From: Bacilli bacterium
GTDB taxonomy: Bacteria; Bacillota_I; Bacilli_A; RFN20; CAG-826
Reading direction: 5' to 3'
Assembly (NCBI GenBank): GCA_024408435.1
Contig: JAKSVA010000001.1
Location: 1 to 56,798, forward strand
DNA length: 56,798 bases
Position 1 is the stretch's first letter, and every line of letters begins with the position of its first letter. Shown here one piece after another: positions 1 through 56,798 of the stretch. The notes under the pieces were generated by a model. That model was not told the DNA's origin and searched no databases. It saw only the letters and a program-made list of their open reading frames with translations. The position numbers and the translations under genes were made by a program.

Positions 1-64
1 AGCAAAAAAGCTCATAAATAATATATCACATACTGTGTATATTATCAAAGCAAGGGGCTAGTGA

Positions 65-1423
65 TTAGACACCAACAATATAATCAGCATACTTAGACCA
101 ATTAGAAGCGGTCATATATTCACTTTTAAGTGATTCTCTAACCCTTATTTGAAAAACGTCAGCATGACCAGCAAAAACGCTATCACCATCCAATTCAATT
201 AAATGATCGACGATTGATAAATCTACAACTGATAAATTAAAACAATCTTTAAAAGCGGTTGGGCCAATCCTCTTAATGTTATTAGTAATAGCAATCGAAG
301 GAAGGGAGATACAGCCATTGCAAAAATCATCAGGGATAGAAATTAAACTAGGATTAGTAGGAATATTAATAGAAGTAAGAGATGCACAATTTCTAAAAGT
401 ATCACTAGAGATAGAAGTTACACTATCAGGAATAATTATTGAAGGAAGAGAGAAACAACCTTCGAAAGCGCAAACGCCGATTGAAGTAACACCATTAGGG
501 ATACTAATAGAAGTAAGAGAGAAACAATCTACAAAAGCACCATCGCAAATTGAAGTAACGCTATTAGGGATACTAATAGAAGTAAGAGAAGCACAACCCC
601 AAAAGCATTTAGAACCAATAGTAGTCGCATCACCTGGAATAATAATAGATTGAAGTTTTGAACAACCACAAAACATCATCTCTCCACTATTATGTTCGCC
701 AAACGAATCAAGATGATAAGGCATATCAATATATGTAAGACTAGAACAATTTTGAAAAGCGCCATTGCCAATTGAATTTACACATTTAGGGAAATGAAGT
801 GAAATTAGATTATGGCAATCACAAAAAGCACTATTGAAAAGCGATGTAATTTTCGAATAAATTTTAACAGCGTTAAAACATTTGTTTAGTTTTGTTGGTA
901 GCGCTAATCTAAAACTAGTTAATTCACCTCTAATCGTAATAAGATATTCACCAGCACTTGCATAGTTGTGCATTTGCAGAGTGTCTTTAATTCCATCGCC
1001 CCAATCAACTTCTTTAATAGAGTCATTCTCGCCGCATCTAAATACAACATCGTATTGGTTTGCGATGCTTGTTTCTGGTTCAAAGCTAACTAACATTATG
1101 GTAGCAATATCATTGTCAATTGCATTAACATTAACTATGTAATCTTGATCCATCTTGGCGATTGTTAAAACATTATCTTCTAAAGTAACACTCCTTGGAA
1201 TTGAATCATCTAAATAATCTAATTGGTATCCTTCATCAGGAGTAATTGTGTATTTGATTTCAGTTTTATCAACTCCAATATTTTCTTCATAAGTCGTCTT
1301 ACCATTTAAAGTACAATGATCACCGATAAATTTAAAATGGTAAGTGGATTTATGATTACAACCCACCAAAAACGAGATGGCCAATAATGGCATTACTAAT
1401 AAACCTAGTTTTTTCACAACCAA
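65..1423 (-). CDS. Surface lipoprotein with BspA-type leucine-rich repeats (LRR_5-like)
   Basis: 452-aa ORF. The N-terminal signal peptide ends in the lipobox LVGC. The C-terminal two thirds is at least 8 tandem ~23-aa units of the form C.SLTSI.IPNSVTSIG..AF..C. This repeat periodicity also generates the spurious antisense ORF 276..653. Confidence 0.8.
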   Translation of the reverse strand: MVVKKLGLLVMPLLAISFLVGCNHKSTYHFKFIGDHCTLNGKTTYEENIGVDKTEIKYTITPDEGYQLDYLDDSIPRSVTLEDNVLTIAKMDQDYIVNVNAIDNDIATIMLVSFEPETSIANQYDVVFRCGENDSIKEVDWGDGIKDTLQMHNYASAGEYLITIRGELTSFRLALPTKLNKCFNAVKIYSKITSLFNSAFCDCHNLISLHFPKCVNSIGNGAFQNCSSLTYIDMPYHLDSFGEHNSGEMMFCGCSKLQSIIIPGDATTIGSKCFWGCASLTSISIPNSVTSICDGAFVDCFSLTSISIPNGVTSIGVCAFEGCFSLPSIIIPDSVTSISSDTFRNCASLTSINIPTNPSLISIPDDFCNGCISLPSIAITNNIKRIGPTAFKDCFNLSVVDLSIVDHLIELDGDSVFAGHADVFQIRVRESLKSEYMTASNWSKYADYIVGV

Positions 1424-1546
1424 AGCCTTTACTTTAAATTATTATATATTACGCAACAAGATTATGCTAATTGATATTGGGTTAAAAAAGTAAAATTATT
1501 TTTTGGTTGCTTTAAACCAAATAAGTAAGCAAAATAATAAAAGGTT

Positions 1547-2959
1547 ATGTCGACTTGGTTAAAAAATAAAGAAAAAGAATTTAACCTCGCTCTCAAGCAA
1601 CGTGATGTGAAAAAAATGAGAGCGCTTTTTAATCATGTCCCTACAGTTGACCTAGCGGAATTTGCTGATCAAGTTGAAGATCCTTCCACATTAACTTTTA
1701 TCTTTAAAGTTGTCCCAAGTGAATTAACCGCTGACTTTTTTACTGAACTTAATGATGCAACCCAAGAAAAACTTTTAATGACATTCTCGGATGCTGAATT
1801 AGTGGAACTAATTAATAAGAGCTACACTGACGATATCGTTGACGTATTGGAAGATATGCCAGCTAACTTAGTGACACGAGCAATTAAATTCGTTCCAAAA
1901 GAAAGACGTGAAGCGGTTAATAAACTATTAAATTATCGTGAAGATACTGCTGCCAGTATCATGACCACGGAATATTTTGAATTTAACGCAAATGTTACAG
2001 TCGAAGAAGCGATGAAAGTGATTAGAGAAAAAGGAAAAACAAAAGAAACAATTTATACTGTTTTTATTCGCGATGATAAACGTACCTTAGTTGGTACTGT
2101 TGACCTTGATGATTTAATCTTTGCTAATCCAAAACAAACGCTTGATGAAGTAAAAAACAAAGAATTCCTTTTTACGCGTGCGGATACTGACCAAGAAGAA
2201 GTTGCCGCCAAATTTAAAAAATACGACTTACACGCTTTAGCGGTCGTGAATAAAGAACAAAAACTTGTTGGTGTAATTACCTTCGACGATATCATGGACG
2301 TTATGGAACAAGAAACAAGTGAAGATATTGCCTTACAAAGTGGCGTTGTTCCACTTAAAGACGAATATATGGAAACTAAACCATTAAAAATGGCACTTAA
2401 ATGCGCGCCTTGGTTAATTGCGTTAATCGTGATTGGCATTTTTTCAGAAATTGTTTTATCAAGATTCCAACAAAAATTAGCGGTTGTTCCCGCCTTAATT
2501 TTCTTTATTCCAGTTTTAATGGATACCGGAGGGAACGCGGGTGGGCAAACATGTGGTTTAATTATTCGCGGATTAGCGCTACGGGAATTTGAATTAAAGG
2601 ATTTCCCCAAAGTCGTTTGGAAAGAAATTAAGACGGCAATATTAACTGGCTTAATTGTTTCAGTCTTTGCCTTCTCGGTTTTTATGATTGAGTTCTCAAT
2701 CCCTGGTTTAATTGAATCAAATCCACCATTAGATATCACACAAAAATTATTAATTGCGACTATTGTTTCACTTGCTTTATTATCTGCCGTTATCTTATCT
2801 AAGTTTGTGGCCTGTGCTCTTCCTTTCTTAGCAGTTAAGTTTAAAAAAGATCCAGCTTTAACTAGTCAACCATTTGTGACCACAATTGTTGATGTTTGTT
2901 CGCTTTTAATTTATTTCGGAATTTTCTTAGCTTTTGCCGTAACAGGCTTCTTTGGCTAA
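1547..2959 (+). CDS. mgtE: Magnesium transporter MgtE
   Basis: 470 aa. It has an N-terminal MgtE-N-like region, a CBS pair (TVEEAMKVIREKG..., LVGVITFDDIMDVMEQE), and a C-terminal 5-TM domain with the MDTGGNAGGQ motif typical of MgtE. Confidence 0.93.
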   Translation: MSTWLKNKEKEFNLALKQRDVKKMRALFNHVPTVDLAEFADQVEDPSTLTFIFKVVPSELTADFFTELNDATQEKLLMTFSDAELVELINKSYTDDIVDVLEDMPANLVTRAIKFVPKERREAVNKLLNYREDTAASIMTTEYFEFNANVTVEEAMKVIREKGKTKETIYTVFIRDDKRTLVGTVDLDDLIFANPKQTLDEVKNKEFLFTRADTDQEEVAAKFKKYDLHALAVVNKEQKLVGVITFDDIMDVMEQETSEDIALQSGVVPLKDEYMETKPLKMALKCAPWLIALIVIGIFSEIVLSRFQQKLAVVPALIFFIPVLMDTGGNAGGQTCGLIIRGLALREFELKDFPKVVWKEIKTAILTGLIVSVFAFSVFMIEFSIPGLIESNPPLDITQKLLIATIVSLALLSAVILSKFVACALPFLAVKFKKDPALTSQPFVTTIVDVCSLLIYFGIFLAFAVTGFFG

Positions 2960-3621
2960 TTATCACTATCAATTACGGCATTAGTCTTGCCTAATAAAGT
3001 AATGATGGCTACATCTGATGCAATTGAAACAATGAAGTTTAAAACATTAAAAATAATTAATAAAACTTGGACGGCTTTATTATCAGCAAGCGCTGGAATA
3101 ATAACTAATACACCAAAAATTGAACCTAAGATAATTCCAATGACGTTAACAATAACGGAAATCTTATACCACTTAATAACGATTGGTGCGAAGGATGTTA
3201 TTTGTGAATCATTACCAGAAATAACCACACAACCTTTAATGATGTTTAAAGTAATGTAAATGCTAATAACTAAGCCAATGACATTAGCGACACTACTAAA
3301 GGAGATAATTAAAGCGGTTGCAACTGGATGATCAGCGCTAGCGACCGCGCGAAGAATAGCATCTAAAACGGCACTAGTTAAGAAAAGCGCTAAAGCGACC
3401 ACAACAGCTTTTAAAATATTCGTAAATTCTTTATATTCATCTTGAAGTTTCACAATCGCGATTAATTGGAAAATTAAACCGACAACAGAAAATAATGAGA
3501 AGAAGCCAAGAAAGCCAGCCCAACTTGCTAAATAAAATAAATTAGAGATACCACATAGAATAAAACCAACTAACAATAAACTAACTGCACCTTTTGCTTT
3601 AAACGATACTTTTTTTGCCAT
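2956..3621 (-). CDS. Hypothetical polytopic membrane protein
   Basis: 221 aa, about 6 hydrophobic segments, no recognisable catalytic motif. Its stop overlaps the mgtE stop (CTAA). Confidence 0.6.
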   Translation of the reverse strand: MAKKVSFKAKGAVSLLLVGFILCGISNLFYLASWAGFLGFFSLFSVVGLIFQLIAIVKLQDEYKEFTNILKAVVVALALFLTSAVLDAILRAVASADHPVATALIISFSSVANVIGLVISIYITLNIIKGCVVISGNDSQITSFAPIVIKWYKISVIVNVIGIILGSIFGVLVIIPALADNKAVQVLLIIFNVLNFIVSIASDVAIITLLGKTNAVIDSDN

Positions 3622-3654
3622 ACTAAACCCCTTAATATTAAATATTATACACTT

Positions 3655-3680
3655 TTAAAAACCCCGTGGGTGGCACGGGG
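3655..3680 (-). terminator. Rho-independent terminator of the alpha (rpoA-rplQ) operon
   Basis: The hairpin is CCCCGTG-GGTGG-CACGGGG (3662..3680). On the minus strand it is followed by TTTTT (3657..3661), 9 nt downstream of the rplQ stop. Confidence 0.8.
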
Positions 3681-3688
3681 TTTAGAAT

Positions 3689-4087
3689 TTATTTAACGAA
3701 CGCAACGATGACGCGTTTCGCACCATCACCACGACGACTCACACATTTATATTTATGTGTATAGCCACCTTTCCGGTCTTTATAACGAGGACCTAAAACT
3801 TTAAATAATTTATTAATCGCCTTTACGTTCTCATCATTCTTTTCGTTCCTTAGAAGTCTTGCGGCTTCACGGCGATTAGCAACACTATCCTTTTTCGCTA
3901 AAGTAATCAAATGATCAATATTAGTGATTAAGTCCTTCGTGACACCACTAGTAACCGTAATCTTTTCATAGAGGATTAACTCAGTGACCACGTTTCTTTG
4001 CATAGCTTTTTCGCGGGTTGCGGTCCAGCCAGTTTTAAAACGGACACCAGTCTTACCATGAACGTTCTTTCTACCATGACTTGCCAT
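3689..4087 (-). CDS. rplQ: 50S ribosomal protein L17
   Basis: The core REKAMQRNVVTELILYEKITVT ... GGYTHKYKCVSRRGDGA matches the L17 family. It is the last gene after rpoA. Confidence 0.95.
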   Translation of the reverse strand: MASHGRKNVHGKTGVRFKTGWTATREKAMQRNVVTELILYEKITVTSGVTKDLITNIDHLITLAKKDSVANRREAARLLRNEKNDENVKAINKLFKVLGPRYKDRKGGYTHKYKCVSRRGDGAKRVIVAFVK

Positions 4088-4089
4088 AA

Positions 4090-5070
4090 TTACTTATTCT
4101 CCACTGAATAATCACGGAAGGAGAGGCCAAGAGAAGCGAGTTTCTCTTTAACTTCTTTAAGTGATTTCTTACCTAAGTTACGAACTTTCATCATTTCATC
4201 TTCGGTCTTTTGGGTTAATTCATAGACAGTAGTGATATTTGCTCTTTTAAGGCAGTTATAGGAACGAACGCTAAGATCAAGATCTTCAATTGGTGTTTCG
4301 TTAACCTTATTATCTTCTTTCACTTCCACTGGTGGTTCTTCAAATTTAATGGTGAAGTTTTCATCCTTTGCAAATTCCATTAAGTGAGCGATTAAGATGT
4401 TCGCTGCAGTATTAACGGCTTCAACTGGTTTAACTGAACCATTCGTCCAAACTTCTAAAGTAAGTTTATCAAAACGGGAATCGTGTTTAACACGGGTTGG
4501 TTCAACTTCATAACTTGTCTTAATAACTGGACTATAGTTACTATCCGTATCGATTCGACCAATTTGATTGGGGTGATCGTTACTGGCTTTATTACTTTCA
4601 GCAGTAACATAACCACGACCACTTCTTGCGAACAAACTCATATGTAAACGACCGTTCTTCGCTAAGTGAGCAATCTCTAAATCTGGGTTAACAACACTTA
4701 CCATGCCTGGGCATTCAATATCTTTTGCATACACAGTGCATGGACCTTTCTTATCAATTTCAAGACGACGAGTTTCTTCGCTATCATCATCAATCTTAAT
4801 GATTAAATCCTTGAGATTTAAAACAATGGTCATTACATCTTCCGTGATACCTTCAAGCGAAGAGAATTCATGGCGAGCGCCATCAATTTCAACCGCGAAG
4901 ATTGATGCACCGGGAAGGGCGCTAAGTAATACGCGACGAAGCGCATTACCAATGGTTAAACCAAAACCTCTTTCAAGGGGTTCAACCACAAATTTTCCAT
5001 AGTTAGTTTCGTCATTAAGAACCTCGACATGGAAGTTCATCTTTTTAAATGCTTTTGGTAAATTATTCAT
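4090..5070 (-). CDS. rpoA: DNA-directed RNA polymerase subunit alpha
   Basis: 326 aa. The N-terminal domain has YGKFVVEPLERGFGLTIGNALRRVLLS. The C-terminal domain has IEDLDLSVRSYNCLKRANI. Confidence 0.97.
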   Translation of the reverse strand: MNNLPKAFKKMNFHVEVLNDETNYGKFVVEPLERGFGLTIGNALRRVLLSALPGASIFAVEIDGARHEFSSLEGITEDVMTIVLNLKDLIIKIDDDSEETRRLEIDKKGPCTVYAKDIECPGMVSVVNPDLEIAHLAKNGRLHMSLFARSGRGYVTAESNKASNDHPNQIGRIDTDSNYSPVIKTSYEVEPTRVKHDSRFDKLTLEVWTNGSVKPVEAVNTAANILIAHLMEFAKDENFTIKFEEPPVEVKEDNKVNETPIEDLDLSVRSYNCLKRANITTVYELTQKTEDEMMKVRNLGKKSLKEVKEKLASLGLSFRDYSVENK

Positions 5071-5108
5071 AAATATTTTTCTCCTTTTAAATATAAATAA
5101 TATTGAAA

Positions 5109-5492
5109 TTAGCCTCTTGGTCTCTTTTCAGGACGGCAGCCATTATGTGGGACAGGTGTCGTATCAGTGATTGAGATTAACTGCATTCCCGCGGCAACAA
5201 GTGCACGCACAGCAGATTCTCTTCCTGGACCTGGGCCCTTTACGTTTACATCAAGTTGACGAATGCCTTGGCTAAAAGCGGCTTTCGCGGCAGCTTCACT
5301 TGCCACTTGCGCAGCAAATGGTGTCGACTTCTTCGCACCTTTAAAGCCTAAGGTTCCTGCGCTTGCCCAACTAATCGCGTTACCTTGTTCATCCGTAATT
5401 GTCACAATTGTGTTGTTAAATGTGGAATGAATATGGGCAACACCTTTAGTAATATTGCGCTTGATTTTCTTTTTTCGAGCTGTATTTGCCAT
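5109..5492 (-). CDS. rpsK: 30S ribosomal protein S11
   Basis: [18 protein letters not shown]...[14 protein letters not shown]...[10 protein letters not shown] is the S11 signature. Confidence 0.97.
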
Positions 5493-5507
5493 ACTAATTT
5501 AACTCCC

Positions 5508-5888
5508 TTAACCTTGTTGCTTCGCTTCTTTCTTGTTCGCAATGGTCTTCCGTGGGCCTTTTCTTGTCCGAGCGTTTGTTCTCGTTCTTTGGCCTCTTAC
5601 AGGAAGGTTCTTCTTGTGACGAATTCCGCGATAACAACCAATTTCGGTTAATCTTTTAATGTTTAAAGCGGTCTCTCTTCTAAGATCGCCTTCGACGCGG
5701 ACTTTACTGATTTCGTTACGAAGCGCAGTTAATTCCTCGTCTTTTAAATCTTTAACGCGAGTATCTTCTGATACTTTTGCGTTCTTACAAATCTTACGAG
5801 CAGTTGAATCACCAATCCCATAAATGTAGGTTAATGAAACCACCACGCGTTTTTCATTTGGTATATCTACACCAACAATACGTGCCAT
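5508..5888 (-). CDS. rpsM: 30S ribosomal protein S13
   Basis: [26 protein letters not shown]...[28 protein letters not shown]. Confidence 0.97.
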
Positions 5889-5900
5889 AGATACTCCTCC

Positions 5901-6032
<132 letters not shown>

Positions 6033-6043
6033 CTATTTGCCCT

Positions 6044-6265
6044 TTAACTCTTATGTCTAAAGGTTATGCGGCCCCGTGTTAAATCGTAGGGGGAGATTTC
6101 AACTGTGACTTTATCACCTGGGAGAATACGAATGTAATTCATTCGAATTTTGCCAGAAACGGATGCCAAGATCACGACGCCGTTTTCGAGCTTCACGCGG
6201 AACATAGTGTTCGGTAAGTTTTCGACGACGGTTGCCTCTACTGTAATGACGTCTTGTTTAGACAT
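6044..6265 (-). CDS. infA: Translation initiation factor IF-1
   Basis: 73 aa. The S1-like fold sequence is [16 protein letters not shown]...[33 protein letters not shown]. Confidence 0.97.
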
Positions 6266-6270
6266 TTTTA

Positions 6271-7032
6271 CTACTTAATCTCCTTGTCTTGGGTAAGTAT
6301 TTCATACCCATCCTTAGTAACCACTAAGGTATTTTCGTAATGAGAAGATAGTTTACCATCTTTCATTTTGGCTGTCCAGCCATCGCTTAGAATTTTTACG
6401 CGATAATCACCTTCGGCAACCATCGGTTCAATCGCTAAGCACATCCCAGCTTTTAAAATCACACCAGTTCCCGCTTCCCCATAATTAGGAATACTTGGAT
6501 CTTCGTGAAGATGGCGACCAACGCCATGTCCAGTGTAGTCACGGATGACAGAAAACCCATTTTTCTCCACGTGAGTTTGGATGGCATGGGAGACATCACC
6601 TAGATGAACACCTTCTTTAATGAGCTTAACGCCTTCATAGAAAGATTCTTCCGTTACTCTTACGAGTTTCTTCGTACTTTCTTTTGCTCTACCAACTACA
6701 TATGTACGGCACGCATCAGCGACATACCCATTAAGTGTCGCCCCAACATCAAGTGAGACGACATCACCATCACGAAGGATGGTGTGTTTACTCGGAATAC
6801 CATGTACTACCGTATCATTCACGGAAATACATATCACTCCGGGATAGCCTTCGTAATTAAGGAAGGTTGGGATTGCTCCATGACTTCTAATTACTTGATC
6901 GGCTTTGTTAGCGAGGGCGAGAGTAGAAACCCCTGGGATACAAAGTGGTTCTAATTGCTTGAAGACATCGCTAACGACTTCTCCGGCTTTTTTGATTAAT
7001 TCAATTTCGCGCGGAGATTTAATAATGATCAC
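6271..7032 (-). CDS. map: Type I methionine aminopeptidase
   Basis: 253 aa. Metal ligand context is present: [38 protein letters not shown]. Confidence 0.96.
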
Positions 7033-7034
7033 TA

Positions 7035-7691
7035 CTACTTAACCTCTCCAATAAGTTTACTGGCTAAGTTAAGCACTTCATCAGCACCTAACATACCATT
7101 AACATTGCTCAGTACGTGCATCGCTTCATAGTAATTAAGAAGTGGCTTCGTATCAGCGTAATAGTGACTTAAACGCACTTTAAGGGCCGCTTCGTTATCA
7201 TCTGGACGTTGGAAGAGTGGACCACCACATTGATCACAAATGCCTTCCTTTTTTGGTGGCATGTTAGTGACATGATATGGTGCACCACAATTCTTACAAA
7301 CCCGGCGGCCACTAATGCGTTTGATTAGCTCCGCTTGGTTCGCGTCAATATTGATAACGAGGTTTACCTCGCGTTTAAGTGAAGTTGTTAATTCCTTGAG
7401 TGCTTCCGCTTGTTTTAAAGTTCTGGGGAAACCATCAAGAAGATAACCATGACCGCAATCGTCTTGAGCAAGTCTTTCTCTTACAATACCGATTGTGACT
7501 TCATCGGGCACTAAGTCCCCACGGGTCATATAGTCTTTCGCCGTTTTACCTAACTCGGTGCCAGCTTTAATCGCATCACGGAACATATCACCCGTTGAAA
7601 TATGGGGGATATGATACTTACTGATTAAGCGTTTAGCTAAGGTGCCTTTACCAGCTCCGGGAGGTCCCATTAAAATAATGTTTGTTTTCAT
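7035..7691 (-). CDS. adk: Adenylate kinase (start moved to the second ATG)
   Basis: It has the P-loop MKTNIILMGPPGAGKGT and a zinc lid CxxC...CxxC (CKNCGAPY...CDQCGG). The ATG at 7691 gives the canonical N-terminus and abuts the secY stop at 7693. The track start at 7724 would overlap secY. Confidence 0.95.
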   Translation of the reverse strand: MKTNIILMGPPGAGKGTLAKRLISKYHIPHISTGDMFRDAIKAGTELGKTAKDYMTRGDLVPDEVTIGIVRERLAQDDCGHGYLLDGFPRTLKQAEALKELTTSLKREVNLVINIDANQAELIKRISGRRVCKNCGAPYHVTNMPPKKEGICDQCGGPLFQRPDDNEAALKVRLSHYYADTKPLLNYYEAMHVLSNVNGMLGADEVLNLASKLIGEVK

Positions 7692-7692
7692 A

Positions 7693-9045
7693 TTAGTTTG
7701 CTCCTGCTGCTTGGACTTCTTCAAATGACTTACCAGCTAATAAGCCATCGATTTGTGCATTAAGCTCGATTGCCACACCCACAACGATGATAAGTGAAGT
7801 ACCACCAAGAGCGAGAGATGAATCGCCACCGAACACATTTGATAAAGTTAAGATAACGGGTAAACCAGCAATGAAGCCTAAAGAGATGGCACCTAAACAA
7901 GTTACACGGTTAAGTACCTTTGCGACATATCTTTCGGTTTCATTACCTGGTCTAATCCCTGGAATATATGAACCAGACTTCTGGAAGTTCTCTGCAAGTT
8001 GTTGAGGAGAAATTTGAATACTCGCGTAGAAGAAACAGAACATCACGGTTAAGGTTAAATAAATTAATAAGCCCCATGGCATACTCCAACCACCAGGCAT
8101 TGGTGTCATTTCACTATAAGAGAAGATTTTTAACCAACTAGCATTCGCCGCATCGGCGCTAATAAAGCTAGCGATAACACTTGGTGCAAGCATAATGCTA
8201 CTAGCAAAGATAACTGGGATAACACCAGCGCTATTAATTTTAATTGGTAAGAAGCTCGCTTTTGCCATGCTTGGATTCGCACCACTACGACCAGCGTGTT
8301 GGACAGGAATCTTCCGTTTACTTAATTCAATAAAGATAACGAAAGCGATAATTAAGATAAAGACAAGGATATAAAGTAAGAATTGGAAACTGCCTTTAAT
8401 AAGTTCGCTACTTGGATGACCAATCGCTTGACCAATCCATTTTTGATAAGCGGTTCTAATTTGTAGTGGTAAGCTTCTAATACAACCAGCAAAGATAATC
8501 ACAGAAATACCATTACCTAATCCTTTACTTGTAATTTGGTCACCAAGCCACATCATTAACATTGATCCGGCAAGGATAATGACAATGATATAAGCATAAC
8601 TCCAGAAACCAGTACCAATATTAAGAGTAATATAACTCTTATTTTCCATGGTCTTGATAATGCCATAGGCTTGAACCGCACCAAGTAGAAGCGTTAAATA
8701 ACGTGTGGCCATTTCACTTTTCTTTCGGCCGTATTCACCTTGTTTACTTAATTCAGTTAACGCGGGTAAAACATCTTTTGAAAGTAATTGAACAATAATC
8801 TGCGCTGTAATATAAGGAGAGACGCCTAGAGCAAAAACCGAGAAGTTTTGTAAGGCACCACCACCAAGTAAATCCATTAAACCAATCGCGCCAGCTTGTT
8901 GTAATTCTTTTTCAATATCGGCGCTGACGGTAACACCAGGAATAGTAATTGCGGCACCAATCCGAATAACTAAAAGAATCATAATCGTAAAGAAAATACG
9001 ATTCATTATTTCTTTATTGCGGAAGATGTTAGCAATTTTTTTCAT
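7693..9045 (-). CDS. secY: Preprotein translocase subunit SecY
   Basis: 450 aa, 10 TM segments, conserved GVSPYITAQIIVQLL and GNGISVIIFAGC regions, in the spc operon position. Confidence 0.97.
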   Translation of the reverse strand: MKKIANIFRNKEIMNRIFFTIMILLVIRIGAAITIPGVTVSADIEKELQQAGAIGLMDLLGGGALQNFSVFALGVSPYITAQIIVQLLSKDVLPALTELSKQGEYGRKKSEMATRYLTLLLGAVQAYGIIKTMENKSYITLNIGTGFWSYAYIIVIILAGSMLMMWLGDQITSKGLGNGISVIIFAGCIRSLPLQIRTAYQKWIGQAIGHPSSELIKGSFQFLLYILVFILIIAFVIFIELSKRKIPVQHAGRSGANPSMAKASFLPIKINSAGVIPVIFASSIMLAPSVIASFISADAANASWLKIFSYSEMTPMPGGWSMPWGLLIYLTLTVMFCFFYASIQISPQQLAENFQKSGSYIPGIRPGNETERYVAKVLNRVTCLGAISLGFIAGLPVILTLSNVFGGDSSLALGGTSLIIVVGVAIELNAQIDGLLAGKSFEEVQAAGAN

Positions 9046-9052
9046 GGATTAA

Positions 9053-9493
9053 TTATTTAATTTCCTTAACTGTTCCACCTAACTTAGTAATTTTTTCTTT
9101 GGCGGATTTAGCGAACTTATTAGCTTCAACATTAAGTTTCACTTTAAGTTCACCATTTCCTAAAATTTTTAAACCGTCCTTTAATGATTTTATAACACCA
9201 TCCTTCTTTAATAAAGAAGCAGTGACAGTTGTGCCCTCTTTATAACGATTAAGCGTACTAACGTTAACGGCCGCGTATTCTTTACGCGCATAGTGGGTAA
9301 AACCAAATTTTGGTAAACGACGATATAAGGGGTTTTGACCACCTTCGAAACCGGTCTTCATATGACCAGAACGGCTATGTTGACCTTTGTGACCTTTGCC
9401 ACATGTCTTACCATTACCTGAACCAACACCACGACCTTTACGATATGCTTTCGTGGTACTACCTTTGGCTTTCTTTAATTCATTTAATGCCAT
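9053..9493 (-). CDS. rplO: 50S ribosomal protein L15
   Basis: [24 protein letters not shown]...[14 protein letters not shown]. Confidence 0.97.
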
Positions 9494-9495
9494 AA

Positions 9496-10161
9496 TTATT
9501 TCTTAACCTCCTGTAATTTACCACGTAACGCTTGGACATCGAAATAACTCTTTAATTGACCAATCGCATTGTGGGTTGCACGGATAACGTTAATTGAGGC
9601 TCTTGCGCCATAAACTTTACTCACCACGTTTCTTAAACCAGAAAGTTCAAGAATGGCCCGCACTGGACCACCGGCAATAATACCAGTACCAGCAGGAGCC
9701 GGTTTTAAGTAAACTTTGGTTGCCCCGTATTTACCCATCACTTCGTGAGCGATAGTAAATCCTTTCTTAACGATATGAATGTGATACATGTTATGTTTGG
9801 CGGTTTCAAGTGATTTCTTAATCGCATCAGGAACTTCACCACTTTTTTCCATCGCGAAGCCATATTTACCTTTCTTATCACCAATAACCACTAACGCGCT
9901 AAAGCGCATGTGACGACCACCTTGAACGGTCTTAGAAATACGGTTAATCTCAACGACTCTTTCTTCGTATTCTTTCACTTCTTCACGGCGAGGACGACGA
10001 TGGTCTCTCTTACCATGTTTATCGCCTGGCTTAGCGTCTTTTTTATCCGCTCCTTTGGCGTCAGTTTTCTTTTCGACTTTCGCTTCTACTTTCTTTTCAA
10101 CCTTAGGTTGAGCAGTTGGTTTAACTTCCGCTTTAACTTCTTTTTTTACTTCTTCTGACAT
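9496..10161 (-). CDS. rpsE: 30S ribosomal protein S5 with a ~55-aa Lys-rich N-terminal extension
   Basis: The core [29 protein letters not shown]...[15 protein letters not shown] is S5. The N-terminus is [10 protein letters not shown]... low complexity. It directly abuts rplO, so there is no rpmD. Confidence 0.96.
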
Positions 10162-10170
10162 AACATCTCC

Positions 10171-10527
10171 TTAGAATTTTAATCCGGCTTCTCTTGCCGC
10201 AGTGGCAAGCGCTTCAACACGGCCATGGTATAAATAACCAGCCCGGTCAAAAACTACTTTACTAATCTTCTTTTCTTGTGCTTTTGTTGCAATTGCTTTA
10301 CCAACCGCTTTAGCTGCTTCGATATTACCACCATTCTTGAGTTTTAAGCTCTTTGAATTGACCGCCACTAAAGTGACCTTCTTTTGATCATCAATAATTT
10401 GGGCTTCAATATTTTTATTTGAACGGAAGACGACTAAACGGGGAGTTTTATTATCACCGCTAATCTTATTCCTGACACGGACATGACGACGAATGCGTTC
10501 ATGATTACGAGAATTCTTTTTAACCAT
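10171..10527 (-). CDS. rplR: 50S ribosomal protein L18
   Basis: [14 protein letters not shown]...[19 protein letters not shown]...[16 protein letters not shown]. Confidence 0.97.
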
Positions 10528-10538
10528 AAATAATCTCC

Positions 10539-11114
10539 TTATTTAGCGGCAGAAGCTCCACCCGCACCGCCAGCGGCAGCTGTGGCTCTCTTACCTTCCT
10601 TATGTGGTACATATTCACCAACGTAACGAATACCTTTACCCTTATAAACTTCTGGGGCTCTAGCATCATGAATTAAAGCAGCGGTTTGACCCACGGCTCT
10701 TTTATCAATGCCTTCGACAATAATATTCGTAGCGTCTTTACAGGTGATCTTACTATTCTCTTCGGGTTTAATAATAACAGGATGAGAATAGCCAATGTGT
10801 AAACAAAGTTTATCACCTTGCATGTTGGCCCTATAACCAATACCACGAATCTCGAGAGCTTTCTTAAAGCCTTCGGTAACACCTTTAACTGCGTTATTAA
10901 TATTCGCTCTTACGGTACCATGATTCATTTTATTAACTTGTTCATCGTTAGGTCTTTTGACCGTTAAAATACCATCCTTAAAATCAAGGGTAATCCCTTT
11001 AATAAGTTTTACGTCAAGCGTTCCTTTTGGACCCATGACTTTCACTTTTTCTGGGCGAATGTCAAGAGTAACGGTACTAGGAATCTTAATTGCTTTTTTA
11101 CCAATACGCGACAT
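10539..11114 (-). CDS. rplF: 50S ribosomal protein L6
   Basis: [16 protein letters not shown]...GIGYRA...GYSHPV...[11 protein letters not shown]. It has a short Ala/Gly-rich C-terminal tail. Confidence 0.97.
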
Positions 11115-11124
11115 AAATACCTCC

Positions 11125-11520
11125 TTACCAGATGTAAGCGAGAACTTCCCCGCCTACTCCGAGTGCGCGAGCTTTCGTATCAGTCATTACCCCTTTTGAA
11201 GTGGAGATAATCGCGATGCCTAAACCTTTTAAAACACGTGGTAAGTGATTGGTATCACTTGTCACCCGTAAACCTGGTTTAGAAATCTTCTTGAGACCGC
11301 TGATGACTCGCTCTTGTTTTGGACCATACTTTAAAGTAATGGTTAATTCTTTCTTCACTTTATTCTCACTAACTTTATAGTCAGTAATAAAACCTTCTTC
11401 TTTCAAAATCTTGGTGATTTCAACTTTCATTTTGCTCGAAGGCATTGACACCGTTTCGTAACGTAAAGCATTCGCATTACGAATCCGGGTGAGCATATCA
11501 GAAATTGGATCCATTAACAT
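11125..11520 (-). CDS. rpsH: 30S ribosomal protein S8
   Basis: [13 protein letters not shown]...ISKPGLRV...[14 protein letters not shown]...GGEVLAYIW. Confidence 0.97.
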
Positions 11521-11533
11521 ATCAATACCTCCT

Positions 11534-11719
11534 TTACCAAGAACTCTTCTTCATGCCAGGGATTTCACCTTTATAGGCTAATTCTCTTAAACAAATCCGA
11601 CAGAGTTTAAACTTACTATAAACAGCGTGTGGACGACCACAGCGTTCACAACGTGTGTATTCTCTCGTTGAGAATTTTTGTTTTCTCTTACAACTAATTT
11701 TTTTACAAGTTTTTGCCAT
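11534..11719 (-). CDS. rpsZ: 30S ribosomal protein S14, type Z (zinc-binding)
   Basis: 61 aa with CERCGRP...CRICLRE (CxxC/CxxC) and a C-terminal KKSSW. Confidence 0.96.
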
Positions 11720-11730
11720 ATTACTTCTCC

Positions 11731-12342
11731 TTATCGATGGAAGGGCATACCCATTTCATCGAGTAACGCTCTTGCTTCATTATCGGTTCTTGCCGTGGTA
11801 ACAATTACAATATCCATCCCACGAACTTTACTTACTTTATCGTAATCAATTTCCGGGAAGATTAATTGTTCTTTGACTCCTAAGGTATAGTTACCATGAC
11901 CATCGAAGGCTTTAGTAGATACTCCACGGAAGTCACGCACCCGAGGAAGGGCAATACTTACGAGTTTATCAAAGAATTCATACATTCTAGTTCCCCGTAA
12001 AGTGACTTTACAGCCAATTGCTTGACCTTGTCTAAGTTTAAAGGTTGCGATTGATTTCTTCGCTTTTGTCGTCACGGGATGTTGACCAGTGATTAAACCA
12101 AGTTCTTTGACGCTTGCGTCAATAACTTTCGAGTCAACGGTCGCATCACCTAAACCAATATTCACGACAATTTTCTCTAAACGAGGTGCAGCCATCTTAC
12201 TAGTGTATTTAAATTTTTCCACTAGATGAGGAACGACCTCTTTAAAGTATTTAACTTTTAAACGAGGGACGTAATTATCCTTCACTTTCGCGGCGACTTT
12301 CTTTTCCGCTTTGGGAGTTTCGACTTTTTTATTTTCCGCCAT
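11731..12342 (-). CDS. rplE: 50S ribosomal protein L5 (about 20-aa Lys-rich N-terminal extension)
   Basis: [15 protein letters not shown]...[25 protein letters not shown]...[11 protein letters not shown]. Confidence 0.97.
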
Positions 12343-12353
12343 AACTAACCTCC

Positions 12354-12659
12354 TTAAATCTTTTCACCCGTCTTTTTAATAATGCGGGTTTTTCCTTCTT
12401 TTGTTACTTTATAACCAACTTTCACTGGTTTCTTGCTCTTGGGATCAATTAACGCCACTTTACTTGCATCAATTGGGACATAAATATCAAGCACGCTTCC
12501 TTCAGGAGTTTGTTGCGTTGGTTTCTTGTGGCGTTTATGAACATTCACGTTTTCGACAACCACTTTATTTATTTTTGGGTAAACAGCTTGAACAATCCCT
12601 TCTTTACCCTTTTCGCCACCTGAGATAACTCTCACTTTATCACCTTTTTTGATTTTCAT
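12354..12659 (-). CDS. rplX: 50S ribosomal protein L24 (start moved to the internal ATG)
   Basis: The canonical N-terminus [21 protein letters not shown] starts at 12659, preceded by AAGGAG. The track start at 12698 would overlap the end of rplN. Confidence 0.95.
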
Positions 12660-12669
12660 AACGCTCTCC

Positions 12670-13044
12670 TTATAACACCTCAATCGCGAGGGAGACAATC
12701 TTCATATAGCCTTCGCCTTTATCACGGAGTTCACGCGCGACGGGACCAAAAACACGGGTTCCAACGGGTGTACCATCTTCATTAATTAAGACACAGGCAT
12801 TATCATCAAAAGCAATTTGACTACCATCAGGACGATTAATCGCTTTTTTCGTTCTCACAATAATCGCTCTTACGATATCACCTTTCTTGACTTTACCATT
12901 AGGGATTGCTTCTTTAACCGCGCAAAGCACGATATCACCAATCGTTGATGATTTCCGATTACCACCGCCATAAAGACGGAAAATCCGGACACTACGTGCA
13001 CCACTATTATCCGCAACCACTAAATTAGTTTCGTTTTGGACCAT
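12670..13044 (-). CDS. rplN: 50S ribosomal protein L14
   Basis: [16 protein letters not shown]...[22 protein letters not shown]. Confidence 0.97.
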
Positions 13045-13046
13045 AA

Positions 13047-13508
13047 TTATTTAGCCTCCTTTTTCTCTTCAGCTTTCTTCGCTTCTTCAGCCGCTTTCTT
13101 TTCTTCGGCTTCTTTTTCCGCTCTTAAACGAGCGTGTTCCGCTTCAATTTCCGCCACTTTCTTTTCGGTGACTTCTTTTTCCGCGGCTTTCACGTCTTTT
13201 AATTTCTCTTCGACGTTAAGTTCTTTCGTATCAATCTTAATTTCCGCTAAGGCTTTCTTATCAATACTAACGAGAATAAAACGTTTTGTTTTACTAATTG
13301 GACGAGTGGCCATAATAGTAACAACATCGTTAACTTTCGCTTTATTCTTTTCATCATGAACGTAGTATTTCTTCGCGTACTTAATCCGTTTACCATACTT
13401 CGCGTGTTTACGGTATGTTTCAACTAAGACAACAATCGTCTTATTCATCTTGGTGGAGATAACTACCCCTTGGAAAGATGAACGTTGATTTCTCACTAAT
13501 TCCGCCAT
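13047..13508 (-). CDS. rpsQ: 30S ribosomal protein S17 with a ~65-aa Lys/Glu/Ala-rich C-terminal extension
   Basis: The core [40 protein letters not shown] is S17. The tail [35 protein letters not shown] is low complexity. Confidence 0.95.
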
Positions 13509-13510
13509 AA

Positions 13511-13792
13511 TTACTTACTCTCCTTTTTCGCTTCTACTTTCTTTGTTTCAGGTTTTTTCTCTTCAACTTTCTTCGGAGCGATTTTCTTCACTTCGCTTTT
13601 CTTCGCGAGTTCTCTTTCTTTTAATACCGTATTAACACGCGCAATATCCTTCCGGACACTACGGATTTGTTCACCATGTTCAAGTTGACCAACGGCTTTC
13701 TTCCGACGGAGATTAAATAATTCTTCTTGTAAAGCATAAAGCTTTTCTTTGAGCTCATCGTTAGGAAGAGCTTTGACATCTTCAATCTTCAT
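13511..13792 (-). CDS. rpmC: 50S ribosomal protein L29 with a Lys-rich C-terminal extension
   Basis: [44 protein letters not shown] is L29, followed by a [17 protein letters not shown] tail. Confidence 0.95.
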
Positions 13793-13794
13793 AC

Positions 13795-14205
13795 TTATTC
13801 TCCTTTCTTAATAATCTTGGTCTTAATGGGAAGCTTATAACCACATAAACGAAGTGCTTCTTTGGCACTTGTTTCGGGGACACCACCAATTTCAAATAAG
13901 ACACGACCTTTTTTCACAACGGCCACATAATATTCTGGATTACCTTTACCAGAACCCATACGTACTTCAGCGGGCTTTTTGGTTTTCGCTAAGTGCGGGA
14001 AAATTCTGATCCAGACTTTTCCTGAACGGTTCGTATAACCAGCAAGCACAATACGTGCCGCTTCAATTTGACGATCTGTCACGTAGTTACCTTCTAGGGC
14101 AACTAAGCCATAATCACCGAATTGAACATCATTACCAGCTTTGGAGTGTCCTTCATACTTTAAAGCATGGGGACGACGATATTTAGTTCTCTTTGGTTGT
14201 AACAT
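13795..14205 (-). CDS. rplP: 50S ribosomal protein L16
   Basis: [13 protein letters not shown]...IEAARI...RIFPH...[15 protein letters not shown]. Confidence 0.97.
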
Positions 14206-14959
14206 TGTTTTCTCCTCCTTCTTTATGCACTCTACGGTTATTAAAACGTGGACGACGATTGTTATTATTCTCTTCTACTTTTGGTGCATTCTTCTCGGCT
14301 TCTAATTCTTCTTTGGTTTTATAGTTACCACGACAAATCCAAACCTTAACACCAAGTCGACCATAAGTAGTTCTTGCTTCGGCAATCGCAAAATCAATAT
14401 CACTTCTTAAGGTATGAAGAGGAATAATTCCTTCTTTATAACCTTCATTACGCGCGATATCGGCACCACCAAGACGACCACCCACTAATGTCCGGCAACC
14501 TTTAGCGCCCGCTTTTCTTACACGCGCAATTGCCTTCTTTTGGGCAGTTCTAAATGAAGCACGATTTTCTAATTCGGTAGCAATTGATTGGGCAACGATA
14601 TGGGCATCTAAATCAGGATGTTTCACTTCAACAACATCAAGACGAATTTGGCCAGATTTAGCAATCTTTGCCGCTTCTTTCTTAATGCGGTTAATGTTAG
14701 TGCCATCTTGACCTAAGATAACACCAGGACGCGCGACAAAGATCATCGCGACGACCTTATAGGTCCCATCATTATTTTTCTTTCTTTCAATTTCAATATG
14801 GGAAAGTAATGCACCTTGGCATTGCTTTTCTAAATATTTACGAATTTTAATATCTTCAAGTAAGAACTCACTATATTTCTCACCATCGGCAAACCACCGT
14901 GAATTCCAATCACGATTGATGCCCATTCTAAAACCAACTGGATTTACTTTATGACCCAT
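14183..14959 (-). CDS. rpsC: 30S ribosomal protein S3 (about 40-aa C-terminal extension overlapping the rplP start)
   Basis: [24 protein letters not shown]..., a KH domain, and [30 protein letters not shown]. Confidence 0.97.
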
Positions 14960-14960
14960 A

Positions 14961-15395
14961 TTACTTCTCCTTTACTACGACTGTGACAATCGCGGCTCTT
15001 TTCACTTTACCGGATGCACTACCTTTCGCTCTTGGCATATAGCGTTTCATCTTAATGCCATCATTAGCATAAATCTTACAAATATATAATTTGTCATAAT
15101 TCATTGAGAAATTATTGGTTGCATTACTCGCAGCACTTTTAATGACCTTAGCGATATCATGCGCACCTAACTTATTGGTATTATTTAAAATCGCAAGGGC
15201 GCTAGAAATATTCTTTCCTCTTACTAAGTCAATTAATAAGCGAGCCTTTCTTGGGGTAATTCTAAGATCACGACCAATCGCTATGGCTTCAGTCACGGGG
15301 ACTTTGACTTTCTTTTCTTCTTTCTTTTTGGCCTTCTCGGCTTCTTTCGCTTTTACGGCTTTCTCTTCTTTCGTTTTCTTCTTTAAAATTGCCAT
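14961..15395 (-). CDS. rplV: 50S ribosomal protein L22 (about 30-aa Lys-rich N-terminal extension)
   Basis: The core AIAIGRDLRITPRKARLLIDLVRGKNISSALAIL...PRAKGSASGKVKRAAIVTVVV is L22. Confidence 0.96.
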   Translation of the reverse strand: MAILKKKTKEEKAVKAKEAEKAKKKEEKKVKVPVTEAIAIGRDLRITPRKARLLIDLVRGKNISSALAILNNTNKLGAHDIAKVIKSAASNATNNFSMNYDKLYICKIYANDGIKMKRYMPRAKGSASGKVKRAAIVTVVVKEK

Positions 15396-15398
15396 AAA

Positions 15399-15791
15399 TT
15401 ACTTGCCCTCCTTCTTAGGTGCCGCAGCTGGCGTAGCCGCTGGTGCAGTCGGTGCAGCTGCTGGTTTAGCGCCAGGAGCTGGAGCAGTACCTGCTGCTGG
15501 TGCAGCGGTTGAGGCTGCTTTATCTTCTGCATTATTACCAGTATGCATCGTGAAGGTTCTGGTTGGGGCGAATTCGCCTAATTTATGACCAACCATATCT
15601 TCAGTAACATACACACTAATATGTTCATGTCCGTTATAAACCGCAAAGGTTAAACCAACAAAATCAGGGAAAATCGTTGAACGACGACTCCAGGTTTTGA
15701 TAATTGATTTCTTGCCTGATTTATTGATGGCTTCAACTTTCTTCATTAATGAAGCTTCAACATATGGACCTTTCTTTAAACTTCTTGCCAT
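15399..15791 (-). CDS. rpsS: 30S ribosomal protein S19 with a ~40-aa Ala/Pro-rich C-terminal extension
   Basis: [19 protein letters not shown]...[46 protein letters not shown] is S19. The tail is [35 protein letters not shown]. Confidence 0.96.
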
Positions 15792-15801
15792 AATTTACTC
15801 C

Positions 15802-16635
15802 TTACTTATCATTAATCCGTCTAATCATTAATTTGGTTGACGCTTTCTTCACGCGACGTGTCTTCACGCCTAAAGCACGTTTACCCCAAGGGGTCCGTGG
15901 TGCATCACGTCCGACTGGACATTTACCTTCACCACCACCATGTGGGTGATCAGGTGGGTTCATTGCGCTACCTCTTACGGTTGGGCGAATACCTAAATAA
16001 CGATTCTTACCGGCTTTACCTTTATTAATAAGGGTATAGTCTTCATTACCCACGACACCAATGGTCGCCCGGCAATTAGCGAGAATCTTTCTCATTTCGC
16101 CACTCGCGAGTCTTACGATAACGTATTTACCTTCTTTACCTAAGATTTGGGCACTTGTACCCGCCGCGCGACAAAGTTGTCCGCCTTTCCCTGGATTTAA
16201 TTCAAGGTTATGGATAAAAGTACCTTCAGGGATATTTTGCATTTCCATCGCATTACCGACTTGAACGTCAGTGACTTTACCAGAAATGATAATGCTACCG
16301 ACCTTAATATCTTTTGGCGCTAAGATATATCTCTTCTCGCCATCACGATAATTAATTAAACAGATGTTCGCGTTGCGGTTTGGATCATATTCAATGGTTG
16401 AAACCACACCGATTACATCATCTTTATTTCTCTTGAAGTCAATAATCCGATATTTATGCTTATTACCGCCTCCAATATGTCTAGTTGTAATAACACCTTG
16501 GTTATTACGACCTCCTGTCTTCTTTAACGTTCTAGTTAAACTTTTTTCAGGAAGGTTAGTCGTAATCTCAGTATAAACAACACTCGCCATTGCGCGACGA
16601 GATGGAGATGTTGGACTATAATTTCTAACTGCCAT
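15802..16635 (-). CDS. rplB: 50S ribosomal protein L2
   Basis: [27 protein letters not shown]...[17 protein letters not shown]. Confidence 0.98.
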
Positions 16636-16667
16636 AAATGTTTCCTCCTATAATTTAGTTAACTTTT

Positions 16668-17102
16668 TTATTCTTTGAATAAATCAATGGCTTGACCACT
16701 CTTAATGGTAATCACGGCTTTCTTATAGCCTTGGATCTTACCTTTATAACGGCCACCACGAGTGGTTTCTTTTGCGCGCACAGTTGAGATAGAAACGTGT
16801 GTCGCTTTCACTTTAAATAAGCGTTCAAACGCTAATTTAACTTGTGTCTTATTTGCGTTTGGATTCACTTTAAAAGTGGCTTGATTAAGGTTTTGCATCG
16901 TAGCCATACTTTTTTCAGTAATGACCGGATTTAAAATAACCTTAAAATCCGGAAGTGTTGCTTTAGCGATATCTTTTTGCGTTGTATCAGCTTTCACAAC
17001 CTTCTTACTTTCTTTCGCTGGTTTTTCAGCTTTATTCGCTACCTTTTTGGTTTCTTCTTTTTTCGAAACTTCTTTGGTAGCCTTTTCTTTCTTCTCGGCC
17101 AT
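16668..17102 (-). CDS. rplW: 50S ribosomal protein L23 (about 45-aa Lys-rich N-terminal extension)
   Basis: The core ILNPVITEKSMATMQNLNQATFKVNPNANKTQVKLAFERLFKVKATHVSI is L23. Confidence 0.95.
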   Translation of the reverse strand: MAEKKEKATKEVSKKEETKKVANKAEKPAKESKKVVKADTTQKDIAKATLPDFKVILNPVITEKSMATMQNLNQATFKVNPNANKTQVKLAFERLFKVKATHVSISTVRAKETTRGGRYKGKIQGYKKAVITIKSGQAIDLFKE

Positions 17103-17728
17103 TATCTAACCTCCTCAAGCGCTTTAAGTGCTTTACTAGTCATTAATAAATGATTCGCGTTCATAACGTCATAGACGTTAATGTGCGCGACATCCACTAA
17201 TTTAATACTCTTAATATTATTGGTCGCTAATACTAATTCTTTATTAGCCTTATCAACCACAATTAAGCCTTTTGTTACTTTAAGTGCTTTCATTAATTTA
17301 GCGACTTCTTTACTCTTCTTGGCTTTAATGTCTTCTAAGACGATTAAACCATTATTTGCTTTAAGCGATAAAGATGAACGAAGCGCTAAATCATAAGCTT
17401 TACGATTTTGATCTAACTTAAAGTTTTGAACACCTTTTGGACCAAAGACGGTACCACCGCCAACCCAAATTGGGGAACGAGTTGAACCTGCTCTCGCGCG
17501 ACCGGTACCTTTTTGCCGCCAAGGTTTCTTACCACCACCACTAACTTCACTTCTTTTCTTTGTTTTAGCGGTTGCTTGTCTTTTATTAGCGTTATAAAGT
17601 TTCACGGCTTCATAGATTGCGTGATTATTTACTTTTACGCCAAAAATCTTACTATTTAAATCAACTGTGGAGACCTTATTCCCACTAGCGTTAACCACAT
17701 CAACGGTTAATTTTTTACTTTCCGCCAT
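17102..17728 (-). CDS. rplD: 50S ribosomal protein L4
   Basis: RQATAKTKKRSEVSGGGKKPWRQKGTGRARAGSTRSPIWVGGGTVFGP. Confidence 0.97.
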   Translation of the reverse strand: MAESKKLTVDVVNASGNKVSTVDLNSKIFGVKVNNHAIYEAVKLYNANKRQATAKTKKRSEVSGGGKKPWRQKGTGRARAGSTRSPIWVGGGTVFGPKGVQNFKLDQNRKAYDLALRSSLSLKANNGLIVLEDIKAKKSKEVAKLMKALKVTKGLIVVDKANKELVLATNNIKSIKLVDVAHINVYDVMNANHLLMTSKALKALEEVR

Positions 17729-17730
17729 AA

Positions 17731-18540
17731 TTACTTAGCCTCCTTTTTGACTTCTTCTTTCTTTGGAGCAGCTTTAGGCGCTTCTTTCTTCACTTCAGGT
17801 TTTGCTTCTACTTTCGGAGCTTCAGCTTTTACTTCAGCGGCTTTAGGTGCCTCTTTCTTACTAGAAAGATCCACTAAGTTCTTCACTTGTTGTGGTTTAC
17901 CTAATTGCGTGCGAATGGCGCTTCTAATCTTGACTAAAGATTGTTTTGTGCCTGGGATTGCACCTTTCACTAAGATGTAACCTTTCTCGGCATTTGATTC
18001 GACCACTAAAAGATTAAGAACAGTCACTTGTTCAAAGCCACGGTGACCACTCATCTTCTTACCGGGTAAAACACGGTTATTACAACGACCATTGTTCGCG
18101 AAGCTACCAACTTGACGGTGATAACCTGAACCATGTCCTTTAGGACCAATGGTGTGATGATAACGTTTAATAGTGCCGGTATAACCTTTACCTTTACTTG
18201 TGCCGATAACATCAACAATGTCGCCAGTTTTAAATAAACTTGCGTCAAGTTTTGCACCAACATTTAAATTAAGACTATCTAAGTCTTTACCACTTACTTC
18301 ACGGTAAAATTTCGCTAAAGGAGTGTTGCTCTTCTTAGCGATTCCTTTCTCGCATTTATTCGCGCGAGATTCTCTCTTATTATCATAACCAACGACATAA
18401 GCTTTATAGCCATCTTTTTCGCTAGTTTTGATTTGACTAACTATGTTAGGGAGTACTTCAATCACACTAACAGCGTATTGGGTGCCATCAGTCGCGAAGA
18501 TCTGTGTCATACCTAACTTACGTCCGATTAACTGTTTCAT
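17731..18540 (-). CDS. rplC: 50S ribosomal protein L3 with a ~55-aa KEAPK-repeat C-terminal extension
   Basis: GRKLGMTQIF...GTSKGKGYTGTIKRYHH..GPKGHGSGYHRQVGS is L3. The tail is KKEAPKAAEVKAEAPKVEAKPEVKKEAPKAAPKKEEVKKEAK. Confidence 0.96.
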   Translation of the reverse strand: MKQLIGRKLGMTQIFATDGTQYAVSVIEVLPNIVSQIKTSEKDGYKAYVVGYDNKRESRANKCEKGIAKKSNTPLAKFYREVSGKDLDSLNLNVGAKLDASLFKTGDIVDVIGTSKGKGYTGTIKRYHHTIGPKGHGSGYHRQVGSFANNGRCNNRVLPGKKMSGHRGFEQVTVLNLLVVESNAEKGYILVKGAIPGTKQSLVKIRSAIRTQLGKPQQVKNLVDLSSKKEAPKAAEVKAEAPKVEAKPEVKKEAPKAAPKKEEVKKEAK

Positions 18541-18559
18541 CGTTATTTACCTCCCTTAC

Positions 18560-18871
18560 TTATAGTTTGATATCAATATCAACTCCACTAGGTAAATCAA
18601 GTCGACGTAATGTGTCGACAGTTTCCTTAGTTGGATTAGCGATATCGATTAATCTCTTATGGGTGCGAATTTCAAATTGTTCGCGGGCGTCCTTATATTT
18701 ATGAACCGCGCGTAAAATCGTAAAGACTTGTCGGTCCGTTGGTAATGGAATTGGGCCAACTGCTTTCGCACCTGTCTTTTTCGCCGCTTCTAAAATCTTT
18801 TGCGCCCCAAGATCAAGAATCTTGTGGTCATAAGCTCTGAGGCGGACTCTGATTACTTTTGTTTTTGCCAT
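18560..18871 (-). CDS. rpsJ: 30S ribosomal protein S10
   Basis: [14 protein letters not shown]...GPIPLPT...[28 protein letters not shown]. It is the first gene of the cluster, with a GGAGGG RBS upstream. Confidence 0.97.
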
Positions 18872-19005
18872 GAATTTCCCTCCTTAAATCTTTTACTTTA
18901 GGCGATACTAGCTTCGCTATAATCGAATTCCCTGACACCGTCTCATGACAACGCCTATTCGTGTGTCAGCAACCTCGATTAGTCCTCGCGAGTGCAAGTA
19001 GAAAT

Positions 19006-19034
19006 AACATACTCCCTTTAAATGTACGTGTCAA
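19006..19034 (-). promoter_or_regulatory. Candidate sigma-70-type promoter of the S10 operon
   Basis: On the minus strand, TTGACA (19034..19029) is followed by a 17-nt spacer and TATGTT (19011..19006). This leaves a ~135-nt leader before the rpsJ ATG. Confidence 0.5.
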
Positions 19035-19078
19035 ATAGTTTTTATTCGCCTATACGCGCGAACATATAAGCCTTAAGT

Positions 19079-19351
19079 TTAATATTTATAGTTTTTAGGT
19101 AAGTCTTTAAGACCGTTATAATCAAGACGAGCTTCAATTCTCTTAACAACCTTAGTTAAATCATTGACTGCGATAACAAGCTTATCAACGGTCATACCTA
19201 ATTGATCTAATGTGTATTTATTCTTTTTCTTAGGTTTCATAACCTTAACTCGTCTTCCTTCATTTACATAATACACTACAAAACGCACATTAGAAGGTGA
19301 ATTTTCTAATAAACGTTTAAATTCTTTTTGGGTTATGTATTTACGATACAT
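19079..19351 (-). CDS. Hypothetical small basic protein (90 aa)
   Basis: The ORF has a strong SD (AAAGGAGGC) 5 nt upstream of the ATG. I recognised no family motif. It lies between the S10 promoter and the accessory region. Confidence 0.55.
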   Translation of the reverse strand: MYRKYITQKEFKRLLENSPSNVRFVVYYVNEGRRVKVMKPKKKNKYTLDQLGMTVDKLVIAVNDLTKVVKRIEARLDYNGLKDLPKNYKY

Positions 19352-19354
19352 AAA

Positions 19355-19413
19355 AGCCTCCTTTTAATTTCAGGCATAATTGCCCTTACTATGTACTTCG
19401 TAAAAAGGAGGCT
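19355..19413 (-). promoter_or_regulatory. Possible RBS-sequestering stem upstream of the 90-aa ORF
   Basis: A perfect 11-bp inverted repeat, AGCCTCCTTTT (19355..19365) and AAAAGGAGGCT (19403..19413), is separated by 37 nt. In the minus-strand mRNA the 3' arm is the Shine-Dalgarno sequence itself. Confidence 0.35.
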
Positions 19414-19476
19414 AAAACGCTCGCTTATTTTTCTATATTTACTCAGTAAATATAAAAAGTTATATAATACTGCCAT

Positions 19477-19617
19477 ATGAATAAATATAAGAAAATAAAT
19501 AGAGAAGAATATAGAAAAGGTATGTTAGAGGCATCTAAAGATCCTGAATTCATTAAACGTAACGAAGAAGTTATGAAAGAATTCGAAGGAATTGATGCTA
19601 GGATTAAAGGTGAATGA
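19477..19617 (+). CDS. Small ORF (46 aa) sharing the peptide motif EYRKGMLEA(S/T)KDPEFIKRNE with the C-terminus of the AbiEi-like protein at 40149..40892
   Basis: My own translation is MNKYKKINREEYRKGMLEASKDPEFIKRNEEVMKEFEGIDARIKGE*. It is below the ORF-track length cutoff. A 63-nt stretch is 56/63 identical to the inverted segment 40164..40226, and 5 of the 7 differences are synonymous. TATAAT at 19463..19468 sits just upstream of the ATG with no SD, so the transcript may be leaderless. Confidence 0.4.
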   Translation: MNKYKKINREEYRKGMLEASKDPEFIKRNEEVMKEFEGIDARIKGE

Positions 19618-19631
19618 TAGCTATATTTTAC

Positions 19632-19729
19632 AAATGTTGGAAAAATGCAAAAAACATATGTTAAAAATCTTGGAAAAGTGCAAAAAATTACAAAATAAAT
19701 CTTGGAAAAATGCAAAAACGGTATATAAT
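19632..19729 (+). repeat. Three tandem 32-33-bp units (AAAT[G/C]TTGGAAAA[A/G]TGCAAAAA...) upstream of the COG1373-type ATPase gene
   Basis: The units start at 19632, 19665 and 19697. The last unit provides TTGGAA (19702..19707), a 16-nt spacer and TATAAT (19724..19729), followed by GGAG and the ATG at 19753. Confidence 0.7.
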
Positions 19730-19752
19730 AACAATTACTATCGGAGATAACT

Positions 19753-21048
19753 ATGCTATTTAGAAAAGTTACTAATAATATCGATGAGTGGTATAAAGGC
19801 AAGAAAACTGCTTTATTAATTGATGGCGCTCGACAAGTCGGCAAAACGACCATTATTGAAGAATACCTTAATAAAAACAAGATCGATTATGTTGAATTTA
19901 ACTTAATTGAGAATCAAATAGCGCGTGATGCATTTAATACTTCTATTGATGCAAACGATTTATTACTTAAATTATCCGCTATTTCTAAAAAACCTCTCAA
20001 AAAAGGAAAAACTGTAATATTTATTGATGAGGCCCAAGAACCAAATGATGCCATTACACCGATTAAATTTTTAGTTAAAGAAGGGAGTTATCGTTTTATC
20101 TTTTCTGGTTCGCTATTGGGAGTAAAGATGAAAGATATTCAATCTGCGCCAATTGGATCTATGACAGTAATTAATATGTATCCAATGGATTTTGAAGAAT
20201 TTTTAATTGCTAATTCAACCAATAAAGACACAATAGATTATTTAAAAGAATGTTTTTATAAATTAAAACCAGTCGACAATGATATCCATAGGCAAATAAT
20301 GAATATATTCAATAAATATTTAGTCGTAGGTGGTTTGCCAAAAGCAGTAAGAGAATATGTTGAAACCAACAATATGAGTAAAGTTAGAGACGCTCAGTAT
20401 GATGTTGATAAAGGCTATTTAATGGATGTTGCAAAATATAAAAAGGAAGAGAAATTATTAATTGATGATATATATGAATTAATACCAAGCGAACTAAATG
20501 CCAAAAACAAACGATTCATTATTAAATCACTGGATAAAAAAGCACGATATTATAATTACGAATCAAGCCTTGTTTGGTTTAAAAACAGTGCAATTGGTCT
20601 ATTCACTTACACGGTAGACGAACCAGTATATCCTCTTAGAGCAAGCGTTAAAAGACAATTATTTAAGTTATTTTTGTGTGATACAGGATTACTAGTACAT
20701 AAATTAGCTAAGGATACTGCTGCAAAAATTCTAACCAATCATTTAAATATAAATTATGGAGCTATTTATGAATCGGTTGTTGCCCAAGAATTAACCGCCC
20801 ATGAGATTCCACTATATTATTACAATAATAAAAAACAAGGTGAAGTCGATTTTTTAATTGAAGACGGAGACCAAATCATACCAATAGAAGTAAAAAGTGG
20901 AAAAGATTATGATCGCCATGTAGCGTTAGATAAACTATTAGAAACTAAAAACTATTCTATAGATAGGGCCTACGTATTATGTAACGAAAACATTAAAATT
21001 AAAGAAAAAAAGATATACCTACCGATTTATTTTGTGATGTTTATATGA
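19753..21048 (+). CDS. AAA+ ATPase of the COG1373 type (AAA_14 N-terminal domain, DUF4143-like C-terminal domain)
   Basis: 431 aa. It has Walker A DGARQVGKTT, Walker B VIFIDEAQ, and a C-terminal GEVDFLIEDGDQIIPIEVKSGKDY (a D...E.K nuclease-fold-like motif typical of this family). Confidence 0.8.
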   Translation: MLFRKVTNNIDEWYKGKKTALLIDGARQVGKTTIIEEYLNKNKIDYVEFNLIENQIARDAFNTSIDANDLLLKLSAISKKPLKKGKTVIFIDEAQEPNDAITPIKFLVKEGSYRFIFSGSLLGVKMKDIQSAPIGSMTVINMYPMDFEEFLIANSTNKDTIDYLKECFYKLKPVDNDIHRQIMNIFNKYLVVGGLPKAVREYVETNNMSKVRDAQYDVDKGYLMDVAKYKKEEKLLIDDIYELIPSELNAKNKRFIIKSLDKKARYYNYESSLVWFKNSAIGLFTYTVDEPVYPLRASVKRQLFKLFLCDTGLLVHKLAKDTAAKILTNHLNINYGAIYESVVAQELTAHEIPLYYYNNKKQGEVDFLIEDGDQIIPIEVKSGKDYDRHVALDKLLETKNYSIDRAYVLCNENIKIKEKKIYLPIYFVMFI

Positions 21049-22544
21049 TGAAAATTAATATTGATGAATTTATTAAGAGTGTTGATAATAACATTAAAAA
21101 TTATGCTATAGATTACGAAAAAATCGGTGTTGACTTTAAAATTGCTACTCAAAATCAAATTAATATTCTTTATGAGCGAACGCTTTCCTCAATAACTAAT
21201 TATTTTATTTACTCTGAGTTCCAAAACTTAAAAGCTGATGTAGGATTAGGAGTAAACGAGATAAAAATATTTTTTGAAAATGGAATTAATGCTTTTGATT
21301 TTTCCACTCTCAAAAAAGAAGTAGGATTAAAACCTAAAAGTAAATCAGATAGAGAAATGTGGGAAAACTACTGTGTCCCAGATGGCTTTTTTGTTGTTAA
21401 CAACGTTTTAAACGAACCGCTTTATCTATTTGTCGAGTATAAGCTGAATCAAGATTTAGTTTATATTGATTTAGCATTAGATTACCTAAAATATAAGGCG
21501 TATACATATAAAAGCCATTTAAAATCTGTTTTTGCGTTTGTCATATTTGATAAAAAAGAAAAGTACCCAACAATTATTAATTCAGGCCCCTCTTATTTTC
21601 AAATACTTGACAAAGCGATTTTACCAACTATGGATATGGAAAAAAGAGTGTATATATATAAAAATCTAGAAATTAAAGATAAAGATGATGATAGCGATTT
21701 TAGTTTTAATGAGTTAAGTGACTCAATACAACAGTTTGTCGAATTGTCTAATTTATCATCTGATATTCTATGTCATGAAGACAAAATTGGATTAATTGAA
21801 GATAATAACATTTTCATAAACTCTATGGAAAAATTTAACAAACGTGTTATTAATGCTCAGATTATTAGAGACAATTATAACTATATAGTAGATATATGGA
21901 ACGCTTGCAAAAAGAAAAATATATTTGATGGTATTTATGAAGACTTCAATTTACACTCCAAAGAAGAATTAACAAATGAAATAATAATAGATGAAGGCTC
22001 ACATTACTCAGCGTGTTTTGATGAAAGCATTAATTTAAAAGCGAGACTTCGAGCGATGGAAGATGGCATTAGAGGTTCTTCTTACGCATCTTTAAACGTA
22101 ATAGTTCTTATTGATTACTTCAACGATTATTTCGGTATTGATAAAACCATTATGCCTATGTATGGTAAAACAAAAATCGGAAAGAACATTAAAGAAAAAG
22201 AGGAGGTAGATTTCAATAAAACCGCTATTAGACAAAAAAGAAAAATAGATGAACATTATGGATCCGATTCACAAAAAAGCAAGAAAATTAAAAAATTAAC
22301 ATATGCATTGATGTATTATATAAAAAATTTATACGAAGCTATCTATGATATAGGAGAAGACAATACAATTGGTGAATATAACGAAGCCTATGAAACTTAT
22401 ATTCTCACAAACCAGTTTAATGAAAGGGTTGAAAAAATCAGTCGACGTTTCAAATACACAAAACCAATAAGATTAAATATTGATTTAAAAAATACTAGAG
22501 CCAAACTATTAAACCTAGTTGAACATATTATTACGCAAATATAG
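21045..22544 (+). CDS. Hypothetical protein with a candidate PD-(D/E)xK nuclease core, translationally coupled to the upstream ATPase
   Basis: 499 aa. The ATGA start/stop overlaps the ATPase gene. The motif VPDGFFVVNNVLNEPLYLFVEYKLNQD fits hPD-x(n)-ExK. The remainder is a long helical, Lys/Glu/Asp/Asn-rich region with no motif I recognise. Confidence 0.6.
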   Translation: MMKINIDEFIKSVDNNIKNYAIDYEKIGVDFKIATQNQINILYERTLSSITNYFIYSEFQNLKADVGLGVNEIKIFFENGINAFDFSTLKKEVGLKPKSKSDREMWENYCVPDGFFVVNNVLNEPLYLFVEYKLNQDLVYIDLALDYLKYKAYTYKSHLKSVFAFVIFDKKEKYPTIINSGPSYFQILDKAILPTMDMEKRVYIYKNLEIKDKDDDSDFSFNELSDSIQQFVELSNLSSDILCHEDKIGLIEDNNIFINSMEKFNKRVINAQIIRDNYNYIVDIWNACKKKNIFDGIYEDFNLHSKEELTNEIIIDEGSHYSACFDESINLKARLRAMEDGIRGSSYASLNVIVLIDYFNDYFGIDKTIMPMYGKTKIGKNIKEKEEVDFNKTAIRQKRKIDEHYGSDSQKSKKIKKLTYALMYYIKNLYEAIYDIGEDNTIGEYNEAYETYILTNQFNERVEKISRRFKYTKPIRLNIDLKNTRAKLLNLVEHIITQI

Positions 22545-22547
22545 CAA

Positions 22548-23273
22548 TTACAAAATTATCCTAATTTTGCGCGGCAATGACCAAAAAACTTGATATTTGT
22601 AATTGTTTTTGTGCTTCAAAAAAGCATCGCTTATTTCTTTTTTTGCTTCCTTTCTAAACTCAAGTGGCAAATGAATAATTAAATTATTGATACTGCTACT
22701 TAAATCTTTTTTGGCCTCGCTCCCTGGTGTGACATTATATAAATATTTGTGGTCAAGAATAAATTTATTATGCCCAATTTTATTTCTAAGTGACACTAAG
22801 GCTTTTTTATTTGCCTTTGTTTTAACATTTGGAAAAAGCATAGCGAAATCATTATTTGGCAAATGATATGCTACATCAACTAAATTACTAAAAAGATCAT
22901 ATGATAATAAATCAAAAGTTTCGTTGCTGTTTTTAGCTAAGTCTCTAGCATCTTTACCTATAAATTTACTGCATCCATTAGGTAAATCTTTCTCCAGAGG
23001 ATATTTGTTAGAAATATATGCGCGTATATTTTCTTCTAAATAGCCTAAAAATTTATATAGTATTCTTCTAATGCGTTTATCATACCTCATTGTTGATGCT
23101 ACTTCGCAATAGGTAGGAGTTCTCCCTAACTTCTTACTAAGATAATTAGCAACATTAATATGCTCTTGAATTCCACGTCTATTTAAATATACTTTCGCAG
23201 ATTCTATCTCTTCTGGCTTAATTTTAACTAACTTAAAGAAACTATCGTAATCCATATCTTTGTTCCAATTCAT
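22548..23273 (-). CDS. Abi_2 (AbiD/AbiF-like) family protein, HEPN-type with an Rx4H motif
   Basis: 241 aa. SLRNKIGHNKFIL contains the R-x4-H motif. The overall layout resembles Abi_2 abortive-infection proteins. It overlaps the upstream gene by 32 nt. Confidence 0.65.
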   Translation of the reverse strand: MNWNKDMDYDSFFKLVKIKPEEIESAKVYLNRRGIQEHINVANYLSKKLGRTPTYCEVASTMRYDKRIRRILYKFLGYLEENIRAYISNKYPLEKDLPNGCSKFIGKDARDLAKNSNETFDLLSYDLFSNLVDVAYHLPNNDFAMLFPNVKTKANKKALVSLRNKIGHNKFILDHKYLYNVTPGSEAKKDLSSSINNLIIHLPLEFRKEAKKEISDAFLKHKNNYKYQVFWSLPRKIRIIL

Positions 23274-23856
23274 TAACCGTTTCTAATAATAAAGAAAAAG
23301 AGCTTTCGTCTAAAAATTTATTCTTTTTAAGCAAATAGATTTCTTTTAATTCATCAAGATGTCTCTTTCTTATTCTTCTAAACCTTCTTTGAAAATCTTG
23401 CGATTTTCTAATTTTGCACCATGAATATGAATTAGCGCCGTTTCTAACTAATTTCTGTAGCCCATCCTCAAACTCCACCATAACAGCACAATCAAAAGAA
23501 AAGCGATATCCTAATAAATTTCCAATATAACTTGTGACAACTGAAGTAGAATTATGCACTCTAACATTATCAAACTTACTTAAAGCATCATTAAAAGCAT
23601 TAACAAACAACGTTTTTAATTTAGCGGGATGTCTAATTAAATCTTCATCGCAAGATTGAATAACTAAATTGTAATCTAGATCAACACGCTTACTATTTCC
23701 GTTGGCCATCAAAAGCTTAGTATATCCGCTTCCTATAAGAAAAAATTGAAATGTTAAATATTCATTTAACAATTTTTGAACTTCATTAATTCTTTTAACA
23801 CAAAAATCATTTAATGCGGTTCTAGTTTTTTTATTAGAAAAGTAAATATAAGACAT
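23242..23856 (-). CDS. Minimal Pol-beta-fold nucleotidyltransferase (MNT/SMODS-like)
   Basis: 204 aa. FLIGSGYTKLLMANGNSKRVDLDYNLV carries the GS...DxD signature, and a third acidic residue sits in the strand FSFDCAVMV. There is a basic C-terminal helical region. The start is 2 nt after the ATPase stop. Confidence 0.55.
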   Translation of the reverse strand: MSYIYFSNKKTRTALNDFCVKRINEVQKLLNEYLTFQFFLIGSGYTKLLMANGNSKRVDLDYNLVIQSCDEDLIRHPAKLKTLFVNAFNDALSKFDNVRVHNSTSVVTSYIGNLLGYRFSFDCAVMVEFEDGLQKLVRNGANSYSWCKIRKSQDFQRRFRRIRKRHLDELKEIYLLKKNKFLDESSFSLLLETVNELEQRYGLR

Positions 23857-23858
23857 AA

Positions 23859-25418
23859 TTAGTTGTTTTCAACTTTTGACCAAATTTTACCAAACAACGA
23901 TTGCGCCCCATCACCTAATTTAATAACTTTTTTATTATCCAAAATATTTCGAACGTTTTCGGAATAAGAATTTTGCTTATCAAAAGCAATAAAAATTTGC
24001 TTATCAAAATTAGAATAGCAAGCTAAAATACGCTCGATCACATCGTCTTCGATTTGTTTAAACAAAGGAGTGTCGTGAATAAAAAACGGCAATTTTGTTA
24101 AGCCTAAGATAGAAATGTCGAATACAATAATTCCTTTGAAACTTACACCTGTCCCCGTATCATTCTTGGTGGAAAAAGTATAAGAGGATTTATCAAACAA
24201 TAATTTAGGATGTGAATAATTATTACCATATATAGAAGCATCTATGTTCTCGATTTTTGAATTAATTTGGCTAGAAAGTCTAGATAATAGAGCGGACTTA
24301 ATTTCTTTTAGATCTTCGTGCATTTTATCATTATCGTCTTTTAAATTATGGTATATTTCATAAACCTTATTTTCAGAACTAATCGATTCAATTGAGTTAG
24401 AAAGTCGTAAATATTCATTTACAGCACCGGTTATAGGTGAAGAAAAATTTGTTAAATCATTAAATTTAGTTAAATAATCAGATAAAAGACTTTCATATTC
24501 ATTAATTTCCTTATTAGTCTCTTCTAATTGAAGCTTCATTTCTTGCTTAAAAATGCGCGAAATTAAAAAATGAAAATTTTCCACTTCTTCCAAACGCTTT
24601 ACGTTTGTATTAGGGAAATATTTCAACAATTGCTCAAAATCTTTTTCACTTTTCGAAAATTTGTTAGAAAGATTACTTTCGATTTTTCGTAATTTAATTT
24701 TTGATTTAGCCTTTAATCTTTTAGTGTACACAATTTTATCTTTTAAAGAAAGTGCTTCGTCTGAAAGAATTGAATCTAAGGAGCAATTACTTCCCTCGAT
24801 TTCTTTTCTTACTTCAGTAATTTTTTTCTTTAATTCAGATATTTTGGTTTTATTTTTTTCATATTCAGTTTTAATGATTAGGGAACTGTTTAGAAGACCA
24901 AATTTATTTGCATTCTTAAATGTAACAAACTTTTTTTGAGATTCATTTGCTTTTTGTTCATATTCCTTTATTTGCGGATACAACCCAAACAACCTTAATA
25001 AAGAATTTATAGCATTGGAAAATTTGTCTTCCTGAACAACGTGAAGCGGTTTTACAGGATTTAAATTGTCCTTTCCATATATTCTACTATATAGGCCAAC
25101 TGCATCACGAAAAGTGGTGCCTAATTCATTTAAATTATAAAAATTATTTAGCATATTTTTATAATCTTCTAGCGTGATAGTTTTGATTTTATTTTTGCTA
25201 GAATCGCACTCCCAAACAATATTTTTAGCATTGTTTGAACGGCAAAAATAGAATCTCTTTTCCTCAAAAAGAAAAGTAAAAAATATCTCACATTCACCTA
25301 CATTTAATCGTATATCGTCGCTCAACGCAAAATCTTCGCCACCAAAAGCAAAATCTATGACAAGTAGTAAAGTTGACTTGCCAATAGAATTCTTTCCATC
25401 TTCTTTACCTAACACCAC
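23859..25418 (-). CDS. ABC-3C-type ABC ATPase (DUF2326-like); the N-terminal ~22 codons lie in another frame behind an A6 tract
   Basis: It has Walker A GKNSIGKSTLL, a long coiled-coil insert, and a C-terminal FFIHDTPLFKQIEDDV block typical of DUF2326. The track start is a GTG. The RBS-preceded ATG at 25483 is out of frame (see findings). Confidence 0.75.
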   Translation of the reverse strand: MVLGKEDGKNSIGKSTLLLVIDFAFGGEDFALSDDIRLNVGECEIFFTFLFEEKRFYFCRSNNAKNIVWECDSSKNKIKTITLEDYKNMLNNFYNLNELGTTFRDAVGLYSRIYGKDNLNPVKPLHVVQEDKFSNAINSLLRLFGLYPQIKEYEQKANESQKKFVTFKNANKFGLLNSSLIIKTEYEKNKTKISELKKKITEVRKEIEGSNCSLDSILSDEALSLKDKIVYTKRLKAKSKIKLRKIESNLSNKFSKSEKDFEQLLKYFPNTNVKRLEEVENFHFLISRIFKQEMKLQLEETNKEINEYESLLSDYLTKFNDLTNFSSPITGAVNEYLRLSNSIESISSENKVYEIYHNLKDDNDKMHEDLKEIKSALLSRLSSQINSKIENIDASIYGNNYSHPKLLFDKSSYTFSTKNDTGTGVSFKGIIVFDISILGLTKLPFFIHDTPLFKQIEDDVIERILACYSNFDKQIFIAFDKQNSYSENVRNILDNKKVIKLGDGAQSLFGKIWSKVENN

Positions 25419-25473
25419 GTTTAACCCTTTATGAAAAGTGATACTAGGTGTGCTAAATTTTTTACAAAAATTT

Positions 25474-25701
25474 CTAAGAGCATAAATACACCTCCGATGT
25501 TTCTTGATTAAGATTTATTTTCCCGAGATAGAATAAACAGTCAAGAACTTCAACAAAATCATTAAAATCCGAAAAATTTCGTTTTACAGACTCATATAGA
25601 TTTGTCAAAGGCAAAGGATTCGATGATAAAAATCCTAAAACAATATTAAACTTACTTATTAAGCTTTCCCTATAAGTAACAACTTTATTTGGTAATTTCA
25701 T
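25474..25701 (-). CDS. ABC-3C middle component (small helical protein)
   Basis: A 75-83-aa ORF lies between the HNH effector and the ATPase. The ATG at 25701 is preceded by AGG and overlaps the HNH gene by 17 nt. Its stop overlaps the ATPase ATG. The assignment rests on size and position. Confidence 0.55.
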   Translation of the reverse strand: MKLPNKVVTYRESLISKFNIVLGFLSSNPLPLTNLYESVKRNFSDFNDFVEVLDCLFYLGKINLNQETSEVYLCS

Positions 25702-26503
25702 TAAAAACCTCGCAATTTTGAACAAAATACGAAACTACTGCTTCGCATGCAGATTTTGAAGAGGATATAACACTAATTTTATTCATTAACCAATTAACCA
25801 TTTCGTTAAAAATCCATTCTAAATCCACCGTCTTTTTTGAGAGGCCTATAAAACAAGATTTAAATTGTGAAGCAATTAAATCAAAATTAACGCCTTTATT
25901 TTCCTCTTCAGAAAAAATATTTTTAATGTAGTAATAATAATTTCTAACATTATCAATAATTTTTTGTTTTAATAGATGGCACGAATCAGGTATTTTATTA
26001 TTTATAGAAATTGGCTTTAATTTCAATTCCTCCAATTGACTACAGTCAATAGTCGAAAGAGCTTTTATAATTTTTTCGATGTCATCTTCCAAATTCATTG
26101 AATTAGATATTTGTTGCAATGTAGCACGCTCAATATATTTTTCCTTTAAACTTACCATCTCCATATATTCTTCTGCGGTTGTTGCTGAATCGTAAGCCGC
26201 ATGGCAATCAAAGCATAAAATTATTAAATTATCCAAAGATTCACTATTGTCGCCTAATCTTTTTAATTTATAAATTCTGCTATAAAAATCAACAGAAGGG
26301 TTGCATGGAAAGATATGCGCAATTTCATACAATTTTACACTTTTAGTTTTTTTCTTTAACGGAACGAGAAGTTTACCACATTTAGGGCAATAAAAATGTA
26401 CTTCATTTAGTAGAATCTTTTCTTCATTGCCTGCTTTATCTTTTCTACCTACTAAATATTTATCGCTTTCTATCAATTTTTTAATTTCTGATGAATCCAT
26501 CAT
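25685..26503 (-). CDS. HNH endonuclease fused to an ABC-3C effector C-terminal domain
   Basis: 272 aa. CPKCGKLL...YEIAHIFP...LDNLIILCFDCHAAYD gives CxxC, H, N and CxxCH of the beta-beta-alpha-metal HNH finger. The C-terminal ~150 aa is helical and ends with ACEAVVSYFVQNCEVF. Confidence 0.75.
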   Translation of the reverse strand: MMDSSEIKKLIESDKYLVGRKDKAGNEEKILLNEVHFYCPKCGKLLVPLKKKTKSVKLYEIAHIFPCNPSVDFYSRIYKLKRLGDNSESLDNLIILCFDCHAAYDSATTAEEYMEMVSLKEKYIERATLQQISNSMNLEDDIEKIIKALSTIDCSQLEELKLKPISINNKIPDSCHLLKQKIIDNVRNYYYYIKNIFSEEENKGVNFDLIASQFKSCFIGLSKKTVDLEWIFNEMVNWLMNKISVISSSKSACEAVVSYFVQNCEVFNEITK

Positions 26504-26626
26504 TTTTATTTTATAATAAAAAATATTATTTGTTAAAAAACGTCATTATTATATATGATAACAATTATTACTAAATAAAAAAGTTCATCACATCGCTTTA
26601 TTATGAACTTATATCGCAAGATGGAA

Positions 26627-26936
26627 TCTTCTCCCATGATGACAAAGTCATGATAGGTTACATAACTATCTATTAATACACTTATTAACTAAATAATAAT
26701 TATCATTAAATGAATCGATTTACCACTAACCCCCACGTTGTCATAGACAAGGTGGGTACTCTTCTCCCATGATAACGAAGTTAGGATGAGTTAACTAATA
26801 TTATTAATAATGTCTATTAACTAAGAAATATATTATTCCCACTAACTAAAGTTATTTATTACTAACAAACATCTTGTTGTGGCAACAAGAGGATGGACAA
26901 TTCACTCCACGATGTCAAAGACAGGGTGGACCCGGT
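26627..26936 (+). repeat. Two tandem units (133 and ~177 bp) of an imperfect-hairpin repeat family, junction copy 1
   Basis: Both units begin TCTTCTCCCATGAT (26627 and 26760). Hairpins are CCCATGATGAC-AAA-GTCATGATAGG (26633..26657), CCCACGTTGTC-ATA-GACAAGGTGGG (26732..26756), TCTTGTTG-TGGC-CAACAAGA (26872..26891) and CCACGATGTC-AAA-GACAGGGTGG (26907..26929). Confidence 0.8.
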
Positions 26937-27141
26937 TTTTATACTAACTTATCTTTTCAAATTTCTATTCTATTGCAAAATAGTTTCGGAGATTTTTACT
27001 CCATTTTACACGGTTCATTATCATATTTACTTGCATTTTAATGATCACCTACTCAAACTTATTTTGATTAATCTAAATGTAAATGATAGTATCACCAAAA
27101 TAGTTTAAAAAAGAGTAATAAAATATGCTAATATATTAAGT

Positions 27142-28950
27142 ATGAAATTTGTTCTTCAACACGTTGTTTTTCCTTCTATAAAAAATATTGGTAACATAAG
27201 CGATTTATATTTTAAAAGCAATAGGAAAGTTATTTTTGATTACACAAAAAATGAACCAATACGTATGTCAAAACAACAAGAGTTAGAGTTTGCTACATAC
27301 TTTAATTGCTTTTCACAACAAAAATGGATTTTATATACTGATATTGGAAATATCAATCTATCCATTGAATTAAAAGGACAATTTTCTATTTCTTTATTAC
27401 ATCTATATAAAAATGGCCTCAACAAGAGTTGTTGTGAAATTTTATCAACAAAAAAAATAGTTTCTGACACTAGAAAAATTTTTGATTTGAATTTTTCATC
27501 TTTTGACTCGACTGGAATTCTTGCATTTAAAATCACATCGCTAGTAGACGGATCGTTATATTATGATTCATATTTCTACACTAATATCGATGAGCAAAAA
27601 ATTAAAAACATTAATTTAGGTATAGGAATATGCACATACAAAAGAGAAAAATATGTAACACAAAATATATCTTCATTGACTAATGCAATAAAACTAAATA
27701 ATTGTTTTTCTAATTTACAAATATTTATTGCGGATAATGGAAATACATTGCAATCGTTTAATAACGACCATATCCATTTATTTAAAAACAGAAATACTGG
27801 TGGATCAGGCGGTTTTACACGCTGCATGATAGAAGCCATAAATTATAATAAAAAAAACAATCACCCAATTACTCATCTTATTCTCATGGATGATGACATC
27901 ATTTTTGATTGCGAATCCATTTTTAGAACTCATGCAATGTTGTCCATACTTAAAGATGATTACAAAAAAGAGTTTGTTGGTGGCGCAATGTTTTTCTTTG
28001 ATAAGCCATACATTCAGCACGCATCTGGCGAATTTTGGGTCGGTGATAGATGCGAAAGTTTTATTGATACATACAATAGAAACCTTGACATGAGAAAAAT
28101 TTCGTGTGTTCTTGATAGTGAAAAACCACTTTATTCCAATTATCAAGCTTGGTGGTACTGTGCTATTCCTATGTCCATTGTCTCTTACAAAAATTTGCCA
28201 ATGCCTTTTTTCGTAAAAAGCGATGATATTGAATATAGTATAAGAAACAAAAATCACACTATATTACTTAATGGAATTTGTGTGTGGCATGAATCGTTTG
28301 AATCAAAATATTCCCCAAAAAATGAATATTATACAGTAAGAAATTATCTAATAACCGCAAGTGCTCATAAAATAAAATTGGATAAAAGAAGGATTAAGTC
28401 TTTTTTTCTAAGGTATGTAAAACACTACATATGCAATTATAAATATTTAGAAATTAAATATTTTTGTTATGCGCTAAATGATTTTTTACGTGGAGTTGAT
28501 TACGTTAAATCAATAAATATTGAGCAATGCCACAAAGTAAAATTAAATAAAGGTTATAAAATAATGCATGTCAACGATTTACCTTTTCATTTTTCAAAAG
28601 CAGAATACTGGAAAACAATAAAAGAGGATGAGAAACATAAAGTTCCATTCTTATTCGCGAAATACACTATCAACGGATTACTAATCCCATCCCATAAGTA
28701 TGCAGTCTTAGGTGTATGGGGTGGCTCATATTATCAAACTTATAGAAAAAAATTTTTAATTAGATATGATCCCCATACTAACACCGCCTTTATATTACGC
28801 AGAAAACCTTTATTAAGTTTCAAATCATTATTGTTAGCATATAGAACTGTGAGAAAAATAAACAAATATTTTGATTATGCTTATAAGGATTTTTCTAAAA
28901 ATTGGAGGAAATTAATTTCTTACGATAATTGGAAAAAACATTTAAGTTAA
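27142..28950 (+). CDS. Family 2 glycosyltransferase, GlfT2-like architecture
   Basis: 602 aa. It has NRNTGGSGGFTRCM, LILMDDDIIFD (DxD) and QAWWYCAIPMS...FVKSDDIEYSIR. It is a paralogue of 33540..34592. Confidence 0.75.
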   Translation: MKFVLQHVVFPSIKNIGNISDLYFKSNRKVIFDYTKNEPIRMSKQQELEFATYFNCFSQQKWILYTDIGNINLSIELKGQFSISLLHLYKNGLNKSCCEILSTKKIVSDTRKIFDLNFSSFDSTGILAFKITSLVDGSLYYDSYFYTNIDEQKIKNINLGIGICTYKREKYVTQNISSLTNAIKLNNCFSNLQIFIADNGNTLQSFNNDHIHLFKNRNTGGSGGFTRCMIEAINYNKKNNHPITHLILMDDDIIFDCESIFRTHAMLSILKDDYKKEFVGGAMFFFDKPYIQHASGEFWVGDRCESFIDTYNRNLDMRKISCVLDSEKPLYSNYQAWWYCAIPMSIVSYKNLPMPFFVKSDDIEYSIRNKNHTILLNGICVWHESFESKYSPKNEYYTVRNYLITASAHKIKLDKRRIKSFFLRYVKHYICNYKYLEIKYFCYALNDFLRGVDYVKSINIEQCHKVKLNKGYKIMHVNDLPFHFSKAEYWKTIKEDEKHKVPFLFAKYTINGLLIPSHKYAVLGVWGGSYYQTYRKKFLIRYDPHTNTAFILRRKPLLSFKSLLLAYRTVRKINKYFDYAYKDFSKNWRKLISYDNWKKHLS

Positions 28951-29044
28951 AAAGTTTATTTTTTTAGTTTTATATCAAAAACTTTATTACTTAATGTAGA
29001 AAAATTAACAAGTACATAATATAATAATTATGGAGTTTTATTTT

Positions 29045-31822
29045 ATGAATAAAATAATGGACAATCTTGAAGAAAGATGCACTGGGTGCTCCGCTTGTAT
29101 GAATGCATGCCCTACAAATGCAATAGAAATGAAGGAAAATTTAGAAGGATTTTTGTTTCCTTCAATCGATGATAACAAATGTATTAATTGCAAAAAATGT
29201 TCTTCAATATGCCCGGCGAACAATTTAGTGAAAGACAATTGTTTAAGTGAAAAAATGTATGCAGTGGAAGCCGATGATGAAACTCGTGTGATAAGTTCTT
29301 CTGGAGGGGTTTTTAGCGTAGTTGCGAAATATTTTTTGCAAAATGATGGATATGTTTGTGGCGCGGCGTTTGATAAAAAATTGCAGCTAAGACATGTAAT
29401 AATTAATAAACTTGAGGATTTACCTCAACTATGTAAATCAAAATATTTGCAAAGTAGTATAGGTTATATATTTTCTGATATTAAACAACTTTTGGATAAA
29501 GGAAAAAACGTATTATTTGTTGGAACACCTTGTCAAGTAGCAGGGTTAAATAATTACTTAATAAAAAAATACGATAACTTGTTAACAATGGATTTAATGT
29601 GTCATGGAGTTCCTTCACAAAAATCATTCAACAAATATTTAGAAGAAATTGAAACTTGCAAAGGCGTGTCTGCTGTTGATTGCACATTTCGTTTGAAGCA
29701 TAATGGCTGGTTGGGTTCTGCAGAAAGGATAATGATAAAATTCAAAGATGACAGCACATATTCTAAAACAAGGTCTGCTGGAGACCCTTATGTAAAAGCT
29801 TTTTTAGAAAATATCGACTTAAGAAAAAGCTGTGAAGATTGTCCTTTTTCAGAATTACCAAGGCATGGAGATTTATCAATAGGGGACTTTTGGGGAATTG
29901 AAAAGTATAAAAAGGAGCCTATAGATAATAAAGGGACATCAATAGTACTAATAAACAACAAAAAAGGAGAAATGTTTTTTAATAAATGCATCAAACTTAA
30001 TACAAAAAATGAAGAATACAATTTCAGCGATAACATGCCTAATAGAGTACATAGAATTTTTAAACATTCACGTTTTAGAAAGCAATTCTTCCTAGAATTA
30101 GAAAATAAAAGTTTTTCCAACGCTTTAAATCAAAGTATCACTCTATCAGATGATAAAAATACATTTTTTGCGGGCAAAAGATATGATGTAGGATTAGTAT
30201 GCAATTATTCCGCACTAAATTTTGGTGGGAGTCTAACACAATATGCCTTGTTTAATGTCTTAAAAGATTTAGGGAAGTCTGTCTTACTAATTGAAAGGCC
30301 AAAAAATGCACCAGAAGCTATTTACCCAAATATTTATCATCAAATGTACAATAAGTGGCCATATTTAAAACAAGACACTTCACCACAATTTAATGATAAA
30401 AATGAAATGAAACTACTTAATCAATATTGTGATAGATTTATCGTAGGATCTGATGTTTTGTTTAGAGCTTCTCTTTATAAAAAAATGGGCAAAATTTCGT
30501 CTCTAAGTTGGGTTAATAATGATAAACCAAAAATAGCCTACGCTGCTTCTTATGGTTTTGACTTCATGGAAGGTAGTTATGACGATAATGCTGAATTGTC
30601 TTATTTTCTCAAAAAATTTGATGCATTTTCTTGCCGAGAAAAAAGTGGCATAAAACTATTCAAAAACTTTTTTGGCATAGATTCTACTTTTGTTTTAGAT
30701 CCCGTTTTTTTGTGTGATAAAAAACATTATGAAAATTTAATAAATAAAAGCAATAAACAAATAAAAAGTGGATCTATTTGTTGCTATATACTTGACCCAA
30801 ATGACTATAAAAGAAATGTTATCCTACAAGTTAGCAAAACATTAAACAACAACCCTATAATTTTTTCTGAATTCCTTTCAGAAAAAGCGAACTCATTATT
30901 AAAAAAGCATTTTTTTGATTTTAATTGCGTTAATTACACAATTGAAGATAGATTAAAATGTTTTAAAGAAAGCAGCTTTGTCATCACTGATTCTTTTCAT
31001 GGAACATGTTTAGCTATCATTTATAACAAACCATTTATATGCATGCCGAACGCAGAGCGCGGATTAACTCGTTTTGATTCTCTTCTTAATTTTTTCAGAT
31101 TAAATAATAGAGCTATAATCTCAAAAAACGTAATTTCTCCTGAAATTGTTTTAAAATCTATAAATTATAAATCGGTTAACAAAAAAATTAAAAAAACTGT
31201 AGCGAAAAACAAAAAATGGTTGCTGCATGCATTAGCAATAAAACCACATATTGGTTATTCGCAATACGACATTTTAAGTAGAAAATTAACTGAATATCAA
31301 AATAATGAGATAGCAACAATTAAAAAACAAATAAAATTTTTATATTCTAAAATTAATTGTCTTCCACTGATAAATGATATTAAACAATACTTTACAAAAT
31401 TATCAGAATTAAGTGAGCATTTGACAATAATTATTTCTGTAAAAGACACACCTGGAATAGAGTTATCAAAACCATTTGCAGAATTTATAAAAAATAATGT
31501 AAAATCCAATTGTAATTTAGCAAATAATCACCAAAACAGTTATATTTTGATTAATAGTTTTGGCAAAAATATTTTTGAAATGTTAAGTGCAGAAAAAATC
31601 ACTAAGGTGGTAAAATGCGATAATTTTGAAATTAATGTTACAAGTGCAAATTTAAAAGTTGGTAATGAGTCTAGCATATTGATAAATGGCAAAGAATATT
31701 CTATAAATCAGCGCGGTTTAAACATCGTAATAATTGATCATTTTTGTAATGTCGTTATTGATTCAATTAACATCGACACGCATCTAATTCCGTATAAATT
31801 TAATCATTTACCTGTTATATAA
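29045..31822 (+). CDS. Fusion protein: 2x[4Fe-4S] ferredoxin / F420H2-dehydrogenase beta-like domain + polysaccharide pyruvyl transferase domain + extra C-terminal domain
   Basis: It has CTGCSACMNACP and CINCKKCSSICP clusters, an FrhB/FdhB-like region (GTPCQVAGL), then a pyruvyl transferase-like region (VITDSFHGTCLAIIYNKPFI). The ATG at 29045 has GGAG 9 nt upstream. The track start is 29030. Confidence 0.7.
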   Translation: MNKIMDNLEERCTGCSACMNACPTNAIEMKENLEGFLFPSIDDNKCINCKKCSSICPANNLVKDNCLSEKMYAVEADDETRVISSSGGVFSVVAKYFLQNDGYVCGAAFDKKLQLRHVIINKLEDLPQLCKSKYLQSSIGYIFSDIKQLLDKGKNVLFVGTPCQVAGLNNYLIKKYDNLLTMDLMCHGVPSQKSFNKYLEEIETCKGVSAVDCTFRLKHNGWLGSAERIMIKFKDDSTYSKTRSAGDPYVKAFLENIDLRKSCEDCPFSELPRHGDLSIGDFWGIEKYKKEPIDNKGTSIVLINNKKGEMFFNKCIKLNTKNEEYNFSDNMPNRVHRIFKHSRFRKQFFLELENKSFSNALNQSITLSDDKNTFFAGKRYDVGLVCNYSALNFGGSLTQYALFNVLKDLGKSVLLIERPKNAPEAIYPNIYHQMYNKWPYLKQDTSPQFNDKNEMKLLNQYCDRFIVGSDVLFRASLYKKMGKISSLSWVNNDKPKIAYAASYGFDFMEGSYDDNAELSYFLKKFDAFSCREKSGIKLFKNFFGIDSTFVLDPVFLCDKKHYENLINKSNKQIKSGSICCYILDPNDYKRNVILQVSKTLNNNPIIFSEFLSEKANSLLKKHFFDFNCVNYTIEDRLKCFKESSFVITDSFHGTCLAIIYNKPFICMPNAERGLTRFDSLLNFFRLNNRAIISKNVISPEIVLKSINYKSVNKKIKKTVAKNKKWLLHALAIKPHIGYSQYDILSRKLTEYQNNEIATIKKQIKFLYSKINCLPLINDIKQYFTKLSELSEHLTIIISVKDTPGIELSKPFAEFIKNNVKSNCNLANNHQNSYILINSFGKNIFEMLSAEKITKVVKCDNFEINVTSANLKVGNESSILINGKEYSINQRGLNIVIIDHFCNVVIDSINIDTHLIPYKFNHLPVI

Positions 31823-31847
31823 TTAAATATTGAGATACAAGCATTAT

Positions 31848-32708
31848 ATGAAGCAAAATTTAAAAGAAATATACGATTACCGACAGATGATAATCGGTCT
31901 CATTCGGAGAGATTTAAGAGGGCGATATAAAGGTAGCCTTCTTGGGTTTTTATGGACTTTTATTAATCCACTTCTTCAATTACTTGTCTATACACTTGTT
32001 TTTGGCGTTTTATTGAAAAATAAAGTGCCCGATTTTTATTTATATGTTTTCGTCGGCCTTATTCCATGGCTATTTTTTTCATCATGCCTTGTTGGAGGAT
32101 CGGAGGCGATTATTAGTCAACAAAGATTAGTTACAAAAGTGTACTTCCCGCGCGAAGTTTTACCTATTTCTTATGTTACTAGTAGTTTTATTAATATGTT
32201 ATGTTGTTTTATTATCGTTATGGCCGTTTATTTATTTTCAGCATTTACTTCTTTTGATGGTGGATTCCATTGGACTTTCCCTCCTACTGATCCTACGACT
32301 GGTTTAACCACTTTTTCTTTTCTACCTTTATTAGCTTTACCACTCGTATTTCTAATTGAATACATTATGTGCCTTGGTATGACACTATTTACGAGTGCCA
32401 TTACAGTATATGTAAGAGATGTACGACACATTCTTGGAATTGTTGGAATGCTCTGGATGTTTTCAACGCCAATTATGTGGAAAATATCAAATGTATTAGA
32501 TCCAGGAAGGATGGAAAGATGGGGTTGGCTGTTTTTATATGTAAATCCTATGACTGGGATAATCGAAGCTTGCCATAGCATTTTATATAACGGAGCATGG
32601 CCTAATTTTACTTATTTAGCCGCTTCAGCTGGTTGGGCCATATTAGCCATTATTGTTGGAATTCCTGTATTTAACAAAGCTAAGAAACATTTTGCCGAGG
32701 AATTATAA
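31848..32708 (+). CDS. ABC-2 type polysaccharide exporter permease (Wzm/TagG-like)
   Basis: It has 6 TM segments and an N-terminal LIRRDLRGRYKGSLLGFLWTFINPLL signature of ABC-2 permeases. The track start is TTG at 31830; the ATG at 31848 is preferred. Confidence 0.85.
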   Translation: MKQNLKEIYDYRQMIIGLIRRDLRGRYKGSLLGFLWTFINPLLQLLVYTLVFGVLLKNKVPDFYLYVFVGLIPWLFFSSCLVGGSEAIISQQRLVTKVYFPREVLPISYVTSSFINMLCCFIIVMAVYLFSAFTSFDGGFHWTFPPTDPTTGLTTFSFLPLLALPLVFLIEYIMCLGMTLFTSAITVYVRDVRHILGIVGMLWMFSTPIMWKISNVLDPGRMERWGWLFLYVNPMTGIIEACHSILYNGAWPNFTYLAASAGWAILAIIVGIPVFNKAKKHFAEEL

Positions 32709-32710
32709 TC

Positions 32711-33535
32711 ATGAATGAAGTAACAGAAAAAGTAATTAACGTTAATCATGTCAGTAAAAGTTTTAAGATATATTTTGATAAAGGACATACTTTAAAAGAA
32801 AAACTTCTTTTTTGGAAGAGAAATAGACATGAAAAAAGAGAGGTTTTAAATGACATTACTTTTTCAGTGAAAAAAGGGGGATCAGTGGGCTTAATAGGTC
32901 GCAACGGATGTGGTAAGTCAACAATGCTAAAAATGCTTACTAAAATTTATTATCCTGATAAAGGCGATATTAGTATTAATGGTAAAATCTCTTCTTTAAT
33001 TGAATTAGGTGCTGGATTCCATCCTGATATGACTGGTAGAGAAAATATTTATATAAACGCTTCAATATATGGTTTAAGTAGAAAAGAAATAGATAAGCGA
33101 ATTGATTCAATTATTGCCTTTAGTGAAATCAAAAATTATATAGATAATCCTATAAGAACATATTCATCTGGAATGTATATGAGACTAGCTTTTTCAATAG
33201 CTATTAGCGTAAGTGCTGATGTTTTACTCATTGATGAAATTTTAGCGGTAGGCGATGCTAGTTTTCAAGCAAAATGCTTTAATAAGTTAAAAGAACTTAA
33301 AAAACAAGGGAAAACTATTGTAATAGTTAGTCATAATATGAAATCAATCATTGAATTTTGTGATAGTTGTATCTGGATTGAAAAAGGCAAAATTAAAAAA
33401 ATTGGTGATACCGAGAAAGTTATTAATAGTTATTTAGACTATATGGTTGATAAAGATGTATTTAAAACGTTAAATAGCCACGATCGTTCTTCTATCACTA
33501 ATGAAATTAATAGAAGAAAAATGCCAAAAAAATAA
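32711..33535 (+). CDS. Polysaccharide ABC exporter ATP-binding protein (Wzt/TagH-like, short form)
   Basis: It has Walker A GRNGCGKST, signature YSSGMYMRLAFS and Walker B VLLIDEILAVGD. At 274 aa it has no C-terminal glycan-binding domain. Confidence 0.9.
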   Translation: MNEVTEKVINVNHVSKSFKIYFDKGHTLKEKLLFWKRNRHEKREVLNDITFSVKKGGSVGLIGRNGCGKSTMLKMLTKIYYPDKGDISINGKISSLIELGAGFHPDMTGRENIYINASIYGLSRKEIDKRIDSIIAFSEIKNYIDNPIRTYSSGMYMRLAFSIAISVSADVLLIDEILAVGDASFQAKCFNKLKELKKQGKTIVIVSHNMKSIIEFCDSCIWIEKGKIKKIGDTEKVINSYLDYMVDKDVFKTLNSHDRSSITNEINRRKMPKK

Positions 33536-33539
33536 ATAC

Positions 33540-34592
33540 ATGAAAGTATCTATTATAATTTGTACATACAACCGTCAAGAAAATATTAAATACAATTTAG
33601 CAACTTTGAATAATCATTGCAAAAATTTTATCCATCACATTTACGTTATTGATAATGCATCAAATCTTCCTCAATCTTTAAGCAATGATTTCATATCAAT
33701 CATTCCAAATAAAAATCTAGGTGGAAGCGGAGGATACGCTAGAGGGATGTATGAGGCTAAAAAAGATAAAGAAACAACTCATATTATTCTCATGGATGAC
33801 GATATAAAATTTGAACCGGATGTGTTACAAAATGCAATCAGCCGGTTAAACGACATTGATAAAAATGATTGGTTGGCGTTTGGGATGAGAACATTTGAAA
33901 AACCAAATATCATATACGAAAACACTGCGTTTTGGAATGGAATACGCCCAATAGCGAATCATCGTGGATATAACCTAATTAAAGATAAACAATGGAAAAG
34001 AAGAAAATGCAATTACGCTGCATGGTGGTCTTTAATCATGCCAATTTCAGTTATAGATAAATATAGGTATCCAATGCCTTATTTTATTAAATCAGATGAT
34101 GTTGAATACGCTTTGAGAAGGAGAAACGAAACAATACATTGTTTTAAAGATATTTCAATATTACATGAAGATTTTGACAAAAAATATAATCATTACATTG
34201 AATATTACAACATTAGAAACTATCTAATAACTAACGCTATTCATCTAAAACATAGTTTATTAAAATCTTGGTTAATGTATGTTCTTAGAATGGGCAAATC
34301 ATGGTTAACTGGTAATTTCAAAAAAATAAAATTAGCTAATATCGGCCTAAAAGATTTTTTATTAGGCCCATCTTGCATAACTAATACGGACTTAAGCGAA
34401 AAAAATACGATGATAAGAGATATGACTAACAAAGCTAAAATAAACTTAATTAATATCATTACATTTCCTTTTATTGTTTTTTTTAATTCACTTGTACTTG
34501 TTTTTAAATATAGAAGAGTTAGAAAACAATATTTAGATTCTTATCAATATCTCACTAGTGAAGCTTATTGGGAAAAACAATTTAATAGTTGA
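33540..34592 (+). CDS. Family 2 glycosyltransferase, GlfT2-like (paralogue of 27142..28950)
   Basis: MKVSIIICTYNR, NKNLGGSGGYARGM, IILMDDDIKFE, AAWWSLIMPIS...FIKSDDVEYALR. The ATG at 33540 follows the Wzt stop at 33535. The track start at 33501 overlaps Wzt. Confidence 0.8.
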   Translation: MKVSIIICTYNRQENIKYNLATLNNHCKNFIHHIYVIDNASNLPQSLSNDFISIIPNKNLGGSGGYARGMYEAKKDKETTHIILMDDDIKFEPDVLQNAISRLNDIDKNDWLAFGMRTFEKPNIIYENTAFWNGIRPIANHRGYNLIKDKQWKRRKCNYAAWWSLIMPISVIDKYRYPMPYFIKSDDVEYALRRRNETIHCFKDISILHEDFDKKYNHYIEYYNIRNYLITNAIHLKHSLLKSWLMYVLRMGKSWLTGNFKKIKLANIGLKDFLLGPSCITNTDLSEKNTMIRDMTNKAKINLINIITFPFIVFFNSLVLVFKYRRVRKQYLDSYQYLTSEAYWEKQFNS

Positions 34593-34593
34593 A

Positions 34594-35517
34594 CTATTTT
34601 AGATTGTATTCTTTCAACAAAAATTTGTATAAAGTATTGGGTTTAGATCTAAACAATTTAGATCTTTTATAAGTAATTTTATAAATGTGTGTGTTAATAA
34701 GCGCTTTGTCATATTCATATGCATTATATTTTTTGTAAAAGAATTTTTTAAAGATTTTTAGCACCATATCATTGTTATATGGAACACTGACAATGATATT
34801 ATTAACTATTCTATTTGATTCAGAATATAAAGAAATTAATTGATCCAATAAAAAATAATCAATTGTTAAGTTATGATCTGAATAATATTTTTCATAGAAT
34901 CTTGATAATCCAGTGAATAGAGGATTATTTTTCCCAACAGCCATTGCAAAAATTGAATTAGGCCATCCAGGATACCTAATGGTCCAATACGGGTATCCAA
35001 TCAAATGATCAATTGGTTTAGTAAGAAAAATAGTTGAATCTAGCCATAATCCGCCATGTTTAGCTAGTAAATATGTTCTTAATATATCAGAAAAATGAGT
35101 GATATCAATAATGCCTTTTTCAAATTTTTCAATAATTATATTGGGTAAATCGGCGTATTGTTTATAGTTATTTTTATCAATAATTACAACATTTTGAGCG
35201 TATTTTTTTATTGACTCTAAACAGAGCAAAATTGGTTTAGGCGTATTATTGTTAATTCCCTGATACCAAAAAAAGAAAGTTTTAAAATTTGCATCGATAA
35301 GTGGAGCGGTTTCCTTCTCAACGATTAGATAATTTTTGTAATTAGTTTTTATATATTCTTTCGATAGAATCCATTTTAAATCTTGATATTTTTGTTTGTT
35401 AGTCAATAAATATAGCAAAGAGTATTTGTAATATTTATGAGCAATTTTTTTTCCAAATTCTTTTTTATATTTTCTATAGGTTGACAATTTTAATATTTTA
35501 ATAATCCAACGCTTCAT
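34594..35517 (-). CDS. Capsular polysaccharide synthesis (Caps_synth-type) glycosyltransferase
   Basis: FFFWYQGINNNTPKPILLCLESIKKY and HFSDILRTYLLAKHGGLWLDSTIF match the Caps_synth / DXD-sugar-binding transferase pattern. Confidence 0.7.
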   Translation of the reverse strand: MKRWIIKILKLSTYRKYKKEFGKKIAHKYYKYSLLYLLTNKQKYQDLKWILSKEYIKTNYKNYLIVEKETAPLIDANFKTFFFWYQGINNNTPKPILLCLESIKKYAQNVVIIDKNNYKQYADLPNIIIEKFEKGIIDITHFSDILRTYLLAKHGGLWLDSTIFLTKPIDHLIGYPYWTIRYPGWPNSIFAMAVGKNNPLFTGLSRFYEKYYSDHNLTIDYFLLDQLISLYSESNRIVNNIIVSVPYNNDMVLKIFKKFFYKKYNAYEYDKALINTHIYKITYKRSKLFRSKPNTLYKFLLKEYNLK

Positions 35518-35523
35518 AAAAGA

Positions 35524-36330
35524 TTACTTCACTGATTTTTTATATCTTTTCCCAAAAAACTTAGCTCTTAAATAATTAATGCCTTTGCGGAGTTTTGCAA
35601 ACGCAATTAATTCAAGATACCCAACCTCTTTATATTTAATATTATTATGTCTTAGATAGATATCTAACATTAGTTCAGATACACTACCCATATAACGTTT
35701 TTCATAATCACTCCAAGTTGAAGAATCAATCTTATTTTCAATTGCACCTAATACATCAAATAACCATGGTAGATATTTATCTAGGAATGTTTTATTTGCA
35801 ATTAACATATTAAACATATGCGCGGATCTTCTTTTTCTTAAATTATTAAATTCTTTAAGATATTCAGGATATTTATCTTTAATTACTTCTTCTGCAGCTT
35901 TTAGTGGTTCAGGTCTAAGTGTACGACAATAATGATCATAAAGTGTCTCAATAATGTAATAACGTTTCTTAGGCACGATAATATCGTAATTAGATAAGAT
36001 AGACTTGCACTCTTCTTCACTTATAACATGAACAGTTTTATCATCTGCGGATATTCTTAATCTACCTTTAAAGTATCTCCGGTAATGCGCTAAACCTAAA
36101 AAATCATAATCTAAATGCTTCCATCCCCAATATAATGCAGTTAATTCTGAATAATAAGGATTCTTATCAGAGATATTATCTCCTTCATCATCACGAGCGA
36201 TACCAAAACTAGGTTTATTAACCGCTCCAGCCTGAATAAGTTTATAAAAACTATTCGCATATAAAGTAAATGGAATATGAGTACAAACTAAGATTGTGTT
36301 CTTTTTATCCATAAGATAATTATATAGCAT
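35524..36330 (-). CDS. DUF4422-type putative glycosyltransferase
   Basis: ILVCTHIPF, YYSELTALYWGWKH and DFLGLAHYRRYF are characteristic of DUF4422 proteins in polysaccharide loci. The start could instead be the ATG at 36312. Confidence 0.7.
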   Translation of the reverse strand: MLYNYLMDKKNTILVCTHIPFTLYANSFYKLIQAGAVNKPSFGIARDDEGDNISDKNPYYSELTALYWGWKHLDYDFLGLAHYRRYFKGRLRISADDKTVHVISEEECKSILSNYDIIVPKKRYYIIETLYDHYCRTLRPEPLKAAEEVIKDKYPEYLKEFNNLRKRRSAHMFNMLIANKTFLDKYLPWLFDVLGAIENKIDSSTWSDYEKRYMGSVSELMLDIYLRHNNIKYKEVGYLELIAFAKLRKGINYLRAKFFGKRYKKSVK

Positions 36331-36359
36331 ATTCCGCTAATTAATAATGAATGAGGAGG

Positions 36360-36558
36360 GCGGGTCCACCCTGTCATTGACATCGTGGACAGGGGATGGA
36401 TACCCTCTTGTTGACACAATAGGGTATGGCTATGATATAAGTTTCTTTATTATTATCATTTAGTTAATATAAATATATTAATAGATAGTATATAACCCAT
36501 CATGACTTTGTCATCATGGGGGAAAGCTTCCACCTTGTCTAAACGACAACGTGGGAAT
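36360..36558 (-). repeat. Imperfect-hairpin repeat family, junction copy 2 (inverted relative to 26731..26936)
   Basis: The reverse complement of 36361..36388 matches 26907..26934 at 27/28. The reverse complement of 36496..36520 matches 26633..26657 at 24/25. The reverse complement of 36530..36555 has the same arms as 26732..26756 but a different loop. Confidence 0.8.
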
Positions 36559-36635
36559 GGATAATACGTTTTTGTTATAAGTGAATATATATTGAGTTCG
36601 TTATTACGATTGCTTGTTATATAATAATATATAGA

Positions 36636-37067
36636 ATGAAAAAATTAATAAAATTTATTAATAAACATTTTTCTAGTTTAATTCGACTTATTAAAGAAAT
36701 TTTTTGTGGCTTTGTTGCATCGGCGGTTTTTGCGTTGTTCAGTTGGTTAACAACGTTAATAAATCCTCTAAAAGATTATCCGATTATAAGCGCGATTTCT
36801 ACTTGGACGTCAATTGTTATATTATTGTTATTTTCGTTATACGGCATTACCGATTATATTTTTAATGTGACTCCCGCCTTAGTGAAATCTTTTAGAAATA
36901 TGAAAAGAAAAGTTCGCAAGAAAAATAAGATTGACTATTTTAATGGAAATCCAGACGCTTTACCTGGATCTAGTGGAAAACCATTTGAGGATATTATTGA
37001 TGATTTAGAAAAAATGGATATCGATGATCCAAAAAATAAAGTAGGAGGCGACGACAATGAAGATTGA
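36636..37067 (+). CDS. Small membrane protein (2-3 TM, acidic C-terminal tail), first gene of the DGQHR cluster
   Basis: 143 aa with hydrophobic segments at about residues 20-45 and 50-75. The C-terminus is DIIDDLEKMDIDDPKNKVGGDDNED. Its 3' end contains the GGAGG RBS of the next gene and overlaps it by 11 nt. Confidence 0.6.
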   Translation: MKKLIKFINKHFSSLIRLIKEIFCGFVASAVFALFSWLTTLINPLKDYPIISAISTWTSIVILLLFSLYGITDYIFNVTPALVKSFRNMKRKVRKKNKIDYFNGNPDALPGSSGKPFEDIIDDLEKMDIDDPKNKVGGDDNED

Positions 37068-38205
37068 AGTAATTAGAATTACTCAACAAGGCAATGTTTT
37101 TTATGTAGGAAAAATGAAGGCTGCAAATCTTGTAAAAATTGCTACAACAAAAATTAGGCGGCCTAAAACGCATGACCAATACAAGACTTTTTTACAAGAA
37201 ATAGATGAAATTGTTAACAAAGAAATAGCTCAAGGTGATGTTTGGTATCTGAGGGAATTCGAACGAGATGCCAACATACAGAGAAAGGAGAGCAAAAAAA
37301 GATTAATAGAAATCGGGAAAGACATAGAAAAAATCAATAATATTTTCCCAAATGCTATTATTTGCAATATTTCACCTTTAGATGAATGCAATGGCGATGA
37401 AATAGTGAAAATTAGTGAAAACGGCACTGTTTTAGAATTTGATGAAAATAAAGTAGAATTTAGTATTATAGACGGCCAACATAGACTAGGCGGTTTTAAT
37501 TATACAAGTGATGTACAAAAATATTTGAATGATTACGATCTCGTTGTCTCCATAATGATAGGTTTAAAACCAGCACAACAAGCAGAATTATTTGCCACTA
37601 TAAACGGAAAACAGAAACCTGTAAACAAATCTATTTTATATGATTTGTCTGCTATGTCGAAAGATGAATATACTGAACAAGTTTTAGCCCATTTAATTAC
37701 TACCTGGCTCAATATGCATGAACAATCACCTTTATATAGAAAAATCAAAATGCTTGGTTCTGGGGAGGGTACCATTTCACAAGCTGCCATGATTGATGCT
37801 ATTCAGCCTCTTTTTTCTGATAGAAATTATCGTTCATCGTTTGATGCTCCAGTTTTACGCGAACTATATTTAAAACATGATATAAAAGGCATAGTGCAAA
37901 TCATATATGACTATTTATCAATTTTTATAACTTATTTTGGATGTAAAGAATTTGATCATCCGATTTATATGAAATCTACTGGCATCGGTGGTTTATTAAA
38001 AGCTTTTCCAACTCTATATTCTGAATTCTATGATAAGACTAAGACTCGAACCGAAAACATTTCAATTCTTAAATCAAAAATGTACACTGTTCTTGAGCAT
38101 TTTGTACCAACTTCTAATAAATACCCAGGCGGAGGTGCTTCTGTTCAAAAACGTTTCGCTGAAGATTTAATCGCGTTGTTGTGTTCTAACTCAAATGTCG
38201 TTTGA
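37057..38205 (+). CDS. DGQHR-domain protein (DndB-like, ParB/Srx-fold superfamily)
   Basis: 382 aa. It has the literal motif FSIIDGQHRLGGF, plus upstream IQRKESKKRL...FPNAIICN and downstream QAELFATINGKQKPVNKSILYDL, as in DndB-like proteins. Confidence 0.8.
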   Translation: MKIEVIRITQQGNVFYVGKMKAANLVKIATTKIRRPKTHDQYKTFLQEIDEIVNKEIAQGDVWYLREFERDANIQRKESKKRLIEIGKDIEKINNIFPNAIICNISPLDECNGDEIVKISENGTVLEFDENKVEFSIIDGQHRLGGFNYTSDVQKYLNDYDLVVSIMIGLKPAQQAELFATINGKQKPVNKSILYDLSAMSKDEYTEQVLAHLITTWLNMHEQSPLYRKIKMLGSGEGTISQAAMIDAIQPLFSDRNYRSSFDAPVLRELYLKHDIKGIVQIIYDYLSIFITYFGCKEFDHPIYMKSTGIGGLLKAFPTLYSEFYDKTKTRTENISILKSKMYTVLEHFVPTSNKYPGGGASVQKRFAEDLIALLCSNSNVV

Positions 38206-38301
38206 GTATCTTCTCTAATGTAGAACATCGATTTGAATGAGAGAGGGATGCACATTCACTACGCAAAATAAGCAAGCTATCATATGAAGTAGGAGAACAT
38301 T

Positions 38302-39456
38302 ATGGGCATTGTACTGAAAGATAAAATGACTAGAACAAATTTGTTGAATAAGACAAAAGATTTTATTCTTGTTTTAAATTCAAATTTAAACACTAAAAAA
38401 GAAACAAAACCATACGAAACAAAAGTTTTCTTTGAAACTGTTGATTTCATTGATTTAGAAATAAAACGAATTAATAAATTTGAATTTGATAAATTTGAAT
38501 CATTCAATGAACAGTATAAGAAATATTATGAAACCAGATTTCTTAATATCGAAAGCACATGTTATCTTATCTTAAATATGAATAAGCAAACAAACATTTC
38601 AGTTATAATTAATTGCCTTAATAATTTGAAAAATGCTATAGGTATTGATTCAAATTATTCTTTATTTGAAAAATTTAGATATGGTAATTCTAATTATGTT
38701 TTGTTTGGAAAAAACGGCGCTGGTAAAACTACTCTTTTAAAATATCTTAGAATCAACCTGATTAATTCTAATGTACATTTTGCTCAAGCGGCTAGAAATG
38801 TTAACTACTCTATAGATAATGCGTGGTACAATCCTTTTCAAAACAATTTAGATAACGTCTTAAATGGGGTAGAAGATAATAAAGCTATGTTGCTTTTATC
38901 ACTTTGCATGTTGAAGCAAGAGAGACGTGAATTGGAAGGCGGAATAGAAAGCGAAAACACTATATTAAATAAATTTTGTAAGATGTTTAATTCGTTAGGT
39001 CTTGATAGAAACATCGAGATTAATGAAAAAGATGAATTAAAGCTTGTTCCTCCGGGTGAAAATAGCTACTCTTTTTCTAATGCATCTGATGGCGAAAAAA
39101 CGATTGCTTATTTTATAATGCTTACACTTTTGGCAGCAAAAAATTCTTTCATATTTATTGATGAGCCTGAAAACCATTTAAATGGTTCATTAATGATCAA
39201 ATTGTTTGACTTACTTGAATCAAGTCGACAAGATGTTAAGTTCGTTTATTCAACTCATAATATAAATTTTGTAAAAAGCAGAAACAATTGTGAACTCGTA
39301 TATTTGCAAAAAACATCTAAATTAAATCATTGGGAATTTAAAACAATTTCTATGATTAACGATTTACCCTACAATGTAATCTTAAATATTGAAGGAACCA
39401 ATGATAATGTTTTGCTGTGTGAAGGCACAACTCTTCTTATGATGAACAATTACTAA
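38302..39456 (+). CDS. ABC-like (AAA_15/21-type) ATPase with a ~130-aa N-terminal extension; its C-terminus carries the first Toprim motif
   Basis: It has Walker A FGKNGAGKTTLLKYL, a signature-like ASDGEKT and Walker B FIFIDEPENHL. The last residues NVLLCEGTT resemble the (V/L)EG start of a Toprim/DUF4435 domain. An AGGAG RBS is present. Confidence 0.75.
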   Translation: MGIVLKDKMTRTNLLNKTKDFILVLNSNLNTKKETKPYETKVFFETVDFIDLEIKRINKFEFDKFESFNEQYKKYYETRFLNIESTCYLILNMNKQTNISVIINCLNNLKNAIGIDSNYSLFEKFRYGNSNYVLFGKNGAGKTTLLKYLRINLINSNVHFAQAARNVNYSIDNAWYNPFQNNLDNVLNGVEDNKAMLLLSLCMLKQERRELEGGIESENTILNKFCKMFNSLGLDRNIEINEKDELKLVPPGENSYSFSNASDGEKTIAYFIMLTLLAAKNSFIFIDEPENHLNGSLMIKLFDLLESSRQDVKFVYSTHNINFVKSRNNCELVYLQKTSKLNHWEFKTISMINDLPYNVILNIEGTNDNVLLCEGTTLLMMNNY

Positions 39457-39473
39457 CGGTCCTTTATCCAAAT

Positions 39474-40142
39474 TTGAAAGTTATATCTAGTGATGGGTGC
39501 GATAGAGTAATTAATACAACAAAAACTATTAATTTTTATTCGAGCGAATTAAGAAAAAAGGCTTTTGGAATTATTGACAATGATTTCAGAGAACATGATG
39601 ATATAGTTGCCCTAAGGGAAGATAATATTTTTGTACTTCCTTACAACGAAATTGAAAATATGTTTTTACTCGAGCCTTGTTTGGCTTTAATGAAAAAACA
39701 TTTGTTTGTAGATAGTGCTATTGATAATATCAAGTTTTCTATTATAAAAATTATTGAAAGCAAGAAAAAACATATACTAAGTGATTTTGCTTCAAAAACT
39801 ATTAGAACTATATATAAACGAAATAAGTTAGATGATATTAATCATTTAGAAGAATCTCTAAATAGTTTAAATACTAAAAATAATGGAATATTTTTAGCAA
39901 AATATTCATCATTTAAGAATGCGCTAGATCAAAATATTATATTAAACAATTATGATAGTTTAATGAAACTAGTTCCTGGAAAAATGATTATTGCTGATAT
40001 TGCTGCCATTTACAAAATGTCTGATGCGAAAAGTTACATTAAATTGCTACTTAGTAAATTAAGATTCGATGAAGCTTTGAAAGAAAAATTAAGGTCTTTT
40101 GTCGATATACCCAATATTTTCAAACCGAAGCAATTATCTTAA
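39474..40142 (+). CDS. DUF4435/Toprim-like domain protein (OLD/AriB-like), probably the frameshifted continuation of the upstream ATPase
   Basis: GIIDNDFREHDD gives the Toprim DxD. The frame is open back to 39423 (RHNSSYDEQLLTVLYPNLKV...). The track start is TTG with no RBS. Confidence 0.6.
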   Translation: MKVISSDGCDRVINTTKTINFYSSELRKKAFGIIDNDFREHDDIVALREDNIFVLPYNEIENMFLLEPCLALMKKHLFVDSAIDNIKFSIIKIIESKKKHILSDFASKTIRTIYKRNKLDDINHLEESLNSLNTKNNGIFLAKYSSFKNALDQNIILNNYDSLMKLVPGKMIIADIAAIYKMSDAKSYIKLLLSKLRFDEALKEKLRSFVDIPNIFKPKQLS

Positions 40143-40148
40143 GTTTTC

Positions 40149-40892
40149 TTAATGTCCGCTTTTATCTTCATTGCGTTTAATGAATTCAGGATCTTTAGTG
40201 GCTTCTAACATTCCTTTTCTATATTCATCATTTCTAATGTTATGCTTATAAATCATTAATTCAGTTAAGGTTGCGTAGATAAGTTTTCTTTTAGTGCTTG
40301 TATAATATTTTGTATAACATAGTAATTTCTCAATATCTATATGATATTTCTTAAGTAAATTACATAATATGATTTTATATTCTTTATCATCTACATCTAT
40401 GTTAGCGTCATATTTATTTGAAATTACATCAAGAAACATAAAATATTTATAATTCTCATTATTAATTTTTAATGGAGGTTTTATTAATGTAAGGTCCTTA
40501 GTGTTTCTTAATAAAGTTGTTCGATAATTATTAGTGACAATATACATTTTAGTAGACATTTGAGTGGATAATCCTAATTGGTTAATAAGACCAGGACCAG
40601 TCTCATATCCAATTCTTTCACCTTTTTTGTTAACTATGCATAGACGAGATATTAATTCGAATTCATTAATGCCGGTTTTACCAAATGGAGTATCAACGCT
40701 TTTATAAAAGATACCTTTTTGATATCTATTAATATTATCGTTTTGATCAATATAACGACTAATGTATTCCATAACTACATCATAAGGAATCGTTTCATGT
40801 GAATTTACATAGTCATATACATCTTTTGAAAAGATTGGTTTACTAGTTCCTTGCTTATTAATGTATTTCTTAATATTTCTCATTACATCCAT
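40149..40892 (-). CDS. AbiEi-like / DUF6088-type putative antitoxin-transcriptional regulator
   Basis: 247 aa. RYQKGIFYKSVDTPFGKTGINEFELI and GYETGPGLINQLGLSTQMSTKMYIVTNN resemble DUF6088/AbiEi_4 proteins. The C-terminal tail matches the small ORF at 19477. Confidence 0.55.
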   Translation of the reverse strand: MDVMRNIKKYINKQGTSKPIFSKDVYDYVNSHETIPYDVVMEYISRYIDQNDNINRYQKGIFYKSVDTPFGKTGINEFELISRLCIVNKKGERIGYETGPGLINQLGLSTQMSTKMYIVTNNYRTTLLRNTKDLTLIKPPLKINNENYKYFMFLDVISNKYDANIDVDDKEYKIILCNLLKKYHIDIEKLLCYTKYYTSTKRKLIYATLTELMIYKHNIRNDEYRKGMLEATKDPEFIKRNEDKSGH

Positions 40893-41048
40893 ATGTTATA
40901 TTATTGTAATTATTTTATATAATATTTCAACAAAAACATAATTTTGTGTATTGACTTTACTATGTAATCAATTTAATATAGTGATACAGAGCCCACCACG
41001 CATAAGGCACATTCGTGTGTACTGCGAACCAGGGTGGGACATTTTATT

Positions 41049-41891
41049 ATGAAGTTACCATTGATTTTATCTGATTATCCAAATTTATCCGTTGATGACA
41101 TCAACAAGGTTAGCCGTTTTCTTTCTACTAAATGTAGTGAGTATCGTTTTATTGATTTTATGCGTTGCTCAAATGGTAATGTTAAGGATGCTATCGAGTT
41201 CTTTAAATTTGATGATGCGCTAAGAGCACTATTAATTCAATATTTAATTCGTTTTGAGATACAAGTTAAAACCGATTTCATAAAAGAAGTAGAAACCGCA
41301 ACTAGTTCTAATTCATTTTGGGATAATCCTTCGTATTATTTCAAAAGTTCTACCATTCCATATTATCCTGATGGCAAATCAAAGTTTGACAAAATAAAAG
41401 AAGATATAACTCAAAACTTAAAAAGATATGCCTTTAATACACCTGGTCCATCTGATTACCGAGCATTAATGTTTTCTTCTTTTGGCTCGTTCCACAATCT
41501 ATTTAAAAATATAGATCTTCCTTACAAGAAAAAATTTATTGATAGATATACTATAAAGTTACCAGTACATAACTATTATGTATTAAATGGATATTTTTCA
41601 GCTATTCAAGCTATTAGAAATCGATGTGCACACGGAAACCATATTGTTACAATAAAGCTAAAAAATCAATTAAACGCTCATATTAACTTAATTCATAAGA
41701 TGAATTCTCCTATGCCAAAAATAAACATTTCTGTCTTTGATGCGGTTCTTATATTTTTAATAAATGTCCTAAACTGCGGTGGAGAATTTAAAGGCAAATT
41801 AAAGAAGATTATTACCAAATACAGTGGCGTTTTATTTAGATATCCTGGTAACTATGTATTCTCACCAAATATAATAAATAAAATTTTGTAA
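41049..41891 (+). CDS. Abi_2 (AbiD/AbiF-like) family protein, HEPN-type with an Rx4H motif
   Basis: FSAIQAIRNRCAHGNHIV (R-x4-H) and the N-terminal FKFDDALRALLIQYLIRFEIQVKTDF are typical of Abi_2. The ATG at 41049 is preferred over the GTG at 41034. Confidence 0.75.
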   Translation: MKLPLILSDYPNLSVDDINKVSRFLSTKCSEYRFIDFMRCSNGNVKDAIEFFKFDDALRALLIQYLIRFEIQVKTDFIKEVETATSSNSFWDNPSYYFKSSTIPYYPDGKSKFDKIKEDITQNLKRYAFNTPGPSDYRALMFSSFGSFHNLFKNIDLPYKKKFIDRYTIKLPVHNYYVLNGYFSAIQAIRNRCAHGNHIVTIKLKNQLNAHINLIHKMNSPMPKINISVFDAVLIFLINVLNCGGEFKGKLKKIITKYSGVLFRYPGNYVFSPNIINKIL

Positions 41892-41948
41892 CACATTTCA
41901 CTTTCTATTGTGTATAATACTAATTAGATGACCGGGTTTTTACCGGCC

Positions 41949-41973
41949 GCGGGCGAGAGCCCGCTTTTCTTTT
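41949..41973 (+). terminator. Rho-independent terminator after the Abi_2 gene
   Basis: The stem is GCGGGC-GAGA-GCCCGC (41949..41964), followed by TTTTCTTTT. Confidence 0.8.
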
Positions 41974-41989
41974 ACTAAACTAAAAACAC

Positions 41990-42056
41990 ACAATCCTAAC
42001 TTCATTATCATAGGGTGGGGGTTTGCTCCCTTTGTTTTGTTAATACAAAAAAGAGG
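41990..42056 (-). repeat. Degenerate third copy of the imperfect-hairpin repeat family (junction copy 3)
   Basis: AATCCTAACTTCATTATCATAGGG resembles the reverse complement of 26766..26790 (CATCCTAACTTCGTTATCAT-GGG). It is followed by a pyrimidine arm, loop and purine arm: CCCTTTGTTTTG-TTAATA-CAAAAAAGAGG. Confidence 0.45.
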
Positions 42057-42075
42057 TACACTTAAATTTGTTTTA

Positions 42076-42146
42076 TTATTGCTTTGTTTAGATTAGAAAA
42101 AAGATGGATAAGGAATATTAAAAGTTATACTTTTTATTGATAAAAG
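42076..42146 (+). repeat. Remnant duplicate of the promoter-proximal region and first codons of the sugar transferase gene (direct repeat of 45094..45165)
   Basis: TTATTGCTTTGTTTAGATTAGAA..AAGATGGATAAGGAATAT(T)AAAGTTATAC aligns with the sequence around the 45125 start codon at roughly 60 of 70 positions. Here ATG GAT AAG GAA TAT is followed by TAA. Confidence 0.8.
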
Positions 42147-42147
42147 A

Positions 42148-43827
42148 TTATTTAGTAATTCCGGTAATTAATTCCACGGCTTTTCTTTCATTTTCTATAT
42201 CAGTAAATGCTTCAAAAATGATTGGTTTATTAATAGAAGAATCTAAGAACTTTTTAAGATTAGAGAGAAACTCTTTTTTATTATGAGCGGAGAGATATTC
42301 AAATCCTAGATTTTTAGCGTAGTCTCTCACTAATGTTTTTGATTTATTTCCATTATGACCACCAGCGGCAATAAATTCATTAATTTTATTACTATCACCT
42401 GCAAATATTTTATAGGCACGATGAAGAGCTAAATTAAACTCAACTCCGCATCCATTGTTTATTAATAATATTCTAAGGTTTTTATTAATATTATGATTCG
42501 CTAAGATATTAAGACTATAAAAGAATGCTAAATCACCCATAATCCCATAACAAGGAGTGTTAGGATTCGCTAGTGAAAAACCTAACAATGTAGGAATAAC
42601 CCCATCAATTCCTCTACAACCGGTATTAGCCCAAATAACTGGATTATTCTTAAATTCAAAAAATGTGTAGGATCTCATGGTATTACTAAGTCCTAACTCA
42701 AGAAGATAGTTATGAGGAAAAACTTGACTTACCTGTTTAGCCATCCAAACATTAGAAAAAGGAAGTTCAGGAATTAGTGAATAAAACGAATTAACTTCCT
42801 TCTTGAGATATTTAAAATACTCATTATTAGAAATTTTCGAATCTTTATTTTTAATATAGTAAGAGAAAAAATCAATTTCTCTCATTTTAAAAGTATTAGT
42901 TAAATTAGAGAAAGTGTCTCTAATTTCACCATCTTCACTAATTCGCCATGTTTCTTTAGCTTTACCTTGAATCCATCCATTAGTGAAATAATCAGCATGT
43001 TCCTCGCCAATATGAATTAATAAATCCATTTCTAAATTTTTTATCTTACATAATCTTTGTGAAGTTAAGATAGTTGGTAATACGCGATATTTTCCATAAT
43101 AGTGGCTAGAATGATCTACTAAAACCACTCCATTATAAATTTTACAAAATCTATCAATAGCGTTACTTAATATAGGTGACATGATTTTATGAGCGCCGAT
43201 GATAATCCCAACTCTTTTTGCTTTTATACGAGGAAGTTCATCATATACATAATAACGTCTCATGATTCTAGTGCTTGATAAATCAGCATCCACAAACGTA
43301 TCACTAAAATTACTGGCTAAATCTATATGAATAGGGCCACCACCATCTTTATAACATTCTAGAATTGCTCTATTTAATTTAATAGTAGCCTGGTATAAGT
43401 CAGCGTCACTTCTCACGATTGGAACTTGCACACTCATTTTTACTAAATCCGAAGGATGTTTATCTCTTTCAATATATTGAGTTGCTAAATTACCACTTTT
43501 ATTAAAATCTTGCGAAGCAGTTACAGCAATAACGGGAATCTTCCGATGATAAGCTTCGGTAAGAGAAGAATAATAGTTTCTCGATGCCGTAGCTCCAGTA
43601 CAAGTAATTACTGCTGGTTGTCCAGTACTAGTTGCTAAACCAAGCGCAATATAACCAGCGCCTCTTTCGTCGATAGCTGAATATAATTTAAAATAACCAT
43701 CATTGATTAAACTCACAACAAAATTGATATTAGTGGTCCCTGGACTAATGACAACATTTTTAATGTGATGTGCTTTTAAAATGGCAATCAATATTTGCAC
43801 ATTTTTTTCGATTGAGTACTTTTTCAT
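42148..43827 (-). CDS. Thiamine-pyrophosphate-dependent enzyme (MenD/acetolactate synthase superfamily) in a glycan locus
   Basis: 559 aa. The N-terminal PYR domain has VVISPGTTNINFV...DERGAGYIALGLA. The C-terminal TPP motif is GIMGDLAFFYSLNIL...LLINNGCG (GDx...NN). Confidence 0.75.
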   Translation of the reverse strand: MKKYSIEKNVQILIAILKAHHIKNVVISPGTTNINFVVSLINDGYFKLYSAIDERGAGYIALGLATSTGQPAVITCTGATASRNYYSSLTEAYHRKIPVIAVTASQDFNKSGNLATQYIERDKHPSDLVKMSVQVPIVRSDADLYQATIKLNRAILECYKDGGGPIHIDLASNFSDTFVDADLSSTRIMRRYYVYDELPRIKAKRVGIIIGAHKIMSPILSNAIDRFCKIYNGVVLVDHSSHYYGKYRVLPTILTSQRLCKIKNLEMDLLIHIGEEHADYFTNGWIQGKAKETWRISEDGEIRDTFSNLTNTFKMREIDFFSYYIKNKDSKISNNEYFKYLKKEVNSFYSLIPELPFSNVWMAKQVSQVFPHNYLLELGLSNTMRSYTFFEFKNNPVIWANTGCRGIDGVIPTLLGFSLANPNTPCYGIMGDLAFFYSLNILANHNINKNLRILLINNGCGVEFNLALHRAYKIFAGDSNKINEFIAAGGHNGNKSKTLVRDYAKNLGFEYLSAHNKKEFLSNLKKFLDSSINKPIIFEAFTDIENERKAVELITGITK

Positions 43828-43919
43828 ATGCTTTAATATTATAACATTAAATGTTTATTTACTAATAAACAACCACGCTATTTTGCCAACAATAAATAGT
43901 TTTTTTATATAAGGTGTGA

Positions 43920-45017
43920 CTATTTATTATCAAATAATTCTTTTAGAAGTTTTTTTGACTCATTAATATAGGAAGATAATGTTTGATTAATCGCATCATA
44001 ATCGACTTTTTCATCTACGCTAGTTAAATTATTGATTTCTAGATGAGAAAGATTTAGTCTTTTTGATAAATCCGCTAATCTAGGATTAACATTTGCTTTT
44101 TTCTTGGCTAATTCATAATAAAAATTCTTTTTAAATATCAAACTAAAAGCCATGCCATGAAAAGAAGTTGTTACCACATATTGTGCATTCAATATGAGTT
44201 CTAATAAATCTCTAGGGCCAACTCCATAGAGATTAATCATCTGTTTAGGATAATGTATTGTGTTGTAATAATTTACATATAGAATCTTATAACCTGTTTT
44301 TTTACTTAATTCCAAAGCAAATTTATTCGCGTATTTTTGTTTTACCATGTAGTAAACAAGTATGTACTTTCCATATTTAGTTGTATTACTTAGATTAAAT
44401 TCTTTTATCCACTCATCTTTTGATAATAAAAAAACAGAATCACAATTAACTGAAACATTCTTATTAATTCCTAATGAATTTAAAATTAATGTTCCGCTAG
44501 ATTCGCGAGTAGAGAAGTTATTATAATGGCTTATCTTTGCTTGGATAGTTTTCATTAACTTATTAGAAAATGATGATCGACCAAAACTTGCTGCATAAGA
44601 ATATTTCTTACTATCATCGGCAAAATCAAGGAAATAAGTATAATCAAATCTATTAATATAAGGGTTCCACACTTGATCACTACCAGAAATAAAGTAATCA
44701 AAACTAGAATTAGCGTTCTTAATAGATTTCAAGTCATAACTATCACTTAAATCGAATTGGTTGTTCTTAAAATGTTCAAATTTTTCAAAAGTTTCGTTTT
44801 TGCCCGAAAATGATTTAGTAAATAGATGTAATTTTGTCATCAACCTACGGAAAAAGAGTTTTGTTGTTCCGTAATATTCCCTATCCACTGATTTAGAATG
44901 ATAATCAACAATTTTGGTATCATAAATTGTTTTTAAAAAAGTTTGTAAGGCAAACGCTTGTAACATCGCTCCATAGTTATGCGCTCTATGAAATGTGACT
45001 ATTCCGACTTTTTTCAT
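43920..45017 (-). CDS. Polysaccharide pyruvyl transferase family protein
   Basis: MKKVGIVTFHRAHNYGAMLQAFALQ and VVTTSFHGMAFSLIFKKNF are typical of the family. Confidence 0.8.
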   Translation of the reverse strand: MKKVGIVTFHRAHNYGAMLQAFALQTFLKTIYDTKIVDYHSKSVDREYYGTTKLFFRRLMTKLHLFTKSFSGKNETFEKFEHFKNNQFDLSDSYDLKSIKNANSSFDYFISGSDQVWNPYINRFDYTYFLDFADDSKKYSYAASFGRSSFSNKLMKTIQAKISHYNNFSTRESSGTLILNSLGINKNVSVNCDSVFLLSKDEWIKEFNLSNTTKYGKYILVYYMVKQKYANKFALELSKKTGYKILYVNYYNTIHYPKQMINLYGVGPRDLLELILNAQYVVTTSFHGMAFSLIFKKNFYYELAKKKANVNPRLADLSKRLNLSHLEINNLTSVDEKVDYDAINQTLSSYINESKKLLKELFDNK

Positions 45018-45124
45018 TACTGAATATTATAACAAATCTTTTCTTTATTACTTTAATAACCTAATATAAAAAGCGTACTTAAAAACATTTTGCTTATTAC
45101 TTTGTTTAAATTAGAATAATTAAG

Positions 45125-45754
45125 ATGGATAAGGAATATAAAGTTAAACCTTTCTATTGTTTTATTAAGAGATGTTTTGATATCTTATGTTCTTTTTTAG
45201 CAATCATTGTTTTATCACCTTTATTAATTATTCTTACTATCTTAGTTCCTCTTACTAGTAAAGGATCACCATTTTATCTAGATAAGAGATTAGGAAAGAA
45301 TAAGAAAATAATTAGAATCATTAAGTTTAGATCAATGAAAAATGATACGAGAGAAGTTGCGGAAATACTATCTGAAGAAGAATATAAAGAATATGTTAAA
45401 ACCTTTAAATTAGAAAATGATCCGAGGACCACTAAGTTTGGAAGATTCTTGAGAAAAACATCGTTAGATGAATTACCACAACTATTTAATATCCTTAAAG
45501 GTGATCTTTCTTTTGTAGGACCTCGCCCAATTGTAGAAAAAGAATATGAACATCTTTGGGACAATAACGAAGAAATATTTAAAGTAAAACCTGGTTTAAC
45601 TGGCTATTGGGCGGTTAACGGTAGAAGCAATACTTCTTATGAAGAAAGGATTAAATTAGAACAATACTATGTTATTCATAGATCATTATGGTTAGATTTT
45701 AAAATCTTAGTGAAAACTTTCTTTGTGGCGATAAGCGGAAAAGGCGCGCTTTAG
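45125..45754 (+). CDS. Undecaprenyl-phosphate sugar phosphotransferase (small bacterial sugar transferase, WbaP/EpsL C-terminal-domain type)
   Basis: KRCFDILCSFLAIIVLSPLL, RSMKNDT, DPRTTKFGRFLRKTSLDELPQLFNILKGDLSFVGPRP. Confidence 0.9.
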   Translation: MDKEYKVKPFYCFIKRCFDILCSFLAIIVLSPLLIILTILVPLTSKGSPFYLDKRLGKNKKIIRIIKFRSMKNDTREVAEILSEEEYKEYVKTFKLENDPRTTKFGRFLRKTSLDELPQLFNILKGDLSFVGPRPIVEKEYEHLWDNNEEIFKVKPGLTGYWAVNGRSNTSYEERIKLEQYYVIHRSLWLDFKILVKTFFVAISGKGAL

Positions 45755-47274
45755 AATTTAACTTTATTATTTAAATCGTAAGCAATATACTTCGCCTCAA
45801 AGATAAGGCGCTTTTTATTTAAATTAAGAATCTTTGAAGCAAAATTAACTTTTTTAATCTTCTTTGAGGCATCAACAATCTCTTTCTTAGCTTTAATTTC
45901 ATCAGCATCAAGCAAGATGAAATATTCACTCATAATTGGAAAGACAATCACTAAATTAGTCATCACACTATCATCCGCACCACATAAACACGATGCATCA
46001 GTAATCCCATAGCAAAGATACATAATAAGTAAAACAATGGTCGCTAATGATAAAAATGGCGTTTTCTTCCTTAACTTTAAAGCAACATATATAACATAAA
46101 CATGTAAGAATAAATAAACGCCTAATAAGATAATCCCACCTCGACCGATTAAATCCACGAATAGATTATGTCCATTATAGATAAAATCTAAGTTCTCCCA
46201 TTCCGGTGCAACCATTGCGTATGTGTTATGTAAAGCATATCCAAAAGTATCAATTCCAAAACCAAAGATATATTGATGAGGCGCTAATAGTTTAAAAGCG
46301 GATTGCCAAATAAGAATCCGCGAATTAAATGTTGCGTTCGCACTCTCACCAAATTTAATAAATAATCTTCTTACTTCATACATAATCCCTGATTCGCTAT
46401 AAATAAGAGAAACAATAAAGATTGGTGATAATATAGCAATAAAGCCCACAATTGATAAAGTAATGATTAAATTATCTTTATTCTTTTTACAAAGCATTAC
46501 TACACGAACAATGAAATAAATTAATAGAGTTAAAAGTGCCAGAATAATTGCCATCTTTGAAAAAGTTAAGAGTAAAAATAAACAAAGTGGGATATTTAAT
46601 AATAACCACTTCGCATTCTTTCTTTTAATTCTTAATAAGATAGTTGCGAACACACCATAAAGTAACATCCGCCCAAAGATATTCTTTTGTCCACAGATGG
46701 ATTTAAGAGCGTATGGTTCTATATCAATAAAGTGTTGTGAAAACATATGAGCGTATGAATCCCACTCCACGATAAAGGAAAGAAAGATCATCAAAAACGA
46801 GGCTACTAAAACAAGCATTAAGATAATATCCATATAGCGACGATTAAAAATCTTCCGTGGAATAAGATAGAAGCATAAATAAGACATTAAGCCAAAAGCA
46901 AAACCAGACATTAAGTAATACACTCTTGTTAACGGAGTAATAATTAATGGCTCCGCTCCATTAGGTAAAATTACTTCACTTGGTAAAGAAGCAACGGCAA
47001 TGATATTACTAATAGCAATTACAATTGCAAAATATAAGAAAATATTCTTAAGTTTTAAGTGATTATATTTGTAGTCCATTAAAACGTATAAGATAAAACC
47101 AATTAATAAACAAATAAAAACAGGTGTAGCAACCGCAAATAAAATTGGACTATCTGTATGAACAACTGGTCCCATTGATCGAACACCAAGAAAACCAATA
47201 CATAAACCTAATAAAGCAAAAACAAAGAAATCAATAATCAACAACGGATAAGATATCTTATTTGTTTTCATCAC
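45751..47274 (-). CDS. O-antigen ligase/polymerase-like (Wzy_C) membrane protein
   Basis: 507 aa with at least 10 TM segments. The motif YNGHNLFVDLIGRGGII resembles the Wzy_C loop. Its stop overlaps the sugar transferase stop (TTAG). Confidence 0.7.
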   Translation of the reverse strand: MMKTNKISYPLLIIDFFVFALLGLCIGFLGVRSMGPVVHTDSPILFAVATPVFICLLIGFILYVLMDYKYNHLKLKNIFLYFAIVIAISNIIAVASLPSEVILPNGAEPLIITPLTRVYYLMSGFAFGLMSYLCFYLIPRKIFNRRYMDIILMLVLVASFLMIFLSFIVEWDSYAHMFSQHFIDIEPYALKSICGQKNIFGRMLLYGVFATILLRIKRKNAKWLLLNIPLCLFLLLTFSKMAIILALLTLLIYFIVRVVMLCKKNKDNLIITLSIVGFIAILSPIFIVSLIYSESGIMYEVRRLFIKFGESANATFNSRILIWQSAFKLLAPHQYIFGFGIDTFGYALHNTYAMVAPEWENLDFIYNGHNLFVDLIGRGGIILLGVYLFLHVYVIYVALKLRKKTPFLSLATIVLLIMYLCYGITDASCLCGADDSVMTNLVIVFPIMSEYFILLDADEIKAKKEIVDASKKIKKVNFASKILNLNKKRLIFEAKYIAYDLNNKVKF

Positions 47275-47281
47275 GTCCCCC

Positions 47282-48937
47282 CTACTTTGGGTTAGTGTAA
47301 GAGTTCACATCAACTTTTTTCGTATCAATTTGGGCTAGAGCTTTTCTTGTTTTAAGAATATAAGCACTTGAACAAGAAATCTCATCAAGATGAATCGCGG
47401 CCAAGAAAGGTAAAATACTTGGATCACGACCTAATTCACCGCACATACTACAAGGAATACCAGCCTTATGAGCGTTTTCCACTGTCATTTGGATTAAACG
47501 TAAAATCGCAGGATGCTTATTATCAAATGTCATATTTAAATCCGGATTAAGCCGGTCACAGGCTAAAGTATATTGTGATAAGTCATTTGTGCCAATCGAG
47601 AAGAAATCGACTTTCTTCGCTAAAACATCACTAATTAACGCTGCAGCAGGAGTTTCAATCATAATACCAACAGGGATTTTATCCTTAAAGGGTACTCCCT
47701 CTTTAGTTAATTCTGCTTTTACTTTCTTAATTAAATCAAAAACAAAGTCAACTTCTTCTACACTAACAATCATTGGAATCATAATAGAGAGTTTACCAAA
47801 TACGGATGCACGATATAACGCTCTTAATTGGGTGCGGAAGACTTCTGGGCGCTTCCGACATATTCTAATCGAACGGAAACCTAAAGCGGGATTTATTTCT
47901 GAACGTAAATCAAAATATTCAACTTTCTTATCCGCGCCAATATCAAAAGTTCGAATTACGACTTGTTTGTCTTTCATTTCTTCAAGAACTTCACGATAGT
48001 AGTTAAACTGGAATTCTTCCGTTGGGAAGGTTTTACTTGCTAAGTAAACAAATTCGCTTCTAAATAAACCAACCCCTTCACCATCATTCTTCAACACGTT
48101 TTCAATTTCTAAGGCTGATGCAATATTGGCATATAGATTAAGTTTTACTCCATCTTTAGTAACACTTGGTTTACCAACAAACTTTTTAAGCGAAGTGACT
48201 TCCTCATCATATTGTTTAGCTAATTTACCATATTCTTTAACTTCTTCTTCAGTTGGATCAATGATTAATCTACCTTTTATACCATCAAGAATGGCTCTCT
48301 TGCCATTAACCGCGTTAGATAAAGCAAAAGAATTATCTAAATTAGCGATAGTTGGTAATTCAATTGTTCTTGCGAAAATTGAAACATGGCTATTAATGTT
48401 ACCTTTTACTAACACAAGACCTTTTAGATATTTACGGTTAATCTGCATTAAGATTGAAGCCGATAAATCGTTACATAATAAGATAGTTGGCTTAGTAAGA
48501 TTCACTAATTGATTATTACCCGAGAGGATATCAACAATTGTATTACCAACTTCAATTACATCCGCTGCTCTTTGTTTCATGTATTCATCGTTAAGAGCCG
48601 AAAAAGTGTCTGCTAACTGTTTACTAGCGTTAGTAACAGCATCTTCGGCGGTTTGTTTATCGTTAATATTAGAGCGAACTAAATCTTCAAAGTCTGAATC
48701 TTCCGCCATGATTTTATAAGTCTGGAACAAGTTAGCTTCTTTTTCCGACATTGTTTTTAAAGTAGTAGCGTATAGTTGATCAAAAGTTTTAATCGCTGAT
48801 ATACGCGCAGACAAAAAGCGATCGTACTCGTTCTTATCTTTACTAACTGATAAGCGACGAGGACGTTTTTGTTCGTCGTAAACTAAAACACTTTCCGTTA
48901 CGTACCCTTCAAAAACAATATCGCCTTTATATTGCAT
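47282..48937 (-). CDS. ptsI: Phosphoenolpyruvate-protein phosphotransferase (PTS enzyme I)
   Basis: The phosphohistidine region is GNINSHVSIFART. The PEP-utilising C-terminal domain has GLFRSEFVY, FRSIRI, FFSIGTNDLSQYTLACDR and CGELG. Confidence 0.93.
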   Translation of the reverse strand: MQYKGDIVFEGYVTESVLVYDEQKRPRRLSVSKDKNEYDRFLSARISAIKTFDQLYATTLKTMSEKEANLFQTYKIMAEDSDFEDLVRSNINDKQTAEDAVTNASKQLADTFSALNDEYMKQRAADVIEVGNTIVDILSGNNQLVNLTKPTILLCNDLSASILMQINRKYLKGLVLVKGNINSHVSIFARTIELPTIANLDNSFALSNAVNGKRAILDGIKGRLIIDPTEEEVKEYGKLAKQYDEEVTSLKKFVGKPSVTKDGVKLNLYANIASALEIENVLKNDGEGVGLFRSEFVYLASKTFPTEEFQFNYYREVLEEMKDKQVVIRTFDIGADKKVEYFDLRSEINPALGFRSIRICRKRPEVFRTQLRALYRASVFGKLSIMIPMIVSVEEVDFVFDLIKKVKAELTKEGVPFKDKIPVGIMIETPAAALISDVLAKKVDFFSIGTNDLSQYTLACDRLNPDLNMTFDNKHPAILRLIQMTVENAHKAGIPCSMCGELGRDPSILPFLAAIHLDEISCSSAYILKTRKALAQIDTKKVDVNSYTNPK

Positions 48938-48947
48938 AAAAAATTAA

Positions 48948-49205
48948 TTATAAATTCATCGCAAATGCTTTTTGGACCATTTCAGCGGCTAATTCTTCAT
49001 CCGAACCGCTGACACTAATGGTAATTTCTTCACCAAATTTAATGCATAAGCCCATCACACCAAAGATTCGTTTTAAATCCGTGGTCCTTCCTTTTGAAGT
49101 AATTGTGATGTTTGAAGCATATTTTCTTGCTTCCGCTACAACAATACCTGCTGGACGAGCGTGAACTCCTTCTTTGTCGCGAATCGTGTAAGTAAAAGTC
49201 TTCAT
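48948..49205 (-). CDS. ptsH: Phosphocarrier protein HPr (His15 present, Ser46 replaced by Arg)
   Basis: KEGVHARPAGIVV contains His15. The region aligned to B. subtilis NLKSIMGVMSLG reads DLKRIFGVMGLC. Confidence 0.9.
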   Translation of the reverse strand: MKTFTYTIRDKEGVHARPAGIVVAEARKYASNITITSKGRTTDLKRIFGVMGLCIKFGEEITISVSGSDEELAAEMVQKAFAMNL

Positions 49206-49215
49206 ATATTTCTCC

Positions 49216-50124
49216 TTATTTTACTAATTTAGCAACTTCTTTAATCGTTTTCTCGTCAGGTAAATCGATTGAGAAAGCCGAAGCACTCCCAACAATGATA
49301 CCCTTTTTCAAAGCTTTTTCAAAGCTTTCTGATATAAGATATTCATCAATGAATCCAGCTAAGAAAGAATCGCCAGCGCCTGAAGTGTTTTTAACCTCGC
49401 CTTTTGGGCACTTTAAATTCATCACCATTGATTTATTGACAAAGATAGCACCATTTTTCCCTCTCGTGATTACAACATTTTGTGCGCCCATCTTGAGTAA
49501 GCGCTTCGCACCACGAACAATGTCATCATCATTATTAACGCTAAGATAAAGCGTATCCGCTAATTCACGTTGATTAATTTTTACTAAAAACGGTTTATAG
49601 CGGAGCGTTTTTAATAGTGGCGTTCCTGACATATCGATAACCATATTGGTTTTATTATTCTCTAATAGCTTTATGCAATCATCAAACAAGGGTAATGGGA
49701 AACTTTTTGGCATCGCACCAGAAATAACCACCACATCATCTTTCTTAATCTTAGCAATCTTTTTTACTAAGCCCATAATGTCTTCTTTAGATAATGCTGG
49801 TGATGGTGCGTTAATTTCGGTGGTATCTTCTCCATCAACCACAATCTTTACATTGACACGGGTGAAGTTACTAATTTGGGCAAAATCAGTTTTAATACCT
49901 GCACAATGAAGTTCATCTTCAAGTGTTTTACCTGAAAAACCACCAACAAAGCCGAGGGCCACTGATTCTCTTTTTAAAGTCTTTAAAACGCGGGAGACAT
50001 TAATGCCTTTACCCCCAGATAATGGGTGCTCTTCATAAGCACGATTAACTACCCCAATTCGGCAGTTATCGTGAAGGTGTAGAATTAAATCTAACGCCGG
50101 AACAAGTGTTACTGTGTATATCAT
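49216..50124 (-). CDS. fruK: 1-phosphofructokinase (PfkB family)
   Basis: MIYTVTLVPALD, GGKGINVSRVL, and TSGAGDSFLAGF (PfkB signature 2). Confidence 0.85.
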   Translation of the reverse strand: MIYTVTLVPALDLILHLHDNCRIGVVNRAYEEHPLSGGKGINVSRVLKTLKRESVALGFVGGFSGKTLEDELHCAGIKTDFAQISNFTRVNVKIVVDGEDTTEINAPSPALSKEDIMGLVKKIAKIKKDDVVVISGAMPKSFPLPLFDDCIKLLENNKTNMVIDMSGTPLLKTLRYKPFLVKINQRELADTLYLSVNNDDDIVRGAKRLLKMGAQNVVITRGKNGAIFVNKSMVMNLKCPKGEVKNTSGAGDSFLAGFIDEYLISESFEKALKKGIIVGSASAFSIDLPDEKTIKEVAKLVK

Positions 50125-50234
50125 AGCGACATATTAATTATATCTAATTTTTTAAACTAATAAACAATTTTCCTTCTAACGAAGGAATAGTAGCAACACG
50201 AAATCATCTTATTTATGTTAAAATAAAATTGAAT

Positions 50235-51524
50235 ATGAGTATATTTAAACGTAAAGCAATTATCGTAAAGGGGCATACCTTTTCCGAGTATCTTTCTCGT
50301 TGTGGCCGTGAATATATCATGGGACGAGGAGAAATCATTAAAGATAAGAACAAATTAAAGCCGAATCGTCGTTACTGGGAGATTAATGGTGAATATTACC
50401 AAGTTGGTATAAAAAAAGAATTACGAATCGCTTTTACTGCTGTTTCTATTGCCGCAATGGTAATGACTGTCTTTTTACCAATTTACTTCTGCGTCATTGC
50501 TCCAATGGAAAGATATCATGATTATAATTTTAAATATTGGAATGACGCTCCGGCTTTAAATACTCTAAAAGAGTATGTTAAAAATGCTGTTACTCCTGGC
50601 AACGCTGATTATGTTCCAAAAGAAGATAGAATTGCTACTTTTGATATGGATGGAACTCTTTTTGGTGAGAGATCACCGATTTATGCTGAATGGATGATGT
50701 ATAACCAATATTATGATTATCTTAAAAGTAAAGATCCTAAAGACACTAAACTAACCGAAGGCGAAGATGTCCCAGGAAAAGAACCACAACAGCATACCGT
50801 TGTTACAGCTGATAGAGTATATGATGAAATTAAGAAATTTATGGATACTCAAGTACTAAAAGACTTTGTAGTCGATAATATTACTATAACTTTAGAGCAA
50901 GCAGAAGCTTATCTAGGAGCGATATTGTTTTCTAAATTAACACTAGAAGAATATGACACAATAACAAATACATTTTTAGAAGAGAACGCTCCTAAATTCA
51001 ACAACCTGTTGATGAAAGATATGTTCTATAAACCAATGATTGAGGTTGTTGAATTCCTCCAACAAAATAATTTTAACGTTTATGTTGTAAGTGGCACGGA
51101 CCGTTTTATGGTTAGAACAATTGTAAACAAACATTTAAATATCCCTTATCATAATGTGATTGGGATGGATGTCCGAGTAACTCCTTCACAAGGTAAAATT
51201 ATTCGTACCACTGAATTATTAGTCAAAAACGTTGAAGTAGCGAAAGTTGAACTTATCATGAAAGAGATTGGAAAAATTCCAGTTTTATCATTTGGAAATA
51301 GTAATGGCGATGTCGATATGCATAACTTAATTTTGTCTAATGCAAAATATAAATCGCAAGCTTATATGGTACTCGCGGATGATAACAGTCGTGAAATCGG
51401 CTATACCGATGATATTATCATTCCTCGACGTGAAAAATGGAATCAAAATGGCTATCAAGTTTTCTCAATGAAAGATGATTGGAAAACCATCTATGGCGAT
51501 AATGTAACTGTTATTCCTAAATAA
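50235..51524 (+). CDS. Membrane-anchored HAD-superfamily hydrolase
   Basis: It has one N-terminal TM segment (AFTAVSIAAMVMTVFLPIYFCVI), HAD motif I ATFDMDGTL, and later VVSGTDRF and GNSNGDVDM. The ATG at 50235 is preferred over the TTG at 50229. Confidence 0.7.
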   Translation: MSIFKRKAIIVKGHTFSEYLSRCGREYIMGRGEIIKDKNKLKPNRRYWEINGEYYQVGIKKELRIAFTAVSIAAMVMTVFLPIYFCVIAPMERYHDYNFKYWNDAPALNTLKEYVKNAVTPGNADYVPKEDRIATFDMDGTLFGERSPIYAEWMMYNQYYDYLKSKDPKDTKLTEGEDVPGKEPQQHTVVTADRVYDEIKKFMDTQVLKDFVVDNITITLEQAEAYLGAILFSKLTLEEYDTITNTFLEENAPKFNNLLMKDMFYKPMIEVVEFLQQNNFNVYVVSGTDRFMVRTIVNKHLNIPYHNVIGMDVRVTPSQGKIIRTTELLVKNVEVAKVELIMKEIGKIPVLSFGNSNGDVDMHNLILSNAKYKSQAYMVLADDNSREIGYTDDIIIPRREKWNQNGYQVFSMKDDWKTIYGDNVTVIPK

Positions 51525-51527
51525 CAA

Positions 51528-52454
51528 TTACTTTTTCTTACTTACTTTTTTCTTAACGGTTTTAGCAGGTTTAGCTTTTTTAGTTGGTTTAACTTCAACT
51601 TTCTTTGCTACTTTATCTTTATGTTCAATATGGAAAATACTATCTTTTTTAATATAGTTTTCGTTAATGACACCTTTAACAGGCGCGACTGGTTTATTAT
51701 TAGGTAATAAATGAGTAATTGCACCATCATAGATGAGAGCACCAAGCACAGCGCCAAGAGTTGGCACAAAGATATACACTAAGAATTGATAACCATTACC
51801 AAAGATAGCGGAAGTATCATAACCCTTAATCGTTCCCCAAATGAGTGCGAATAAACGTGGGCCAAAGTCACGTGCCATATTAAGGCATGCGCCACTATAT
51901 GGTCCGGCTAAAGTAACACCAAAGGTAATATAAAGTGCTAAGACTAATGGGAATAAGGCTTTACCTGGATTATTAACAATTCTTTGATCATTGCAGGCTA
52001 GAATAACAATCACCATAAATGCAGTAAGAATAATTTCAAACGGGAATACGCCATATAAACCACCAGCATTATAATTACAAAATAATAAATTAACGGCTGC
52101 CACTCCTTGGCTCATTTCCATCGCAATTATATCAATTTGATTATAGAAAGCTGCATGCACTAATGCTGCACCACAGAACCAACCAAGGATTTGAGCAAGA
52201 ATGAATGGTATCAATGTTTTCTTATCTTGACGTTTGGTGATAACCATCGCTAAAGTAACACCTGGGTTAAATTGCGCACCACTCACTGGATTAAAGACAA
52301 GCACCACAAAGGCAATCGCTAAACCAAAAAGCATTGAAAATTGGAATTGATCGATGATTTTTAAATGCAATGGGATTAAACACCCAAGACCAAAAAAACC
52401 AACTAGTAAACCACATAAGAATTCACTAAGGCACTGTTTTTTAAGAGAAACCAT
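51528..52454 (-). CDS. MIP-family channel (GlpF/aquaporin-like) with atypical NPA boxes and a Lys-rich C-terminal tail
   Basis: It has 6 TM segments. Box 1 is SGAQFNPGVTLA and box 2 is GACLNMARDFGPR. The tail is KVAKKVEVKPTKKAKPAKTVKKKVSKKK. Confidence 0.85.
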   Translation of the reverse strand: MVSLKKQCLSEFLCGLLVGFFGLGCLIPLHLKIIDQFQFSMLFGLAIAFVVLVFNPVSGAQFNPGVTLAMVITKRQDKKTLIPFILAQILGWFCGAALVHAAFYNQIDIIAMEMSQGVAAVNLLFCNYNAGGLYGVFPFEIILTAFMVIVILACNDQRIVNNPGKALFPLVLALYITFGVTLAGPYSGACLNMARDFGPRLFALIWGTIKGYDTSAIFGNGYQFLVYIFVPTLGAVLGALIYDGAITHLLPNNKPVAPVKGVINENYIKKDSIFHIEHKDKVAKKVEVKPTKKAKPAKTVKKKVSKKK

Positions 52455-52507
52455 ATTATTACCTCGTTAATAATAGACTACTAGAAAGTGTACTTTTAAG
52501 CAAAAAG

Positions 52508-53350
52508 TTATTTAATACTAAGATATTCTTCAGCAAATCGTTCACCTAATTTTAAATAACTTTCAGGTGAGTAATGATAACCTGGGTCGATTTTAGGTAA
52601 TGTTTCACTATCCGCAACATAACGATACTTGTCATTACTAGCGACAATTTCTTTTTTGGCTTGATTAATCTTTTCGTAATACTTCCACATTCCATCAGTA
52701 GTGATGCCTGCATCAATAAGAGAAATACCATAACTAGGTACATAATCTTTAAAAGTAGAGTTAATTCTATCAATTAATCCAAGCATTCTTTCTTTATAAT
52801 GATTAGCACGGTCTTCTGGATCAGCATCATGCTCGCCTTGCATCCACATAAATGCAGTAATTTGAAAATTAAGATTTTTCTCCTTAAAAAAATTAATTGA
52901 AGCATTTACATCTTCAACAAACGTTTGATAGCAACTACCATCCTCTGCCCATTGAACAGCTAAACTTGAACTACCTTCACAAGATTTAATTAAATAATAT
53001 TGCTGATTGGAATCATGTTTACCTAAATACGCAGCAACTCCTATTTCAGGACCAAAAAGTTTTTTATTTCTTCCTTGCCCAAAATCTACATCCACAAATT
53101 CACCATTAGATGTATTTGCTACCCCGCCTTCATAATTTTTCTCATAAGTGCAATTATAATTAATCTTTACATTATCATGCCCTAGGCGGTATTCGTTAAT
53201 TGTCTCATCAGTTAAATTTCCCCAAGGCGAATCATGCCCTTCCATATTAGATTGGCCTGCTAAAAGAATAATTTTTATGGTCGGTGATTTATTGCAACCA
53301 TTTAAAGTCATTAACACGATAGGCAAACTTAATAGACGAATAATTTTCAT
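52508..53350 (-). CDS. SASA-family carbohydrate/sialate O-acetylesterase lipoprotein
   Basis: It has the signal and lipobox LMTLNGC, then IILLAGQSNMEGH (the GQSNM catalytic Ser motif) and WMQGEHD. The ATG at 53350 overlaps the upstream stop (TAATG). Confidence 0.75.
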   Translation of the reverse strand: MKIIRLLSLPIVLMTLNGCNKSPTIKIILLAGQSNMEGHDSPWGNLTDETINEYRLGHDNVKINYNCTYEKNYEGGVANTSNGEFVDVDFGQGRNKKLFGPEIGVAAYLGKHDSNQQYYLIKSCEGSSSLAVQWAEDGSCYQTFVEDVNASINFFKEKNLNFQITAFMWMQGEHDADPEDRANHYKERMLGLIDRINSTFKDYVPSYGISLIDAGITTDGMWKYYEKINQAKKEIVASNDKYRYVADSETLPKIDPGYHYSPESYLKLGERFAEEYLSIK

Positions 53351-54513
53351 TAATGAGCATCCCAAGCCATTTGGTAAATCTTAAGCATATCTTCGTACTT
53401 AAGTCTTTTTACGCCTTCTAGATAACTAGTCTTATTGTTAGATAACCGTAATGCCATTTTTACTAAATCATTCTTTTTCACTTTTAATTCTTTTAATGAG
53501 ATTGGCATTCCAATCTTATGATAATAATCTTCTTGTTTCTTAATCGCCTTTAAAACATCAGTTGTATCCCAAACAGTTTTTGCGAATAATTGCCAACGCT
53601 TTAAATTATATTTATATACGTATCTTGCCCATGATGCCCATAAAGCTGCTAAACCAGCCCCATGCGCTACTTCAGGGTATAAACCAGATACTTGATGCTC
53701 AAATGGATGGACGACAAACACAACATTTCTTCCAAAGCCAGTTAGACCATTATGCGCTAAAGATGAGGCCCACATCATATTCGCTCTTGCTTCATAATCA
53801 TTAGGATTCTTTATGCACTTTAAGCCTAATTCATTAGTGGCCTTAATAAGCGCTAATGCTAAAGCATCAGTAATTTCGGTATGTTTACCTACACTAAAAT
53901 ATCTTTCCATTGTGTGCATCGCAATATCAACTGCTCCACATGCAGTTTGATATGGAGAAACTGAAAGAGTTAAATCCGGATTCTCAATCGAAAAATTCAT
54001 ACGATTAAACGGACTATTAAATCCGCGTTTTTCTTTTGTTATTTCATTAGTGATAACTGCTGAATCACTCATTTCGCTTCCAGCGGCTGAGATAGTTAAA
54101 ATTGCTGCTTTTGGTAGACTTGCCTTTGGAGTAGCTTTACCACATGAGAATTTCCAAACATCAACTTTTGGATTAGCTACACCAATGGCGATTGCTTTCG
54201 TGGAGTCTAATACTGATCCACCACCAATTGCTAAAACAAAATCTACTTTCTCTTTTTGACATAAAGCAATACCCTTTCTAACAAAAGAGAGCATTGGATT
54301 AGCGGTTACTCCACCTAATTCAACATATTTAATCTTTTCTTGTTTTAAGGCTTTTTCTACGCGACCTAATAAACCAGTTTTCTTAATTCGATTAGAACCA
54401 AAGTGAATTAAGACTTTATGAGCGTGATACTCTTTAATTAATTTACCAATCTTCAGTTCTTCGTCCTTACCAAAATAGACTTTTGTAGAAATTGAATACA
54501 CAAAATTATTCAT
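53350..54513 (-). CDS. Iron-containing (group III) alcohol dehydrogenase
   Basis: AIGGGSVLDSTKAIA plus His-rich metal ligands (HTMERYF, HPFEHQVS, HGAGLAA). Confidence 0.88.
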   Translation of the reverse strand: MNNFVYSISTKVYFGKDEELKIGKLIKEYHAHKVLIHFGSNRIKKTGLLGRVEKALKQEKIKYVELGGVTANPMLSFVRKGIALCQKEKVDFVLAIGGGSVLDSTKAIAIGVANPKVDVWKFSCGKATPKASLPKAAILTISAAGSEMSDSAVITNEITKEKRGFNSPFNRMNFSIENPDLTLSVSPYQTACGAVDIAMHTMERYFSVGKHTEITDALALALIKATNELGLKCIKNPNDYEARANMMWASSLAHNGLTGFGRNVVFVVHPFEHQVSGLYPEVAHGAGLAALWASWARYVYKYNLKRWQLFAKTVWDTTDVLKAIKKQEDYYHKIGMPISLKELKVKKNDLVKMALRLSNNKTSYLEGVKRLKYEDMLKIYQMAWDAH

Positions 54514-54751
54514 ACTATTTTATCCTTTAGCAGTAAACTGCTTTTTCTAAATCAATTTTTATTTTACCATATGTTTCAGCAGTGCTTTTAGTAAAATCAA
54601 GAATACAAGAATAATGCAAGAGTAACTTGCTTTGACCATTAATAAATGCTTTTTTTACTAACATATTTTTTCTTGAAAATATATTTCTTAAATAATTTAT
54701 TAACAAATTATTTCATCATTAATTTATAATATCTTTAATTGGAATATATTT

Positions 54752-56161
54752 ATGGAAAGACAGACAAAAATTATCTGCACGATTGGGCCAAGTGTCGACA
54801 CCGTATCGAAAATTACCAAACTAGTTAAAAAAGGAATGAACTGCGCTCGTCTTAATTTTTCTCATGGAACGCATGAATCGCATTTAGAAACAATTAATCG
54901 AATAAAACAAGTAAGAAAAGCTCACCATATTTCTCTTCCTATTTTATTAGACACGAAAGGACCTGAAATTCGTTTAATCGATTTTGCCGATGGATTTACT
55001 GTATTAAAAAACGGACAAAAATTTATTTTAGATAATATTGATAAACCAGGAGATAATTCTCGCGTCTCAATTACATTTAAAGATTTATATAAATATGTAA
55101 AACCAGGGAATAAGATTGTAATCGATGATGGCAAAGTATCCTTAAAAGTAACATCAACGGAAAAAGGCAAAATCCACACAATTGTTATTCACGGAAATAA
55201 AATCTCTAATCATAAATCTGTGAATGTACCTAATATTCCTATTGGTATGGATTTTATGTCTAAAAAAGATAAAGATGACTTATTATTTGGAATTCAGAAC
55301 AATGTCGATTTTGTTGCCGCCAGTTTTACTAGAAGTAAACAAGACATATCTGAAATGAGGAAATTCTTAGATGATAATGGCGGATCAAAAATTGAAATTA
55401 TTGCCAAGATTGAAAATCATGAGGGTGTTAAAAACTTTAGAGATATCTTAACTGTCGCAGATGGACTAATGGTTGCACGCGGTGATTTAGGCGTAGAGAT
55501 TCCCTTTAAAGATATTCCAGCCGTTCAAAAAAGAATGGTCGGTTATTGCAATAAGCATGGCAAAATAGCTATCATCGCTACTCAAATGCTTGAATCAATG
55601 ATTAATAGTCCTCGCCCAACTAGAGCTGAAGTAAGTGACGTTGCTAACGCAATCTTTGATGGTGCAAGTGCGGTTATGCTCTCTGGAGAAACCGCATCGG
55701 GAAATTATCCTTATGAAGCAGTTAAAACAATGTCAGATATTTCAAAAAGCGCATTTAAATCTTCATACAATAAAAAGACTGATATTGATTTAAGCGAGAA
55801 AGCCGATGTTACTCAAGGAATATGTAAAGCCGCTATTATATGTTGCAATATGATTAACGCTATCGGTATTGTGGTGTGTACAAATTCCGGAAGAACCGCT
55901 AAGTATATATCAATGTTTAGACCGGATTTGCCTGTTTATTGTTTAGTAGCAGACGAGAAAGGCTTCCATCAATTAGGGTTATATTATGGTACATTAGCAA
56001 TTAAGGTTGATAGAAAGAATTCTCCCGATGAAATAGTTGAAATGGCCAGAAATATGATTAGTAAATATGGAGAAAAGGCAAAGGGAAAAAAGATTATCCT
56101 TATCACTGGTAATCATTTCTCCTATGGAAAAACTGACACTATTCAAATTTACGATATTTAG
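54752..56161 (+). CDS. pyk: Pyruvate kinase
   Basis: KIICTIGPS, MNCARLNFSHG, LLDTKGPEIR, MVARGDLGVEIP, ATQMLESM. Confidence 0.96.
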   Translation: MERQTKIICTIGPSVDTVSKITKLVKKGMNCARLNFSHGTHESHLETINRIKQVRKAHHISLPILLDTKGPEIRLIDFADGFTVLKNGQKFILDNIDKPGDNSRVSITFKDLYKYVKPGNKIVIDDGKVSLKVTSTEKGKIHTIVIHGNKISNHKSVNVPNIPIGMDFMSKKDKDDLLFGIQNNVDFVAASFTRSKQDISEMRKFLDDNGGSKIEIIAKIENHEGVKNFRDILTVADGLMVARGDLGVEIPFKDIPAVQKRMVGYCNKHGKIAIIATQMLESMINSPRPTRAEVSDVANAIFDGASAVMLSGETASGNYPYEAVKTMSDISKSAFKSSYNKKTDIDLSEKADVTQGICKAAIICCNMINAIGIVVCTNSGRTAKYISMFRPDLPVYCLVADEKGFHQLGLYYGTLAIKVDRKNSPDEIVEMARNMISKYGEKAKGKKIILITGNHFSYGKTDTIQIYDI

Positions 56162-56798
56162 TGTTTCTTTAAAGTTAAGTTAACTATAGTCTCAATATGA
56201 TAAGTCATTGGAAACATATCAAATGGTTGAACAACATCAACCATATATTTATCTTTTAGATAATTAATATCTCTCGCAAGTGTATTAGGGTCACACGACA
56301 CATAAATAATATTAATAGGTTTTAAGCGTTTAATCGCATTTAAAAATTCTCGTGTACTTCCTTTTCTAGGCGGATCCATCACTAAGACATCAATATGATT
56401 TAATTCATTAACATAACGTGATGCATCATCACAAATAAACTTCACGTTATTAATCTTGTTTTCTTTTGCGTTTCTAATTGCATCTTTAACAGCACTTTTT
56501 TCAATTTCCACGCTAATAACTTCTTTTACTTTACTTGCTAAAGACATCCCGATTGTCCCTACTCCACTATAAGCATCTAATAGCGTATCAGTCTTCTTTA
56601 GATTTAAATTATCTTTAATATAGGTATATAGTTTCTCAGTTTGAATCGGATTGATTTGAAAGAATGATTTAGATGAGATATGAAATTTAATCTCGCACAA
56701 AGAATCAACAATAAAACCTTTGCCAAATAAGATTCTTTCTTGCTCGCCTAAGATAACATTAGTGTCTCGTTTATTAATATTTTGCACAATCGTAGTAA
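56158..56798 (-). CDS. RNA (uracil-C5)-methyltransferase, RumA/TrmA family (C-terminal part; the N-terminus lies beyond the window end)
   Basis: FFQINP, the SAM motif DAYSGVGTIG, VLVMDPPRKG and YVSCDPNTLARD. The reading frame is still open at position 56798. Confidence 0.85.
   Translation of the reverse strand, partial: TTIVQNINKRDTNVILGEQERILFGKGFIVDSLCEIKFHISSKSFFQINPIQTEKLYTYIKDNLNLKKTDTLLDAYSGVGTIGMSLASKVKEVISVEIEKSAVKDAIRNAKENKINNVKFICDDASRYVNELNHIDVLVMDPPRKGSTREFLNAIKRLKPINIIYVSCDPNTLARDINYLKDKYMVDVVQPFDMFPMTYHIETIVNLTLKKH

Follow-up and report, generated by a model that had tools for sequence, protein, structure and literature searches.

The region between 36.3 and 41.9 kb of the window (the whole 56,798 nt stretch of DNA analysed) appears, with a probability of roughly 0.7, to be a small mixed defence islet inserted into a surface-polysaccharide gene cluster and made up of independent modules, not a single four-gene system. 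It contains four modules: a cassette consisting of a small membrane protein gene and a DGQHR-domain protein gene (TM-DGQHR), a broken PARIS gene, an orphan AbiEi-like gene and AbiD.

The ORF list confirmed the four co-directional ORFs reported by the first-pass annotation at 36636-40142, all of which are on the + strand. These encode the TM protein (36636-37067; 143 aa), the DGQHR protein (37057-38205; 382 aa), an ATPase (ORF3, 38302-39456; 384 aa) and a DUF4435 segment with a TTG start (ORF4, 39474-40142; 222 aa). The remaining details of that description are all present as well: the first two genes share 11 nt (37057-37067), the ribosome binding site of the DGQHR gene (GGAGG, 37044-37048, + strand) falls within the TM gene, 8 nt ahead of the ATG it serves, a 96 nt gap (38206-38301) separates the DGQHR and ATPase genes, and the motifs can be found in the window. 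Its domain calls, of a DGQHR/ParB-fold protein, a small membrane partner and an OLD/PARIS-like ABC-ATPase-Toprim, likewise hold. An independent assembly, Logan SRR17543908, is identical to the window across positions 36491-40198, including the frameshift described below.

Two further genes complete the islet. The AbiEi-like gene (40149-40892, - strand; 247 aa, PADLOC AbiEi 5.5e-34) is without an AbiEii partner, and at its 3' side only 6 nt separate it from the end of the PARIS gene; it is a neighbour within the islet, lying outside the TM-DGQHR cassette. The same is true of the AbiD/Abi_2 gene as an islet neighbour (41034-41891, + strand; 285 aa, Pfam Abi_2 2.1e-17, PADLOC AbiD 8.8e-20). When the 60 ORFs of the window were scanned with PADLOC (E<=1e-8), no Dnd, Ssp, Dpt or Pbe models were among the 25 listed of the 32 matched families. 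No dnd, ssp or dpt genes were evident among the window ORFs, as had originally been observed, and the DGQHR gene is an orphan with respect to dnd and ssp both here and in each related locus fetched.

A conserved membrane protein and DGQHR gene pair

Comparison of related loci indicates that the TM and DGQHR genes are a real, conserved and translationally coupled two-gene cassette. Of the multi-gene configuration first proposed, it is this pair that survives, whilst the ATPase-Toprim appears not to belong to the unit. The close DGQHR clade comprises 13 loci including that in the window, the 12 others being at 43-64% identity and originating from B. cereus, C. butyricum, Agathobacter, and gut or other metagenomes. 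All 12 have a syntenic small ORF with two to four TM helices upstream of DGQHR, the distance between the partner stop and the DGQHR start ranging from -11 to +11 nt; the gene downstream of DGQHR is different in each close-clade locus. Distant DGQHR proteins (24-32% identity) are also preceded by an overlapping 2-4-TM gene; in P2-like prophages of E. coli, one such pair is found in a moron site flanked by the genes for tail-fibre assembly and the tail sheath.

The small membrane partner (36636-37067, + strand), as judged from its ORF and hydropathy, has two hydrophobic segments at approximately aa 21-43 and 50-72, a K/R-rich N terminus, a basic linker after TM2 (aa 87-98) and an acidic tail (aa 99-143) predicted to be cytoplasmic. 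The K/R-rich N terminus and the basic stretch following TM2 suggest an N-in/C-in topology. Neither the sequence of the TM helices nor their number, which is two or four, is conserved between loci; in the partner alignment, the cytoplasmic tail appears as the only conserved part of the protein. These tails have an LPG(K/R)(S/T)G motif, followed by an amphipathic acidic helix and an acidic C terminus, with the last 35 residues having a net charge of -3 to -15 in 13/13 partners. In the window, the motif is LPGSSGK (36960-36980, + strand), the local form of (D/N)xLPG(K/R/N)(S/T)G. The partner family had no match in Pfam, PADLOC or PHROG and, as a word-index sequence search found no homologues, it is defined by synteny and this short motif only.

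The DGQHR protein (37057-38205, + strand) was characterised using HMM scores, an AF2 model and Foldseek, and is composed of a beta-hairpin module at the N terminus, then a ParB/Srx-like core and, towards the C terminus, a helical domain (approximately aa 200-375). It passes the thresholds of TIGR03187 (134 bits, cut-off 58.85) and Pfam DndB (34.8 bits, cut-off 29.1), and matches the PADLOC DpdB model at 8.9e-16. Three motifs defined previously (PMC4619093) are invariant in a 28-sequence alignment (A1): the DGQHR pentapeptide (aa 139-143; 37471-37485, + strand), which is a ParB/Srx nucleotide-binding signature, the QR pair (aa 75-76) and FxxxN (aa 179-183). The AF2 model is of moderate confidence (pLDDT 75), and as modelled the protein belongs to the ParB/DndB/DUF262 fold class. 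Its Foldseek matches in BFVD were DndB-like, DUF262/GmrSD-N and ParB-like nuclease proteins, whilst those in the PDB were weak (SspE, PadC and BrxU), none being significant. The ParB/DUF262 domains of SspE and GmrSD are NTP-dependent DNA sensors. GmrSD, SspE and BrxU, in which DUF262 ParB-like NTPase sensors are fused to a DUF1524 nuclease, represent the top, though weak, PDB fold matches, and have a ParB/Srx-type NTP-binding domain followed by a helical DNA-binding middle domain, as here; however, the DGQHR protein has no fused nuclease, and the effector or anchor is instead a separate small membrane protein. The C-terminal helical domain is of the DndB type and presumably binds DNA, that of DndB being a ParB-associated DNA-binding domain (PMC12065111).

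All three motifs, and the order of core and helical domain, are common to DndB, the regulator and ATPase of dndBCDE phosphorothioation, and to DpdB of the 7-deazaguanine Dpd system. This signature might imply a regulatory or accessory role in DNA modification, the gene being either a displaced dndB or dpdB for a cluster located in another part of the genome, or a helper of an adjacent restriction-modification (R-M) system. Linkage of ParB-like DGQHR/DUF262 genes to R-M loci has been described (PMC3632139), and a DpnII-type R-M system is found directly upstream of the cassette in three of the 13 loci (L024, L026 and L126), with gaps of 15-97 nt. Such a role is nevertheless improbable: the protein falls far under the NCBIfam equivalog cut-offs for DpdB (56 vs 300 bits) and DGQHR_dnd_1 (128 vs 450), the other ten loci, that in the window included, have no modification genes within 5-8 kb, and there are no dnd or dpd genes near any cassette locus. 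The cassette protein also differs from DndB and DpdB in having an obligate, coupled membrane partner, absent from both, and its own N-terminal beta-hairpin module, whilst the distant prophage analogue sits alone in the moron site.

The cassette recurs in a defence or mobile-element setting, and other genes neighbouring it encode AIPR, DUF4420/MzaD-like and caspase-like proteins (L019), a serine recombinase and AIPR (L021), an integrase and RT (L024), SocA and T5orf172 (L029), or an OLD nuclease (L035). With integrases, recombinases or primase-like genes adjoining several loci, a domain of ParB fold, and an E. coli DGQHR protein that matches a PHROG named 'ParB-like partition protein', the cassette might be supposed to serve its carrier mobile element, through ParB-like DNA anchoring or partition at the membrane, or by excluding competing conjugative transfer, and to have no anti-phage role. 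We regard this as highly improbable. The copy in the window shares a polysaccharide locus of the chromosome with other Abi genes, and the islet contains no recombinase; furthermore, there is no ParA-type partner, and within the ParB superfamily the DGQHR branch is tied to conflict systems, not to partition.

A frameshifted AriAB gene adjacent to the cassette

Profile matches identify ORF3 and ORF4 as two halves of one fused AriAB (PARIS) gene (38302-40142, + strand), encoding an ABC-ATPase and DUF4435/Toprim in an OLD-type architecture and split into ORFs of 384 and 222 aa. ORF3 aligns to positions 36-392 of the family profile, and the ORF4 frame continues directly at 393-620; both halves match phrog_25246. 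The repaired product, 613 aa in length, scores 237 bits (8e-71) on the fused PADLOC AriAB model PDLC02982, and the Pfam domains are AAA_21 and DUF4435. The ATPase contains a Walker A motif (GKNGAGKT, aa 136), a signature-like SDGEK (aa 262) and a Walker B motif (IFIDEPE, aa 284). The Toprim E...DxD is also present, as CEG (39418-39426, the Glu at 39421-39423) and IIDNDF, with the DxD at 39576-39584. Three-frame translation, and alignment with intact homologues that read CEG-xx(x)-SSYDEQ at the junction, place a shift from frame 1 to frame 3 at 39424-39440 (+ strand), separating the Toprim Glu from the DxD motif. This copy is probably a pseudogene, inactivated by the frameshift in its Toprim domain.

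PARIS is known also as a single-gene fusion (Rousset et al. 2022, PMC9122126), and the AriAB homologues are a large family of 600-650 aa single chains matching the fused PADLOC model; the ATPase-Toprim belongs to this family, and not to a new OLD class as had been suggested. The window gene is, however, very distant in sequence from E. coli AriA and AriB, whose structures have been solved, matching at the level of the P-loop only, and it has an extra helical N-terminal region of approximately 130 aa. The single-chain architecture is the same as that of OLD nucleases and Gabija GajA, and an intact homologue (P0039) folds like these, the best structural match being T. scotoductus OLD (6p74), followed by GajA. 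By contrast with these proteins, the Toprim region in the window is Pfam DUF4435 and not OLD-like_TOPRIM, there is no GajB or UvrD partner, and the AriAB family HMM does not cross-match an OLD-family nuclease gene found 0.9 kb upstream of the cassette in one close-clade locus (L035). Intact relatives would presumably act in a PARIS-like manner, the ATPase scaffold sensing a phage trigger and releasing the Toprim nuclease.

The first-pass annotation treated the DGQHR and ATPase-Toprim genes, with the membrane partner, as a candidate new defence configuration, of a kind not known to have been described. Combining a ParB-fold protein with an OLD-type ATPase is not unprecedented, as Menshen (PMC12065111) already pairs a ParB-fold sensor (NsnA, ParB-DUF262+ParBDB) with an OLD-type ABC ATPase (NsnB) and a nuclease effector (NsnC). 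An integrated system of this type would comprise a ParB-fold sensor, an OLD-type ABC ATPase transducer, a Toprim effector and the membrane partner. Besides the Menshen precedent, the window genes are neighbours that run in the same direction, with only 96 nt intervening; the putative DNA sensor, its C-terminal DNA-binding helical domain, the adjoining ATPase and nuclease, and the defence island setting all resemble Menshen, and the L035 OLD-family gene is paralleled by an SMC_N/AAA_21 ABC-type ATPase upstream of DGQHR in a distant locus, L039.

On the sequences compared, however, this four-gene reading is largely refuted by synteny, and scarcely any likelihood is left to it. No AriAB-like gene was found by tblastn or the family HMM in the fetched flanks of the 12 other close-clade loci (0/10 where sequence downstream of DGQHR is present), no DGQHR gene was found near AriAB homologues (0/3 loci), and the family HMM had no match in about 115 DGQHR-containing loci. 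An ATPase-Toprim gene is nearby in just two of the 13 close-clade loci, these being the AriAB of the window and the OLD-family gene of L035; the ATPases of L035 and L039 are from other families and on the opposite side of the cassette. Moreover, AriAB is frameshifted whilst TM-DGQHR is intact, and AriAB has its own ribosome binding site. Menshen itself differs in having DUF262 in NsnA where a DGQHR domain is found here; NsnB's DUF3696 and NsnC are absent, PADLOC returned no NsnA or NsnC matches, and the DGQHR partner is a membrane protein. The presence of ATPases near the window, L035 and L039 cassettes may reflect a loose functional affinity of the cassette with ABC ATPases.

Possible modes of action of the cassette

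TM-DGQHR is plausibly a new two-gene defence cassette: no PADLOC model matched the pair as a system of its own, and no published description of it was found. Its mechanism can only be inferred, and we suggest the following tentatively, as a possibility that could easily prove wrong. The two proteins would form a membrane-bound complex via the acidic tail, which would occupy the DNA-binding surface of the DGQHR protein. Invading phage or mobile element DNA, along with NTP binding or hydrolysis at the DGQHR site, would then displace the tail, and the freed membrane protein would oligomerise and permeabilise the membrane, resulting in abortive infection.

It is also conceivable, if rather doubtful, that the partner is an anchor only, positioning a ParB/Srx-type DGQHR enzyme at the inner membrane face; the enzyme itself would bind, nick or degrade incoming phage or conjugative DNA, or hydrolyse nucleotides, without cell death. 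Conservation restricted to the tail, with variable TM number and sequence, is what would be expected of an anchor, and both the invariance of the catalytic-type motifs and the 'ParB-like nuclease' proteins among the Foldseek matches are consistent with enzymatic activity. The inner membrane is the site of action of Osa. ParB-superfamily proteins with NTPase and nuclease activity, among which Osa is cited, act in conflicts (PMC12065111, PMC10853773). However, the DGQHR core is without a dedicated nuclease domain, unlike GmrSD and SspE with their DUF1524. Where other defence systems pair a cytosolic sensor with a small TM protein, the latter is usually the effector. DndB, furthermore, is reported to act as an ATPase and as a regulator that binds DNA, rather than as a nuclease (PMC4507180).

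The TM-DGQHR pair has parallels in known defence pairs of sensors and small TM effectors, such as Kiwa KwaAB, retron or CBASS 2TM effectors and Rst RT-nitrilase-Tm. As here, the gene for a cytosolic protein related to nucleic acids is coupled to that for a small multi-TM protein, and the setting is one of defence islands and prophage moron sites, although neither sequence nor domains relate the cassette to any of these systems and the TM partner was without matches in the PADLOC scan. Cassette-carrying genomes include B. cereus GCA_007666385.1 and C. butyricum GCA_043845825.1, with the P2-prophage analogue being found in E. coli NZ_CP123325.1.

A broken PARIS gene beside the DGQHR gene

The four co-directional ORFs that the first-pass annotation had grouped into a single system were all recovered, unchanged in position, on the forward strand. 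ORF calling gives a 143 aa transmembrane (TM) partner (ORF1, 36636-37067), a 382 aa DGQHR protein (ORF2, 37057-38205), a 384 aa ATPase (ORF3, 38302-39456) and a 222 aa DUF4435 segment with a TTG start (ORF4, 39474-40142). As had been described, ORF1 and ORF2 overlap by 11 nt, and 96 nt separate ORF2 from ORF3. The ribosome binding site of ORF2 (GGAGG, 37044-37048) lies 8 nt 5' of its ATG. Walker A, signature-like SDGEK and Walker B motifs are present in ORF3, with a Toprim CEG among its last residues, and ORF4 contains IIDNDF and matches the Pfam family DUF4435.

ORF3 and ORF4 are in different frames, that of ORF4 being open back to the codon after CEG in a three-frame translation. The frameshift, at around 39424-39440, parts CEG from IIDNDF, such that no single polypeptide contains both the Toprim Glu and the DxD; as the break falls between these catalytic motifs, neither ORF encodes a complete Toprim. 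When joined, they specify a protein of 613 aa. Its relatives, of which there were 296 matches among the candidates scored, are single chains of approximately 600-650 aa composed of AAA_21 and DUF4435 domains, and the best intact one among these candidates is 54% identical. When the junction is aligned, the break is spanned exactly by the ...FCEG-xx(x)-S(Y/F/L)D... of intact homologues; positions 36-392 of the AriAB family profile fall on ORF3 and 393-620 on the frame of ORF4, only the reading frame being missing, and a single PHROG family is matched by both halves. On these alignments, ORF3 and ORF4 are one broken gene. Positions 36491-40198 of the window, frameshift included, recur without any difference in a Logan assembly of run SRR17543908; hence the break is not an artefact of one assembler, and represents either a real mutation or a read-level error common to both. 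This copy is probably dead. A scan of 36250-41100 for promoters and terminators found sites no more numerous than in shuffled sequences, and hence speaks neither for nor against a promoter of AriAB's own.

PARIS is characterised by its triggering by anti-restriction proteins such as Ocr, upon which a nuclease is released. It exists either as separate ariA and ariB genes or as a single-gene fusion (Rousset et al., PMC9122126). The repaired gene scores 237 bits (8e-71) on the PADLOC fused AriAB model PDLC02982, and the Pfam families AAA_21 (2.1e-17) and DUF4435 (2.5e-11) are matched; by this combination of an ABC ATPase with a DUF4435 Toprim, its predicted product is a member of PARIS. As a search of PDB sequences with the AriAB profile reached the solved E. 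coli AriA, which is very distant in sequence, only at the level of the P-loop, it is the PADLOC and Pfam models that place the gene in PARIS. The AlphaFold2 model of an intact AriAB homologue (P0039; pLDDT 86.9) most closely resembles the Thermus scotoductus OLD nuclease (6p74), followed by Gabija GajA, Septu PtuA and Rad50/SMC heads, so the original description of the ATPase-Toprim as OLD/PARIS-like was apt. The overall architecture of AriAB is indeed like that of the OLD nucleases. The OLD-like TOPRIM family PF20469, tried for OLD classes 1-4, was not matched, the Toprim part of AriAB being DUF4435 alone. The suggestion of a new OLD class has been abandoned, the ATPase-Toprim belonging to a large existing family.

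The other proposal, that DGQHR and OLD/PARIS-like genes together form a new configuration, predicted that they would be syntenic elsewhere. The neighbourhoods of close DGQHR relatives (43-64% identity) were drawn from the Bacillus cereus group, Clostridium butyricum, Agathobacter and several metagenomes, giving 13 distinct loci including that of the window. The gene 3' of DGQHR is different in each of these: small unknown ORFs, a DUF6462 protein then an integrase, an AAA protein then a subtilase, an HTH_3 protein, or an opposite-strand aminotransferase. No AriAB-like gene was found downstream of DGQHR in the close-clade loci other than the window. Both a tblastn search with the repaired AriAB of all 119 sequences having a DGQHR match, and a search with the AriAB family HMM of 6,061 ORFs, matched the window alone, and a DGQHR gene was absent from three AriAB homologue loci. 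Hence the expected synteny is not seen and the proposed DGQHR-OLD/PARIS configuration is not supported; the integrated four-gene system is one of the less likely readings.

Some ATPases do occur near related cassettes. Of the other close-clade loci, L035 alone has an ATPase-Toprim neighbour, an OLD-family gene (491-2518; AAA_15 and OLD-like TOPRIM, 676 aa) situated 0.9 kb upstream of the TM-DGQHR pair; in the distant locus L039, an SMC_N/AAA_21 ATPase is encoded upstream of DGQHR. These belong to families other than AriAB and are on the opposite side of the cassette. Few genes are commoner in defence islands than those of ABC-ATPase nucleases, and we read both cases as island co-location; two defence-type modules side by side in one island do not make a system. 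In Menshen, a design already described (PMC12065111), a ParB-fold sensor is combined with a nuclease and an ABC ATPase of OLD type. PADLOC found no match to NsnA or NsnC, and the NsnB match (3.5e-9) is to the generic ATPase core. Furthermore, Menshen is a conserved operon of NsnA (DUF262), NsnB (DUF3696) and NsnC, whereas the adjacency of DGQHR and ATPase genes seen here is not conserved.

The TM-DGQHR cassette

What remains is a solid, testable candidate, comprising a DGQHR protein independent of modification, whose membrane partner is obligate, beside an ordinary and probably dead fused PARIS gene. In all 13 close-clade loci, a small TM ORF ends between -11 and +11 nt from the start of the DGQHR gene, and each such ORF combines two to four TM segments (two, but four in loci L026 and L126) with an LPG(K/R/N)(S/T)G motif and an acidic tail. 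More distant DGQHR genes of 24-32% identity (L038, L039, L040, L041, L042 and L092/L093) also have an upstream ORF with two to four TM segments; start and stop codons overlap by 1-4 nt in five of these six, the exception being L041, with a 4 nt gap. TM and DGQHR genes are thus an obligate pair, coupled in translation. No PADLOC v2 model describes this pair as a system of its own, the DGQHR proteins matching only DpdB and the partners nothing, and no account of such a cassette was found in the literature searched.

The window TM protein has a lysine-rich N-terminus and hydrophobic segments at approximately residues 21-43 and 50-72, after which comes a RNMKRKVRKKNK stretch and then a strongly acidic tail; from this arrangement, an N-in/C-in hairpin with a cytoplasmic tail is predicted. 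A database search with this protein returned only itself, so the family is defined by synteny. The TM parts of the partners can scarcely be aligned. In other DGQHR clades, the upstream partners themselves are quite different. The tails share (D/N)xLPG(K/R/N)(S/T)G, then an amphipathic acidic helix and an acidic terminus such as FDPEDE, the window version being DALPGSSGK...DDPKNKVGGDDNED, and in 13 of 13 partners the final 35 residues carry a net charge between -3 and -15. The predicted cytoplasmic acidic tail is the only conserved portion of the partner.

The TM partner of a 54%-identical DGQHR gene (L034, 4330-4813) has an in-frame TGA (...GDVW*LIDAS...), which when read through gives a normal 2-TM protein; either that organism uses genetic code 4, or this is a pseudogene. 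In Anaeroplasma bactoclasticum ATCC 27112 (L002, 7977-8252), all that is left of a close DGQHR gene is a 91 aa fragment with 46% identity over residues 97-176, lacking an upstream partner; this is a decayed copy. A distant DGQHR gene (24% identity) lies in a tightly packed five-gene operon (L041, 2113-9191), in the order unknown 561 aa protein, 4-TM 170 aa protein, DGQHR, HATPase_c_3 (522 aa) and unknown 671 aa protein, which may be a larger system around the same core.

The DGQHR protein and its putative action

To our knowledge, nearly all that is known of DGQHR proteins concerns DndB and DpdB, which are accessories of DNA-modification systems. The role of both is still debated. The window protein scores 134.1 bits on TIGR03187 (cut-off 58.85) and 34.8 bits on PF14072 (DndB; cut-off 29.1), covering profile positions 35-163 of 338. 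Invariant in an alignment of 28 DGQHR sequences are DGQHR itself (residues 139-143), a QR pair (75-76) and F179xxxN183, and DGQHR, QR and FxxxN are the hallmarks of the DGQHR domain (PMC4619093). With these cut-offs exceeded and motifs present, the protein belongs to the DGQHR domain superfamily. By the same alignment, motifs of the ParB/Srx nucleotide site are conserved; the Rx4-6H motif is not, the only invariant histidines being H142 and H212, with no arginine 4-6 residues before the latter.

The only NCBIfam models matched at E<=0.1 were the generic DGQHR domain, DGQHR_dnd_1 (128.5 bits; cut-off 450) and DpdB (NF041060, 55.9 bits; cut-off 300). No DndB-specific equivalog model was matched, and no linkage to dndCDE or dndA/iscS was seen in the window or the fetched flanks; likewise, DpdB falls below its cut-off, and no other Dpd model was among the PADLOC matches listed for the window. 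The reported lack of phosphorothioation genes also held, with no Dnd, Ssp, Dpt or Pbe models among the matches listed for the 60 non-overlapping window ORFs, and no genes of these types were seen in the fetched flanks of 12 related loci. Given these low scores and the absence of accompanying modification genes, the protein is neither DndB nor DpdB in the strict sense. An exhaustive profile search recovered 2,919 representative DGQHR proteins at E<=1e-3 and 400 at 1e-30, amongst which the close clade is small: three representatives (50% clustering) exceed 460 bits, one of them partial, with a graded series below. Scanning genome contigs gave one close relative (Agathobacter), one remnant (Anaeroplasma) and otherwise distant DGQHR genes, and tblastn with the DGQHR protein against 50,697 phage records gave no match.

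In the AlphaFold2 model (pLDDT 75), a beta-hairpin at the N-terminus is accompanied by an alpha/beta core, and the C-terminal part consists of seven helices. A search of PDB sequences with the DGQHR profile found nothing relevant, and Foldseek found nothing significant in the PDB (E>=0.1), the weak matches being thematically consistent (SspE, the ParB-like CTPase PadC and BrxU). Against predicted viral structures there were 14 matches at E<=1e-3, to DndB-like 'DNA-sulfur modification-associated' proteins, DUF262/GmrSD N-domains, ParB-like nucleases and AIPR. The modelled helical C-terminal domain fits the description of the ParBDB DNA-binding domain of DndB, GmrSD, SspE and NsnA (PMC12065111).

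We put at roughly 0.5 the probability that the 2TM-DGQHR pair is an autonomous, undescribed two-gene system against phage or mobile genetic elements (MGEs), in which a ParB/Srx-type, NTP-dependent DNA sensor of DndB lineage, freed from modification, is coupled by the conserved acidic LPGK tail to a small membrane protein serving as effector or anchor, with analogues extending to a moron site of P2-like prophages in E. coli. By analogy with the DUF262 sensors SspE and GmrSD, the DGQHR protein may sense foreign DNA in an NTP-dependent manner, and the partner's tail would be its interface with the protein. The preferred model, though less likely than not, is that the acidic tail would occupy the DNA-binding surface of the DGQHR protein in a resting complex, from which foreign DNA would displace it, and that the freed membrane protein would then permeabilise the membrane, resulting in abortive infection. 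The main rival, somewhat less probable still, holds that the partner would be only an anchor for a membrane-tethered gatekeeper, with the ParB-type enzyme itself blocking or nicking DNA as it enters, in the way reported for Osa, a ParB/Srx protein. Should the two-gene defence system prove real, it would provide a simple handle on what the DGQHR branch of ParB proteins senses and does, and add a membrane-linked ParB-type module to Firmicutes defence, including that of the B. cereus group and gut clostridia.

Genomic setting of the cassette

The window cassette lies in a 5.8 kb islet with the broken AriAB, AbiD and an AbiEi-like gene without AbiEii. Genes of polysaccharide biosynthesis (Caps_synth, DUF4422, GT2, TPP enzyme, pyruvyl transferase and Bac_transf) border the islet on either side. 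The AbiEi-like antitoxin gene (40149-40892, reverse strand; PADLOC 5.5e-34) has no accompanying toxin gene, and its downstream side runs directly up to the AriAB pseudogene at the latter's 3' end, an arrangement suggesting that the islet has been rearranged or has decayed.

Elsewhere, one cassette is likewise in a polysaccharide locus (L023), and others adjoin DUF4420/MzaD-like, AIPR, caspase-like and STAND-like genes (L019), a serine recombinase, DUF927 and AIPR (L021), or SocA and T5orf172 (L029). Defence genes and mobile islands are typically found in such surroundings, and the contexts of the pair are those of defence or MGEs. In three loci (L024, 2026-8218; L026, 1973-8194; L126, 1-2268), DpnII-type restriction-modification (R-M) genes lie directly upstream in the same orientation, with gaps of 15-97 nt, and the cassette may be recurrently associated in function with GATC R-M systems. 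Type II methyltransferase models dominate the PADLOC matches of 78 cassette neighbours, a figure that is not a clean measure of enrichment. That the cassette is an accessory of R-M or modification systems is one of the less likely readings.

A distant pair, encoding a 4-TM protein (199 aa) and a DGQHR protein (349 aa) with an ATGA overlap, occurs in E. coli NZ_CP123325.1 (23066-24711; L124, 9010-10655) and also in L092 and L093. Of 5,426 complete E. coli genomes, 3 carry such a pair, annotated 'hypothetical protein' and 'DGQHR domain-containing protein'; it lies within a P2-like prophage between the tail-fibre-assembly and tail-sheath genes, the position of the P2 Z/fun moron. This prophage pair provides an experimentally tractable analogue of the cassette. 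A function in MGE maintenance is another of the less likely readings.

A double-hairpin element of approximately 75 nt, richer in G+C than the AT-rich intergenic DNA around it, is present at 36355-36430, 36497-36556 and, on the reverse strand, 26880-26960. It reads roughly CGGGTCCACCCTGTCxTTGACATCGTGGA...CCTCTTGTTGxCACAAxAxG, the core pattern having three exact matches against none expected, and both the TM-DGQHR cassette and an HNH_2-CTD11 gene have copies on their 5' side, oriented like those genes. The element has no Rfam match, as was the case for the window and the upstream intergenic region as a whole, and among the other fetched loci only L125, an independent assembly of the same region, contains it. 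It may represent a REP/MITE-like element, or else a signature of shared regulation or of insertion. The HNH_2-CTD11 gene (25685-26503, reverse strand), encoding an HNH_2 nuclease with the CTD11 domain of ABC-3C conflict systems, stands alone among glycosyltransferase genes. The polysaccharide region, which is low in GC (about 28%), opens with a gene for an AAA_14 and DUF4143 ATPase (19753-21048, forward strand), matching the PADLOC candidate single-gene system PDC-S01 (2.7e-172).
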